Source: Candidatus Doudnabacteria bacterium (GTDB lineage: Bacteria; Patescibacteriota; Doudnabacteria; UBA920; O2-02-FULL-48-8). From it: a DNA stretch of 38,270 nucleotides. The stretch lies in assembly GCA_037200925.1 (NCBI GenBank), contig JBBCGO010000001.1, positions 139,552 to 177,821 on the forward strand, in the 5' to 3' direction. The translations under genes were made by a program, and so were the position numbers. Shown in pieces: positions 1 through 38,270 of this stretch. The notes under the pieces are model-generated. The model saw only the letters and a list, made by a program, of their open reading frames with translations. It made no database searches and was not told the DNA's origin. Numbering within the stretch: position 1 is the stretch's first letter; every line of letters starts with the position of its first letter.

Positions 1-1
1 T

Positions 2-619
2 GCGCGGCGCGCGGCGGTCTCTTCCATGAAACCGAACGGCTCGGATTTCAAAAGTTTTGCCACAGGCCTGCGCAATACCGTATTTTTTATCTGGGATAAA
101 ATGGGCCGGATGTGGGGCACGGATATGGGCCGGGATAACCTCGGCGACAATGTCCCTCCGGATGAAATAAATATCATCCAAGAAGGCAAGAACTACGGCT
201 GGCCGATCTGTTATGACGACAATATTCACGACACGAATTTTGATAAGAAGCAATATTTCAGAGACCCGTGCGCTGATTCGGTAAAGCCGCAGGTGAAGCT
301 GCAAGCGCATTCAGCGCCATTGGGCCTGGCTTTTGTCCCGCAAAAAGGCAACTGGCCCAAAGATTATCAGGGCGATCTGATCGTGGCTTTCCATGGTTCT
401 TGGAACCGTTCTGTAGCCACCGGTTATAAGCTCGTAAAAGTTAATTTGGATGCCAATGGCAATTATTTGGGCGTGGAAGATTTTATCACCGGCTGGGCTA
501 AGGGAAATTCAGCTAATACTGCGCTTGGCAGGCCTGCTGGTGTACTCATGGGGGCGGATGGGGCTTTGTATGTGTCTGATGACAAGGACGGCGTGATCTA
601 CAAAATAACTCACAGCTAA
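2..619 (+). CDS. PQQ-dependent sugar dehydrogenase (glucose/sorbosone dehydrogenase family), 5'-truncated by the window edge
   Basis: Frame is open from position 2. Motifs GLRN, WGTDMGRD, NYGWP, AHSAPLGL, FHGSWNR and GRPAGV...DGALYVSDD are typical of GSDH beta-propellers. Confidence 0.85.
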   Translation, partial: ARRAAVSSMKPNGSDFKSFATGLRNTVFFIWDKMGRMWGTDMGRDNLGDNVPPDEINIIQEGKNYGWPICYDDNIHDTNFDKKQYFRDPCADSVKPQVKLQAHSAPLGLAFVPQKGNWPKDYQGDLIVAFHGSWNRSVATGYKLVKVNLDANGNYLGVEDFITGWAKGNSANTALGRPAGVLMGADGALYVSDDKDGVIYKITHS

Positions 620-1309
620 TGGAAATTAAGGATAAAGTTTTTATTTTGACGGGCGCCGCACGGATCGGCGTGGATGTGGCCAAGGAATTGACTGCGAGAG
701 GAGCAAAGTTTGACCCACGACATATCTTACCACCGAATCAGACGTCGGCGATCTGAAGATCAAAGCGGACGTATCCAAACCCGACGAAGTTGCAAGAGTG
801 GTTTCTGAAACTAAGGCAAAATTTGGCCGAATAGACGGACTGATCCACATGGCAGCGATCTACCAAAAGACCCCGTGGAAATCCTTGGCTGAAGCGGACT
901 GGAATAAAAATATGGATGTGATCGCAAAGAGCGCGTTTCTAATGTCCAAAGCTGCCGGCGACGAGATGACGATAGGCGAAGATCATTCTTATCTCAGACT
1001 GGTCAGTTTTGACCCAGCCGTACAAAGATTATTTACCGTACAACGTGGCAAAAAGCGCCATTGAAGGTTTAACTAAATCGCTGGCCAAAGAATTGGCGCC
1101 GAAAATTATGGTCAACTGCATAGCACCCCGGCCCTATTCTGAAACCGGCGGATCTTTCGGATGCGGATAACGCAGAGGTTTTAAAAAATACCCCTCTGGG
1201 AAAATGGGGCGGCGCTCATGAGATCACTAAAGCGGTCTTGTATCTTTTGGATTCGGATTTCGTCACCGGGCAAATTTTGTACGTTGACGGCGGACGGTCG
1301 ATAGCTTAA
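619..1309 (+). pseudogene. Short-chain dehydrogenase/reductase (pteridine reductase/FolM-like), broken by frameshifts (pseudogene or sequencing error)
   Basis: Manual reconstruction across three frame changes (~709-716, ~978, ~1126-1129): MEIKDKVFILTGAARIG...ADVSKPDEV...GRIDGLIHMAA...KIILISDW...YNVAK (YxxxK)...VNCIAPGPI...FVTGQILYVDGGRSIA*. ATG overlaps the upstream stop (TAATG). Confidence 0.8.
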
Positions 1310-2227
1310 ATAAATAATTTATTCCCAAGCCTAAGCCCGTTCAGGAAATCTTTTCCGGACATGGCTTTTTTCCTTCAGGCTGAAGTTCCCCCGATCAGCA
1401 TGCTCCCGTCAATGCATTTGACGGCGAGCTCTCCCGAATGAACATAAATTTTCCCGGGCAATTCTATTTTCGGCTCATTGATAATTTTTGCCGATAGAAT
1501 CTTTATGGTTTTTCCGTCCAGGGTAGTCCAGGTTCCGGGCTCAGGGGTTTAAGGCCCGGATCTTTTGATCGATCTCTTTGACCGAAGTGGTCCAATCGAT
1601 CCTGCCCGTCAGAATGATTTAGCAGTTTTGTATAGGGTTGCCTGCGCATGAATTTGCTCCGCGGTTTTGATCTTCCCTGCGAACCAGTCAGGCAGAGTAT
1701 TGCTGACCAAGTCAGCAGCGGCGGCGAGGCTTAATTGGCTTATATAAACCGGTAAAAGTTTCATTGCCTTTAAGCCTAAGAACACTTTTGGCAATGATCT
1801 GACCGTGGTCCATCTTTTCATCCATCCTAATCAGCGTGATGCCTGTTTCATTATCGCCGTTCAATATCACAGCTTGGATGGGCGAAGCGCCCCGGTATTT
1901 CGGCAAAAGGGACCCGTGGATGTTGATCGAGCCAAACTTAGGGATGTCCAGGACTTCTTTGGGAATTATTTGGCCGTAGGCTGCAACCAGCAGAAGGTCA
2001 GGCGCCAGATCTTTGATCCGCGGAAGATCATCCAGGATTTTCGCAGGTTGAACTACCGGTATCTTATTTTTTTCCGCCCAGAGCTTGATCGGCGGGGGAG
2101 TCATAATCTGCTTTCGACCTACAGGTTTATCCGGCTGAGTTATGATCAGAACAAGCTCATGATCTTTTTTGAGCATTTCTAACGTAGGAATTCCAAACTC
2201 CGTTGTGCCTGCGAATATTATTTTCAC
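1306..2227 (-). pseudogene. fmt: Methionyl-tRNA formyltransferase; 3' half broken by six frameshifts (pseudogene or sequencing error)
   Basis: N-terminal half intact (FAGTTEFG, TQPDKPVGR, AAYGQI, NIHGSLLPKYRGASPIQ, MDHG). C-terminal half reconstructs as ...YTKLL...IDW...IRALNPEPGTWT...ELQPEGKK.M...FLNG across shifts near 1737, 1636, 1601, 1545, 1390 and 1365. Stop overlaps the SDR stop (TTAA). Confidence 0.85.
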
Positions 2228-2709
2228 ATTTTTTCATCCGGGTTGCCGGATGTTTTTCTGTTCATTTTTGAAGTGAATAAGATTCCGTCCAAATGGTCCA
2301 CCTCATGCTGGATGACGCGCGCCAAGAGGCCATCCGCCTTAAAAGCGTGGTTGACGCCTTGCAGGTTCTGAGCCTCAACTTTAATATTTTCCGGGCGTTT
2401 GACCATGCCGTATATTCCGGGGATCGAAAGGCAGCCTTCTTCCATTTCCACTTTTTTCCATGATCTTCTGGAAATTTTTGGATTGATCAGAGCAAATGGA
2501 GCCAATCCCAAGTGCTCCAGATTAATGATGCAAAGTCGGATCGATTTGCCGATCTGAGGGGCAGCGAGGCCTATCCCATTTGCAGCTCTGCAAGTTGCGA
2601 TCATTTCAGCAACCAGTTTTTTAACCGAAGAGTCTACATCCTTGATCAAGGATGTTTTTTTCGTCAGTATAGGGTCCGGTATTGTAACGATCTTAAGCAT
2701 TTCTTTCAT
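2224..2709 (-). CDS. def: Peptide deformylase
   Basis: Motifs GIGLAAPQIG, EGCLS and QHEVDHLDG; overlaps the fmt start by 4 nt. Confidence 0.97.
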   Translation of the reverse strand: MKEMLKIVTIPDPILTKKTSLIKDVDSSVKKLVAEMIATCRAANGIGLAAPQIGKSIRLCIINLEHLGLAPFALINPKISRRSWKKVEMEEGCLSIPGIYGMVKRPENIKVEAQNLQGVNHAFKADGLLARVIQHEVDHLDGILFTSKMNRKTSGNPDEKM

Positions 2710-2959
2710 TATTAGATTTTTTTATCAGGAAAGCAAACAAAGCGCCGGGTTTCTTTGGCTTTTGTTCCAAGACCTCGCCGGCCAGACGGCGCAAAAAATC
2801 ATGGTTGTAACTTGTGGCCATCTTCAAATAAAAACCAAAATGTTTTCTATCCGAAAATTTATTTGAAAGTTCATCCGCCAGCGCGTGGGCAGGGGAGTGG
2901 ATATGCTGTTCTTTGCGCTTTTTAAGATAATCTTTTTCAACTTTCATCGGCCTAATCAT
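2693..2959 (-). CDS. Small basic helical hypothetical protein (start could be 2947)
   Basis: 88-aa ORF overlapping def by 17 nt and filling the gap before the divergent thpR; no family firmly recognised. Confidence 0.7.
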   Translation of the reverse strand: MIRPMKVEKDYLKKRKEQHIHSPAHALADELSNKFSDRKHFGFYLKMATSYNHDFLRRLAGEVLEQKPKKPGALFAFLIKKSNNERNA

Positions 2960-2969
2960 AACAGAATTG

Positions 2970-2978
2970 TGTTATAAT
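2970..2978 (+). promoter_or_regulatory. Extended -10 promoter (TGTTATAAT) for thpR-wecB/tagA-gltX
   Basis: TGnTATAAT 11 nt upstream of ATG 2990; no Shine-Dalgarno site. Confidence 0.6.
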
Positions 2979-2989
2979 TTAAAGACATT

Positions 2990-3520
2990 ATGCGCATATT
3001 CACTGCAATCCCGCTGCCTAGGCAAACCAAAGACAGCATTTCGGAAATGCTTCGCGGACGTTTACCGATCCCGTATATTAACACGACCGACCTGCACATT
3101 ACCCTTAATTTTTTTGGCGAGCTGTCGGATGCGCAGGTTGAGAAGGTCAAGAACGATTTTTCCCGGTTCACAAGTGATCAAAATGGATTTCAAATTGAAT
3201 TTGACTCTATCAAAAAGATCAATCACCAATTGCACCTGGCGGTAAAGCCATCAAAAGAACTTATGGAACTTCAAACAAAGATGGAAAAGGAATATGTGTC
3301 AGTTGGGTTTACATTCCAGGACCGGGCTTTCTACCCTCATGTAAAACTGGGCAACCTCCATATGGATAATGTTATGAACCGGCAGCGCAAAATGGAAAAT
3401 TTTCCCAATCAGGAACTGTCAAAGGTAAATTTCCGCGCAGTAGAAATCGCCCTTTACGAAAGCAAATTATTGCTTCACCATCCCAAGCATATTTTGCTGT
3501 TGGAGTCCCACCTGGCATGA
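2990..3520 (+). CDS. thpR: RNA 2',3'-cyclic phosphodiesterase (2H phosphoesterase, 2'-5' RNA ligase family)
   Basis: MRIFTAI N-terminus, two HxT/S-like motifs (LHITLNF, PHVKL) and a C-terminal LYES. Confidence 0.85.
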   Translation: MRIFTAIPLPRQTKDSISEMLRGRLPIPYINTTDLHITLNFFGELSDAQVEKVKNDFSRFTSDQNGFQIEFDSIKKINHQLHLAVKPSKELMELQTKMEKEYVSVGFTFQDRAFYPHVKLGNLHMDNVMNRQRKMENFPNQELSKVNFRAVEIALYESKLLLHHPKHILLLESHLA

Positions 3521-4326
3521 AAATAAACGTCGGCGGCGTAAATATTGACAATGTCACCAAATCAGAAGCGATCGAGAGAATTGATGGGTTCATCAAAAGC
3601 GGCGAACCTCACTACGTAGTCACGCCGTACTCGGAAATGATCGTTTTCGCCTCAAACAGCGAAAACTACCGCCAGGTTTTGAATGCGGCTGACCTGTCGC
3701 TCGCTGACGGGGTCGGAATTTTATGGGCGGCAAAATATCTCTCGCTTAAAAACACATTTTTTTCAGTGTTCATAAGTTTGGCTGCTATTGTTTTTGATCC
3801 CAATTATATCCGTTCCGTCATCCGCGAACAGATCACAGGCAGCCGCCTTATTTACGACTTGGCAGAATTAGCGCAAGAAAAAAATTATAGCGTGGCCCTA
3901 GTAGGAGGACAGGGAAATGTCGCAGCGCAAGCGGCCTATGAATTGAAAAAACTTTACCCAAACCTGAACATCAAGCTGGCGCTCTCTGGGCGGCCTTTTG
4001 ACGCACAGATCGTTAAAGAGATTACCGACAGCAATTCTGATATACTGCTAGTGGCCTACTCGCCGCCGAAACAAGAGATCTGGCTGGCCCAAAACCTGCA
4101 AAATTTGAACAATAAAGTGGCAATTGGGCTGGGCGGGACATTTGACTATCTGGCGGGAATTAGGCGGCCAGCGCCTAATTTTATGCATTATACGGGTTTG
4201 GAGTGGCTATGGCGGCTGATGACGCAGCCCTGGCGCTTCAAGCGGATGTGGAACGCGGTCCCTGTTTTCATTTGGAAGATCTATATATTTAAATTAAAAC
4301 ATAATGCCGCAAGAAGTACGAACTAG
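3517..4326 (+). CDS. WecB/TagA/CpsF family glycosyltransferase
   Basis: ADGVGI, YSPPKQEIW, IGLGGTFDYLAG..RPAP and GLEWLWRL..QPWRFKR motifs. Confidence 0.92.
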   Translation: MKINVGGVNIDNVTKSEAIERIDGFIKSGEPHYVVTPYSEMIVFASNSENYRQVLNAADLSLADGVGILWAAKYLSLKNTFFSVFISLAAIVFDPNYIRSVIREQITGSRLIYDLAELAQEKNYSVALVGGQGNVAAQAAYELKKLYPNLNIKLALSGRPFDAQIVKEITDSNSDILLVAYSPPKQEIWLAQNLQNLNNKVAIGLGGTFDYLAGIRRPAPNFMHYTGLEWLWRLMTQPWRFKRMWNAVPVFIWKIYIFKLKHNAARSTN

Positions 4327-5797
4327 ATTTGCCCCGAGCCCGACGGGATTTCTGCATGTTGGGGTGCTGCGCACCGCTCTGTATAATTTTTTATTTGCGC
4401 GGAAAAACAACGGCAAGTTTATTTTGCGAATTGAGGATACTGATCAGAAAAGAACGGTTCCCGGAGCTTTGGAAAACATCACTCAAACTCTGACTGATTT
4501 CACTCTCGTCCCGGATGAAGGCCCGTACTGGGAAAATAGCGTCAAAGAACGCGGCGACAAAGGCCCGTACTTCCAGTCAAAGCGCTTGGATATTTATAAA
4601 AAATTTGCTGAACAGCTGGTTGAAAGCAATCATGCCTATTTTTGTTTCTGTACGACCGAGCGGTTGGAGGAGCTGCACAAACAGCAGGAAGCAGCGCATG
4701 AACCTCCAAAATATGACAAGCTTTGCCTTAAGCTTTCAAAAGAAGAAATTAAAGCTAAGCTGGAAGCAAATCAACCGCACGTTATCCGGTTAAATGTCCC
4801 GGCTGACCAAAAGATCAGGTTTACTGATCTGGTGCACGGGGAAATAGAGATTTCCAGCAACGAGGTTGATGATCAGGTGCTTTTGAAATCGGACGGATTT
4901 CCGACCTACCATTTGGCGAATGTCATCGATGACCATCTCATGGAGATCACTCATGTCATCCGCGGCGATGAGTGGATCCCTTCCACTCCTAAACATATCT
5001 TATTGTACGCGGCTTTTGGTTGGGAATCTCCTCAGTTCGTCCATTTGCCTTTGCTTCTGTCAAAGACGCGGAAAAAATTATCCAAGCGCGAGGGAGATGT
5101 GGCAGTTAAAGATTTTCTTGAGCAGGGTTATTTGCCGGAAGCACTTTTAAATTTCGTCGCACTGCTTGGCTGGAATCCGAAAACCGAACAGGAAATTTTT
5201 TCGTTACTGGAGCTGGTCCAGCAGTTCTCGCTTGATAAAATAAACAAGGCTGGCGCCGTTTTTGACCTTGATAAACTGGATTGGCTCAACAGCATATACA
5301 TCAGGCGGATGAAGGTAGAAGAACTGTTCGCGCGGATCGTTCCTTATCTGGTCAAAGCGGGAATCAAAACAGCTGATTATCCGAAGGAATTCCTTGAAAA
5401 GATCCTGCTTCTGGAACAGGAACGGCTGAAGAAGCTGTCCGAGATAGGGGAGAGGGTCAAATATTTCTTTGAGGAGCCGAAATACGAGCCCGCTCTCCTG
5501 ATCTGGAAAAAATCCGACAAAAAAATAATTTTGAATAATTTGGAAAGTTTGCAGATTTTCCTGCAATCTTTGCCTGCAGAAAAATTCAAGAAAGAGATTT
5601 TGGAAGCTGAAGTCAAAAAATTCATTGAGACGAATCAGCTGAAAACCGGAGAAGTGCTGTGGCCCTTGCGAGCGGCTTTAACCGGACAGCAAGCCTCGCC
5701 CGGCCCTTTTGAGATCATGGATGCTTTTGCAGTTTTGCCCGGAGGCAAAGAAATCATCATAAAACGCATAAGCAACGCAACCGAAGCCCTGTTTTAG
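4304..5797 (+). CDS. gltX: Glutamate--tRNA ligase
   Basis: RTRFAPSPTGFLHVG (HIGH), LRIEDTD, HVIRGDEW, KKLSKR (KMSKS) motifs. Confidence 0.97.
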   Translation: MPQEVRTRFAPSPTGFLHVGVLRTALYNFLFARKNNGKFILRIEDTDQKRTVPGALENITQTLTDFTLVPDEGPYWENSVKERGDKGPYFQSKRLDIYKKFAEQLVESNHAYFCFCTTERLEELHKQQEAAHEPPKYDKLCLKLSKEEIKAKLEANQPHVIRLNVPADQKIRFTDLVHGEIEISSNEVDDQVLLKSDGFPTYHLANVIDDHLMEITHVIRGDEWIPSTPKHILLYAAFGWESPQFVHLPLLLSKTRKKLSKREGDVAVKDFLEQGYLPEALLNFVALLGWNPKTEQEIFSLLELVQQFSLDKINKAGAVFDLDKLDWLNSIYIRRMKVEELFARIVPYLVKAGIKTADYPKEFLEKILLLEQERLKKLSEIGERVKYFFEEPKYEPALLIWKKSDKKIILNNLESLQIFLQSLPAEKFKKEILEAEVKKFIETNQLKTGEVLWPLRAALTGQQASPGPFEIMDAFAVLPGGKEIIIKRISNATEALF

Positions 5798-5799
5798 TC

Positions 5800-5828
5800 T
5801 TTACAAGGTTCGTTTAATCTGCTACAAT
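5800..5828 (+). promoter_or_regulatory. Sigma70-type promoter TTTACA-N17-TACAAT with extended TG
   Basis: TTTACA 5800-5805, 17-nt spacer, TGcTACAAT 5820-5828. Favours ATG 5838 as the start of the M23 gene. Confidence 0.7.
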
Positions 5829-5837
5829 ATGCGGACA

Positions 5838-7142
5838 ATGTTCAATTATTTGAAACAAAATAACAACTCATGGAAAACATTGATTTCATGCTTGCTGATT
5901 GTTGGCGTTGTTGTGGCTTTCAGCTCAGACCCTAAAGCCGCGGGTCAGACCGCTGATGATCTGTCCCAGCAAAAACAGGACAAGCAAGCGCAGCTGGATG
6001 CAGTTCTTAAAAAGATCGCCGATTATTCCACTGAGATCAAACAGGCCCAGTCCCAGGCCAACACGCTGAAAAACGCTTTGAACATCATAAATCTTCAGAT
6101 CGCGGAAACCACAGCCCAGATCGAAGCCACTTCCGACAAGATCGACGCTGCAAATCTGGAGATCGCCGATGTCACGGATAAGATCGTTCAAACCCAAGCC
6201 AGTATCGCTAAAGAAAAAACCGTCCTAAAGACCCTGGTCTCTGATATCAATGACCTGGACCAGCGCAGCCCTCTGGAAATTGCCCTGGAGAATGATAATT
6301 TTCAGCAATTTCTGGATCAGGTGCAGTATGTATCCTCTATCCAGGAGCAAAGCCAGGAGGCGCTGACGAAGATCAAGCAGCTCGAAGCTGATCTGCAGAT
6401 CCGCCAGGCAGATCTAAAAGCGGAAAAATCATCACTTGATGATCTTTTGGCTCAGCTTGACCTGACCAAATCCGGTCTTGCCGACCAGAGAACCCAAAAA
6501 CAGCAGATTTTGGACCAAACCAAAGGTCAGGAAAAAGCATACCAGAGACTGCTTACCGATTCACAAGGCCAGGAAGAACAACTGGCAAAAGAGATCAATG
6601 ATCTTGATGACGCGATCAGCGCCAAGCTCGGCAACAAGCGCTTGTCCGCCATTCATGGACTATTGGCATACCCGATGGAAGGTACGCTGACGCAAGGTTA
6701 CGGCAATACTGGTTTTACCGCCTTAGGCTATACGTTCCATAATGGGATTGACCTTGCAGGACCGCCCGGCACTCCTATTTATGCTGCCGGCGACGGGACT
6801 GTAGCCGCGACCGGCACCGGCTCAGGAGCTTACGGCAACTGGGTTGCGATCAAGCATGACACGGGAAAATTTGCAGCGCATCCGATCATAACTTTGTACG
6901 GCCATATGGAAAGCTTCCGGATGAGTACCGGCCAGACAGTAAAACTTGGCGACCTTGTCGGGTTTGAAGGCAACACGGGCAATACCACAAGGCTGCTTTA
7001 CGGGCCTCATCGCGGATACCATCTGCACTTCACCGTGTTCGACGCAGACGGATTTGGAGTTGCTGACGGAGCTTACCCAAAAATCTACGGCCCATACCAG
7101 GTGCCTTACGGCGCAACATACAATCCCCTAGATTTCCTCTAA
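5838..7142 (+). CDS. Secreted coiled-coil M23 family peptidase (murein hydrolase, EnvC-like architecture)
   Basis: Signal/TM segment, long heptad-rich coiled coil, C-terminal LytM domain with HNGID (HxxxD), YGHM and HLH (HxH) motifs intact. Confidence 0.9.
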   Translation: MFNYLKQNNNSWKTLISCLLIVGVVVAFSSDPKAAGQTADDLSQQKQDKQAQLDAVLKKIADYSTEIKQAQSQANTLKNALNIINLQIAETTAQIEATSDKIDAANLEIADVTDKIVQTQASIAKEKTVLKTLVSDINDLDQRSPLEIALENDNFQQFLDQVQYVSSIQEQSQEALTKIKQLEADLQIRQADLKAEKSSLDDLLAQLDLTKSGLADQRTQKQQILDQTKGQEKAYQRLLTDSQGQEEQLAKEINDLDDAISAKLGNKRLSAIHGLLAYPMEGTLTQGYGNTGFTALGYTFHNGIDLAGPPGTPIYAAGDGTVAATGTGSGAYGNWVAIKHDTGKFAAHPIITLYGHMESFRMSTGQTVKLGDLVGFEGNTGNTTRLLYGPHRGYHLHFTVFDADGFGVADGAYPKIYGPYQVPYGATYNPLDFL

Positions 7143-7162
7143 ACGGTAGGGGAGAGCAAGCA

Positions 7163-7190
7163 AAAGCCGACCAAGAAGGTCGGCTTTATT
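7163..7190 (+). terminator. Rho-independent terminator of the M23 gene
   Basis: AAAGCCGACC-aagaa-GGTCGGCTTT followed by T-rich sequence, 20 nt after the stop. Confidence 0.8.
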
Positions 7191-7224
7191 ATTTTGAAAT
7201 AAAAATATAAGAAATTAAAGTGCG

Positions 7225-7285
7225 GCGCGCCATTTTACGACAAGAGGCTAGGGAACAGTTAAAACTTATCGTAACAATGGCGCGT
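7225..7285. repeat. Long imperfect inverted repeat (hairpin, 20-nt loop)
   Basis: GCGCGCCATT-TTACGACAAG (7225-7244) pairs with CTTATCGTAA-c-AATGGCGCGT (7265-7285). Confidence 0.8.
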
Positions 7286-7288
7286 ACG

Positions 7289-7332
7289 TTATGCGACAGC
7301 TTTAAAAGAAACTAATTTATGCTGTCGCATAA
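7289..7332. repeat. Perfect 12-bp inverted repeat with 20-nt spacer
   Basis: TTATGCGACAGC (7289-7300) and GCTGTCGCATAA (7321-7332). Confidence 0.9.
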
Positions 7333-7349
7333 GGTACATTGTGCGACTA
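7322..7349. other. Candidate dif-like tyrosine-recombinase site (11-6-11)
   Basis: CTGTCGCATAA-GGTACA-TTGTGCGACTA. The left arm shares CGCATAA with the E. coli XerC arm (GGTGCGCATAA), the spacer resembles TGTATA, and the arms are near-palindromic. Confidence 0.55.
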
Positions 7350-7581
7350 TGTCTTATTCTCGAATTAGGGCCTTTTAAGGCCTTACCCCCTAAACCCGTC
7401 GTTACCTGTTTTCCCGGCTTATATCAGAAAAGCTAACCTTATATTTTATATTTATTTCTATATCCCCTATAGAATTTTTGATAAACAAAATGGAACCGTT
7501 TATTTCATGAAACTTTGTAGCCTTATTACCTTGAAATTATAAACGTTGTATAATGCTTTACATATTATGAGGAGGTTCGGG

Positions 7582-7914
7582 ATGAGGCGTCCAAACCTTG
7601 GCCTAAGCAGATTTGCGGGAAACGAAAGGTTGAATTCCGCCAGCAGACTGTCGGAACAAGTCCTTTGGGAGGCTGAACAACGGGCACATCCTGACGACCC
7701 TTCGGTCATCGTGCTGGAGCGAATAAAGAGGCTTTCGACGCGGGAAGGCACACTCGCGAATCTACTTCGTCAGCTGCTGACCGCAGAAGACATAAAAGAC
7801 CTCGATGCCGCAATTCCGTCGCTTACCGAGCGTTGCGCACGCTCCGGCAGAAAGATCAAACGAAGCCACGTCAGGCTTACGCTATCGCAATTGAAAGAAG
7901 AAGCAGGCTTATAG
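7582..7914 (+). CDS. Hypothetical protein (110 aa from the Shine-Dalgarno-supported ATG)
   Basis: AGGAGG 6 nt upstream of ATG 7582; fills an otherwise empty interval; no family recognised. Confidence 0.55.
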   Translation: MRRPNLGLSRFAGNERLNSASRLSEQVLWEAEQRAHPDDPSVIVLERIKRLSTREGTLANLLRQLLTAEDIKDLDAAIPSLTERCARSGRKIKRSHVRLTLSQLKEEAGL

Positions 7915-7932
7915 TCTCAACTATTGGCCTTT

Positions 7933-8694
7933 TTATTTCGTAACCACGATCATGGCCTTGGGCCGTCCGGCCTGGCTTTCATGATGTCCGCTGGGATAAT
8001 TGACCAGCGCGTCGTAAAGAACTTGATATTTATAAGTATAATCTTTTCCATACTGCGTACCGGCATCATTAGTGATGAAAATGCCTTTGGAATCATCAAA
8101 CCCTTTTATGACCATGAAATGGGTCAAGGGGCCGGGCGCCGTATAATGCGGGTTGCCCAGTTTTTGGCCATTGGCCGGAGCCAGGACCAGTTTGCCTGCA
8201 CGCAGTTCATTTTTAATGTCGTCGATAGAAGGATCGATCTTAACTTCCAAATTTGTGTAGCCGTAATAATCGGTAAAGAATTTGGCCGTGTCCTGAGCAT
8301 CAGTATCGTCGTAATTGCCGTAATGTGCTGTTTCAAAGGCAGACATATCAAGGATCGTCTTCAGCGCATCCGTGGGATTTAAGGGCTGGTCTTTTATCCA
8401 TGACCAAGCCATAAGCACTGAGGCTTCTTCACAGCCGTCTTCTTCACGGGGGTCGGCCCAATTGCCGGTTGGGGCCTGGGAGGTAAAGGGCACATTTAAT
8501 TTAACATAGCTGGCTTGTACTGCGTCCGGGACCGTGGGGTTAAAACTCGTGTCAGGCGGCGGAGGCGGAGTTCCCGTGATCTTATCTACTACTTTTTGTC
8601 CAAGCTGCGTTTTTGAGCGCAGCAAATAAACGGCAGTGAAAGCTGCTACTATTATAATGATAATTGCGAAAAATTTTATATAAGATTTATTCAT
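7933..8694 (-). CDS. Membrane-anchored C39-like (papain-fold) peptidase family protein
   Basis: N-terminal TM; VPFTSQAP, EDGCEEAS (catalytic Cys), THFMVIKGFD (His), ITND motifs. Confidence 0.8.
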   Translation of the reverse strand: MNKSYIKFFAIIIIIVAAFTAVYLLRSKTQLGQKVVDKITGTPPPPPDTSFNPTVPDAVQASYVKLNVPFTSQAPTGNWADPREEDGCEEASVLMAWSWIKDQPLNPTDALKTILDMSAFETAHYGNYDDTDAQDTAKFFTDYYGYTNLEVKIDPSIDDIKNELRAGKLVLAPANGQKLGNPHYTAPGPLTHFMVIKGFDDSKGIFITNDAGTQYGKDYTYKYQVLYDALVNYPSGHHESQAGRPKAMIVVTK

Positions 8695-9871
8695 TTTTAT
8701 TGCGCAGTTTTAAAATTATCTTATTTAATGCTTTGACCGCATATTCAATGTCTGAGGTTTTTGTATAACTACTTATTGTAACACGAATAGTAGCCGCTTG
8801 TCCAGTGCCGGTTTTACCGAGCGCTTCAATCACATGTGAAGGCTCGGAAGAGCCCGAAACGCAGGCTGAGCCTGTTGAGGCAGCGATCCCGGCCAAATCC
8901 AGGGAAGTCATCAGCGCATCCTGATCCGCGCCGTAAATGGTGAAATTCACAATATCCGGCGAACGTAAATCCCCTATTGGCCCGTTCAATTCAGTTTTTT
9001 TTATCTTTTTTATTTCTGAAATAAAAGTATCGCGGAGCATGGAGATTTTTTTTCCGGATTTTTGCCGTTCTTCCAAAGAACCGAGCAGTTCCACAGCCTT
9101 GGCAAAGCCAATGATCCCAGCCGTGTTTTGAGTGCCCGGGCGCTTACCGTATTCCTGAGAGCCTCCATAAAACAAATTATTGAGTTTTTTGCCGGATGTG
9201 ATGTAAAGAGCGCCGATTCCTTTCGGCCCATAGATCTTATGCGCGGAAAGCGTCATCATGTCACATCCGAGCTTATCCGCGTTGCAGTTAAAGAACTTTG
9301 CCGCCTGTACCGCATCAATATGGTACATGATCTGATATTTTTGGCGTTTATTGAGCTCCTCCAGCTTTTGTCCGATCTCCCTTACCGGCAGTACCGACCC
9401 GATCTCGTTGGAAACATAAACAACGCTAACTAAAATTGTGTAGGCGGTAATGGCTCGGATGATATCATCAGGATCTATCAAACCGTCCGAGGTCGGATCG
9501 ACGAAAGTCGCGTCCACTATCCCCTGCTCGCTTAATTTTTTGACTGTGTTGTAAACTGATTGGTGTTCCAATTTAGTCGTGATTATATGAGGCTTCATTT
9601 GAAATTCTTTGATGTAGAAGGCTGCAGTTCCTTGAATGGCCAAGTTATTGGCTTCAGTTGCTCCGGAAGTAAAAATTATTTCCTGCGGCTTGGCATTGAT
9701 AAAATCAGCAATCACGCCGCGCGCTGTGTCAATTCTGGCCCTTGCCGCTTGTCCTTCGCGGTGAGTGGAGCTGGGATTGCCAAAATATTTCAATTCAAAA
9801 TCACGCATCGTTTTTTCGACGCGTTCATCGAGAGGTGTGGTGGCGGCGTAATCAAGATAAATTCGTTTCAT
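8687..9871 (-). CDS. iscS: Cysteine desulfurase (IscS/NifS family, PLP-dependent)
   Basis: IYLDYAATT, FGNPSS, FTSGATEANN, HIDAVQA, SAHKIYGPKG (PLP Lys), STGSAC (catalytic Cys). ATG 9871 chosen because a -10 box abuts the GTG at 9877. Confidence 0.92.
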   Translation of the reverse strand: MKRIYLDYAATTPLDERVEKTMRDFELKYFGNPSSTHREGQAARARIDTARGVIADFINAKPQEIIFTSGATEANNLAIQGTAAFYIKEFQMKPHIITTKLEHQSVYNTVKKLSEQGIVDATFVDPTSDGLIDPDDIIRAITAYTILVSVVYVSNEIGSVLPVREIGQKLEELNKRQKYQIMYHIDAVQAAKFFNCNADKLGCDMMTLSAHKIYGPKGIGALYITSGKKLNNLFYGGSQEYGKRPGTQNTAGIIGFAKAVELLGSLEERQKSGKKISMLRDTFISEIKKIKKTELNGPIGDLRSPDIVNFTIYGADQDALMTSLDLAGIAASTGSACVSGSSEPSHVIEALGKTGTGQAATIRVTISSYTKTSDIEYAVKALNKIILKLRNKNE

Positions 9872-9877
9872 AAACAC

Positions 9878-9886
9878 AGTTTAGCA
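9878..9886 (-). promoter_or_regulatory. Extended -10 (TGCTAAACT), probably giving a leaderless iscS mRNA
   Basis: Lies 6 nt upstream of ATG 9871 on the minus strand. Confidence 0.55.
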
Positions 9887-9927
9887 AATAAAATAAGGGG
9901 TCGGCTAACCAACCCCTCAGGTAAACG

Positions 9928-10137
9928 CTAGACCTCGGGGTCCTCATAAGTAACTTCCCACCACGGCAACTCGTCGACCGGGACCGTCGTTTCGCCCAGA
10001 GTTCTTGCGGCACGACAGCAACTGATGATGTTCAAAAGATTTTTCTCGTCATTTAACTGGAGAGAAACATGCCGTGACAGTTGTTCCAGGTTGCAAACAA
10101 CGGTCTTCGCGATCTGAAGCTTAACGGTCTTGACCAT
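9928..10137 (-). CDS. Hypothetical protein (69 aa)
   Basis: GGAGG Shine-Dalgarno site 5 nt upstream of ATG; weak AGGGG/CCCCT hairpin downstream; no family recognised. Confidence 0.6.
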   Translation of the reverse strand: MVKTVKLQIAKTVVCNLEQLSRHVSLQLNDEKNLLNIISCCRAARTLGETTVPVDELPWWEVTYEDPEV

Positions 10138-10175
10138 TCACGCCTCCATTGGTATGGAATTTTTTAATCTTCAAT

Positions 10176-10571
10176 TCATCGGCTTGATTTCCTAAATCCC
10201 GCGGCCTTGGCTTCAGCTTCCGTGGTAAAACAGCGGATGGGATGAGTTGTCTTATTATAAAAAGCTCCGCCGGGCATATGGTATATCATACTTGAGGAAC
10301 CTTTGATCTTTCCGGTGCAGTTCAAACTGCCTGAGCTATTGGGTGCCGCAACAGTTTTCGTGCTCGCAGATTGTATTGACGGCTCGTTTGGATTATAATT
10401 ATCAGGTATTGAGGCCGCTTGCTCAATATGTACTTGCGACACCGATGGTTGAACCGGAGACTTTGGTGAAGAAAATCTGCCCAGTCCGAATGCAAGCACC
10501 CCGACTAGCACATAACCTACTGACAATACGATTATGTGTTGGTGGGTTTTTATATAATCTTTCCAATTCAT
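10176..10571 (-). CDS. Membrane-anchored protein with C-terminal Ada-like metal-binding domain
   Basis: N-terminal TM, Pro/Ser linker, IKGSSSMIYHMPGG.FY...CFTTEAEAKAAGFRKS. Confidence 0.75.
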   Translation of the reverse strand: MNWKDYIKTHQHIIVLSVGYVLVGVLAFGLGRFSSPKSPVQPSVSQVHIEQAASIPDNYNPNEPSIQSASTKTVAAPNSSGSLNCTGKIKGSSSMIYHMPGGAFYNKTTHPIRCFTTEAEAKAAGFRKSSR

Positions 10572-11915
10572 ATGCAGTATGCCTTTATTTTAGGGAGGGT
10601 ATATACGCTGTCCTTGGCCGAGCTCCTTGGCGTTTTAGCATTGCTCGGAGTAACGTCCAAAGTTTTGGCATGCTCGCCCGAGGTGGTAGTGATCGAAACG
10701 GACAAACCTCTTAGTGCTGACTCGCTTCAGGCCCGTTTGGGCGGAACCATTAAAATTATACGCTTATTCGACACTTTTCAAAAGAAAGGCAAGGAATACC
10801 CCACGGCTGTTCTGACCAACTATTTCACTTTTAAACGCATAAAAGAATATTTCCACGAATACACGGGCAAGAAACAATTCGGCGTGTCCATCTATTCGCT
10901 GGATCCCGCTATCCGGTTTCGCGAAGAACCGACCAGGATCGCTTTTTTGATAAAGAAAATTTTACAGGACCAGGCGCAAAGCGTGCGGGCGGTCCTTCCT
11001 CAATTCCCCTCTCAAGCTTTGTCCTCGGTCCAGGTCACGGAAAATCAGCTGCTGCAAAAGGGCGCTGAGGTTGTGGTCATCTCCGGCAATCAGCGCATCT
11101 TTGTCGGTAAAACTCTTGTGGTGCAAAACTACGAAGATTACGGCCGGCGCGATTATCAAAGACCGGCCAGGGACGAGAAGGTCGGCATGATCCCGCCGAA
11201 AGTGGCCCAGACCATGATCAATCTGGCCGGACCGCTCAAGCCCCTGGAATTTATTTTAGATCCGTTCGCAGGCTCGGGTACGATCCTGCAGGAAGCAATT
11301 CTTATGGGCTACCGCGCCATAGGCTCGGATATTGAACAGAAGATGATCGAGAACAGTGAAAAAAATCTTGAATGGTTTCGAAACCGTTATGATGTGGCTC
11401 CAAACCGATACAAACTGTTTAAGGCCAATGCTGCTGAAATTTCCATTCAGATACCCAAGCAAAAAGTGGCGGCTGTCGTGACTGAAGGTACCTTGGGCCC
11501 GATCTACGGAAAATTGCCGAAAAAAACTGAAATGCAAAGTAATTTTAAAGCCTTAAGCAAACTTTATGACCAGGTCTTCAAAGAGTTTAAAAAATTCCTG
11601 GCAGAGGGCTCGAAAGTAGTTATCTGTCTGCCGGCATATAAGCTGAACATGTCTGACTATGATTTCATGCCGAATCTTGACTTTATAGCCGAAAACGGGT
11701 ATATTGTTCTGGAACCTTTGCCGGAATATTTAACAGTGAAATATAAGTTTCTGAAAGTTACGCCGAGAAGATCGATAATTTACGACAGAAATGACCAGCT
11801 GGTGGCAAGGGAAATATTCATGATCCAGTATGGTAAACAAGAAAATAATCAGGAAACTGTAATAGAAAACGCGGATGCGTTGGAGACAGGATCCGAAGAG
11901 AAAGGGTTGGAATAA
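10572..11915 (+). CDS. SAM-dependent RNA methyltransferase (Trm11/UPF0020-like)
   Basis: RDYQRP.RD..VGMIPPKVAQTMINLA, ILDPFAGSGTILQEA, GSDIE, VVTEG.LGP. ATG 10572 preferred over GTG 10536, which would overlap the divergent gene. Confidence 0.8.
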   Translation: MQYAFILGRVYTLSLAELLGVLALLGVTSKVLACSPEVVVIETDKPLSADSLQARLGGTIKIIRLFDTFQKKGKEYPTAVLTNYFTFKRIKEYFHEYTGKKQFGVSIYSLDPAIRFREEPTRIAFLIKKILQDQAQSVRAVLPQFPSQALSSVQVTENQLLQKGAEVVVISGNQRIFVGKTLVVQNYEDYGRRDYQRPARDEKVGMIPPKVAQTMINLAGPLKPLEFILDPFAGSGTILQEAILMGYRAIGSDIEQKMIENSEKNLEWFRNRYDVAPNRYKLFKANAAEISIQIPKQKVAAVVTEGTLGPIYGKLPKKTEMQSNFKALSKLYDQVFKEFKKFLAEGSKVVICLPAYKLNMSDYDFMPNLDFIAENGYIVLEPLPEYLTVKYKFLKVTPRRSIIYDRNDQLVAREIFMIQYGKQENNQETVIENADALETGSEEKGLE

Positions 11916-12057
11916 TACTGTTTTTACGAAAAAATTGAGTCGCAGTCCAGCTCTTGCACGCAAGGGCTGGGCGAGAACAATTTTTTCGGGAGGAGCAGTA
12001 TGGATACCGTAGCGTATTTGCGAAGCAAATCGCGAAGTGTATCCCCAACTGCGACGA
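11916..12057 (+). promoter_or_regulatory. Structured 5' leader of rpmA (candidate cis-regulatory RNA)
   Basis: Nested stems 11927-11937/11978-11988 (perfect 11 bp), 11947-11956/11961-11970, 12002-12007/12039-12044, 12016-12021/12025-12030; alternative pairing 11939-11946/12048-12055. Confidence 0.5.
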
Positions 12058-12336
12058 ATGGCTCATAAGAAAGCCGGCGGCTCTACAGCTTTAGGCCGGG
12101 ATTCGCAATCACAAAGACTAGGCATTAAATTATTCGGCGGCCAAACTGCCAAAGTTGGCTCAATTCTGGTCCGCCAGCGCGGCACCAAATGGCATGCCGG
12201 CAAAAATGTCCGCAAAGGCTCTGACGACACGCTCTATGCCGCTTCGATCGGCACCGTAAAATTCACAGGAAAAAAAGTCCGCGGCTTTGACGGCAACTTG
12301 CATCACCGCCGTTTTGTTCACGTAATTTCAAAATAA
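12058..12336 (+). CDS. rpmA: 50S ribosomal protein L27
   Basis: [48 protein letters not shown]. Confidence 0.97.
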
Positions 12337-12368
12337 ACCGCTTTCCTCTAAAAATTTCGGGAGGAACA

Positions 12369-12725
12369 ATGTTTGTTGACAAAGCCTTGGTCAATATTGC
12401 CACGGTTGTGGTGGATATTACGCCGCTGCAAGCCATCCAGATCGCCGGCACCAAAAAAGAGCTCGCGCGCACACTTCAGAAAACTTCTGACCTGTCCAAG
12501 ACAGGCAACTTTGAGAATTCCCGGGTCATGCTCTGCACAAATGCGCATTTGCACCGTCACGGCAACGAGCCGAATTTCCGCTACCAGATACAAGGATCAA
12601 GCCGAGAGGTCTCTCAGATAATCAGCCTGTTGGAGCTGGGCGAAACGAAGCTGTTCAAGTTTCAAAGGCCTAATTTCAATACGGCGACCCCGCAAACTTC
12701 GTCCACTACGCAAGACATTGCCTAG
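12369..12725 (+). CDS. Hypothetical protein (118 aa)
   Basis: GGGAGG Shine-Dalgarno site upstream; no family recognised. Confidence 0.6.
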   Translation: MFVDKALVNIATVVVDITPLQAIQIAGTKKELARTLQKTSDLSKTGNFENSRVMLCTNAHLHRHGNEPNFRYQIQGSSREVSQIISLLELGETKLFKFQRPNFNTATPQTSSTTQDIA

Positions 12726-12726
12726 G

Positions 12727-12760
12727 AACCCTTCCCTGCTTCCCGAAGCCGGGTTTTTTA
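12727..12760 (+). terminator. Possible Rho-independent terminator
   Basis: AACCC...GCTTC/GAAGC...GGGTT nested imperfect stem followed by a T run. Confidence 0.4.
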
Positions 12761-12799
12761 TTTGCCAAAGACTCCGTTTAATGCTTAAATAAGCTTAGA

Positions 12800-13342
12800 A
12801 TGAATTGTCCGAACGGGCACAAATTAGATCAGCAGATATCGCTCGGCGCAGTCAAAGTCGGGCGCTGTTCCAAATGCCTGGGATTATGGTTCGATCAGGA
12901 TGAATTGAAAAAAGCCGAAGACAACCAAACCGATTATGTCGGCTGGTTTAATGATGAGCTCTGGGATGATCCGAATAATTTTAAAGGCGCCAAAGGGACC
13001 CGTGTTTGCCCCAAAGACAGCTCGGCTTTGTATAGTGTTCGTTATGGCGACTCCGATATTGTCATTGATGTTTGCCAAAAATGCCATGGCATCTGGCTGG
13101 ATAAAAACGAGTTTGATAAGATCGAAGAATGGCTAAAGGGCAAATCATCTTACGATCTGCTCAATAATTATTTTAAAACTCTAGTGCACGCGGGAAAAGA
13201 TATTTTTACCGGTCCTGAGGATCTGAAATCCGAACTGCATAATTTTATGATCGTAGCCAAATATCTCCAGTTCCGATTGGTTGCCGGCAGCCCGGGATTG
13301 ACAAATCTTCTGATCAATCTGCCCCTGACTCCGGAATTGTAA
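12800..13342 (+). CDS. Protein with two TFIIB-type zinc-ribbon (zf-TFIIB) domains
   Basis: CPNGH...RCSKCLGLWFDQDEL and CPKD...DVCQKCHGIWLDKNEF repeats. Confidence 0.85.
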   Translation: MNCPNGHKLDQQISLGAVKVGRCSKCLGLWFDQDELKKAEDNQTDYVGWFNDELWDDPNNFKGAKGTRVCPKDSSALYSVRYGDSDIVIDVCQKCHGIWLDKNEFDKIEEWLKGKSSYDLLNNYFKTLVHAGKDIFTGPEDLKSELHNFMIVAKYLQFRLVAGSPGLTNLLINLPLTPEL

Positions 13343-13350
13343 TTTATAAG

Positions 13351-13379
13351 TTGCAAAAGTTGGCGTTTAGTGTTTTAAT
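13351..13379 (+). promoter_or_regulatory. Possible sigma70 promoter TTGCAA-N17-TTTAAT
   Basis: Correct spacing and extended TG, upstream of ATG 13412; -10 box imperfect. Confidence 0.45.
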
Positions 13380-13411
13380 ATCAATAATGATTAACAAATA
13401 ATCAACAATAT

Positions 13412-14548
13412 ATGAAGAAAATAGCTATTTTGAGCCTTGCTTTGCTGGCGTTTGCGTTTACGGCATCGGCTGCGGAATTTATTCAACCACCGAGCAAAAT
13501 GCAGGGAAGCGTGTCCACAATGGAGCAGGATGTTCATAAGAACCTGTATATCGCAGGAGCCAATGTCACTGTAAACAGCAAGACACTGGACGATCTGGCT
13601 GCAGCCGGAGGAATGGTCACGATCAACGGGGATGTGGAAAAAGATCTTCTTCTGGCGGGAGGCAATCTGACCGTAAACGGCGCTGTGGGAGATAATGCGC
13701 GGATCGCTGGCGGCAATATTTCTATCAGCGGCCCGGTTTTGGGCGATCTTGTTGTAGCGGGCGGAAATATTACTGTCGCAGAGAAAGCAACAGTCGGCGG
13801 TGATTTGGTGGTCGGCGGAGGAAATATCACGGTTGACTCTGACATCAAGGGCAATGTGAAGATCGGCGGCGGAGCTGTCATGATCAACAGTACTATCACC
13901 GGCAATGTGGATGTCATGGCCAACAAAAGCCTGACCTTTGGCCCAAACAGCGTTGTAATGGGCAGGATCGTTTATAAAGGCCCAAGCGAGGCAATAATCC
14001 AGGACGGCGCCAAAGTCAGCACAATTGATTTTACAATGATCGCCTCTAGAAATGTCGCAGGCAAAATTGCGGCTTTGATCACAATAGCAACTCTGATCAA
14101 ATTACTGGCATTATTTATCGCCGCCTGGGTGCTCAACAGGATTTTCAAAGGAACTTTCCAAACTTTATCCGAGCATATCTATGCCAAACCCTGGCATAGT
14201 ATGGGTATCGGCGCATTGGTTCTGTTTGGCGTTCCGCTCCTCGCTGTGATCCTGATGATCACGGTTCTGGGCTTATACCTGGGACTCTTTCTGCTCGTAT
14301 CCTACTGCTTGATCTTATTGACCTCAGCCTTGCTGATGCCTTATTTTGTCGGCGCATCTGTGGTAGCCATGTATAACAAAACTTCCAATCTCAAACTTGG
14401 CTGGCAGGAACTGGTCTACGGCTTGCTCATCGTCACGCTTGTAGGATGGATCCCGTTCATCGGCTGGCTGGCTGTGCTTCTGGTGTACCTGATGACGATC
14501 GGGGAAGTCGCCCTTCATTCTCTTCAAAAAGAGCACATAAATATTTAA
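13412..14548 (+). CDS. Membrane protein with bactofilin/polymer-forming-like beta-helix and C-terminal TM bundle
   Basis: Signal peptide, repeated (L/V)xxAGG(N/M)(V/I)T(V/I)NGxV units, then 4-5 hydrophobic helices. Confidence 0.8.
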   Translation: MKKIAILSLALLAFAFTASAAEFIQPPSKMQGSVSTMEQDVHKNLYIAGANVTVNSKTLDDLAAAGGMVTINGDVEKDLLLAGGNLTVNGAVGDNARIAGGNISISGPVLGDLVVAGGNITVAEKATVGGDLVVGGGNITVDSDIKGNVKIGGGAVMINSTITGNVDVMANKSLTFGPNSVVMGRIVYKGPSEAIIQDGAKVSTIDFTMIASRNVAGKIAALITIATLIKLLALFIAAWVLNRIFKGTFQTLSEHIYAKPWHSMGIGALVLFGVPLLAVILMITVLGLYLGLFLLVSYCLILLTSALLMPYFVGASVVAMYNKTSNLKLGWQELVYGLLIVTLVGWIPFIGWLAVLLVYLMTIGEVALHSLQKEHINI

Positions 14549-14559
14549 AATTACGCAAC

Positions 14560-14591
14560 AAAAAACCGCCCCGGATTGGGGCGGTTTTTTT
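14560..14591. terminator. Bidirectional Rho-independent terminator
   Basis: AAAAAACCGCC...GGCGGTTTTTT between convergent genes. Confidence 0.85.
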
Positions 14592-15231
14592 AACTGTCAT
14601 AATATTTTAACTTGTAGTCGAAACTTCTGTTGGTTTTTTCTTGATACTGTTTCTTGAGATTTTCTACTTCTGTTGAATCTTGATAACGGGAAAGATCTTG
14701 CATCAGTTCAACTCTTTTTTGTTCAGCAATTTTCAAGGCCTCTCCGCACTTTTGTCGGGTTTCTTTAATCTTGACTTGCAAATCATAATACCTCTGTTCT
14801 ATTATCGGGACATTTTTAAGAATTACGGCAATTGCCTCTCTGTCACTGCCCGCAAAAGATCCAAGTGTCTTCCTTATTTTTTTCAAATTTTCTGAAACCA
14901 GCAACCAATTTTCTGAATCCACCATCCAATTACGATGGTGAATCATGTGGTTGAGAGTCTTACGTAAATCCTTGTTCACGGCTTTAGCGTTGGCAGATCT
15001 TGTAAGCAACAAGATTTCATTACTCATTTCACTGATTTTAGCCGTATCATTATTGACTTCCTGCCATAATGAGCGGGATTGTTCCAATAACTCTGCAATT
15101 TCATCGATGCGGCCGGTTGTTTCCGCAACTATTTCTTTAACATCCTGGACTTTTTCCGCTTCATTCTGCTCGGCTTTGGGAGACGGTTCAGCGCTTTCTT
15201 GATCTGTATGATTTGGTTCAGATTCTTTCAT
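14590..15231 (-). CDS. Hypothetical coiled-coil protein
   Basis: 213-aa charged helical ORF with an acidic, Pro-containing N-terminus; no family recognised. Confidence 0.7.
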   Translation of the reverse strand: MKESEPNHTDQESAEPSPKAEQNEAEKVQDVKEIVAETTGRIDEIAELLEQSRSLWQEVNNDTAKISEMSNEILLLTRSANAKAVNKDLRKTLNHMIHHRNWMVDSENWLLVSENLKKIRKTLGSFAGSDREAIAVILKNVPIIEQRYYDLQVKIKETRQKCGEALKIAEQKRVELMQDLSRYQDSTEVENLKKQYQEKTNRSFDYKLKYYDS

Positions 15232-15263
15232 ACTATTTTAAAGCTGGAAGATAATATTTAAAG

Positions 15264-15611
15264 TCAATCCCTATATTTATCTTTGAATTCTGCTTCGGTC
15301 ATTTGCCCATTTATCACTTTTTCCCGGTCTTGCTGCTTACTTATTTCTTTTAATCTTTCGGTAGCCTGCGCATTCCCTTTGATGCTGCCATCGCGGTAAA
15401 ATTCCCAAAGCTGTTCGGATGCGGCATCCTGCTCGGTTATGCCGGCTTCTCTTACCATAGCTTCCCAGCTTTTAAACTTATCCTGCTCAGCTTTGTCGGC
15501 TGCTTCAAATTCATTATGCGCGTCAACCGGAGGGCTTTCTGCAGCAGTATCCAGATCTTTTCTAAGATAGCTCTCTTCATGAGGCGCTTCGCTTTCAAAA
15601 CTGATGGGCAT
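15264..15611 (-). CDS. Hypothetical acidic protein
   Basis: 115-aa ORF whose ATG directly follows the pyrG stop (0-nt gap). Confidence 0.7.
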   Translation of the reverse strand: MPISFESEAPHEESYLRKDLDTAAESPPVDAHNEFEAADKAEQDKFKSWEAMVREAGITEQDAASEQLWEFYRDGSIKGNAQATERLKEISKQQDREKVINGQMTEAEFKDKYRD

Positions 15612-17243
15612 TTATTTTTTGATGCTCGCTTTAATGAATTCGCGGAACAACGGCCCCGGATCTAAAGGACGGGATTTAAATTCCGGGTGGAACTGCACGC
15701 CTACAAAGAAAGGATGATCGGCAAGCTCGATTATTTCCACCAAATGTCCGTCCGGAGAAGTGCCAGAAAAGATCATGCCTGCATTTTCAAACATCTTGCG
15801 GTATTTATTATTGAATTCATAGCGGTGGCGATGACGCTCCTCTATTTTCCGGGTGCCATATGCCTTTTCCGCTCTTGAGCCTTGTTTCAGAACACAGGGC
15901 CAGGCGCCCAACCGCATGGAGGCGCCATAATCTTTTTTCAAAAGCTTTTTTTCCTGGTCAGGCATGATATGGATTACGGGGTGGGGCGTGTCATCATCAA
16001 CTTCTTTGGTATTGGCATTTTTTAACTTTAAAACATTGCGCGCAAATTCTATGGTCGCCATTTGCATGCCGTAGCATAATCCTAAATACGGGATATGGTT
16101 TTCACGGGCGTAAGTGATGGACGAAATAAGCCCTTCTACTCCCCTTTTGCCGAAGCCCGGAGTGATGACTATGCCGTCCATATTATCTAACAGCTGAGTG
16201 CCTTCTTTTTCGATTTTCTCCGAATCGATCCAATGCAGGACCGGTTTGGCTTTGTTATGCCAGGAAGCGGCCTTCAGCGCTTCAATAATGGAAACATACA
16301 CATCAGCAAGGTTGTAATTGCCGGTGCTGAAATATTTGCCGACAACTGCTATATGCACTTCTTTCTTAACGGTCTTCATGGTCTTCACCAGTTTCCGCCA
16401 TGGCCCCAAGTCTTTTTTGCCCGGGGCAAAATCGAGCTTTTCCAGGATCTTCTCGCCCAATTTCTGCTTTTGCATGACCAGCGGCACTTCGTAGATCGAA
16501 GCCATGTCCGGGTTTGCGATGACATCTTCTTTTTTCACATTACAAAAAAGCGCAATACGCTCTTTGCGCTTATCGTCCACATAGTGTTCGGCCCGGGCAA
16601 CTATAAAATCCGGCTCAATTCCAAGCGAGTTGAGCAGTCTGACCGACTGCTGGACAGGCTTGGATTTCATTTCGCCCAGGTTCCCCGGAATCGGCAGATA
16701 GGCCACATGAACCTGCAGAACGTCATCAGGCTCGCGCAGCTTCATGATGCGGGAGGCTTCAAAAAAAATGCCGTTTTGGTATTCACCCACAGTGCCGCCG
16801 AGCTCAATGATCACAATGTCCGCGTCCTTGCCGGCTTTTTTGAAACGGCGGATGATCTCGTCAGTGATATGCGGGATGGCTTCCACATCCTCGCCGTTGT
16901 ATTCAAAAGCCCGCTCACGGCGCATAACCTCGGCGTAAACCTGCCCTGTGGTTATGTAATTGACCTTGGAAAGGTTTCTGTCCAAAAACCGCTCGTAATG
17001 CCCGAGGTCCTGGTCGGTCTCTATCCCGTCATCGGTGACAAAAACCTCGCCATGCTCCTGCGGCCTGATCGTGCCGGCATCAAAGTTCAGATACATATCC
17101 ACCTTCACCGGAGAGATCTTGTAACCTTTGCCCTTTAAAATAGCGGCAATCGATGCCGCTGTGATGCCTTTTCCGAGGCCTGAGATAACGCCCCCGGAAA
17201 CAAAAATGTACTTTGTTTTGCGAGTCTTTGCTTTTTTTATCAT
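15612..17243 (-). CDS. pyrG: CTP synthase
   Basis: GGVISGLGKG, QEHGEVFVTDDG.ETDQDLGHYERF, ELGGTVG, KSKPVQQSV, GLCYGMQ, ERHRHRYEFN, QFHPEF. Confidence 0.98.
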   Translation of the reverse strand: MIKKAKTRKTKYIFVSGGVISGLGKGITAASIAAILKGKGYKISPVKVDMYLNFDAGTIRPQEHGEVFVTDDGIETDQDLGHYERFLDRNLSKVNYITTGQVYAEVMRRERAFEYNGEDVEAIPHITDEIIRRFKKAGKDADIVIIELGGTVGEYQNGIFFEASRIMKLREPDDVLQVHVAYLPIPGNLGEMKSKPVQQSVRLLNSLGIEPDFIVARAEHYVDDKRKERIALFCNVKKEDVIANPDMASIYEVPLVMQKQKLGEKILEKLDFAPGKKDLGPWRKLVKTMKTVKKEVHIAVVGKYFSTGNYNLADVYVSIIEALKAASWHNKAKPVLHWIDSEKIEKEGTQLLDNMDGIVITPGFGKRGVEGLISSITYARENHIPYLGLCYGMQMATIEFARNVLKLKNANTKEVDDDTPHPVIHIMPDQEKKLLKKDYGASMRLGAWPCVLKQGSRAEKAYGTRKIEERHRHRYEFNNKYRKMFENAGMIFSGTSPDGHLVEIIELADHPFFVGVQFHPEFKSRPLDPGPLFREFIKASIKK

Positions 17244-17253
17244 TTAAGTTGTC

Positions 17254-17700
17254 CTAGCTTTCCGCCACTACGTCTAATTTTACATCAGCTTTAAGCTTTT
17301 CCGCAAATCTAATCTGGACTTTGTGCAAACCCAAGCTTTTTATCGGTTTTTCTATCACAACCTGGTCAGGCGTCAGTCCCAGGTCCAGCTTCTCGTTTAT
17401 GGCTTTCGCCACCTGGTCCTCATGAAGGGCGGCGAACAAGTTCTGCTTCTGGGCGCGGCCTTTGATCGTGAAGACCTTGCTTTCCATTTTGTTCTTCAAG
17501 GACAAAAATTTTTCTTCCTGCCGTTTAACTTTGGCTTGTAGTTCCTGTTCTTCTTTCTGCAGCCTGTCCAGCGCAGCTGCAGTGGCCGGCAGGACCAGGT
17601 GCTTGGGCAATAAAAAATTCCTGGCATGTCCGTCAGAAACTTCTTTCACATCCCCTGCACGGCCCAAGCCTGCAACATCCTTTGTTAGTATGACTTTCAT
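17254..17700 (-). CDS. rplI: 50S ribosomal protein L9
   Basis: MKVILTKDV.GLG..GDVKEVSDGHARNFLLP, PIKSLG.H.V. Confidence 0.96.
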   Translation of the reverse strand: MKVILTKDVAGLGRAGDVKEVSDGHARNFLLPKHLVLPATAAALDRLQKEEQELQAKVKRQEEKFLSLKNKMESKVFTIKGRAQKQNLFAALHEDQVAKAINEKLDLGLTPDQVVIEKPIKSLGLHKVQIRFAEKLKADVKLDVVAES

Positions 17701-17701
17701 A

Positions 17702-18619
17702 TTATATTCGCAAATAGCGTCGGATGGCGATTGTAGATGCGATCAGGCACAAACAAACGCTGGCAGCAAGATTGATCAGCAAGATCTTCCAAAAAATGGC
17801 GTTGAACAAAGTTGTTCCCAGGCTTGAAATGGACAGAAATTGTTCGATCCTGCCGGAGAGCAGGAACAGGAGGACCAAAACCACGATAGAAACGAAAATT
17901 GTGGCAAACAACGCATATAAGATGCCTTCGATCATGAAAGGCCAGCGGATGTACCAATTGGTCGCGCCGACCAGGCGCATGATCTCCACTTCTTCGCGGC
18001 GATTGTAGATCGTCAGGCGGATAGTATTGAACGTCACCATGATCGTGACCAGGATGAATATGCCGGCCAGTATCAGGCCGAAGCGGGTGATGAAATTGAT
18101 GATGCTGTGCAATTTATCTATGACCTTCTGATTATCGCGCACGGTTTGAAAATACGGAGCATAACGGTCCGAGGTCAGGGTGCTGTAAATCTGCGGATAA
18201 TCCGACAGCTTGTCCGCGCGCACGGCCAAAGAGGCCGGAATCGGGCTGTCAGCGGCGGTAAATTCATTTAAAGTTTCAAGCAGAACCGGCTCGTTCTGAT
18301 GCCTCTGCTTGAAAAGATCCTCAGCCTGGGCTTTGGAAATGTATCCTACGGAACTTACGCCCGGCAGAGCTTCAATTTCAGCCCTGACATTGGTGATCTC
18401 GCTGTCAGTGGTCGTGTCGTTAAAATAAGCTGTGACCACGCCGACCTTGTCAGTGGAATTCTGGATGGCCAGCACGGTCAGGGTATAGAAAACCAGAATG
18501 GTTGAAATGATAAAAAGAGTGATGGCCACCATGGAAGTCGCGGCAATAGACACCCAAATATTCCGGAAGAAATTGGTTACGCCAGATTTTATCAGGCGAT
18601 TGGCGTTGGTGGCTGGCAT
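17702..18619 (-). CDS. ftsX: Cell division permease FtsX
   Basis: NFFRNIW, extracellular loop, FNTIRLTIYNRREEVEIMRLVGATNWYIRWPF..EG. Confidence 0.93.
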   Translation of the reverse strand: MPATNANRLIKSGVTNFFRNIWVSIAATSMVAITLFIISTILVFYTLTVLAIQNSTDKVGVVTAYFNDTTTDSEITNVRAEIEALPGVSSVGYISKAQAEDLFKQRHQNEPVLLETLNEFTAADSPIPASLAVRADKLSDYPQIYSTLTSDRYAPYFQTVRDNQKVIDKLHSIINFITRFGLILAGIFILVTIMVTFNTIRLTIYNRREEVEIMRLVGATNWYIRWPFMIEGILYALFATIFVSIVVLVLLFLLSGRIEQFLSISSLGTTLFNAIFWKILLINLAASVCLCLIASTIAIRRYLRI

Positions 18620-18649
18620 TTAGTAATTAGAAATTAGAAATAAAAAATT

Positions 18650-19327
18650 TTATAAAACGTACTTTCCTTTTTCCTGGTCATAGACTATCTCGCCCTTTTC
18701 AATGGTCACGACGCGTTTTTTCACGCTGTTGACCAGATCTTTGGCGTGCGTGGCCAGGATCACAGTCGTCCCCGCCTTATTGATCTTCATCAGCACCTGG
18801 ATAATGTCCCAGGCGTTGATAGAATCCAGGTTGCCTGTCGGCTCATCAGCTAAAAGCAGCACCGGATTATGCGACAATGCCCGGGCAATGGCCACCCGCT
18901 GTTTTTCTCCGCCTGACATTTCATTGGGAAACGCCTTGGCTTTATCCGTCAGCCCCACCAATTCCAAGATCCTCGGCACTTCTTTTTTTATGTGATTATG
19001 GTTTTCTCCGGAAACCTCAAGAGCAAAAGCCACGTTCTCATAAGCCGTTCTCCTTGGCAGGAGTTTGATATCCTGGAACACTACTCCGATCTTGCGGCGC
19101 AAGTAAGGGATGTCGGTGCGGCGGATCTGAGACACATCTATGTCATCGATCAGGATCCGACCCGAGTCTGCCCGTTCCTCGCCGATTATCAGAGATATCA
19201 GAGTGGACTTGCCGGCGCCGGATTGGCCGACAAGCGAAATAAACTCGCCTTTGTGGATGTCCAAGGTGATATCCTTCAGCGCCATGACTTTATTGTATGT
19301 TTTAGTTACTTGGTCGAATTGGATCAT
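18650..19327 (-). CDS. ftsE: Cell division ATP-binding protein FtsE
   Basis: GQSGAGKST, GVVFQD, MSGGEKQRVAIARAL, LLADEPTGNLD, ATH; adjacent to ftsX. Confidence 0.93.
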   Translation of the reverse strand: MIQFDQVTKTYNKVMALKDITLDIHKGEFISLVGQSGAGKSTLISLIIGEERADSGRILIDDIDVSQIRRTDIPYLRRKIGVVFQDIKLLPRRTAYENVAFALEVSGENHNHIKKEVPRILELVGLTDKAKAFPNEMSGGEKQRVAIARALSHNPVLLLADEPTGNLDSINAWDIIQVLMKINKAGTTVILATHAKDLVNSVKKRVVTIEKGEIVYDQEKGKYVL

Positions 19328-19335
19328 TTGAATAC

Positions 19336-19344
19336 ATTATAGCA
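19336..19344 (-). promoter_or_regulatory. Extended -10 (TGCTATAAT) for ftsE-ftsX-rplI-pyrG
   Basis: Lies 8 nt upstream of ATG 19327; no Shine-Dalgarno site. Confidence 0.65.
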
Positions 19345-19354
19345 GAAAATAGCA

Positions 19355-20456
19355 TTAAACCTTAGCATTTCTGTTTTTCTCCAAGTATTGCTTCACAAAT
19401 TCGGAAAGATCGCCTTCAAGCACCGATTCGGCATCCGAAGTCTCATAATTTGTGCGGTGATCTTTGACTAGCTTATAGGGATGCAGAACGTATGAGCGGA
19501 TCTGGTTTCCCCACTCGGCGCTGTGGAATTCACCGCGGATCTGGAGCTTTTCTTCCTGCTGCCGCTGTTCTTCGAGCTGCGCCAGTTTGGCAGTCAGGAT
19601 CTTCAGGGCCTGTTCTTTGTTCTGGGTCTGGGACCGTTCGTTTTGGATGGTCACAGTCAGGCCTGTGGGTTTGTGCGTGGCGCGGATGGCGGAATAAGTA
19701 GTGTTCACTGATTGCCCGCCGTGGCCGCGCGAGGTTTTGGCCTCTATTTCGATATCATCCATGTTCATTTTAAACTCGCCTTGCTCAATGATCGGCAAAA
19801 CTTCAACCAAAGCAAAAGATGTTTCTCTGGTATGCGTAGAATTGAACGGCGATTGCCGGACCAGGCGATGCACGCCGGCCTCGCTTTTAAAATAGCCGTA
19901 AGCGAACGGGCCGGAAATTTCCACAACAACACTTTTGATCCCGGCTTCAGCTCCGCGGCTTTCGTCGATGACCGCGGCCTTAAAATTATTTTTTTCCGCG
20001 AAGCGCAAAAACATGCGCAGCAGCATCTCGGCCCAATCCTGGGCATCCACACCGCCGGCGCCCGCATGGATGGAGAGTATCGCGTCATGATTATCGTATT
20101 TTGCCGAAAGAAAGGTGGTCAGCCGGATTTGTTCGTACAAAGCCTTTAAAAGCTTAAATTTTGACTTTAAATCTGTCTCCAGAGCCTTATCCGTCTCTTT
20201 GACCGCCTCAGACGCAAAGGCCTCTAAATCGTGAATTTCCTGCTCAAATTTAAACCAGTCCTCAATTTGCTTTTTTAAGCTGGAAAGCTGTTTGGACTTG
20301 GCTTTGGCCGCGTTTTGGTCTGACCAGAACCCAGGATCAGACATTGCTTCTTCAAGTTCTAGGATCTTTTGTTTTTTTTGAGGCAGGTCAAAGATGCTCC
20401 TTCAGATCGAGCATCTGTTTTTTTAAACTTTTAATTTCTCTGAGAAGTTCTTCCAT
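19355..20456 (-). CDS. prfB: Peptide chain release factor 2, with +1 programmed ribosomal frameshift
   Basis: Frame 0 MEELLREIKSLKKQMLDLKEHL ends at CTT TGA C (20393-20387); the +1 frame continues DLPQKK...GVHRLVRQSPF (SPF) and SRGHGGQSVN (GGQ); 366 aa. Confidence 0.95.
20387..20402 (-). promoter_or_regulatory. prfB frameshift cassette (AAGGAG-CAT-CTT-TGA-C)
   Basis: Internal Shine-Dalgarno-like AAGGAG 3 nt before the slippery CTT TGA C, matching the canonical RF2 autoregulatory site. Confidence 0.92.
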
Positions 20457-21112
20457 ATGATTGTTTTAAGCTCCTTAAGGTTATGGATCAGGAAATCCGG
20501 CTTTGCTGCCTTAAGTCTCGCTGTGCTTTGGTAGCCTTGGGTCAATGCAACCGTAGTATAGCCGAATTTTCGCCCAATTTCTATTTCTTCAGTAGTATCT
20601 CCGACTGTCAAAACCTCACGCGGACGCAAACGCAAACCCTGAACATATCGACGAAGTTTTTCCGCTTTGCCTTGAGCCGTCATATGCGAAGAATCAGCAA
20701 TTGAGCTTCTGGCCAAAATTCCGTCAAAATATCCGTCGATATGCAGCCGTCTGGCCTGCTTTTGTATGTGAGGAACGATGTGATTGCTGAAAATTATACT
20801 TTTGATCTTTTGTGACCGCAACCATGCCAATATGCCCCGAGTGCCTGACCTTGTGCGGCAAAAAGCTTCCCGCGGTTCATAATGCTTTTGGAACACTAAA
20901 TGGATTTCGTGAGATTTAGCATTAAATACTTTTGGATCAAATCCCGCTTTGATCCAATACGTTTTGATCGGGATGTCATATTGGTCTTGGAACTCTTTGA
21001 GGTTCGTTGCCTGTAACCCAAAGTGCAAACGGGTCGCGCTTTCGGCGCGAACCACTGCATTCGTGTCTGATAAGATCGTGCCGTTCCAGTCAAAAGCAAC
21101 TAATTTGATCAT
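20423..21112 (-). CDS. HAD superfamily hydrolase (phosphatase)
   Basis: Motif I variant FDWNGT, IFSN, motif IV VGDTTEEI, PDFLI. Confidence 0.88.
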   Translation of the reverse strand: MIKLVAFDWNGTILSDTNAVVRAESATRLHFGLQATNLKEFQDQYDIPIKTYWIKAGFDPKVFNAKSHEIHLVFQKHYEPREAFCRTRSGTRGILAWLRSQKIKSIIFSNHIVPHIQKQARRLHIDGYFDGILARSSIADSSHMTAQGKAEKLRRYVQGLRLRPREVLTVGDTTEEIEIGRKFGYTTVALTQGYQSTARLKAAKPDFLIHNLKELKTIIWKNFSEKLKV

Positions 21113-21114
21113 AT

Positions 21115-21699
21115 TTATTTCCCGGCATTCGGGTCAGTCAGCCATTTGTTCATTTTCATATGCCATTGATTTGGATCTGAGGTTTGAATTTCATCCCAGA
21201 GTTTTTTTGCCGATTCAGTATATAGTTTTTCTTCCCGCACAAACTTTCTGTTCTCTTTCCATTTTCCGGGAAGCTTGGACCCCATCTCGTCGATCTCCTT
21301 TAGTTCCAGATCGATATCCAAATTATCTGCATCCTTTACGATCTTAGCCTCGATGGAATCCCTTTTTTCATAGTCCTCGATAATTTTCCGAAAATCCTGA
21401 ACTATCGTTCCGGCAAACATATCATCAGCCGCCCTATGTTCGTCGGCTTTGACGTAGACTTTTTGCACATAACTTAGATCCGATGTCCTGGTTTCTGCCA
21501 CATCATGCACGAGGGCCATTTTAATGATCGTATTTTCATCGCCTTTTTTCTCCATCCGTGAAATGATCAGCGCCAGCCAAATGAGGCGATAAGTATGCTC
21601 AAGATCGGAAGCCACGTCAAAACCCAAGTGCTGACGCCAGCCTCTCGGGACGTTCCGCAGGGACCCGATCTCGTATAAAAAATCTATATCCCGGTTCAT
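21115..21699 (-). CDS. HD domain hydrolase (YfbR/HDDC2-like 5'-deoxynucleotidase family)
   Basis: LRNVPRGW, LEHTYR, ALVHDVAE.RTSD, KIVKDADNLD. Confidence 0.88.
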   Translation of the reverse strand: MNRDIDFLYEIGSLRNVPRGWRQHLGFDVASDLEHTYRLIWLALIISRMEKKGDENTIIKMALVHDVAETRTSDLSYVQKVYVKADEHRAADDMFAGTIVQDFRKIIEDYEKRDSIEAKIVKDADNLDIDLELKEIDEMGSKLPGKWKENRKFVREEKLYTESAKKLWDEIQTSDPNQWHMKMNKWLTDPNAGK

Positions 21700-21700
21700 A

Positions 21701-22183
21701 TTATTTTATTCTTTCATAGGTTGTCCATGAAAATTCCTTATGCGGCTTTTCAGAAACCTTCTTCCATTTGGCCGGATCGATCTCGGGAAACAGAACATCG
21801 CCGTCAATTTCTCTATGGATGTGCGTAATAATTAATTTATCGGCCTGATCGATCAGTTGAGCGTAGATCTGTCCTCCGCCCGTCACCATCACTTCGTCCT
21901 CAGCCTGCAGATTCTCAAGCGCATCTTCCACACTGCTGTAAACCTCAACTCCATCCGGTACCTGCCAGTCGGTATGCCTGCTGATCACGACATTCTTCCG
22001 GCCTGGCAGAGGCTTGCCTAATTTTTGCATGATCGAATCAAAGGTATTCCGTCCCATCAGGCAGGTCTTGCCTATAGTGACATCCTTAAAATGCTTCAAG
22101 TCTTCCGGAATGTACCAAGGCATAGAGTTCTGGCTGCCGATCACGCCATTTTTGGCCACCGCGGCAACGAGTGTTAGTCTCAT
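21701..22183 (-). CDS. folA: Dihydrofolate reductase
   Basis: NGVIG.QNSMPWYIPEDLKHFK, MGRNTF, PLPGRKNVVISR, GGGQIY, GDVLFP. Confidence 0.96.
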   Translation of the reverse strand: MRLTLVAAVAKNGVIGSQNSMPWYIPEDLKHFKDVTIGKTCLMGRNTFDSIMQKLGKPLPGRKNVVISRHTDWQVPDGVEVYSSVEDALENLQAEDEVMVTGGGQIYAQLIDQADKLIITHIHREIDGDVLFPEIDPAKWKKVSEKPHKEFSWTTYERIK

Positions 22184-22599
22184 GGGTTTAAAAACTTAAT
22201 TGCGGCATCTATTGCCTCTTTAACGTTCACCACTAAAGTCATTTCTTTTAGCTGATCTATAGGTACCCACTCGGGTATTGTTTCTTCAGAAGATTTTAAT
22301 TCTCCCTGGTACTGTTTCACTAGAAAAAATCTTATAGAATATTCTACTTTGCCCTCTTTTCGGTCAAGCTCTGCAACGTAAAAATTATTTTCAAATTCTT
22401 CGAGACTATCTTCTGTTGTGTTTAAACCAGTTTCTTCTTTGAGTTCTCTTAACGCTGCTTGTTTTTCATTTTCATCTTCTTCAAGTCTACCCGCTGGTGC
22501 TCCGTATATTTCGTGAGCGTAACCAGACTTTTCAGTATTTTTTACTAGCAATACTTTATCGCCTGCCAACACAATCATGCCAACAGAATGTTTGCTCAT
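22180..22599 (-). CDS. NUDIX hydrolase
   Basis: Nudix box GRLEEDENEKQAALRELKEETGL. Confidence 0.92.
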   Translation of the reverse strand: MSKHSVGMIVLAGDKVLLVKNTEKSGYAHEIYGAPAGRLEEDENEKQAALRELKEETGLNTTEDSLEEFENNFYVAELDRKEGKVEYSIRFFLVKQYQGELKSSEETIPEWVPIDQLKEMTLVVNVKEAIDAAIKFLNP

Positions 22600-23540
22600 T
22601 GCTTTTCAAAAAATCCGCCGGATACGCTTAACTCAGCTTTCAAGCCCGGATGAGGGTCATAATCAACAAGTTTAACAAGTTCCGGTTTGAAGTCATCAAT
22701 GTTTTTGACGGACGGGTCCAGTTCGATCTTTGGGAACGGTTTCGGCTCGCGCTTGAGCTGTTCTTTGACCGGCTCAAGGTGCTTTTCGTAAATATGAAAA
22801 TCTCCGAGCGTATGCACAAATTCTCCAGGCTCGTATCCGGTTACTCTCGATAAAATAATTGTGAGCAAGGCATAACTTGCGATATTGAACGGCACACCCA
22901 AGAACATATCCGCGCTTCTCTGATAAAGTTGCAAGTTCAATTTGCCCTTGATCAGATCGATCTGATACATATTGTGGCAGATCGGAAAACGAGACGCGTC
23001 CTCGTATGCGGCCATGGAATAAAGATATTCCGGGTTCCACGAATTCACTATCAAATTATGCGCGTTCGGATCGTCCTTGAGTTCTTGGATCGCCCAGGCC
23101 AACTGATCGATCGTACGTCCCGGCGTTCTCGTGGGCCAGCGGCGCCACATTTCGCCGTAGATTCTCGGCAATTCTCCGTGCTCTTTTGCAAATGCATCGT
23201 CATCGATCATTTTTTGGACAAATTCTTCTTTCGTCAGGCCGGGATTTTTTTTATTGTAAATTTTATAAGGATAATCGTCCCAGATATGAACGCCTTTTCG
23301 CGTCAGATACGAGACATTGCTTTGGCCGGATATGAACCAATACAACTCTTCGACCACGCCCTTCCAAAAAACTTTTTTTGTAGTCAGCATGGGAAAACCC
23401 ATGGAGAGATCAAAACGCATCTGCGCGCCGAACAAGCTGAAAGACGCATCGCCCGTCCCGCGGTCGACCTTCCTGTCTCCTTTTTCCAGGATTTGTTTGA
23501 GCAAATCCAGATATTGATATTCCGGGTGTCTGTTTTCCAT
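22596..23540 (-). CDS. thyA: Thymidylate synthase
   Basis: DRGTG, FPMLTTKKV, HIWD, ICH (catalytic Cys), YQRSADMFLGVPFNIASY, GDFHIYEKH. Confidence 0.96.
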   Translation of the reverse strand: MENRHPEYQYLDLLKQILEKGDRKVDRGTGDASFSLFGAQMRFDLSMGFPMLTTKKVFWKGVVEELYWFISGQSNVSYLTRKGVHIWDDYPYKIYNKKNPGLTKEEFVQKMIDDDAFAKEHGELPRIYGEMWRRWPTRTPGRTIDQLAWAIQELKDDPNAHNLIVNSWNPEYLYSMAAYEDASRFPICHNMYQIDLIKGKLNLQLYQRSADMFLGVPFNIASYALLTIILSRVTGYEPGEFVHTLGDFHIYEKHLEPVKEQLKREPKPFPKIELDPSVKNIDDFKPELVKLVDYDPHPGLKAELSVSGGFFEKQ

Positions 23541-23542
23541 AC

Positions 23543-24226
23543 TTATTCAATATTAAATGTTTTGTCAGTTCCGTAATAATCCTGCCAATGTTTGTTGTAG
23601 TAGTCAAACATCCGCGCCAGGCGCGCTTGATTCAGTTCTTGTAAGCCAAGCTCTTCGATAATTTCCCTTATCTTGGCTTTTGTCACGTCCGCTTTGGCTG
23701 CATCATCAATTACTGATTCGAATTCGGCCAGATAGCCGTAGCCTGCGTTTTTATCGACCGTAACACTCAATCCTTTATATTTATATTCTTCCCGCTCGCG
23801 CGACCATTTGGCCTGATATTCAAAACCGCAATCAACTAAAATCTGATCAAGCTCGTCAAGGGTCAAATATACTCCTGATTCAAATTCTTGCCGGGCCGTA
23901 CCATTGCTTGAGGTCGTATCATCTATAGCTACTTTGATCACAAAGATGACTTTTCCGTCAGCTGAGCGCGTTCTTACGGAAAATTCTTTAAAGTCTTCTG
24001 CGTGAGCCAGCAGATCATCAAATTCTTGCTGTTTGTCAGCCATAAGATGCGGTTCCAATTTGCTGCGGAGCACCATAAGGTTGCCCTTTACGAAATAATG
24101 GTTGAGCTGGTTATGTTTGCCGGCAAAAAACAAGGCAGGATCGGACTGCTTCATTTTTTCAACAAGCGCCTGGGCCTGAAGTTTTCCGCCGACCAGGCTT
24201 TTAATTTCTATTTCATAATTTACCAT
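23543..24226 (-). CDS. CYTH domain protein (triphosphate tunnel metalloenzyme)
   Basis: N-terminal YEIEIK (ExExK), VRTR, RQEFE, KWSREREEY, VTVD....YGYLAEFE. Confidence 0.8.
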   Translation of the reverse strand: MVNYEIEIKSLVGGKLQAQALVEKMKQSDPALFFAGKHNQLNHYFVKGNLMVLRSKLEPHLMADKQQEFDDLLAHAEDFKEFSVRTRSADGKVIFVIKVAIDDTTSSNGTARQEFESGVYLTLDELDQILVDCGFEYQAKWSREREEYKYKGLSVTVDKNAGYGYLAEFESVIDDAAKADVTKAKIREIIEELGLQELNQARLARMFDYYNKHWQDYYGTDKTFNIE

Positions 24227-24899
24227 GGAGATATTTTTTTACGATCGGATAAATTTTGTCGCTGACTTCCGCTGGGGTCAGTAATCTTCCGTCCACAAAG
24301 CTTTCAACCAATTTATAACCGAATTTTTTGGCGATATGGAGGTAGATGCTTTCTGCGATGATCAAATGCTTGGTATCTTTTTCGTGAATGTCCATGCGTT
24401 TGGCTCCTAAGTAATGCCTGGGCCCGCGCTGCCTGATCAGTTTCATGGATACTTTCGGCGGGAGATGCAAGATTATCTCCAGGTCAGGCTTCGGGATCTT
24501 CATGAAATTGTATTCAAAATCAGCAAGCCACTTGAAATATTTTTCACGCTGTATCGGACTTTTTATCTTGCCGCCCTGGTGGGCCATGTTTGCCGTGACA
24601 TACCGGTTGGAGATTACAACGTACCCTTCCGACAAATGCTTTTTGATCCTTCGCGATGCGGCAAAACGGTCAACCGCGTAGAATATCGACGGGATATATG
24701 CACCCAGTTCTTCCGCAGAACCGTATTGCCCGGTCAGGTAATCTTCAACCGGTCCGGCAGATTTTTGACCATATTGCGGGAAATCTTCAATTTTGACCTT
24801 GACTCCGGTTTTTTCCAGGCGCTTGACCAAAAGTTTGGTCTGCGTGGCTTTGCCCGAGCCGTCCGTGCCGTCTATGACAATGAATTTGCCTTTTTTCAT
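24213..24899 (-). CDS. tmk: Thymidylate kinase
   Basis: FIVIDGTDGSGKATQ, FPQY, YAVDRF, NRYVTANMAHQG, PKPDL. Confidence 0.93.
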   Translation of the reverse strand: MKKGKFIVIDGTDGSGKATQTKLLVKRLEKTGVKVKIEDFPQYGQKSAGPVEDYLTGQYGSAEELGAYIPSIFYAVDRFAASRRIKKHLSEGYVVISNRYVTANMAHQGGKIKSPIQREKYFKWLADFEYNFMKIPKPDLEIILHLPPKVSMKLIRQRGPRHYLGAKRMDIHEKDTKHLIIAESIYLHIAKKFGYKLVESFVDGRLLTPAEVSDKIYPIVKKYLHGKL

Positions 24900-25594
24900 T
24901 AGATTTTTACTCCTGCTATTAAGCCGCGGTCCAATTGCAAATGCAGCCAGCCTGTTTTAAAACCTGCTTCATTCATCCAATGCATTTCGTCTTCCAAAGA
25001 GGCTGGATAGTCTTCTTTGGTGCTGATTTGCTCTTTATATTTATCAAAGGTCTTATTACTTTTCAATTTTGCCTGACGCTCCTGCCAGTTCCATGCGCCT
25101 TTGTAAATCTTGAACATCGGCTCCGCGTCAATCTTGAACCGGTCTAGAAGAAAATACATACCTCCCGGTTCCAATGCATCGGAGACAAATTTAAAAATCT
25201 GTTTCTTTTTTTCATGAGCAAGTTCATGCAGGACCTGGCAAGTGATTGCAAATTGGTACTTATTTTCCGGCAGAACCAGGGAATTTATCTCTTCCAGGTT
25301 ATGTTTGATCATGGTCACCTGCGACAAAAAAGGTTCAAGGCGTTTTTTGGCTTTTTCGATCATTGCATCCGAAGAGTCAACGCCAACTATTTCCGCATGA
25401 GGGATTTTTTTCAGAATAAGGTCTTCGACCTGACCCGTGCCAAAGCCCAGATCTAAAATTTTATTACCTCTCTCGTAGTTATCAACAATTATTGAAGTCA
25501 TCAGGTCCAGCTGGGCCAGGCGTGATGGATTTCCTTTGTGGGTGTCTGTATCCCAGTCCGTCGCAAATTCCTGATGGTGCCAATTATCTTTCAT
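24899..25594 (-). CDS. Class I SAM-dependent methyltransferase
   Basis: ILDLGFGTG, VGVDSSDAMI, VLHEL...ALEPGG; coupled to dcd and tmk by TAATG overlaps. Confidence 0.88.
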   Translation of the reverse strand: MKDNWHHQEFATDWDTDTHKGNPSRLAQLDLMTSIIVDNYERGNKILDLGFGTGQVEDLILKKIPHAEIVGVDSSDAMIEKAKKRLEPFLSQVTMIKHNLEEINSLVLPENKYQFAITCQVLHELAHEKKKQIFKFVSDALEPGGMYFLLDRFKIDAEPMFKIYKGAWNWQERQAKLKSNKTFDKYKEQISTKEDYPASLEDEMHWMNEAGFKTGWLHLQLDRGLIAGVKI

Positions 25595-26160
25595 TATAGT
25601 CCTCCCAAAACGCTTCCGACTGTTTTATTCTGATGTTTATACTTGGAACTTTCACGGTCCGCGTATGCTTGAGAAACTTCAGAGCTGATCTGTTCAAAAA
25701 GAAGCTGGCAAATTCTCATCCGGGGATGAAGCACGATCGGCACCGTTCCGATATTAGTGATTTCTAAAACCAGATTTCCTTTAAAACCCGGGTCAACCTT
25801 TCCGGCGGTAGAATGAATGACCAACCCGAGTCTTCCTAATGAGGACTTCCCTTCTAATCTGCCGGACAGAGTGTTCGGCAATTCAATTTTTTCATAGGTC
25901 GACCCTAGTACGAAGTCTCTGGGCCGAATTACCAGCGTATCATTATCAGATATCGTGATTTGTTCTTCCAAACCTTCCGGGATCTTTTTATCTACGGCAT
26001 CAATAAATGAATGCGAAGAACTTCTGTACAATATAAATTCATTTCCCAGCGTTAGATCAATAGACACTGTGCCAAGCACTTCTGCCAAGTTTGGCACCGG
26101 GTTTATTTTGATTTCTTGACTTTCCAGCTTAGCTTTTATGTCTTTGTCGGAGAGGATCAT
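25594..26160 (-). CDS. dcd: dCTP deaminase
   Basis: MILSDKDI, SIDLTLG, EGKSSLGRLGL, AGKVDPGFKG.LVLE, RICQL, SKY. Confidence 0.95.
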   Translation of the reverse strand: MILSDKDIKAKLESQEIKINPVPNLAEVLGTVSIDLTLGNEFILYRSSSHSFIDAVDKKIPEGLEEQITISDNDTLVIRPRDFVLGSTYEKIELPNTLSGRLEGKSSLGRLGLVIHSTAGKVDPGFKGNLVLEITNIGTVPIVLHPRMRICQLLFEQISSEVSQAYADRESSKYKHQNKTVGSVLGGL

Positions 26161-26183
26161 TGTCCAATAATTAATTCTTTTCT

Positions 26184-26192
26184 ATTTTAGCA
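26184..26192 (-). promoter_or_regulatory. Extended -10 (TGCTAAAAT) for the dcd...prfB operon
   Basis: Lies 23 nt upstream of the dcd ATG and just downstream of the rplA terminator. Confidence 0.55.
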
Positions 26193-26202
26193 TATTTTTG
26201 CC

Positions 26203-26232
26203 AAACAAAAAACGCGGCATAAAACCGCGTTT
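26203..26232 (-). terminator. Rho-independent terminator after rplA
   Basis: AAACGCGG/CCGCGTTT stem with 7-nt loop and a U tract on the minus strand. Confidence 0.8.
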
Positions 26233-26237
26233 GGTTA

Positions 26238-26912
26238 TCAAATTTTTACCTTAATGCCAGGCCCCATGGTGGCATGTACTGTCACTGCCATAATAAACTC
26301 TTTCTTCAGGCCGGCTGGTTTTGATTGATTTAAAGCGTCCATAAAAGTATTGAGATTCTCAACGATCTGCTCATCCGGAAAATTGCTTTTGCCCAGTATC
26401 ATGTGAACATTGCCTGATTCGTCATTTTTAAATTCCGTTTTGCCGGTGGCGAATTCCTTGATCGCCTTGGCAATATCAGCGGCCACAGTTCCTGATTTCG
26501 GGTTCGGCATCAAGCCTCTTGGCCCCAAAAGTTTGGCAATCGCGGCCAATTTCGGCATCATGGCGGGCTCGGCCAAAGCGATGTCAAAATTCAACTGCTC
26601 CGTTTCCTTGATCTTTTTTATCAGCTCCTCGCCGCCAACAACAACTGCCCCGGCATCGGTTGCATCTTTTTCTTTGCCCGGCATGACGAAAGCGGCGATG
26701 CGCTTGGTCTTGCCCGTGCCGTGAGGCAATGTCACAGTGGCTCGCACAGTCTGGTCTGTTTTTTTCGGGTCGATCCCGAGCCGCACGTGGACTTCAATAT
26801 TGCCGACAAACTTGGTGGTTGCGGTTTTTTTCGCCAAGGCCACGGCTTCGGCAATTGGATAAGACTTGGAAGCATCCACTTCCTTTAAAGCATTTTCTAA
26901 TCTTTTGCCCAT
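26238..26912 (-). CDS. rplA: 50S ribosomal protein L1
   Basis: RLGIDP, LPHGTGK, LLGPRGLMPNPKSGTV, TMGPGIK; AGGAG Shine-Dalgarno site. Confidence 0.98.
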   Translation of the reverse strand: MGKRLENALKEVDASKSYPIAEAVALAKKTATTKFVGNIEVHVRLGIDPKKTDQTVRATVTLPHGTGKTKRIAAFVMPGKEKDATDAGAVVVGGEELIKKIKETEQLNFDIALAEPAMMPKLAAIAKLLGPRGLMPNPKSGTVAADIAKAIKEFATGKTEFKNDESGNVHMILGKSNFPDEQIVENLNTFMDALNQSKPAGLKKEFIMAVTVHATMGPGIKVKI

Positions 26913-26923
26913 ATATCTCCTTT

Positions 26924-26951
26924 GCGGTTCAAACGGCTTTTGGCCTTCCGC
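26924..26951 (-). promoter_or_regulatory. Putative L1-binding autoregulatory mRNA element between rplK and rplA
   Basis: GCGGAAGGC-caaaa-GCCGTTTGAACCGC: GCGG/CCGC outer stem, asymmetric purine-rich internal loop and inner stem, directly before the rplA Shine-Dalgarno site; resembles known L1 leaders. Confidence 0.55.
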
Positions 26952-26960
26952 TTATTATTA

Positions 26961-27383
26961 CTATTTAATCTCTACTCCCATTGATCGCGCGGTTCCTGCC
27001 ACGATCTTTTCCGCGGCCTCAATAGTATTGGCATTGAGGTCAGGCATTTTTTGTTCGGCGATTGCGCGCAACTGAGCTTTGGAAATCTTGCCGACTTTAT
27101 TTTTCAGCGGATTACCCGAGCCTTTTTCAATTCCGGCAGCTTTGGAAATCAGCGCCGATGCCGGAGGGGTTTTCAGAACAAAAGTATAAGTACGGTCCTC
27201 AAAGATCGTAATTTCCGCCGGGACCACGGTATCACCCATGGAGCCGGTGCGCTCATTGAACTCTTTGACGAATTGCCCCAGGTTCACGCCGTGAGGGCCC
27301 AGCGAAGTCCCCAATTGCTGGCCCGGAGTGGCTTTACCTGCAGGTAAGACGATCTTGATAATTGTTTTTACTTTCTTGGCCAT
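26961..27383 (-). CDS. rplK: 50S ribosomal protein L11
   Basis: AGKATPG..LG..LGPHGVN..QFVKEFN, KTPPAS.LI.KAAG, GTARSMG. Confidence 0.98.
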
Positions 27384-28138
27384 TAGGTTTTCTCTCCATC
27401 AATGAATTTTTTAATATCCTGCACTGTGCCCATGAATTGGGCCGGGAAAATGATAGTGGAATTCTTCTCAACGCTGATCTCAGCCATGGTCTGTAAATTG
27501 CGCAACTGCAGAGCGATCGGATGGGCAGCCATGATGTCAGCAGTTTGGGCCAATTTTTCGGCGGCCAGCAGTTCCCCTTCGGCTGCGATGACTTTGGCCC
27601 GTTTTTCTCTTTCAGCCTCGGCTTGCTTGGCCATGGCCCGCTGCATATTTTCCGGCAGCTCAATATCCTTGATCTCAACAGTTGAAACGACCACACCCCA
27701 TGGTTCAGTATGGCCGTCAAGCACGGTACGGATCTCGCCGTTGATGGAGTCGCGTTCGGAAAGTATCTCGTCCAGCTGGAACCTGCCGACTATATTACGA
27801 ACAGTTGTTTGTGCGATCTGGTTGATGGCATTCATAACATTTTCAATTGCGATGATGCTCTTGATCGGGTCTGCCACGCGATAGTATGCCACCACCGAAA
27901 CATCCACAGAGACATTATCTTTAGTGATTATCTTTTGCGGCTGAACCGGAAGAGTAATGGTCCTCAGGTCCACTTTTCTTACAATATCAATATATGGAAT
28001 GACCCAATTCAAACCCGGCTGTTTGGTGCCGACAATTTTGCCCAAACGAAACACGACGCCGATCTGATATTGCTGGACAATGCGCAAACCCGGCAGGACC
28101 ACAAAAATTATTATAAGTAAGATCCAATAAAAGATCAT
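27383..28138 (-). CDS. SPFH/band 7 (slipin, stomatin-like) membrane protein
   Basis: N-terminal [49 protein letters not shown]...AEGE. Confidence 0.95.
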
Positions 28139-28142
28139 AAGT

Positions 28143-28688
28143 TCATAATTTCTTAATTTGCAAAAAATCCAATTCTATCGGGGTTTCCCGGCCGAAGATG
28201 GAGACCAAAACCTTGACTTTGCCTTTTTCGTCGTCGGTTTCGGAAACTTTGCCTTCGTAATCCTTGAACGGCCCGTCCATGATGCGCACCAGGTCATTGG
28301 CTTTCACATCGATCTTGTATTTCGGCTCCTCCACGCCCATGCGCTTCTGAAGCGAGGTAATTTCAGCGTCTGAGATCGGGGTCGGGACCGTGCCGGAACC
28401 CACGAAACCCGTGACATTGGGCGTATTCCGCACCACATACCAGGAATCATCGGTCACTATCATTTCTACAATAACATATCCCGGGAAAATTTTCTCCTCA
28501 ACCGTCACGCGCTTGCCGTCCTTGATCTTGATCTTCTTTTCCTTCGGCACCAGGACATTGAAGATCTTATCCTCCATGCCCATGGATTCTATGCGCTGAT
28601 TGAGGTTGAACGCCACACTATCCTCGTAACCGGAATACGTGTGGAGGACGTACCAATGTTTTTCACCTGTAACTTGCTGACGTGCCAT
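28143..28688 (-). CDS. nusG: Transcription termination/antitermination factor NusG
   Basis: WYVLHTYSGYE, FPGYV, VRNTPNVTGFVG, KOW motif VRIMDGPF, SIFGRETP.EL. Confidence 0.98.
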   Translation of the reverse strand: MARQQVTGEKHWYVLHTYSGYEDSVAFNLNQRIESMGMEDKIFNVLVPKEKKIKIKDGKRVTVEEKIFPGYVIVEMIVTDDSWYVVRNTPNVTGFVGSGTVPTPISDAEITSLQKRMGVEEPKYKIDVKANDLVRIMDGPFKDYEGKVSETDDEKGKVKVLVSIFGRETPIELDFLQIKKL

Positions 28689-28690
28689 TC

Positions 28691-29212
28691 TTATTTGCTG
28701 AGAATTAAAGTTATGAATGCGATGACAATAATAGCTGTTTCCAATTTAAATGAGATTAGTTTTGAATATTGTTTGACAAAATCCGTCCAGAAATCCCAAA
28801 ACTTCCGGTCCACGAGAGGGATTTCCGGGTCCGGACTCAGCCCGAACCTTTTTTTACTGAAAGGATACAGCCACGCTATGCCGTCTGTGGTTATGGTGTC
28901 TATCACAAAATGCGACCATGTGCCGAGAATAAACGTAGTAGCTACGAGCCAAGTTTGAGGGAACAGGGCAAACCACGCCAGAAATACTGCCAGATACAGA
29001 AGCGGCGCATGGCTTACAAATTCATGGTGGTTGATCTTCTCATCCGCAATGAATTTACGTTTTTTGTAAAAAACATAGAAGAAATCCAGATCCGGAAAAA
29101 AACCAAAAAGTGCGCACAAGGCCAGATATTCCGGCTGGTTCAGCTGCGGGATCCAGATGGCGGCGACCTTGCCGGCCAGATAGCCGCCCGCAATATGTCC
29201 CGGTGGCAGCAT
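28691..29212 (-). CDS. Inner-membrane metal-dependent hydrolase (YdjM/DUF457-like)
   Basis: H near the N-terminus, FPDLD, H..FVSHAP, SHFVID...DG..WLYPF. Confidence 0.85.
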   Translation of the reverse strand: MLPPGHIAGGYLAGKVAAIWIPQLNQPEYLALCALFGFFPDLDFFYVFYKKRKFIADEKINHHEFVSHAPLLYLAVFLAWFALFPQTWLVATTFILGTWSHFVIDTITTDGIAWLYPFSKKRFGLSPDPEIPLVDRKFWDFWTDFVKQYSKLISFKLETAIIVIAFITLILSK

Positions 29213-29214
29213 GC

Positions 29215-29403
29215 TTATCTGTGGTTAACAATGTACTCAAACAACGCGGTCAGGCCGTAATCCACAGCCCCCAAAAATGCGGCGACTGCCAAAGAAAGCA
29301 AGACTACGGCAATCGTAATTCGGATGGTCTCTTTCCGCGATGGCCAGACCACTTTGGTCAGTTCCACGCGGGCTTCTTTAAGGAATTGGATAGGATTTGT
29401 CAT
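29215..29403 (-). CDS. secE: Preprotein translocase subunit SecE
   Basis: FLKEARVELTKVVWPSRKE followed by a single TM helix and GAVDYGL. Confidence 0.96.
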   Translation of the reverse strand: MTNPIQFLKEARVELTKVVWPSRKETIRITIAVVLLSLAVAAFLGAVDYGLTALFEYIVNHR

Positions 29404-29441
29404 TTTTGCCTTATTTAAAAGGCCTTTCAGGCCTTATGGAT

Positions 29442-29470
29442 ATTATAAAGTAGCTTACTTAAATTTGCAA
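29442..29470 (-). promoter_or_regulatory. Sigma70 promoter TTGCAA-N17-TATAAT for the secE operon
   Basis: -35 at 29470-29465, -10 at 29447-29442, 17-nt spacer; short AAGGCC/GGCCTT hairpin in the leader. Confidence 0.75.
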
Positions 29471-29484
29471 ACATCTAGAGTAGC

Positions 29485-29982
29485 CTAATCAATCTTTAAA
29501 GCGCAATCTATAAAATTAGGATCAACAGCATCAGCCACTCCCGCACCACAAGAACCAGAAGGTTCAACGCGGTAATTAAGATAAGCTCCGGTAACACCAG
29601 AGACGGTGGCAGGGTTAAGGTATAAATATCCGCCTGAACCTCTGTTTCCTTCCGGAGGATCCTGAGGCTTAAGCGGTAAACTTGGAGCCAAAAAAGCGTC
29701 CACAGTCGCATCTGCTGAATATCCGGACCAAGCGCCATCACAAGTCGCACTTACACAAACCCAAGTACCAGTGGTAGGCAACGGATTATTATCACTTAAG
29801 CTTAAATTAAATGCTTTTACCAAGAGCTCAATATCTGCCAGTCTTCTTGCGTTTCGAGCTTTTACGCGTGCATTGCCAAGATAAACCAATACAATGGTAG
29901 CCAAAAGACCGATGATCGCAATTACTACCAAAAGTTCAATTAAGGTAAATCCTTTTGTTTTTAAGCTAGGTTTCTCCGTCAC
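29485..29982 (-). CDS. Type IV pilin / type II secretion pseudopilin (copy 2)
   Basis: [18 protein letters not shown] prepilin motif, [11 protein letters not shown], four Cys; GTG start. Confidence 0.92.
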   Translation of the reverse strand: MTEKPSLKTKGFTLIELLVVIAIIGLLATIVLVYLGNARVKARNARRLADIELLVKAFNLSLSDNNPLPTTGTWVCVSATCDGAWSGYSADATVDAFLAPSLPLKPQDPPEGNRGSGGYLYLNPATVSGVTGAYLNYRVEPSGSCGAGVADAVDPNFIDCALKID

Positions 29983-30012
29983 TTTTTTATATTCAATTTT
30001 ACCGGCCCAAAA

Positions 30013-30507
30013 CTAATCAATTTTAATTTCACACCAAACATAATCTGAAGTAGAGGAAGAAACAAACCCCGAACCGCAAGAACCGGAAGGTTCGATCAAA
30101 TATTGAAGAAAGGCTCCGGTTAATCCGGAAAAAGTAACTGGATTTATATATAAATATCCGCCATTGCCTCTAGTGCCTCCGACCGGATCTGAAGGCTTTA
30201 GGGTCAAGCTGGGTGCCAAAAAAGCATCTACCCCTGGATCTGCGGCAAATCCTGACCAGCCTTCGTAACACGTTGCGCTGACGCAGACGTTTGCCCCACC
30301 GGTGTCAGGCAGCGGACCGCCGTTATTTTGGCTTAAATTAAATGCCTTTTCCAATGTCTCAATATCCGCAAGCCTCCTTGCATTCCTCGCCTTTACGCGC
30401 GCATTGCCAAGAGCAACCAAAACAATTGTAGCCAAAAGACCGATGATCGCAATTACTACCAAAAGTTCAATTAAGGTAAATCCTTTGTTTGTTTTTGTTT
30501 TTCGCAT
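30013..30507 (-). CDS. Type IV pilin / type II secretion pseudopilin (copy 1)
   Basis: Same prepilin motif and Cys pattern; tandem paralog of 29485-29982. Confidence 0.92.
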
Positions 30508-30517
30508 AACTCTTTTT

Positions 30518-32571
<2,054 letters not shown>

Positions 32572-32596
32572 TATAATAGGCCTTTTTAGAAGCGCT

Positions 32597-34915
32597 TTAA
32601 TCCCTTATTTCAGCATGGAATTTGGATTTCAGTTCATTCAATATTTCTTTATGAATTTTGGTTACTTCCTCATCTTTCAGGGTTCGGTTATCGGCTTGGT
32701 AAACAATCCGGAAACCCAGGCTTTTTTTGCCGGGCGAAACATTTTTGCCCTGGTAAACATCAAACAAAGTTGCCGATTTTATCAGCTGCTTGTTTGATTT
32801 TAGGATCAGCTCTTTAATTTCTCCCCAAGGCAAGTCTTCGCGCACCAAGATCGCCGCATCCAACTCCTCTGCCGGATACTTGCTTGGAGGCACGAACTGC
32901 TTGGGTTTGATATGCTTGATCAATTTTTCAAAATTAAGTTCAGCCGCGGCCCATTTCAATTCCTCATTCACGGCACGGATCGGGCCCAATTTTTCGCCGT
33001 CGGCCGAAACTTCGCCCATCTCTTCGTCAACCTGCGCTATCGACATTTCTACTCCCAACCGCCCGAACAGCTCCCTGATGCTGCCGATCAGTTTGCCGGC
33101 CGGCTGCCGAGTTTTAGAAAAACAGATCAAGAACAAATTAGTATGTTCCTCCACGCTGCCGTTGGTCTTGCGATAAACATTCCCGATCTCGAACAGGCTT
33201 TCTTCGGAAACGTACCTGCCATTCTGCCCGATCAGCCGTTCGTAATTCATACCCAGACCCTGCCGCAAATACTGCTGATCCGAACTCATGGGGTTGGCGA
33301 TCTCCACGGCCTGCTTGCGGTCGATGCCGTATTTATCAAAAATACTTTCAGGAACAAATGAATATGTATACGCTTCATTAAATCCCATACCCGTCAAAAG
33401 ATCGGCAACACGTTCGTGCTCATCCACGATCTGATCGGTCATACCGGATGAATTCGGCAACGGAGCAAGAGCGTCAGGGATCTTATCCAAACCCTCGAAT
33501 CGGACAATTTCTTCAGCCAGGTCCTCCCAGATCCGCACGTCAGGCCGCCAGAAGGGAACCGTAACTTGTAACGTGGAATGTGAAGCCTGTAACGCAAAGC
33601 CAAATCGCTTCAAGATCCTTTCCTGCTCACTGACGGAAATATCAGTGCCTAAAAGAGCGTTGACTTTTTTGGCATCAACTTTAACTGTAATCGGTTTTTC
33701 CTTTTTTATGCCGGCCTCGGCGTATTCCAGCGGTTTTGCGGATGCATATTTGACCAGCAACTCAACGGCATATTCAGCCGCAGCCATTGCCAAGCCCACC
33801 GGCAATGATTTTTCAAAACGGCTTGAAGCATCAGTGCGGAGCCCCAAATTTCTTGCAGTTCTTCTTATGGAGACGCTATTGAAATTGGCTGCTTCCAGAA
33901 TAACTTCACCGGTAAAATCGATGACCGCACTTTCCGCGCCGCCCATAACGCCGGCGATGGCTAAGGGTTTTTTCGCATCCGCAATAACCAGCATATTGGT
34001 GGTCAATTTCCGTTCCACACCGTCAAGCGTTTTTAGGCTCTCATTAAGGTAAGCCTTACGGACATTGATCGGGCCGGTAACCATGGTTGCGTCAAAAGCA
34101 TGCAAGGGCTGGCCTATTTCCAGCATGACATAGTTGGTAATATCCACCACGTTGTTTATCGGCCGCATTCCTGAAAGTTTCAACCGGTCTTGGATGAATT
34201 TCGGGGACTCTTTGATCTTTATATTTACCAAACGCACGCCGATATATTTACTGCAAAGAGCCGGGTCCGATATCCGAACTTTCAAGACTTTGGACGGTAA
34301 ATTGGCCAGTTTTGATTTTTTATTCTTTATTTTATACTTGGCGCCGGTCAGAGCGCTGATCTCCCACGCCACGCCCCGATACGAAATAAGGTCCGGGCGG
34401 TTTGCCGGCACTGAAACGTCAAGCATCGGCTCGCTGGAACTATTTTTTATTGCAAACGGTTCTCCAAGCTTACTGCCGGAATCCAGGAGCAAAATCCCGC
34501 CGCCGTCTGCGCCCAGACCCAATTCTTTCGCCGAGCAGATCATGCCCTGCGACTCAACCCCGCGGATAATTGCTTTTGACAGCGTAAAAGGCTTTCCGTC
34601 CGGATCATGCTGATCATGGGGAATGATACCGCCCGGCAAGGCCAAAGGAACTGTAGCGCCAACATCAAAATTCCATGCGCCGCAAACCACCGGCCCGAAC
34701 GTATTCCTGCCGTCAGTTAAAGTGATTATCCGCAAACGGTCCGCATTCGGATGTTTTTCTATTTTTGTTACTTTGGCGACTATGATCCCTGAAAATACTT
34801 TTTGATCTGCATCCGCTTCCGTTTCAAACGCATGCAATGACAAAAACTCAGCCAGTTTATCAGGCGATAATCTAATATCAACTAATTCTTTAAGCCATGA
34901 GTAGGCAAACTTCAT
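32597..34915 (-). CDS. pheT: Phenylalanine--tRNA ligase beta subunit
   Basis: KHPNADRL, RGVESQGMICS..ELG, NRPDLIS.RG, RPINNVVDITNYVMLE.GQPLHAFD, RTDASSRFEK, FDVYQG...GKKSL.FRI.YQ..RTL. Confidence 0.97.
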   Translation of the reverse strand: MKFAYSWLKELVDIRLSPDKLAEFLSLHAFETEADADQKVFSGIIVAKVTKIEKHPNADRLRIITLTDGRNTFGPVVCGAWNFDVGATVPLALPGGIIPHDQHDPDGKPFTLSKAIIRGVESQGMICSAKELGLGADGGGILLLDSGSKLGEPFAIKNSSSEPMLDVSVPANRPDLISYRGVAWEISALTGAKYKIKNKKSKLANLPSKVLKVRISDPALCSKYIGVRLVNIKIKESPKFIQDRLKLSGMRPINNVVDITNYVMLEIGQPLHAFDATMVTGPINVRKAYLNESLKTLDGVERKLTTNMLVIADAKKPLAIAGVMGGAESAVIDFTGEVILEAANFNSVSIRRTARNLGLRTDASSRFEKSLPVGLAMAAAEYAVELLVKYASAKPLEYAEAGIKKEKPITVKVDAKKVNALLGTDISVSEQERILKRFGFALQASHSTLQVTVPFWRPDVRIWEDLAEEIVRFEGLDKIPDALAPLPNSSGMTDQIVDEHERVADLLTGMGFNEAYTYSFVPESIFDKYGIDRKQAVEIANPMSSDQQYLRQGLGMNYERLIGQNGRYVSEESLFEIGNVYRKTNGSVEEHTNLFLICFSKTRQPAGKLIGSIRELFGRLGVEMSIAQVDEEMGEVSADGEKLGPIRAVNEELKWAAAELNFEKLIKHIKPKQFVPPSKYPAEELDAAILVREDLPWGEIKELILKSNKQLIKSATLFDVYQGKNVSPGKKSLGFRIVYQADNRTLKDEEVTKIHKEILNELKSKFHAEIRD

Positions 34916-36111
34916 TTAGTGAGCACGAAGCTGGAGAGCAGATGAATAAATATTGGATCGTTCACGTCGGTGGAAAGCGTCGTACCTTGTCGGGCACTGA
35001 TTTCATAAACTTTTCCCGAACTGTAAACGTAACTGGCCAAGCCGCTTCTCAGCGTATACGCTGTTTGGCCGTTAATCAGTATTTTTGTGTAATTGTTCAA
35101 GCTTGGATCCTCGCTTAATCCACTAGAATTCTCGATCCATGCTTCAATTGAAGTTTGGGTAACATTTAGATAAACCCTGACCACATATGTAACAGTGCTG
35201 TTTGCAAAAGTGACAGCATCAATATTAGGGGAAGCGCTTGAGGGGTATTGGATCGATTGAGCGGGAAGAAGCGTTAAACTTTGGGCCGGATACTCGAACG
35301 TATATCCGATCGAAGAATTGGTATATGTCTTCCAGGCAGTCGTTTGAGCGGGACTCTGCGTTGATAACGTTGTGATGGTCGGCTCATGCAGGCTGTATTT
35401 AGCTGTATCGCTGGCGATCTGCTGGTTGCGGACGTCGGTAAATTTCAGGCCGGGTGTCAGCGGATCATATCCGCTATTGATCTGAAATCCGTCTGTCCAA
35501 TCGTTTTGCGCTACGATGTCCCGCCTATCCGTATATTTCAACGTCGGCTCTGTCTTGTAAATATTGACCTCGTCGCCGTCAGCCAGCCCATCCGAGTCGC
35601 TGTCGGCGGTTACAGGATTGGTGCCTGCCACAAATTCATTGTAATTGCTCAGCCCATCATTGTCAGGATCCGCATCATCGCCGCAAACGGTTTGATTATC
35701 GCAGACCTCTTTATTGAAGTACTGATTCAGCCAGACCTTGGGTAATTTAGTGGTAACAGCCGTAACTACAGGCGCGGCGGTCTTTTTTGCGCCCAGCAGG
35801 AAGTAGGCAAGCAATCCCAAAACTATCAGCACGACAATCCCAACAACTATGTAAATCCACTTGCTCCGAAAGAAAGACGGTTCAGATTCTTCAGGCATAA
35901 GATTAGGCGAACCATATTCCGGCGGCGGCGGGACGGAGGGCACTGAAGCCGGCCTTGACGGCAAGGGCGAAGGGGCAATAGAAGATCTGACGGGAGCCGG
36001 AACGGGCGGCTGAACAGCCGGATCAAAGCGCCCTTCCTGCGGCATGACCTGAAAGGAAAGATCGGATGGTTCGACCGGCAAATTAGCTGGAGTTGGTTTT
36101 TGAGGGTCCAT
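34912..36111 (-). CDS. Membrane-anchored surface protein with Ca-binding (thrombospondin type-3-like) repeats and PsbP-like C-terminal domain
   Basis: Pro-rich N-terminus, one TM, DPDNDGLSN..E...GTNP..ADSDSDGLADGDE repeats, WKTYTN...YTFEYP. Confidence 0.8.
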   Translation of the reverse strand: MDPQKPTPANLPVEPSDLSFQVMPQEGRFDPAVQPPVPAPVRSSIAPSPLPSRPASVPSVPPPPEYGSPNLMPEESEPSFFRSKWIYIVVGIVVLIVLGLLAYFLLGAKKTAAPVVTAVTTKLPKVWLNQYFNKEVCDNQTVCGDDADPDNDGLSNYNEFVAGTNPVTADSDSDGLADGDEVNIYKTEPTLKYTDRRDIVAQNDWTDGFQINSGYDPLTPGLKFTDVRNQQIASDTAKYSLHEPTITTLSTQSPAQTTAWKTYTNSSIGYTFEYPAQSLTLLPAQSIQYPSSASPNIDAVTFANSTVTYVVRVYLNVTQTSIEAWIENSSGLSEDPSLNNYTKILINGQTAYTLRSGLASYVYSSGKVYEISARQGTTLSTDVNDPIFIHLLSSFVLTK

Positions 36112-36148
36112 ATTTATTTTTTAATTTTAATTAATTATTAATATTATT

Positions 36149-37159
36149 TTAAAACTGATTTAAAAAACGAACATCATTCTGGTAAAACATCCGGATGTCG
36201 GGAATGTTGTATTTCAGCATAGCAATTCTCAATGTTCCTAATCCAAAAGCAAATCCGCTATATTTGTCTTTTGGGTAGCCAGCATATTTAAACACTTTAG
36301 GGTGGACCATCCCAGAACCCAAAACTTCAAGCCAGCCGGATTGACTGCAAATTGAACAGCCTTTTTGGTTGCAAAAAATACAACTCATCAAAACCTCAAT
36401 ACTCGGTTCAGTGAAAGGAAAATATGACGGACGGAACTGGACTTTAATCCGATCGCCAAATAAGGACTTAAATAATCGCGTTAATGTGCCTTTCAAATCT
36501 GCTACGCTAATTTTTTCTCCAACAACCAAGCCTTCAACCTGATAAAAAGTATGTTCGTGCCGGGCGTCAGTTGCCTCATTGCGGAAAGTCCTACCGGGTA
36601 TTATAACAGAAAAAGGCGGTTTGCGGTTTTCCATGATGCGCGCCTGCATCGGGCTGGTATGGGTGCGCAACAGCAATTTACTGTCCTTTAAATAGAAAGT
36701 ATCAAACATATCCCGTGCAGGATGGTCACTCGGAATATTCAACGCTTCAAAATTATAATAATCGGTTTCGATCTCGTCACCCAACATCACGCCGAATCCC
36801 ATAGACTTAAAAATATTCACAATCTCTCGTTGAGTCTGGGTGATCGGATGCAAATGGCCCAAGGACGGCTTCTCGCCGTCAATTGTCAGGTCAATAAACT
36901 CCTTCTTGCCGGAATTCTTAATGCTGCGGCGCTTTTGATCGATCAGGCGCCAGATCTCGATCTTAACTTCGTTGGCATCTTTGCCTAAAGATTTGCGCTG
37001 ACGCTCATCAAGGTTTTTTAAGGAACGCAAAATATTCGTAAGTTTGCCCTGTTTCCTTCCAAAATACTTAACAACCAGCTCATCAAGACCGGCCAGATCT
37101 TTTACCGGCCCGAGCTCCTGGATCGCCTGGTCGTGAAGTTGCTTAAGACTTTCTATCAT
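36149..37159 (-). CDS. pheS: Phenylalanine--tRNA ligase alpha subunit
   Basis: GHLHPITQ, HPARDMFDTFY, LRTHTSPMQ, FYQVEG, RPSYFPFTEPS, LEVLGSGMVHP, GFAFG. Confidence 0.97.
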   Translation of the reverse strand: MIESLKQLHDQAIQELGPVKDLAGLDELVVKYFGRKQGKLTNILRSLKNLDERQRKSLGKDANEVKIEIWRLIDQKRRSIKNSGKKEFIDLTIDGEKPSLGHLHPITQTQREIVNIFKSMGFGVMLGDEIETDYYNFEALNIPSDHPARDMFDTFYLKDSKLLLRTHTSPMQARIMENRKPPFSVIIPGRTFRNEATDARHEHTFYQVEGLVVGEKISVADLKGTLTRLFKSLFGDRIKVQFRPSYFPFTEPSIEVLMSCIFCNQKGCSICSQSGWLEVLGSGMVHPKVFKYAGYPKDKYSGFAFGLGTLRIAMLKYNIPDIRMFYQNDVRFLNQF

Positions 37160-37523
37160 TTTTAGTCAATAAATAAGATTCCAAAAAAACCAGCGTTAGG
37201 ACAAGCAATCCGCCGGAAAGCCAGCTGAATAAACCGCGGCTTAGCAGAAAAAGAGAAAGCACTAAAAGTATCGTAAACCACAATCCCTGCCTGGCGGCTT
37301 GCGTCAAATAGCGGTTCAGCAGTTCCCTTTGGCCGAGGCTCCTTCGGAGGAAGAATCCGGCTAGCGTTATTAAGGAAAAAATAAAACCCGCGAACAAAAA
37401 ATAAAACAGAATTATATTGCCTGTCCGGTCGGGTCCCAGAGATCTTATCAGTACTATGAGCCCCGTTCCAAAACCCAGGCCGGCAATAATTAAGCCCAAA
37501 ATAGATAGTTTGATTTTCTGCAA
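37143..37523 (-). CDS. Hypothetical membrane protein (4 TM)
   Basis: TTG start, four hydrophobic segments, overlaps the pheS start by 17 nt. Confidence 0.75.
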   Translation of the reverse strand: MQKIKLSILGLIIAGLGFGTGLIVLIRSLGPDRTGNIILFYFLFAGFIFSLITLAGFFLRRSLGQRELLNRYLTQAARQGLWFTILLVLSLFLLSRGLFSWLSGGLLVLTLVFLESYLLTKNDRKS

Positions 37524-37547
37524 TTTTTTATGTCCGAGTAAGTTTAA

Positions 37548-37576
37548 TTATGCCAGTTTTAGCAATTTAATGCAAA
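37548..37576 (-). promoter_or_regulatory. Sigma70 promoter TTGCAT-N17-CATAAT for the pheS/pheT operon
   Basis: Minus strand ttgcat-taaattgctaaaactgg-cataat with extended TG. Confidence 0.55.
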
Positions 37577-37583
37577 ACTACCC

Positions 37584-37749
37584 CTCCAAATGCCTAAATT
37601 TACGTTCGCGCCTTATGGCGCTCACCTTGGGCAGCGCCGGAAGCTACCGCACTCGCTTCCGTCGACGCTCGACGCAGGCTTAGGCCTCGTCTCGCTTCTG
37701 CCCGTGTAAATTCAGGCCACAATATTACTCTCCAAATGCCTAAATTTAC
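37584..37749. repeat. Perfect 20-bp direct repeat CTCCAAATGCCTAAATTTAC (37584-37603 and 37730-37749)
   Basis: Read directly from the sequence; copies separated by 126 bp. Confidence 0.95.
37604..37729. mobile_element. Putative non-autonomous structured insertion (MITE/REP-like) with 20-bp target duplication
   Basis: About 60% GC by hand count, multi-branched hairpins, flanked by the 20-bp direct repeat; no transposase in the window. Confidence 0.5.
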
Positions 37750-38270
37750 ACTCATGCGACTTTTCCATGTCTTTTTCCATAAAACCGTCGGTTTTTATGG
37801 TTTCCACGATCTCTTCAATTGATTCCAACAGCTTTACTTTAAGTTTTTCAATATCTTCTTTCGTTCCAAGGAATTTCAAGGGATCATCCAGCGCTTTAAA
37901 ATACCAATAACTTAAGCTGTTGATCTTCTCCTTGAATCCTTCTTCGGCAGCCCATTGATAGATCAGAAGCTGGTCGCGGTCGACCTGTTCAAGTTTAACC
38001 CTGGGTTCGCCGGTTTTATAATCAATGATATCGATCGAACCGTCAGAATTCGCGTCAGCGCGGTCAATGCGGCCTTTGAACTTATATTCCCCCAGTTTCA
38101 GCCGGAACGATTGTTCCAAATATTTTGGGAGCTTTGGGTCATTACAGAATTTTTCGTAAAATTTATCAAGATATTTAAGGCCATCGGCGCGGTAGGCCTG
38201 CTTGTTGATCTTATCCGGATACCAATCATCCACCCAGGATTCGCTGTAAAACCTGACCAATGTTTCTTTT
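37712..38270 (-). CDS. PD-(D/E)XK nuclease domain, probably the C-terminus of a UvrD/AddA-like helicase-nuclease; 5'-truncated by the window edge
   Basis: LEQSFRL...FKGRIDRAD....IDIIDYKTG, QLLIY (RecB-like); frame open to the window end. Confidence 0.85.
   Translation of the reverse strand, partial: KETLVRFYSESWVDDWYPDKINKQAYRADGLKYLDKFYEKFCNDPKLPKYLEQSFRLKLGEYKFKGRIDRADANSDGSIDIIDYKTGEPRVKLEQVDRDQLLIYQWAAEEGFKEKINSLSYWYFKALDDPLKFLGTKEDIEKLKVKLLESIEEIVETIKTDGFMEKDMEKSHECKFRHLESNIVA

Follow-up and report, generated by a model that had tools for sequence, protein, structure and literature searches.

The window analysed here is the whole 38,270-nt stretch of DNA from Candidatus Doudnabacteria bacterium, and all coordinates given below are positions within it. 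Together with its flanks, the window encodes fmt, def, gltX, an M23 peptidase, cysteine desulfurase, L27 and CTP synthase, as well as FtsEX, RF2, thyA, folA, gyrB and pheST. This is the gene content of a small housekeeping chromosome of a CPR bacterium, not of a phage, and the nearest relatives among the loci compared are labelled Saccharibacteria or Patescibacteria. Exact protein matches put the window, in reverse orientation, on the 964,444-bp contig JBBCBH010000057.1 of assembly GCA_037975565.1; by conversion of coordinates, the 28-base candidate site described below is at 335,518-335,545 of that record. The features that bear on the argument are the following.

4304-5797, + strand: gltX, glutamyl-tRNA synthetase gene, recognized by its Pfam families and located upstream of the M23 gene
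5829-7142, + strand: M23-domain peptidase gene (Pfam PF01551, residues 303-404 of the protein)
7163-7187, + strand: intrinsic terminator of the M23 peptidase gene, a 10-bp stem followed by a T-rich tail
7289-7299, no strand assigned: third arm copy TTATGCGACAG, a perfect reverse complement of the left arm of the candidate site
7322-7349, no strand assigned: candidate dif site of 11-6-11 form (left arm 7322-7332, centre 7333-7338, right arm 7339-7349)
7323-7353, no strand assigned: 31-nt block TGTCGCATAAGGTACATTGTGCGACTATGTC, invariant in an alignment of the window, L005 and L003
7567-7914, + strand: orf115, immediately to the right of the 28-mer; 110 aa if the start is at 7582
13980-14590, no strand assigned: skew maximum and orientation switch (per-base maximum at 13,980; genes switch at 14548/14590)

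The 28-mer reads CTGTCGCATAA-GGTACA-TTGTGCGACTA (left arm, centre, right arm) and was found at exactly the position, 7322-7349, that an earlier note on this DNA had claimed for it. An assembly artefact can be dismissed, since an identical 28-mer is found when the organism is assembled independently from short reads (L002). The site is intergenic, lying inside the 424-nt spacer that runs from the M23 peptidase gene to orf115, and no open reading frame of at least 60 aa extends across it. Its form is that of a dif site, i.e., about 28 bp made up of two 11-bp arms with partial dyad symmetry and a centre within the 6-8 bp range, with likeness to the consensus; the two arms differ at 1 of the inner 9 positions. 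The pattern GTCGCATAA-N6-TTRTGCGAC has a single match in the window, which is the 28-mer itself, even with 3 mismatches allowed. It should be noted that inverted repeats of comparable geometry are common in this DNA: there are 60 of the 11-6-11 type in which 8 or more of 11 positions are complementary (47 in shuffled sequences), and 11 of the 9-6-9 type in which 8 or more of 9 are (4 in shuffles). Taken without conservation, the 11-6-11 geometry is within chance and not significant. The significance of the 28-mer comes from its conservation in other genomes.

The genes on either side differ in how widely they accompany the motif. The M23 peptidase gene, which points at the 28-mer, is its commonest conserved neighbour: among the matches listed, 41 loci have an M23 homologue no more than 3 kb from the motif, oriented towards it every time. 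The N-terminal 300 residues of the peptidase are read as a coiled coil, which would make the protein EnvC-like. The second conserved neighbour is gltX, present near the motif in 27 of the loci listed. On the right, orf115, whose ATG at 7582 is preceded by AGGAGG, has no match in Pfam; its homologues form only two clusters among 5.8 billion proteins and occur in only three species, beside the site in each of them (syntenic in L003 and L005). By this distribution, orf115 is a lineage-restricted gene.

The earlier note had overlooked the third arm copy at 7289-7299, which together with 7316-7337 can form a 22-nt hairpin. This copy is present with 2 changes in L003 and absent from L005, so the strong hairpin that it permits is not conserved. 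Near the core, extra half-sites show no enrichment in 123 loci (0.30 per kb vs. 0.28 per kb elsewhere). The third copy is, as far as these comparisons reach, lineage-specific and outside the motif family. Two other hairpins were seen in the spacer, both without an Rfam match: one of 59 nt at 7226-7284 (GCGCGCCATT...AATGGCGCG), and another at 7367-7384 (GGGCCTTTTAAGGCCT), the latter roughly conserved in L003 and L005.

The first line of evidence for a biological role of the 28-mer is its conservation in related genomes, where the earlier note had proposed that the motif be looked for and where it is found both at close range and across the CPR. When the spacers of three species (those of the window, L005 and L003) are aligned, the 31 nt at 7323-7353 are invariant and the remainder is poorly conserved; the neighbouring proteins of these species are from 51% (orf115) to 88% (GltX) identical. 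In a deep scan with GTCGCATAA-N6-TTRTGCGAC, in which each species was represented by one genome and the centre (N6) was left free, at least 120 species genomes, mostly of Patescibacteria (CPR), were matched, against a chance expectation of about 35 (by our arithmetic, 0.25^17 x 0.5 x 1.2e12 positions). The CPR groups matched are Moranii-, Magasanik-, Yanofsky-, Davies-, Berkel-, Woyke-, Falkow-, Uhr- and Colwellbacteria, Saccharibacteria and Minisyncoccota. Among the matches listed, the 120 loci belong to 120 different assemblies, i.e., there is one copy per assembly; the only double match among those listed, in L103, is a scaffolding artefact, its two copies bracketing a run of N.

The conservation of the arms within these at least 120 loci is partly built in, because the search pattern fixed 9 nt in each arm. 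The central hexamer was free in the search, and in 70 sites of the window's type it reads G-N-T-A-Y-A, with T14 in 84%, A15 in 87% and A17 in 96% of the sites. In the same 70 sites, R-Y fills the outer two positions of each 11-nt arm, and past the arms complementarity is no greater than in shuffled sequences. The family consensus is RY-GTCGCATAA-GNTAYA-TTGTGCGAC-RY. Thus, it is the sequence of the site, including its centre, that is conserved in related genomes, as for dif; with both sequence and centre conserved and pairing that ends at the arms, a protein-recognised recombination core fits better than a hairpin.

The second line of evidence is the position of the motif relative to nucleotide skew and gene orientation. 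Among the matches listed, 63 loci have at least 1.5 kb on either side of the site, and in these the mean GC skew is +0.056 in the left flank and -0.061 in the right. The left value exceeds the right in 56 of the 63 loci (Wilcoxon p = 5.6e-10), and in 35 of the 37 that carry a site of the window's (TTGTGCGAC) type; the polarity is kept in flanks 1.5-5 kb away from the site (26/31, p = 3.6e-5). Coding on the + strand amounts to 82% on the left and 24% on the right in the 63 loci, a result that is not fully independent of the skew test, since the two are confounded over short distances. In the 20 largest families of neighbouring genes, all members point at the site, with the exception of recombinase genes and two archaeal families that are more than 1.6 kb from it. 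Positive followed by negative skew, combined with converging genes, is the pattern of a replication terminus and not that of an origin. Only one complete genome is among the matches listed, CP175956.1 (1,286,331 bp); its site, at 684,649, falls 53% of the way along the sequence, a position that is informative only provided that numbering of the record starts at the origin.

In the genome under study, the same analysis was carried out on a 55-kb composite of L166, the window and L168, which extends the window leftwards by 7.8 kb and rightwards by 8.9 kb. Cumulative G-C rises over 22 kb from -7.8 kb, with a plateau at about 5-11 kb, and then falls over 32 kb to +46 kb. The apparent skew shift point is therefore the region 13980-14590, its maximum being 6.6 kb to the right of the site, a distance equal to 0.7% of the 964-kb contig. 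Predicted dif sites lie within 0-1.39% of genome length from the skew shift point (one sigma), with outliers below 3% (Kono et al., PMC3025954); the present site is thus inside the published range. Genes are almost all on the + strand up to the site, mixed from 7.3 to 14.5 kb (with + genes at 7567-7914 and 10536-14548), and all on the - strand from 14,590, where an unbroken - run starts. This layout of genes and skew puts the site at the left edge of the convergence zone. A terminus location is therefore seen in the local skew over 55 kb, in the convergence in relatives and in the 53% position in CP175956.1.

These data refine several statements of the earlier note. It had placed a switch in gene orientation at the site itself; its count for the left side (6 of 9 genes on the + strand) is approximately right, but the true switch is at 14548/14590. 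Analogously, the cumulative GC skew that it had named as a check does, over the 55 kb, have a local maximum nearby, though not at the site. The note had also drawn attention to a KOPS-like octamer pointing towards the site. The octamer, GGGCAGGG, is indeed present at 2887-2894; however, the window contains two occurrences of GGGNAGGG where 3.4 are expected, a frequency at or below chance, so that the octamer carries no information. Polar FtsK-orienting sequences that converge on the site, together with an FtsK bearing a gamma domain, would be expected at a dif site; in the 55 kb, FtsK was not found.

Conservation across CPR classes extends to the genes around the motif. FtsQ is encoded there in 21 loci among the matches listed; genomes of the Microgenomates type have YebC-RuvC-DUF5656 beside the motif; and Saccharibacteria and Berkelbacteria have near it a 1034-aa coupling ATPase resembling TrwB/TraD, SecDF and a T4SS pilin. 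Division and recombination genes cluster at the terminus.

From sequence comparison, we consider it very probable that the 28-mer serves a Patescibacteria (CPR) bacterium as its chromosomal dif site, at which Xer would act at the terminus. The core of the earlier note's reading, a dif-like Xer site that marks the terminus, is thus upheld by the conservation in at least 120 genomes and by the convergence of skew and genes. According to this model, each 11-bp arm would be bound by one protomer of a tyrosine recombinase of the Xer family, and two sister sites would synapse at division; strand cleavage and exchange would follow at the two edges of the 6-bp centre GGTACA and convert a chromosome dimer into monomers. 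We infer binding and cleavage by this genome's Xer and coupling to division via FtsK or another factor, as we do the number of recombinases that act at the site.

The 11-6-11 architecture is common to the CPR site and to the 28-bp dif sites of XerC/XerD in Proteobacteria and of CodV/RipX in Bacillus. With the E. coli dif sequence taken from established knowledge, the 28-mer agrees with it at 16-17 of 28 positions: the inner left arm CGCATAA of the 28-mer is the inner XerC arm, the inner right arm has TTGTG where E. coli has TTATG, and the centre GGTACA resembles TGTATA. The right arm as a whole matches the E. coli XerD arm at just 5 of 11 positions. Whereas XerC/XerD sites combine a XerC arm with a distinct XerD arm, the CPR arms are nearly alike (GTCGCATAA vs. 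GTCGCACAA). Like classical dif, the CPR site is intergenic and located where skew and gene orientation converge, and it is present in single copy in the window and in each assembly listed.

Other systems offer further points of comparison. XerA of archaea acts without FtsK. The XerA-dif of Thermococcales has, like the CPR site, a 28-bp 11-6-11 form with few mismatches between the arms, and it occurs in single copy in the terminus region, not necessarily adjoining the xer gene (PMC2958812). Its level of match to the bacterial consensus is similar to that of the 28-mer, matches at 14-18 of 28 positions having been reported for validated archaeal dif sites (PMC2958812). The CPR site differs in its bacterial host and in a one-base asymmetry (TTG, not TTA) that is conserved across the CPR. 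In XerS-difSL and XerH-difH (PMC5357621), one recombinase acts, and the near-symmetric CPR site could likewise suit one recombinase; in some relatives (L082 and L024), the recombinase gene is linked to the site. However, difSL is 31 bp long with an 11-bp centre and always has xerS adjacent (PMC5357621), whereas the 28-mer has a 6-bp centre and no xer gene within 55 kb; it therefore does not belong to the XerS-difSL type. The arms of difH, AGTTATGAAAA (PMC5357621), are unrelated in sequence to those of the 28-mer, which is not a difH site either. The arms are nearly palindromic across the whole CPR group, and a single-recombinase system, as suggested by the earlier note, is plausible for this genome.

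No tyrosine recombinase gene was found in the 55 kb around the site. Some relatives do have such genes near the site: L082 encodes an Xer-type protein of 314 aa at a distance of 716 bp, and L025 encodes one at 4.5 kb. The L082 protein scores 244.9 bits with the XerD model, 243.5 with XerC and 214.5 with XerA, all below the curated cut-offs, and with scores so nearly equal and below cut-off it can be assigned to neither the XerC nor the XerD paralogue. The recombinase beside the site in L024 obtains its top score with the XerA model. Orthologues of the L082 protein are 75-80% identical across many Daviesbacteria, which makes the Daviesbacteria Xer look like a housekeeping enzyme; a search with a CPR Xer gave at least 120 matches, those listed being Daviesbacteria-type orthologues without exception. 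When loci were reached via the Xer protein and not via the motif, two of three proved to carry the motif (L169 and L171; in one of them it has a single mismatch), in a position immediately downstream of YebC-RuvC-DUF5656 and 4.5-6.8 kb from xer. In the third, L170 of Daviesbacteria, the motif is absent at the syntenic place after DUF5656 (L170:895-2757). A gene for a 336-aa tyrosine integrase is found there instead; large hypothetical genes occupy about the next 7 kb, and the conserved xer comes after them. The arrangement may represent an insertion at or near dif.

In 9 further loci, mostly outside the CPR and with perfectly palindromic arms, a tyrosine recombinase gene is likewise found at a distance of 69-400 bp from the motif. 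Loci of this kind are L024, L031, L054, L078, L079, L091, L113 and L123, all palindromic except the CPR locus L024; L091 has three tyrosine recombinase genes near the motif. The non-CPR hosts are Bacteroidia, Chloroflexi, Thermacetogenium, Thermoanaerobaculum, Alkalibaculum, Isosphaeraceae and an archaeon. To judge by gene order, the non-CPR loci are recombinase-plus-site modules. Through such neighbouring genes, genomic context ties the motif to the Xer family.

Such modules also lend themselves to a different reading, according to which the 28-mer is the attachment site or the end of a mobile element with its own integrase and has no part in chromosome maintenance. The recombinase genes that adjoin palindromic versions, the motif on 33 phage contigs and the lineage-restricted orf115 next to the site all agree with it. 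Nevertheless, the CPR site occurs once per assembly, in conserved housekeeping synteny and at the convergence of skew, and usually has no integrase within 3 kb; the recombinase near the site in Daviesbacteria, with its high identity across species, looks like a housekeeping enzyme; and mimicry of the host site is the better explanation for the phage copies. We therefore regard a mobile-element origin as very unlikely.

An operator, bound by a dimeric transcription factor that controls neighbours such as the M23 peptidase, FtsQ or orf115, would account for the palindromic 9-6-9 core and its intergenic location, for the linkage to division genes in many genomes, and for the position of the site about 230 nt upstream of orf115 in this lineage. 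In relatives, however, the site is downstream of both neighbours, which point at it, and is thus not in a promoter region. The neighbours themselves vary by lineage (M23/gltX; FtsQ; RuvC-YebC-DUF5656; the T4SS coupling protein), there is one copy per assembly among the matches listed, the motif is found on phages as well, and a conserved asymmetric hexamer suits a recombination core better than an operator spacer. An operator is, in our opinion, a shade less likely still.

The least probable reading is that of an RNA hairpin, acting either as an intrinsic terminator for both directions or as an attenuator, with 7322-7332 paired to 7289-7299 or to 7339-7349: a terminator scan does find a 9-pair stem at 7324-7347, both strands of the spacer fold well (z of about -3.8), three arm copies permit alternative pairings, and the motif lies between convergent genes in relatives, but sequence is conserved and not pairing alone, the "loop" included, complementarity ends at the 11-nt arms, TTTT tails are rare (behind 3 of 70 sites on one strand, 4 of 70 on the opposite one), alternative pairing would depend on an upstream copy that L005 lacks and that the family does not share, the M23 gene already has a strong terminator at 7163-7187, so that the 28-mer is not needed to end its transcript, Rfam has no match, and a single copy per genome is unlike terminators. 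The 28-mer thus does not correspond to an intrinsic terminator, which is defined by a GC-rich stem-loop with a U tract behind it and by a stem conserved as pairing, not as sequence. Searches of Rfam 15 gave no match at gathering thresholds and only chance-level hits at E-values up to 10, and ARAGORN found no tRNA or tmRNA. Two elaborations of the hairpin were also considered and rejected. A riboswitch or attenuator built from the three arms was ruled out, as the upstream copy is absent in L005 and half-sites are not enriched in the 123 loci; as for an extended hairpin with covariation, a few sites show 8-10 nt of additional palindromy, but over the 70 sites such palindromy is at shuffle level.

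Returning to the dif reading, the copies of the motif outside CPR chromosomes deserve comment. The 9-6-9 core is present in 33 viral contigs of IMG/VR (L133-L165). Four of these were sampled, and all are tailed phages, with a terminase large subunit in each; two of them also have a portal or head-tail adaptor. A further phage-like contig, L046, which is binned as "Peribacteria", has the motif at 4165-4188. In 3 of 5 phage contigs checked (L046, L143 and L160), the motif is within about 200 nt of a putative terminase gene, and no integrase is visible in most of the stretches of phage contigs examined. Motif copies on phages are to be expected if mobile elements exploit the host Xer site, and the tailed phages that bear the motif may be Xer-dependent integrating phages of CPR. 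In this respect, the viral copies look like dif mimics of the kind known from the attachment sites of IMEX (CTX-phi, VGJ-phi, TLC-phi and the gonococcal island). The window's site differs from these in being chromosomal and in housekeeping synteny, and the sampled phages are tailed (terminase, portal), not filamentous.

A perfectly palindromic version, GTCGCATAA-N6-TTATGCGAC, is found in MAGs of Marine Group II (Poseidoniales) archaea (L014, L016, L032, L033, L038, L045, L055, L056, L067, L072-L074, L083-L085, L102, L107, L115-L117, L126 and L131). The context is fixed in these MAGs and consists of an amidohydrolase, a 111-aa ABM-domain protein and zinc-ribbon-like proteins. Skew converges in 21 of 26 loci with palindromic arms, about half of which are Poseidoniales MAGs. 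The palindromic version may be the dif of Poseidoniales archaea.

These observations can be combined into a wider proposal, which we put forward tentatively and consider possible but rather doubtful. Throughout the Patescibacteria, a single undifferentiated Xer would act on a near-palindromic dif, RY-GTCGCATAA-GNTAYA-TTGTGCGAC-RY, located in a conserved terminus neighbourhood (EnvC-like M23 peptidase, FtsQ, RuvC), and tailed phages that carry mimics of it beside the terminase gene would integrate via the host Xer without an integrase of their own. In that case, these phages would represent a class of IMEX hitherto described chiefly for filamentous phages and genomic islands.

Since Xer-dif systems are familiar, a dif site in one more bacterium is unsurprising. 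A full-text literature search, however, found no paper that treats CPR taxa together with dif, Xer or chromosome dimers, so the CPR dif consensus is apparently undescribed. In practice, one short motif search would mark the terminus, which should be instructive for the curation and orientation of fragmentary CPR genomes, and the motif could be used to test whether long CPR contigs are complete replicons. The near-symmetric arms raise the question of whether the whole lineage has a single Xer, and the phage-borne copies that of whether CPR phages integrate through it.

Two observations concern the records themselves. Eight of the contigs (L020, L034, L095, L103, L119, L120, L122 and L130) are titled "uncultured Gammaproteobacteria bacterium"; their FtsQ, M23 and gltX proteins and their dif-type site group with CPR-labelled contigs, and by this grouping the Gammaproteobacteria labels look like misassignments. 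Separately, comparison of the long contig (L001) with L002 reveals indel errors in the former, at window positions 798-1064 and 1609-2227. As a result of such indels, fmt is split (171 aa, vs. 304 aa in the short-read assembly) and a short-chain dehydrogenase is reduced to a fragment; to the left of the window (L001 1356-3566), the genes for a PBP and an Asp/Glu racemase are truncated relative to L002. The split and truncated genes of the long contig are assembly frameshifts, not pseudogenes.

Follow-up and report, generated by a model that had tools for sequence, protein, structure and literature searches.

The ompA 5' hairpin and the STAB-SD stabilisers of Bacillus each consist of a 5'-proximal stem followed by a Shine-Dalgarno-like sequence, at which translation does not necessarily start. 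They belong to single genes and lack a second conserved hairpin. REP/BIME, ERIC and RPE are small dispersed repeats that are similar to the Correia elements. The latter, also named nemis, are intergenic, co-transcribed and hairpin-forming sequences of about 100–150 bp, which are present in many copies in Neisseria; they can supply expression signals and can be substrates of RNase III (PMC2649163). In phage T4 a helix shortens the distance between the Shine-Dalgarno site and the AUG, from 22 to 5 nt in gene 38 and from 27 to 11 nt in gene 25, as described in PMC3014915.

The element that was found upstream of rpmA in a Candidatus Doudnabacteria bacterium can be compared with each of these systems. 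As in the T4 genes 38 and 25, a distant Shine-Dalgarno site would be brought near the AUG by a conserved intervening helix. In contrast to the T4 genes, the intervening structure is a conserved rod of 55 nt with purine loops, its effect on the spacing was derived in silico, and the site also pairs with bases just before the AUG (helix P0). Furthermore, the element is multi-copy and is also located before tRNAs, tmRNA and 5S rRNA. Like the Correia elements it is small, dispersed, intergenic and hairpin-forming, with many copies per genome, but it lacks terminal inverted repeats and has a strict orientation and distance to the downstream start. It also differs from them by its two different hairpins and by covariation across genera, and no transposase candidate was found for it in its own genome. 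Like the ribosomal-protein leaders in Rfam it is a structured 5' sequence that immediately precedes a ribosomal-protein gene, but it has no Rfam match, is not a single-operon feature, and is not conserved at orthologous rpmA genes.

The rpmA spacer and its copies in the genome

The window, i.e., the whole stretch of DNA that was analyzed, comprises 38,270 nt (GCA_037200925.1 JBBCGO010000001.1:139552-177821), and all features described here are on its plus strand. The gene rpmA (12058–12336, ORF call) encodes the ribosomal protein L27 with 92 aa (MAHKKAGGS...), and its orthologues match Pfam Ribosomal_L27. The upstream gene encodes an RMKL-like (UPF0020) methyltransferase (10536–11915; Pfam PF01170, E 3.5e-11), which is a syntenic neighbor of rpmA also in relatives, where the conserved C-terminal coding sequence was again found 5' of rpmA. 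The spacer between the two genes has 142 nt. The MFE of the segment 11916–12068 is −62.4 kcal/mol, compared with −39.3 ± 4.0 kcal/mol in shuffled sequences (n = 200; z −5.75), and none of the 200 shuffles matched the energy of the native fold.

The sequence-only reading had interpreted this spacer mainly as a switch controlling L27 translation, with two mutually exclusive folds and a regulatory uORF, and alternatively as an inserted palindromic element. Both of its hairpins were recovered in the MFE structure, namely a long hairpin at 11916–12000, in which GGGAGGAG (11988–11995) is paired and thereby hidden, as well as a second one that is capped by GC-GAA-GC. However, 10 bp at the outer end of the long hairpin are built from the flank 11916–11925, which is outside of the repeat and different in other copies. 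The observation that rpmA has no site of its own proved correct, since no GGAG-type sequence is present within the 20 nt preceding its ATG. A comparison of the whole window with Rfam 15 yielded no match at gathering score, and a search of 11700–12400 at E ≤ 10 yielded one irrelevant match of 10.8 bits, nothing else, and no ribosomal-protein leader. Neither a tRNA nor a tmRNA was found in the window. Contigs of two DNA runs, which were examined for the region 11400–12700, break inside the repeat core (12006–12040).

The rpmA spacer was used as a query for the own genome, a single contig of 964,444 bp (0.96 Mb). BLAST revealed 26 matches, two rounds of nhmmer resulted in 27 rows, 25 of them with E < 1e-8, and the covariance model R1 detected 25 matches. 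These are 23 full copies and two partial copies that contain only the first hairpin (hairpin A). The full copy in front of rpmA (11924–12057; R1 112.2 bits, E 1.8e-28) is 134 nt long, while the family has a typical length of about 120 nt.

Each of the 23 full copies has the same orientation as the gene that it adjoins, and ends with GCGACG-N within a few bases of the start of this gene. ARAGORN placed 11 tRNAs and the tmRNA 0–2 nt after full copies, and the tRNA-Phe 4 nt after one of the hairpin-A-only copies. A full element is thus carried by 11 of the 47 tRNAs of the genome. In the 11 copies preceding ORFs, the ATG follows 0–2 nt after GACG. The respective genes are rpmJ, rpsK, rpmA, rpsL, rplJ, rplL, rpoC, nusA, efp, nrdR, and a pilN-like gene; gene calls were based on ORF heuristics, and the names were taken from Pfam for four of them (S11, EF-P, NrdR, PilN) and for the ORFs of the window, and were read from the N-termini for the others. 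Some copies are located 3–22 nt downstream of a good −10 box, others reside within operons (rpsM|rpsK, rplJ|rplL, rpoB|rpoC) or between two tRNAs. The RNA of RNase P was also found in the genome. As an independent genome-wide motif, GCGACG is not enriched (307 observed versus 372 expected).

Distribution and downstream genes in relatives

At E ≤ 0.001, R1 matched 24 of 41 related genomes, i.e., 18 of 24 in family f1, all three in f4, one of four each in f2 and f3, and none in f5 (0/2) and f6 (0/3). The positive relatives carry 1–11 matches each, compared with 25 in the own genome. With the stricter threshold of E ≤ 1e-12, matches were present in 26 of the 146 genomes of the class that were searched (f1 18/24, f4 5/9, f3 2/95, none in the rest). 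In addition, one genome per GTDB species was scanned with a strict pattern. Of the 48 loci obtained, 31 were chance matches as judged by R1 and 17 were confirmed, one of them weakly, a match of 25 bits in an unrelated phylum. By record title, the 16 clear loci belong to Candidatus Doudnabacteria (nine), Candidatus Saccharibacteria (three), Verrucomicrobiia (two), the Patescibacteria group (one), and Candidatus Methylomirabilota (one). Two pattern matches were found in viral contigs, neither of which was confirmed by R1.

The positions of 78 copies from 23 genomes of relatives were examined. Directly behind 45 copies a same-strand tRNA or tmRNA was found at a distance of 1–5 nt, and 23 copies adjoin the start of an ORF at 0–2 nt. 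The ORFs encode ribosomal proteins (L27 and L33 twice each, S20, L17, L20, L23, S3), NusA (twice), Clp_N proteins (four times), Fpg, ThyA, CorA, an MBL-fold protein, and one HisRS-like protein; two further ORFs with similar N-termini and a PilN-like one had no Pfam match. One copy precedes a 5S rRNA by 3 nt, three copies precede 5' fragments of disrupted tRNA genes, one runs to the end of a contig at a tRNA-like start, and one is followed by a second copy in tandem. A further copy is located in the P8 loop of a group I intron within a 16S rRNA, and its GCGAGGA end pairs with the 5' strand of P8. This copy is an exception to the usual position, and so are three others, one of which faces a convergent tRNA-Leu while two have no recognisable gene behind them. 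An Rfam search of ten loci of relatives revealed only tRNA, 5S rRNA, SSU rRNA and group I intron. The general rule is that the element is co-oriented with the downstream gene and ends 0–5 nt before a tRNA, tmRNA or 5S rRNA or 0–2 nt before an AUG, with the mentioned exceptions; for the relatives at least 68 of the 78 copies are co-oriented with a start that is not more than 5 nt away.

Whether a given gene carries the element changes even between close relatives. An rpmA match was obtained in 37 of the 41 related genomes, and the order of the methyltransferase gene and rpmA is kept, with the element between the two genes at only three of 30 loci; it is absent from a genome of the same genus. 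The expected structural conservation upstream of rpmA orthologues was thus not found. In five relatives without the element the tmRNA is located 9–37 nt behind a −10-like box, and therefore the element appears as a dispensable insertion between the promoter and the mature end. Tips of hairpin A and variants of the second hairpin (hairpin B) occur in different combinations among the copies, which have recombined.

This distribution would also be expected for a selfish or neutral mobile repeat that has no host function and survives only where it is harmless, its conserved structure serving its own propagation. One such site would lie downstream of a promoter and ahead of a mature tRNA 5' end, so that the repeat is discarded by RNase P. 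The other would be the position directly before an AUG, where the repeat brings its own ribosome-binding site. The copy number of zero to 25 among close relatives, the patchy occurrence at orthologous genes such as rpmA, the tandem and partial copies, the mosaic composition of the copies, the plain promoter beside the tmRNA of element-free relatives, and the copy in the P8 loop, a typical permissive site, are in favor of it. Dispersed copies and a patchy distribution are also traits of MITE/REP-type repeats, but terminal inverted repeats, a third such trait, are absent. The two ends, YTACRAAA (5') and GCGACG-N (3'), are not reverse complements, and the palindromes are internal. The Y1/RAYT transposase (PF01797) and the reverse transcriptase (PF00078) were the two families that were searched in the own genome, which is 95.9% complete, and each had zero matches; a true copy was also not present among the pattern matches in viral contigs. 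In addition, the wider rpmA spacers of relatives would let insertions land anywhere, in contrast to the strict orientation and distance of all 23 own copies and of the great majority of the copies of relatives. Lastly, the strong purifying selection and the compensatory changes across genera described below suggest that the RNA itself is used. It is regarded as unlikely that the element is only such a repeat. The notion of an inserted palindromic element was right in outline, but it understated what was found, i.e., a covarying RNA family that is strictly placed and oriented with respect to gene starts.

A covarying RNA family with two hairpins

Two alignments were used for the analysis of the structure. 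The first, A1, contains 22 full copies of the own genome; the copy before tRNA-Glu-CTC and the two partial copies were omitted. RNAalifold recovered hairpin B from A1, with double changes in 15 of 17 pairs. For a structure of 32 pairs, 93.9% of the cells are paired, compared with 81.0% after shuffling and 32–45% with slid partners, and double changes are present in 21 of the 32 pairs. The second alignment, A3, was generated with R1 and contains 100 copies from 24 genomes (L115, a match of 25 bits, was omitted). In A3, 94.4% of the cells are paired versus 69.2% in shuffles, 32 of 34 pairs have double changes, and 763 cells are doubly changed versus 208 expected; none of 500 shuffles reached any of these measures. 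Because the copies are related and recombining paralogues and A3 was fitted to the model, whose E-values are rough, there are fewer independent events than the cell counts suggest, but the signal is still large. In the paired columns, G-U pairs (61) are not more frequent than A-C pairs (58), and therefore the pair counts alone do not reveal the selected strand. Taken together, the element is a structurally conserved, covarying RNA family, the helices of which covary across genera.

Hairpin A (11927–11988 in the rpmA copy, MFE) has an A-rich 5' arm and a U-rich 3' arm, with pairing of CGAAAAAATTG and CAATTTTTTCG, an inner UCG/CGA helix, purine-rich internal loops, and a GC-rich tip, the sequence of which varies between copies. 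Its helices 1–3 are paired in 83–97% over the 100 copies, with double changes in all 14 pairs. In the rpmA copy a T run is located 8–9 nt beyond the GC-rich stem, and in many relatives this run is broken up. Hairpin A was also considered as an intrinsic terminator, in which such a run would follow the stem after 0–2 nt, and a consensus scan of 11500–12500 did not call it.

Hairpin A is followed by the octamer GGGAGGAG, the family consensus of which is GARAGGAG. It is complementary to the 3' tail CUCCUUUC of the 16S rRNA, the 3' end of which is at position 747319 of the own genome. The most frequent versions in the 100 copies are GAGAGGAG (56), GAAAGGAG (17), AAAAGGAG (7), and AAGAGGAG (6). The octamer contains the 5' strand of P0 (AGGAG, 11991–11995), which pairs with CGACG. 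In this helix two G-C pairs enclose a tandem G.A and A.G. The first of the two G-C pairs, in the alignment columns 140/257, is GC in 95 copies, CG in three and CC in one; the rare change from G to C is thus compensated in three of four cases, and the flanked G.A and A.G are retained in 96–97 of the 100 copies. The GA motifs were also checked by hand for a K-turn. This reading was rejected because the compensated G-C pair of P0 occupies a position that must be an unpaired loop; furthermore, the loop between P2 and P3 is a symmetric 3x3 loop.

The following helix P1 is formed by CAGT (11996–11999) and ACTG (12048–12051), and all four pairs are doubly changed in the 22 own-genome copies. In the count over 100 copies, the P0 G-C pair and P1 were treated as one helix of five pairs, four of which are doubly changed. 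The region 12002–12044 comprises P2, a loop with near-invariant letters, and P3. P2 is formed by 12002–12008 and 12037–12044 with one bulged U, is paired in 92.9%, and has double changes in five of five pairs. In the internal 3x3 purine loop, GTA (12009–12011) is opposite GAA (12034–12036); the family consensus is G-U/G-A opposite G-A-A. P3 (12012–12033) has a GAA loop (12022–12024) in the rpmA copy, is paired in 95–98% with double changes in eight of eight pairs, and in the family shows one bulged pyrimidine and an end that varies. The element is completed by the 3' strands of P1 and P0 and one last base (12048–12057), i.e., the conserved GCGACG-N end that reaches the start codon. In the CGACG columns the respective base is found in 87 (C), 99 (G), 99 (A), 96 (C) and 97 (G) of the 100 copies. 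As a whole, hairpin B is rod-like, with P0, P1 and P2, the 3x3 purine loop, and P3.

The 100 copies also allow an evaluation of the two further components of the proposed L27 switch. The 8-bp helix between GTCGCAGT (11939–11946) and ACTGCGAC (12048–12055) can indeed be formed in the rpmA copy, but it is peculiar to it. A contiguous complementarity of 8 bp is present in one of the 100 copies and of 7 bp in five, while it is below 4 bp in 38. The 5' word of this helix, GTCGC in the 5' arm, occurs in only 30 copies, and the alternative helix does not show covariation; its 3' strand covaries with P1 instead. The uORF at 12000–12068 likewise exists, has 22 codons and overlaps the start of rpmA, but its start is not conserved. 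The triplet at its first position is ATG in 28 copies, GTG in four and CTG in four, and non-start triplets are, e.g., AAG (19) and ACG (8); in several copies the ATG is immediately followed by TAG. The ORF is thus incidental to the rpmA copy.

An L27-specific translational switch is therefore hardly credible any more. Such a switch would fit to the rpmA copy itself, which has the uORF, the 8-bp alternative helix and the extended hairpin. However, an alternative helix of at least 7 bp is possible in only six of 100 copies, the triplet at the uORF start is ATG in only 28, only one tenth of the rpmA loci carry the element, and no known ribosomal-protein leader was matched. Most importantly, 25 copies are dispersed in the genome in front of varied, unrelated genes. 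Many copies at unrelated loci had been named by the sequence-only reading itself as the result that would speak for a repeat and against a regulator of rpmA, and this is what refutes the switch.

Hairpin B led to a further alternative, namely that it is a processing ("punctuation") signal, which is recognised by an endonuclease, either RNase III or a dedicated enzyme. A cut near its 3' side would free a tRNA precursor or an mRNA with a short unstructured leader. The RNase III sites of the T7 early mRNAs would be a parallel. P0–P3 form an irregular helix equivalent to about 25–28 bp with conserved internal loops, which corresponds to the irregular hairpins of about two helical turns that are regarded as putative RNase III signals. 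The positions between cistrons (rpsM-rpsK, rplJ-rplL, rpoB-rpoC) and between tRNAs, as well as the ends beside mature 5' ends, including that of 5S rRNA, would also be in accordance with processing. Correia elements have been reported to be bound and cut or protected by RNase III, according to PMC2649163. In addition, most genes of the genome start without a Shine-Dalgarno site, and therefore a short bare leader would suffice. On the other hand, the element ends at a variable distance of 1–5 nt from the tRNA 5' ends and thus does not itself set the mature 5' end; the RNase P RNA is present in the genome. The complementarity of 8 nt to the 16S tail would also be left without an explanation. It is distinctly unlikely that processing is the role of the element.

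A putative split ribosome-binding site and its meaning

In 76 of the 100 copies each of the eight bases of GARAGGAG is able to pair with the 16S tail, and 89 copies have the AGGAG core. The ordinary genes of the genome most often have AGGAG 5–6 nt before the start (19 and 28 of 157 occurrences). Within the element, the linear distance from AGGAG to the AUG is about 62 nt, but it is only 5–7 nt when P1–P3 are looped out in silico, because then CGACG plus 0–2 nt remain before the AUG. In all 11 ORF copies of the own genome there is no room for another Shine-Dalgarno site. Two features of a split ribosome-binding site, i.e., the complementarity to the own 16S rRNA and a covarying helix that would reduce the spacing, are therefore present in the modelled structure.

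Several results limit this role. AGGAG is retained in 49 of 55 copies before RNA genes and in 33 of 34 before ORFs (Fisher p 0.24), and because it is kept about equally in both groups, a Shine-Dalgarno role alone cannot explain its conservation. A stabilising role of the STAB-SD type could, by analogy, account for the use of the motif upstream of non-coding RNAs. A Shine-Dalgarno site of four matching nucleotides was found at the first start of only 127 of 834 long ORFs, versus 8% at random positions, and rpmA has no Shine-Dalgarno site in most relatives; the cassette is therefore not needed for the synthesis of L27. P0 pairs AGGAG within the RNA and would thus hide it from the ribosome.

The last point leads to the question whether P0 is a control point of a global cis-regulator. 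A single protein, a ligand or the free 30S subunit would bind to the loops or to the anti-Shine-Dalgarno complement and close or open P0, resulting in the co-control of tRNA maturation and of the translation of genes for ribosomal proteins, RNA polymerase and factors. That the same element precedes tRNAs, tmRNA, 5S rRNA, ribosomal-protein genes, rpoC, nusA, efp and nrdR would fit to this view, and so would the many near-invariant unpaired purines, the sequestration of AGGAG by a helix that touches the start, and the conservation of AGGAG also before non-coding genes. But many close relatives lack the element, most tRNAs of the own genome do not carry it, and different genomes have it at different sets of genes, which is unlike a fixed regulon. 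Such a global regulator is considered to be very improbable.

With moderate confidence, the rpmA spacer is instead regarded as one copy of a lineage-specific, multi-copy structured leader cassette that would contain a split ribosome-binding site, and not as an autoregulatory site for L27. The element is apparently mobile and a shared leader before many tRNA and ribosomal-protein genes. It would be transcribed as the 5' leader or the intercistronic spacer of the downstream unit, and hairpin A would act as a 5'-proximal stabilising stem. In mRNAs such as that of rpmA, GARAGGAG would be the sole Shine-Dalgarno site, which the hairpin P1–P3 is predicted to bring from a distance of about 62 nt into the vicinity of the AUG, while the weak helix P0 between AGGAG and CGACG may keep the site defined, context-independent, and possibly gated. 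Before tRNAs and the tmRNA the cassette would be removed by RNase P. Recombination between copies probably spreads and homogenises the family.

About 35 near-invariant positions exceed what a spacer hairpin needs, and therefore a partner is suggested; in particular, the sequence conservation of the purine loops suggests that they are bound by one. Starting from this partner, a bolder version can be formulated, in which the element is a cis-module common to the precursors of stable RNAs (tRNA, tmRNA, 5S rRNA) and to mRNAs for translation and transcription. Free 30S subunits, or a protein or ligand at the purine loops, would then set tRNA maturation and ribosomal-protein translation by way of the complement of 8 nt to the anti-Shine-Dalgarno sequence and the start-adjacent helix P0, which would amount to a single RNA "growth-rate regulon" in a bacterium with few regulators. 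At present this version is quite improbable.

Bacteria of the Candidate Phyla Radiation have tiny genomes with few recognisable regulators. To our knowledge, next to nothing is known of the way in which their translation machinery is expressed. The element is apparently an undescribed structured RNA of about 120 nt with up to 25 copies per 0.96 Mb; in the full-text literature that was covered, which excludes subscription journals and supplements, no published description of it was found. For annotation it follows that a single copy should not be taken for a gene-specific riboswitch. If a factor common to the copies is bound, the element would represent a new type of global control. Should it be a portable leader that lies near the promoter and carries a split ribosome-binding site, it would provide a natural, context-independent expression cassette, and the split site, if true, would be the first one known outside of phage. 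Even if the element is selfish, its strict placement would show where such genomes tolerate insertions.

Genome context of the rpmA copy

Downstream of rpmA there is a 118-aa open reading frame (12369-12725, plus strand), which is preceded by a strong site, GGGAGGA, 4 nt 5' of its ATG. A Pfam search gave no match for this reading frame. In the whole 964,444-bp Candidatus Doudnabacteria genome, a 4-mer Shine-Dalgarno site was present at the first start of only 127 of the 834 long open reading frames. The usage of such sites is low despite a canonical 16S tail. Where AGGAG is used, its distance to the start codon peaks at 5-6 nt.

The layout of the stable RNA genes was also inspected. The genes for tRNA-Ile(GAT) and tRNA-Ala(TGC) are a usual pair in the spacer of rRNA operons. 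In this genome they are located at 759,540 and 759,930, respectively, about 12 kb away from the 3' end of the 16S rRNA gene (around 747,340), which suggests that the rRNA operon is unlinked or heavily interrupted.

Possible reduced forms and matches outside the lineage

Outside the window, the heptamer GCGACGA, which resembles the 3' end of the element, was found immediately 5' of three tRNA genes of the same genome without the rest of the element, i.e., tRNA-Ile(TAT) at 683938, tRNA-Arg(GCG) at 898516, and tRNA-Ser(GCT) at 901093. One of the three heptamers lies only 3 nt downstream of a TATAAT box. At 624086 (minus strand) hairpin B is absent: a stem resembling hairpin A leads into GAAA-GCGACGC, with an ATG behind it. 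All four sites could be short forms of the element or footprints of its deletion.

A weak match to the covariance model (25.3 bits, E 1.9e-5) was found at bases 216-324 of L151, a stretch from a record titled Candidatus Eremiobacteraeota, and it is outside the lineage. The strict DNA pattern matched repeatedly in several Acidobacteria and Mogibacterium records in the absence of a model match, possibly due to some different conserved sequence.

Element copies in related genomes

Further copies were found in related genomes. In G008 (stretch L044, bases 3-721), the 16S rRNA gene is split near model position 928 by an intron that Rfam assigns to group I at 59.1 bits and that holds a full element copy in its P8 loop. 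In G016 (L070), the element is followed by a near-perfect long hairpin of about 100 nt, which has neither an Rfam match nor an open reading frame and may be another non-coding RNA.

In G001 (L062, bases 270-680), the element precedes a 5' half of tRNA-Glu(TTC) that ends at the anticodon loop. An insert about 295 nt long separates this half from a complete tRNA-Glu. Judged from its sequence, the reading frame in the insert looks like a putative small GIY-YIG nuclease, and the arrangement looks like a mobile insertion with duplication of the tRNA 5' half. Short 5' fragments of tRNA genes also lie immediately 3' of the element in L077 (bases 268-373) and L083 (bases 268-309), and a complete tRNA that differs from the fragment follows 43-107 nt beyond them. 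The fragments resemble traces left behind where one tRNA gene has replaced another.

What the first reader, a model, noticed from the sequence alone, without database searches (positions are those of the whole stretch)
37578..37751. 126-bp structured insertion with a 20-bp target duplication that rewrites a gene's C-terminus
The distal repeat copy still encodes KFRHLEG-stop (TAG at 37580-37578), while the gene now reads KFRHLE-SNIVA-stop into the insert, so the element landed in the last codons and duplicated them. The insert is about 60% GC and folds into GCGCC/GGCGC (37608-37621) plus a three-way junction: GGGCAG/CTGCCC (37629-37703), CGGAAGC/GCTTCCG (37638-37661), GACG-AGGC/GCCT-CGTC (37671-37691), with a tandem TCGACGC. 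A 20-bp duplication is longer than typical DDE transposase duplications and fits integrase-type core duplication or an RNA-templated insertion. No mobilising enzyme is in the window.
Basis: partly seen in the sequence, partly recalled or inferred. Interest (0 to 1): 0.7.

Follow-up and report, generated by a model that had tools for sequence, protein, structure and literature searches.

The report
Orphan 146-bp insertion rewriting a gene end
A Patescibacteria helicase-nuclease gene has taken up 126 bp of foreign, tightly folding, GC-rich DNA in its last codons, with a 20-bp duplication, but no second copy or mobilising enzyme was found, so it is a real one-off insertion and not a demonstrated mobile element.

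Summary
An exact 20-nt direct repeat (37584-37603 and 37730-37749) brackets 126 nt of 60% GC DNA in a 46% GC window. The gene now ends KFRHLE-SNIVA-stop, and the old end KFRHLEG-stop survives downstream, just before the next operon's promoter. Four relatives have the empty site, and eight close homologues end 0-3 residues after HLE. An independent assembly is 100% identical across the locus, so it is a real, lineage-specific insertion. New here: the insert carries a 14-nt inverted copy of the target (0 of 3000 shuffles). The anatomy is therefore target, 12-nt linker, inverted target, folded 100-nt body, target. The mobile-element reading is not established. No other copy was found in about 55 kb of the same genome, in single-pattern scans of species genomes and metagenomes, in five viral scans, in phages or plasmids, or in six-frame protein searches. 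There is no Rfam family and no recombinase, transposase or reverse transcriptase nearby. My best reading (0.35) is integration of a tiny enzyme-less circle, or a remnant of a larger element, by att-core recombination. The main rival (0.3) is a one-off template-switch or repair insertion. Interest is modest.

The parts
37712..38270 (-). 3' part of the host gene. It encodes the PD-(D/E)XK nuclease domain of a 988-aa UvrD-helicase/nuclease fusion and runs off the window end.
   Evidence: Pfam PF12705, E 4e-16. The full gene is L004 6482-9448, with UvrD-helicase, UvrD_C and PDDEXK_1 domains.
37730..37749 (-). Proximal copy of the 20-nt repeat (sense GTAAATTTAGGCATTTGGAG). It is now the in-frame codons (C)KFRHLE of the gene.
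37738..37751 (-). Gene-end arm (sense GTGTAAATTTAGGC) of a 14-bp hairpin formed with the insert. It extends 2 nt beyond the repeat.
   Evidence: Inverted pair I4. All 14 positions pair in sense RNA with one G.U; z -5.1.
37718..37729 (-). 12-nt AT-rich linker (sense AGTAATATTGTG). It supplies the new codons S-N-I-V.
37704..37717 (-). Inverted copy of the target inside the insert (sense GCCTGAATTTACAC). It contains the new stop TGA at 37714-37712.
   Evidence: I4, I11. 0 of 3000 shuffles give a comparable match.
37629..37703 (.). 75-nt GC-rich three-way junction: closing stem GGGCAG/CTGCCC, one arm with a tetraloop, and one arm with a 7-bp stem and 10-nt loop.
   Evidence: Same fold on both strands; z -2.8 and -3.0; MFE frequency 0.48-0.62.
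37604..37628 (.). Small hairpin GCGCC-(4 nt)-GGCGC (37608-37621) with its flanks, at the distal end of the insert.
37584..37603 (-). Distal copy of the 20-nt repeat: the stranded original gene end.
37578..37583 (-). Ancestral last codon and stop (GGG TAG, Gly-stop). No longer translated.
   Evidence: It matches the empty-site relative L034, which ends ...GAA GGT TAA.
37547..37576 (-). Promoter-like site (TTTGCA, 18 nt, TG-n-CATAAT) for the downstream membrane-protein/pheS operon. The insertion leaves it intact.
   Evidence: A matching TGGTATAAT element sits just after the stop codon in relatives.

Best explanation
This is the footprint of one integration event by a very small element with no enzyme of its own, or the remnant of a larger one. 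I propose that it entered by conservative, att-core type recombination and not by staggered-cut transposition.

The incoming molecule, a circle of 146 nt or bp, carried three things:
- its own copy of the 20-bp stretch that encodes the conserved KFRHLE end of the UvrD-helicase/PD-(D/E)XK nuclease gene;
- 12 nt further on, a 14-nt inverted copy of the same target, so that one strand folds into a hairpin resembling the duplex target;
- a compact 100-nt GC-rich body made of a three-way junction and a small hairpin.

A crossover anywhere inside the 20-bp identity gives exactly what is seen: target, linker, inverted target, body, target. The gene now reads from its own KFRHLE codons into the element (SNIVA-stop). 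The old Gly-stop and the next operon's promoter are displaced 146 bp downstream, unchanged. The recombinase would have to act in trans.

Shown: the insertion, the duplication, the inverted copy, the fold, the empty sites in relatives, the intact promoter, and the reality of the sequence.

Inferred: the circular intermediate, the recombination mechanism, any mobility, and any role for the fold.
For: - Insertion polarity. Four relatives lack the 146-nt block and end at HLE plus 0-3 residues, followed directly by the TGGTATAAT promoter. A fifth relative (the P0001 contig) has the same gene order with only an 82-nt gap. The eight closest homologues have short tails, and none of the 57 hits carries a SNIVA tail.
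- Recent event. The two 20-mers are identical.
- Foreign, evolved-looking body. It is 60% GC overall against 46% for the window, with the 100-nt body at about 68% (and the sequence). It has one dominant fold with z about -3.6.
- Target choice. The site lies in the last codons of a conserved housekeeping gene, in a motif conserved in the near clade. By established knowledge, integrase-borne elements typically choose such sites and duplicate 15-20+ bp cores there (SCC elements at rlmH, e14 at icd, tRNA-end islands).
- Anatomy. Target, loop, inverted target, body, target is what integration of a folded-hairpin substrate leaves at one junction. This is known for CTX-phage attP(+) and integron attC; attC features are described in PMC5027507.
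- Parsimony. One recombination event explains everything, whereas a template-switch origin needs four switches.
- Not an artefact. Two assemblies agree, and a 20-nt repeat is shorter than the assemblers' k-mers.
Against: - No second copy was found anywhere searched. This covers the window, 8.9 kb beyond it on one side and 7.8 kb on the other. It also covers one 19-mer scan of 185,579 species genomes and one 18-mer scan of JGI metagenomes, which gave only chance seeds. Five IMG/VR patterns, phage and plasmid blastn and six-frame protein queries also found nothing.
- No recombinase, transposase, Cas1 or reverse transcriptase lies in about 55 kb.
- None of the relatives with a near-identical target carries the insert.
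- The inverted arm pairs with 2 chromosomal nucleotides outside the repeat. A pre-formed circle does not predict this (1/16 by chance).
- A 14-bp stem is short for a complete tyrosine-recombinase site.
- GC-rich three-way junctions are not typical att arms.
Confidence: 0.35

Rival explanations
1. It is a one-off replication or repair accident and not a mobile element. A stalled or broken nascent strand switched templates several times (MMBIR/FoSTeS-like). It may also have captured a piece of imported foreign DNA. It copied 14 nt of the opposite local strand, then about 100 nt of a GC-rich template. It then resumed on the original template 20 nt upstream of where it left, which produced the duplication.
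For: - It is a singleton everywhere searched.
- The inverted arm copies the chromosomal sequence, including 2 nt outside the repeat, as a local inverted switch would.
- No enzyme lies nearby.
- By general knowledge, CPR bacteria take up foreign DNA, so a GC-rich donor is plausible.
Against: - It needs four switches, including an unexplained 12-nt AT-rich piece.
- The inverted copy differs at 1 of 14 positions, although the 40 nt of repeat are unmutated.
- No donor lies within 38 kb on one side or 9 kb on the other.
- The body has a single well-defined fold, unlike a random genomic or coding fragment, and it matches no protein in any frame.
Confidence: 0.3
2. It is a true target-site duplication made by staggered cuts 20 bp apart. 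On this reading it is a non-autonomous transposon moved in trans by a DDE transposase of a long-duplication type (IS1634- or IS1182-like) or by a Cas1-type integrase (casposase).
For: The flanking repeat is exact, with foreign DNA between the copies. By established knowledge, Cas1-family integrases and a few IS groups make duplications of 14 bp or more.
Against: - The two ends of the insert share no terminal inverted repeat.
- No transposase or Cas1 lies in about 55 kb.
- No other copy was found.
- This reading does not explain the inverted copy of the target inside the element.
Confidence: 0.1
3. It is an RNA-level element. Either a structured RNA was reverse-transcribed into a staggered nick, or the insert is intron-like. 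In the intron-like case its 14-nt guide pairs with the upstream exon, and removal of any 146-nt register would restore KFRHLEG-stop.
For: On the sense strand all 14 hairpin positions pair, the one difference being a G.U that works only in RNA. The paired stretch has the length of a group II intron IBS1+IBS2 site, and the body is compact and structured. Because of the repeat, excision in any register restores the ancestral frame.
Against: - No Rfam intron, ribozyme or other family matches, even at E up to 10.
- 146 nt is far below any known self-splicing intron.
- No reverse transcriptase lies nearby, and there is no A-tail.
- The benefit of restoring one Gly codon is nil.
Confidence: 0.1
4. 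It is not an insertion. Either the block is a native 3'-UTR structure that the relatives lost, or it is an assembly artefact.
For: The closest relatives are only about 60-67% identical in protein, so polarity rests on parsimony. The NCBI assembly contains a run of length errors elsewhere, at window 711-1737.
Against: - Five relatives from different samples lack the block.
- The stranded Gly-stop plus promoter matches their arrangement exactly.
- A loss could not leave a perfect 20-nt duplicate.
- Two assemblies are identical here with no gaps.
Confidence: 0.04

Closest known systems
Integrase-borne elements that insert into the 3' end of a conserved gene and duplicate the att core (SCC elements at rlmH/orfX, e14 at icd, tRNA-end genomic islands), and their enzyme-less remnants (CIME-type)
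   Same: The target is the last codons of a conserved housekeeping gene. An exact direct repeat of about 20 bp flanks the foreign DNA. The reading frame is kept open with a slightly altered tail. The enzyme is not adjacent.
   Different: The cargo is only 126 bp, against kilobases. No integrase lies in about 55 kb. No attP partner or second integrated copy is known. The interior is a GC-rich three-way junction, not AT-rich arm sites.
Folded single-strand recombination substrates: integron attC sites and CTX-phage attP(+)
   Same: The element strand can fold into a hairpin that imitates the duplex target. After integration, one junction carries target, loop, inverted target, and a second target copy lies at the far end.
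   Different: The canonical attC core sites are absent. The hairpin ends read GTGTAAA...TTTACAC, not RYYYAAC...GTTRRRY. I recognised no dif-like 28-bp site. The stem is only 14 bp. There is no integron integrase, cassette array or phage.
Bacterial MITEs and palindromic repeats (Correia, ERIC, RUP, REPIN, Rickettsia palindromic elements)
   Same: Size of about 100-150 bp, strong secondary structure, no coding capacity, and tolerated inside or next to genes.
   Different: There are no terminal inverted repeats. The duplication is 20 bp, against the usual 2-10 bp. No second copy was found.
Casposons and Cas1-type integration
   Same: A long duplication (14 bp or more) and a preference for 3' ends of conserved genes.
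   Different: There are no terminal inverted repeats, no Cas1 or polymerase, and the insert is about 100 times smaller.
Microhomology-mediated template-switch insertions (MMBIR/FoSTeS)
   Same: A short duplication combined with an inverted local copy and sequence of other origin, as a single event.
   Different: The foreign part is a well-folded 100-nt module of unknown source. The inverted copy is not exact although the duplication is.

Membership tests
MITE (non-autonomous DDE transposon) | Terminal inverted repeats at the two ends of the element | tested here: not met
   The insert ends (sense AGTAATATTGTG... and ...GGCGCGAAC) share no inverted repeat. The only inverted pairs involve the target copy.
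MITE (non-autonomous DDE transposon) | Several to many copies per genome or lineage | tested here: inconclusive
   No copy was found in about 55 kb of the 964-kb contig or in any collection scan. About 94% of the genome could not be read.
MITE (non-autonomous DDE transposon) | Short target-site duplication (2-10 bp) | tested here: not met
   The duplication is 20 bp.
Integron cassette / attC site | Inverted core sites R'' RYYYAAC and R' GTTRRRY closing the hairpin | tested here: not met
   The hairpin ends are GTGTAAA and TTTACAC on the + strand. Each matches 5 of 7 positions and lacks the G of GTT. The definition is taken from PMC5027507.
Integron cassette / attC site | Integron integrase and a cassette array nearby | tested here: not met
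   Only housekeeping genes lie in the window and its flanks.
Integrase-type integrative element or its remnant | Identical direct repeats (att core) flanking foreign DNA at the 3' end of a conserved gene, with empty sites in relatives | tested here: met
Integrase-type integrative element or its remnant | Tyrosine or serine recombinase encoded by the element or the genome | tested here: inconclusive
   None lies in the insert or in about 55 kb around it.
Integrase-type integrative element or its remnant | Free attP form, excision products, or other integrated copies | not testable with these tools
   This needs the reads or the full genome. The collection scans found nothing.
Xer-dependent IMEX | The target is a 28-bp dif-type site with XerC and XerD arms | not tested
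   Inspected by eye only. The target is coding sequence with a TAAATTTA palindrome, and I recognised no dif-like organisation.
Casposon | Terminal inverted repeats and a Cas1 integrase | tested here: not met
   No TIR. No Cas1 among the Pfam hits.
Self-splicing introns, ribozymes and other known structured RNAs | A match to a curated covariance model | tested here: not met
   Rfam gathering threshold: 0 hits in the window. At E up to 10, only miRNA-hairpin noise appears. No tRNA or tmRNA.
IS200/IS605-type palindrome-associated elements | Insertion without target duplication next to a short specific motif | tested here: not met
   A 20-bp duplication is present.

The most novel reading that the evidence does not exclude
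The insert is the first seen member of a class of miniature integrative elements in Patescibacteria, with a unit of about 146 nt and no enzyme of their own. Such elements would carry both a copy and an inverted copy of their 20-bp target, acting as a self-made hairpin mimic or guide for the attachment site, together with a compact three-way-junction module. A host or helper recombinase would move them into the last codons of conserved genes. A less likely form of the same idea is that the insert behaves as a tiny intron-like RNA.
Probability: 0.15. Interest if true: 0.7.

Novelty: new variant of a known kind. Interest (0 to 1): 0.33.

Why it matters
As it stands, this is a clean, dated example of how a gene end and an operon boundary get rewritten in a reduced CPR genome without harm. 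The tail changes from G to SNIVA and the next promoter stays intact.

It would matter more if further copies exist. A 146-nt element that carries a mimic or guide of its own target would be an unusually small site-specific mobile unit. It would also be a possible handle for genetic work in Patescibacteria, where tools are scarce. The present evidence does not justify that claim.

Tried and rejected
**Searches for a second copy (all negative)**
- blastn-short against the window, L004 and L036/L037.
- A 19-mer against the species-genome collection gave 16 hits, all seeds of 29 nt or less in GC-rich genomes such as Nocardia.
- An 18-mer against metagenome contigs gave 13 hits, all seeds of 18-20 nt.
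- Five 19-21-mers against IMG/VR gave one chance hit, L003, inside a GC-rich coding region.
- blastn against phage and plasmid collections found nothing.
- A chimeric query of all open frames of the insert against 5.8 billion proteins gave nothing at E up to 10.
- The 51-aa frame against 1.84 billion representatives gave one hit, P0059. It is a tandem-repeat protein scoring through 8 weak repeats and is spurious.
- An apparent 46-nt, 80% match in L015 dissolved on alignment.

**Known RNA families rejected**
- No Rfam family, tRNA or tmRNA matches.
- By eye there is no hammerhead core, and the sequence does not look like SRP RNA or 5S rRNA.

**Other readings rejected**
- Intrinsic terminator: none was predicted and there is no U-run.
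- Donor from a phage-borne homologue of the nuclease: viral relatives are only 30-35% identical.
- An alternative element boundary at 37592-37717, with 12-bp inverted ends: it predicts an empty site that no homologue has.
- Translational bypass between the two repeat copies: rejected as unnecessary and unprecedented at 146 nt.

**Attempts that failed**
- Walking further along the source contig.
- The 126-aa downstream gene and the left-end gene are not on record.

Full report
**1. What is there**

- An exact 20-nt direct repeat, CTCCAAATGCCTAAATTTAC, lies at 37584-37603 and 37730-37749, with 126 nt between the copies.
- The insert is 60.3% GC in a window of 46.4%. Its 100-bp GC peak of 0.68 is among the two highest in the window.
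- ViennaRNA returns the same fold on both strands: a small hairpin plus a three-way junction.
- The 100-nt body (37604-37703) folds into one dominant structure, with MFE frequency 0.36-0.40 and z -3.6/-3.7. For the 75-nt junction alone the MFE frequency is 0.48-0.62.

**2. The host gene and the rewritten end**

The minus-strand ORF 37712-38270 runs off the window and is a PD-(D/E)XK nuclease domain (PF12705). A contig that extends the window shows it is the C-terminus of a 988-aa UvrD-helicase/nuclease fusion (L004 6482-9448). The gene now ends ...HECKFRHLE-SNIVA-TGA. The distal repeat copy continues GGG TAG, which reads KFRHLEG-stop.

Directly after that old stop lies a promoter-like site, TTTGCA-18-TGgCATAAT at 37576-37547. 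It serves the downstream genes, a 126-aa membrane protein and pheS.

**3. Is it an insertion?**

Yes.
- The eight nearest homologues (45-67% identity) all end 0-3 residues after HLE, or after the equivalent motif. One ends RFRHLEG. None of the 57 hits has a SNIVA-like tail.
- DNA from four relatives shows the stop codon followed within about 10-40 nt by a TGGTATAAT promoter, with no 146-nt block: L034, L001, L002 and L035.
- L034 is the nearest at DNA level. It reads AGATTTAGGCATTTGGAAGGTTAA, against the window's reconstructed empty site TAAATTTAGGCATTTGGAGGGGTAG.
- A fifth relative (the P0001 contig, no DNA available) keeps the same gene order with an 82-nt gap.

The parsimonious history is one gain of 146 nt (126 nt plus a second 20-mer) in the window's lineage. 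The event is recent enough that the two 20-mers are still identical.

**4. Is it real sequence?**

The window comes from NCBI assembly GCA_037975565.1, contig JBBCBH010000057.1, which is 964,444 bp long. The only paper in the library that contains the accession prefix JBBCBH is a PacBio HiFi study of deadwood metagenomes that recovered Patescibacteria MAGs (PMC11613949).

A separate Logan assembly of run SRR28211699 is 100% identical, with no gaps, over window 30457-38270, including both repeats and the insert. The two assemblies are not copies of each other. Elsewhere (window 711-1737) they differ by 11 length differences, 13 gapped columns in all, and no substitutions. A 20-nt repeat is also too short to mislead a k=31 assembler. 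An artefact is therefore very unlikely.

**5.

Inside the insert, 37704-37717 (sense GCCTGAATTTACAC) is an inverted copy of the gene end at 37738-37751 (sense GTGTAAATTTAGGC) (pairs I4 and I11).
- On the sense strand all 14 positions pair, one as G.U (z -5.1).
- None of 3000 shuffled inserts gives a 13/14 inverted match to 80 nt of flank.
- The arm covers 2 nt (GT) that lie outside the 20-nt repeat. It therefore fits the chromosomal copy (14 pairs) better than the distal copy (12 pairs).

In gene orientation the anatomy is: target(20), AGTAATATTGTG, inverted target(14), three-way junction(75), AAGGTGA-hairpin-GAAC(25), target(20), GGGTAG, promoter.

**6. Is it a mobile element?**

Not shown. 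No other copy was found in any of the following:
- the window;
- 8.9 kb beyond it on one side (L004) and 7.8 kb on the other (L036);
- 185,579 species-representative genomes, with one 19-mer (16 chance seeds in GC-rich genomes);
- JGI metagenome contigs, with one 18-mer (13 chance seeds);
- IMG/VR, with five patterns;
- phage and plasmid collections, by blastn;
- called proteins, using all open frames of the insert and a word-free HMMER search (one spurious tandem-repeat protein).

A scan for the same anatomy, a repeat of 10 nt or more bracketing a GC-rich island, finds only this case in about 55 kb. Rfam gives nothing at gathering thresholds and only miRNA-hairpin noise at E up to 10. There are no tRNAs. 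The genes of the window and its flanks that match Pfam are all housekeeping, a few have no Pfam match, and none is a recombinase, transposase, Cas1 or reverse transcriptase.

Two limits apply. Exact-word scans miss copies that differ within the chosen word. About 94% of the source genome could not be read with these tools. 'Single copy' is therefore not established.

**7. How it most likely arose**

I favour integration of a small circle, or a remnant of a larger element, by recombination within a shared 20-bp core (confidence 0.35). The reasons are:
- One event yields the whole anatomy.
- The site, the last codons of a conserved gene in a conserved motif, and the core length are typical of integrase-type elements (established knowledge: SCC at rlmH, e14 at icd, tRNA-end islands).
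- Folded-hairpin substrates such as integron attC and CTX attP(+) leave target, loop, inverted target at one junction and a second target copy at the other (attC features in PMC5027507).
- The body looks like an evolved, foreign, structured module.

Evidence against:
- It is a singleton and no enzyme lies nearby.
- None of the relatives is occupied.
- The hairpin has 2 extra pairs outside the core.
- The 14-bp stem is short for a recombinase site.

The main rival (0.3) is a one-off template-switch or repair insertion. It explains the singleton status and the 2 extra pairs. However, it needs four switches, an inexact inverted copy next to an exact duplication, and a donor that is nowhere nearby yet is neatly folded.

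The remaining readings are weaker:
- Staggered-cut transposition (0.1) fails for lack of terminal inverted repeats.
- RNA-templated or intron-like readings (0.1) rest only on the G.U pair and the guide-like arm.
- Artefact or ancestral structure (0.04) is largely excluded.

**8. Comparison with known kinds**

It works most like an att-core integrative element reduced to almost nothing. It resembles folded-hairpin recombination substrates in layout. It is not a member of the families whose defining features were tested:
- It is not a MITE: no TIR, and a 20-bp duplication.
- It is not an attC site: the core sites are wrong.
- It is not a casposon or an IS200/IS605-type element.
- It matches no Rfam family.

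**9. Verdict**

The consequence for the protein is trivial (G becomes SNIVA) and the downstream promoter is intact. I score interest at 0.33. The anatomy is unusual enough to be worth a whole-genome and read-level check, but without a second copy it remains a curiosity.

Noticed in passing
L034 about 648-712 (relative, JGI 3300047409): The closest relative has the empty site. It carries a different GC-rich palindromic insertion of about 59 nt (...GCCCTCACCCCCGACCCCTCTCCCAGAGGCGGGAGAGAGG...) between the TGGTATAAT promoter and the start of the membrane-protein gene. The window lacks it. Small GC-rich folding inserts seem to recur in this intergenic neighbourhood.
   Followed up: partly
window 711-1737: The NCBI sequence differs from the Logan assembly (L037) by 11 length differences, mostly in G/C runs, and no substitutions. 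This explains the ORF-poor stretch at 620-1711 and the truncated fmt gene (171 aa against 304 aa). In Logan an adh_short gene of 228 aa is intact there. These are likely assembly length errors, not pseudogenes.
   Followed up: yes
L036 12710-20486 (beyond the window's left end): Several more genes are split or shortened in the NCBI contig compared with Logan: PBP 146+157 aa against 283 aa, acylphosphatase 57 against 78 aa, racemase 235 against 264 aa. The cause may be the same.
   Followed up: no
window 37712-38270 and homologues P0001-P0008: The near clade of this nuclease domain ends H-x-C-K/R-F/Y-R-H-L-E, with a single Cys. More distant homologues keep the C-x2-C-x5-C motif (for example CDFKDIC) typical of the iron-sulfur cluster of Cas4/AddB-like nucleases. 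The clade may have lost the cluster.
   Followed up: no
L004 6482-9448 versus L001 2534-5705: The helicase and nuclease form one 988-aa ORF in this genome. In relative L001 they are two genes of 800 aa and 234 aa.
   Followed up: no
window 29897-29955 and 30428-30486: A 59-nt exact direct repeat forms the 5' ends of two adjacent paralogous pilin-like genes (N_methyl motif, PF07963). This suggests recent duplication or gene conversion.
   Followed up: partly
window 37143-37523 (-): The 126-aa predicted membrane protein between the nuclease gene and pheS is not on record as a called gene in either assembly. Relatives have a called gene of 114-152 aa at the same place.
   Followed up: no
window 20423-26160 (-): A compact run of nucleotide-metabolism genes: HAD hydrolase, HD phosphohydrolase, DHFR, NUDIX, thymidylate synthase, CYTH, thymidylate kinase, a methyltransferase and dCTP deaminase.
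   Followed up: no
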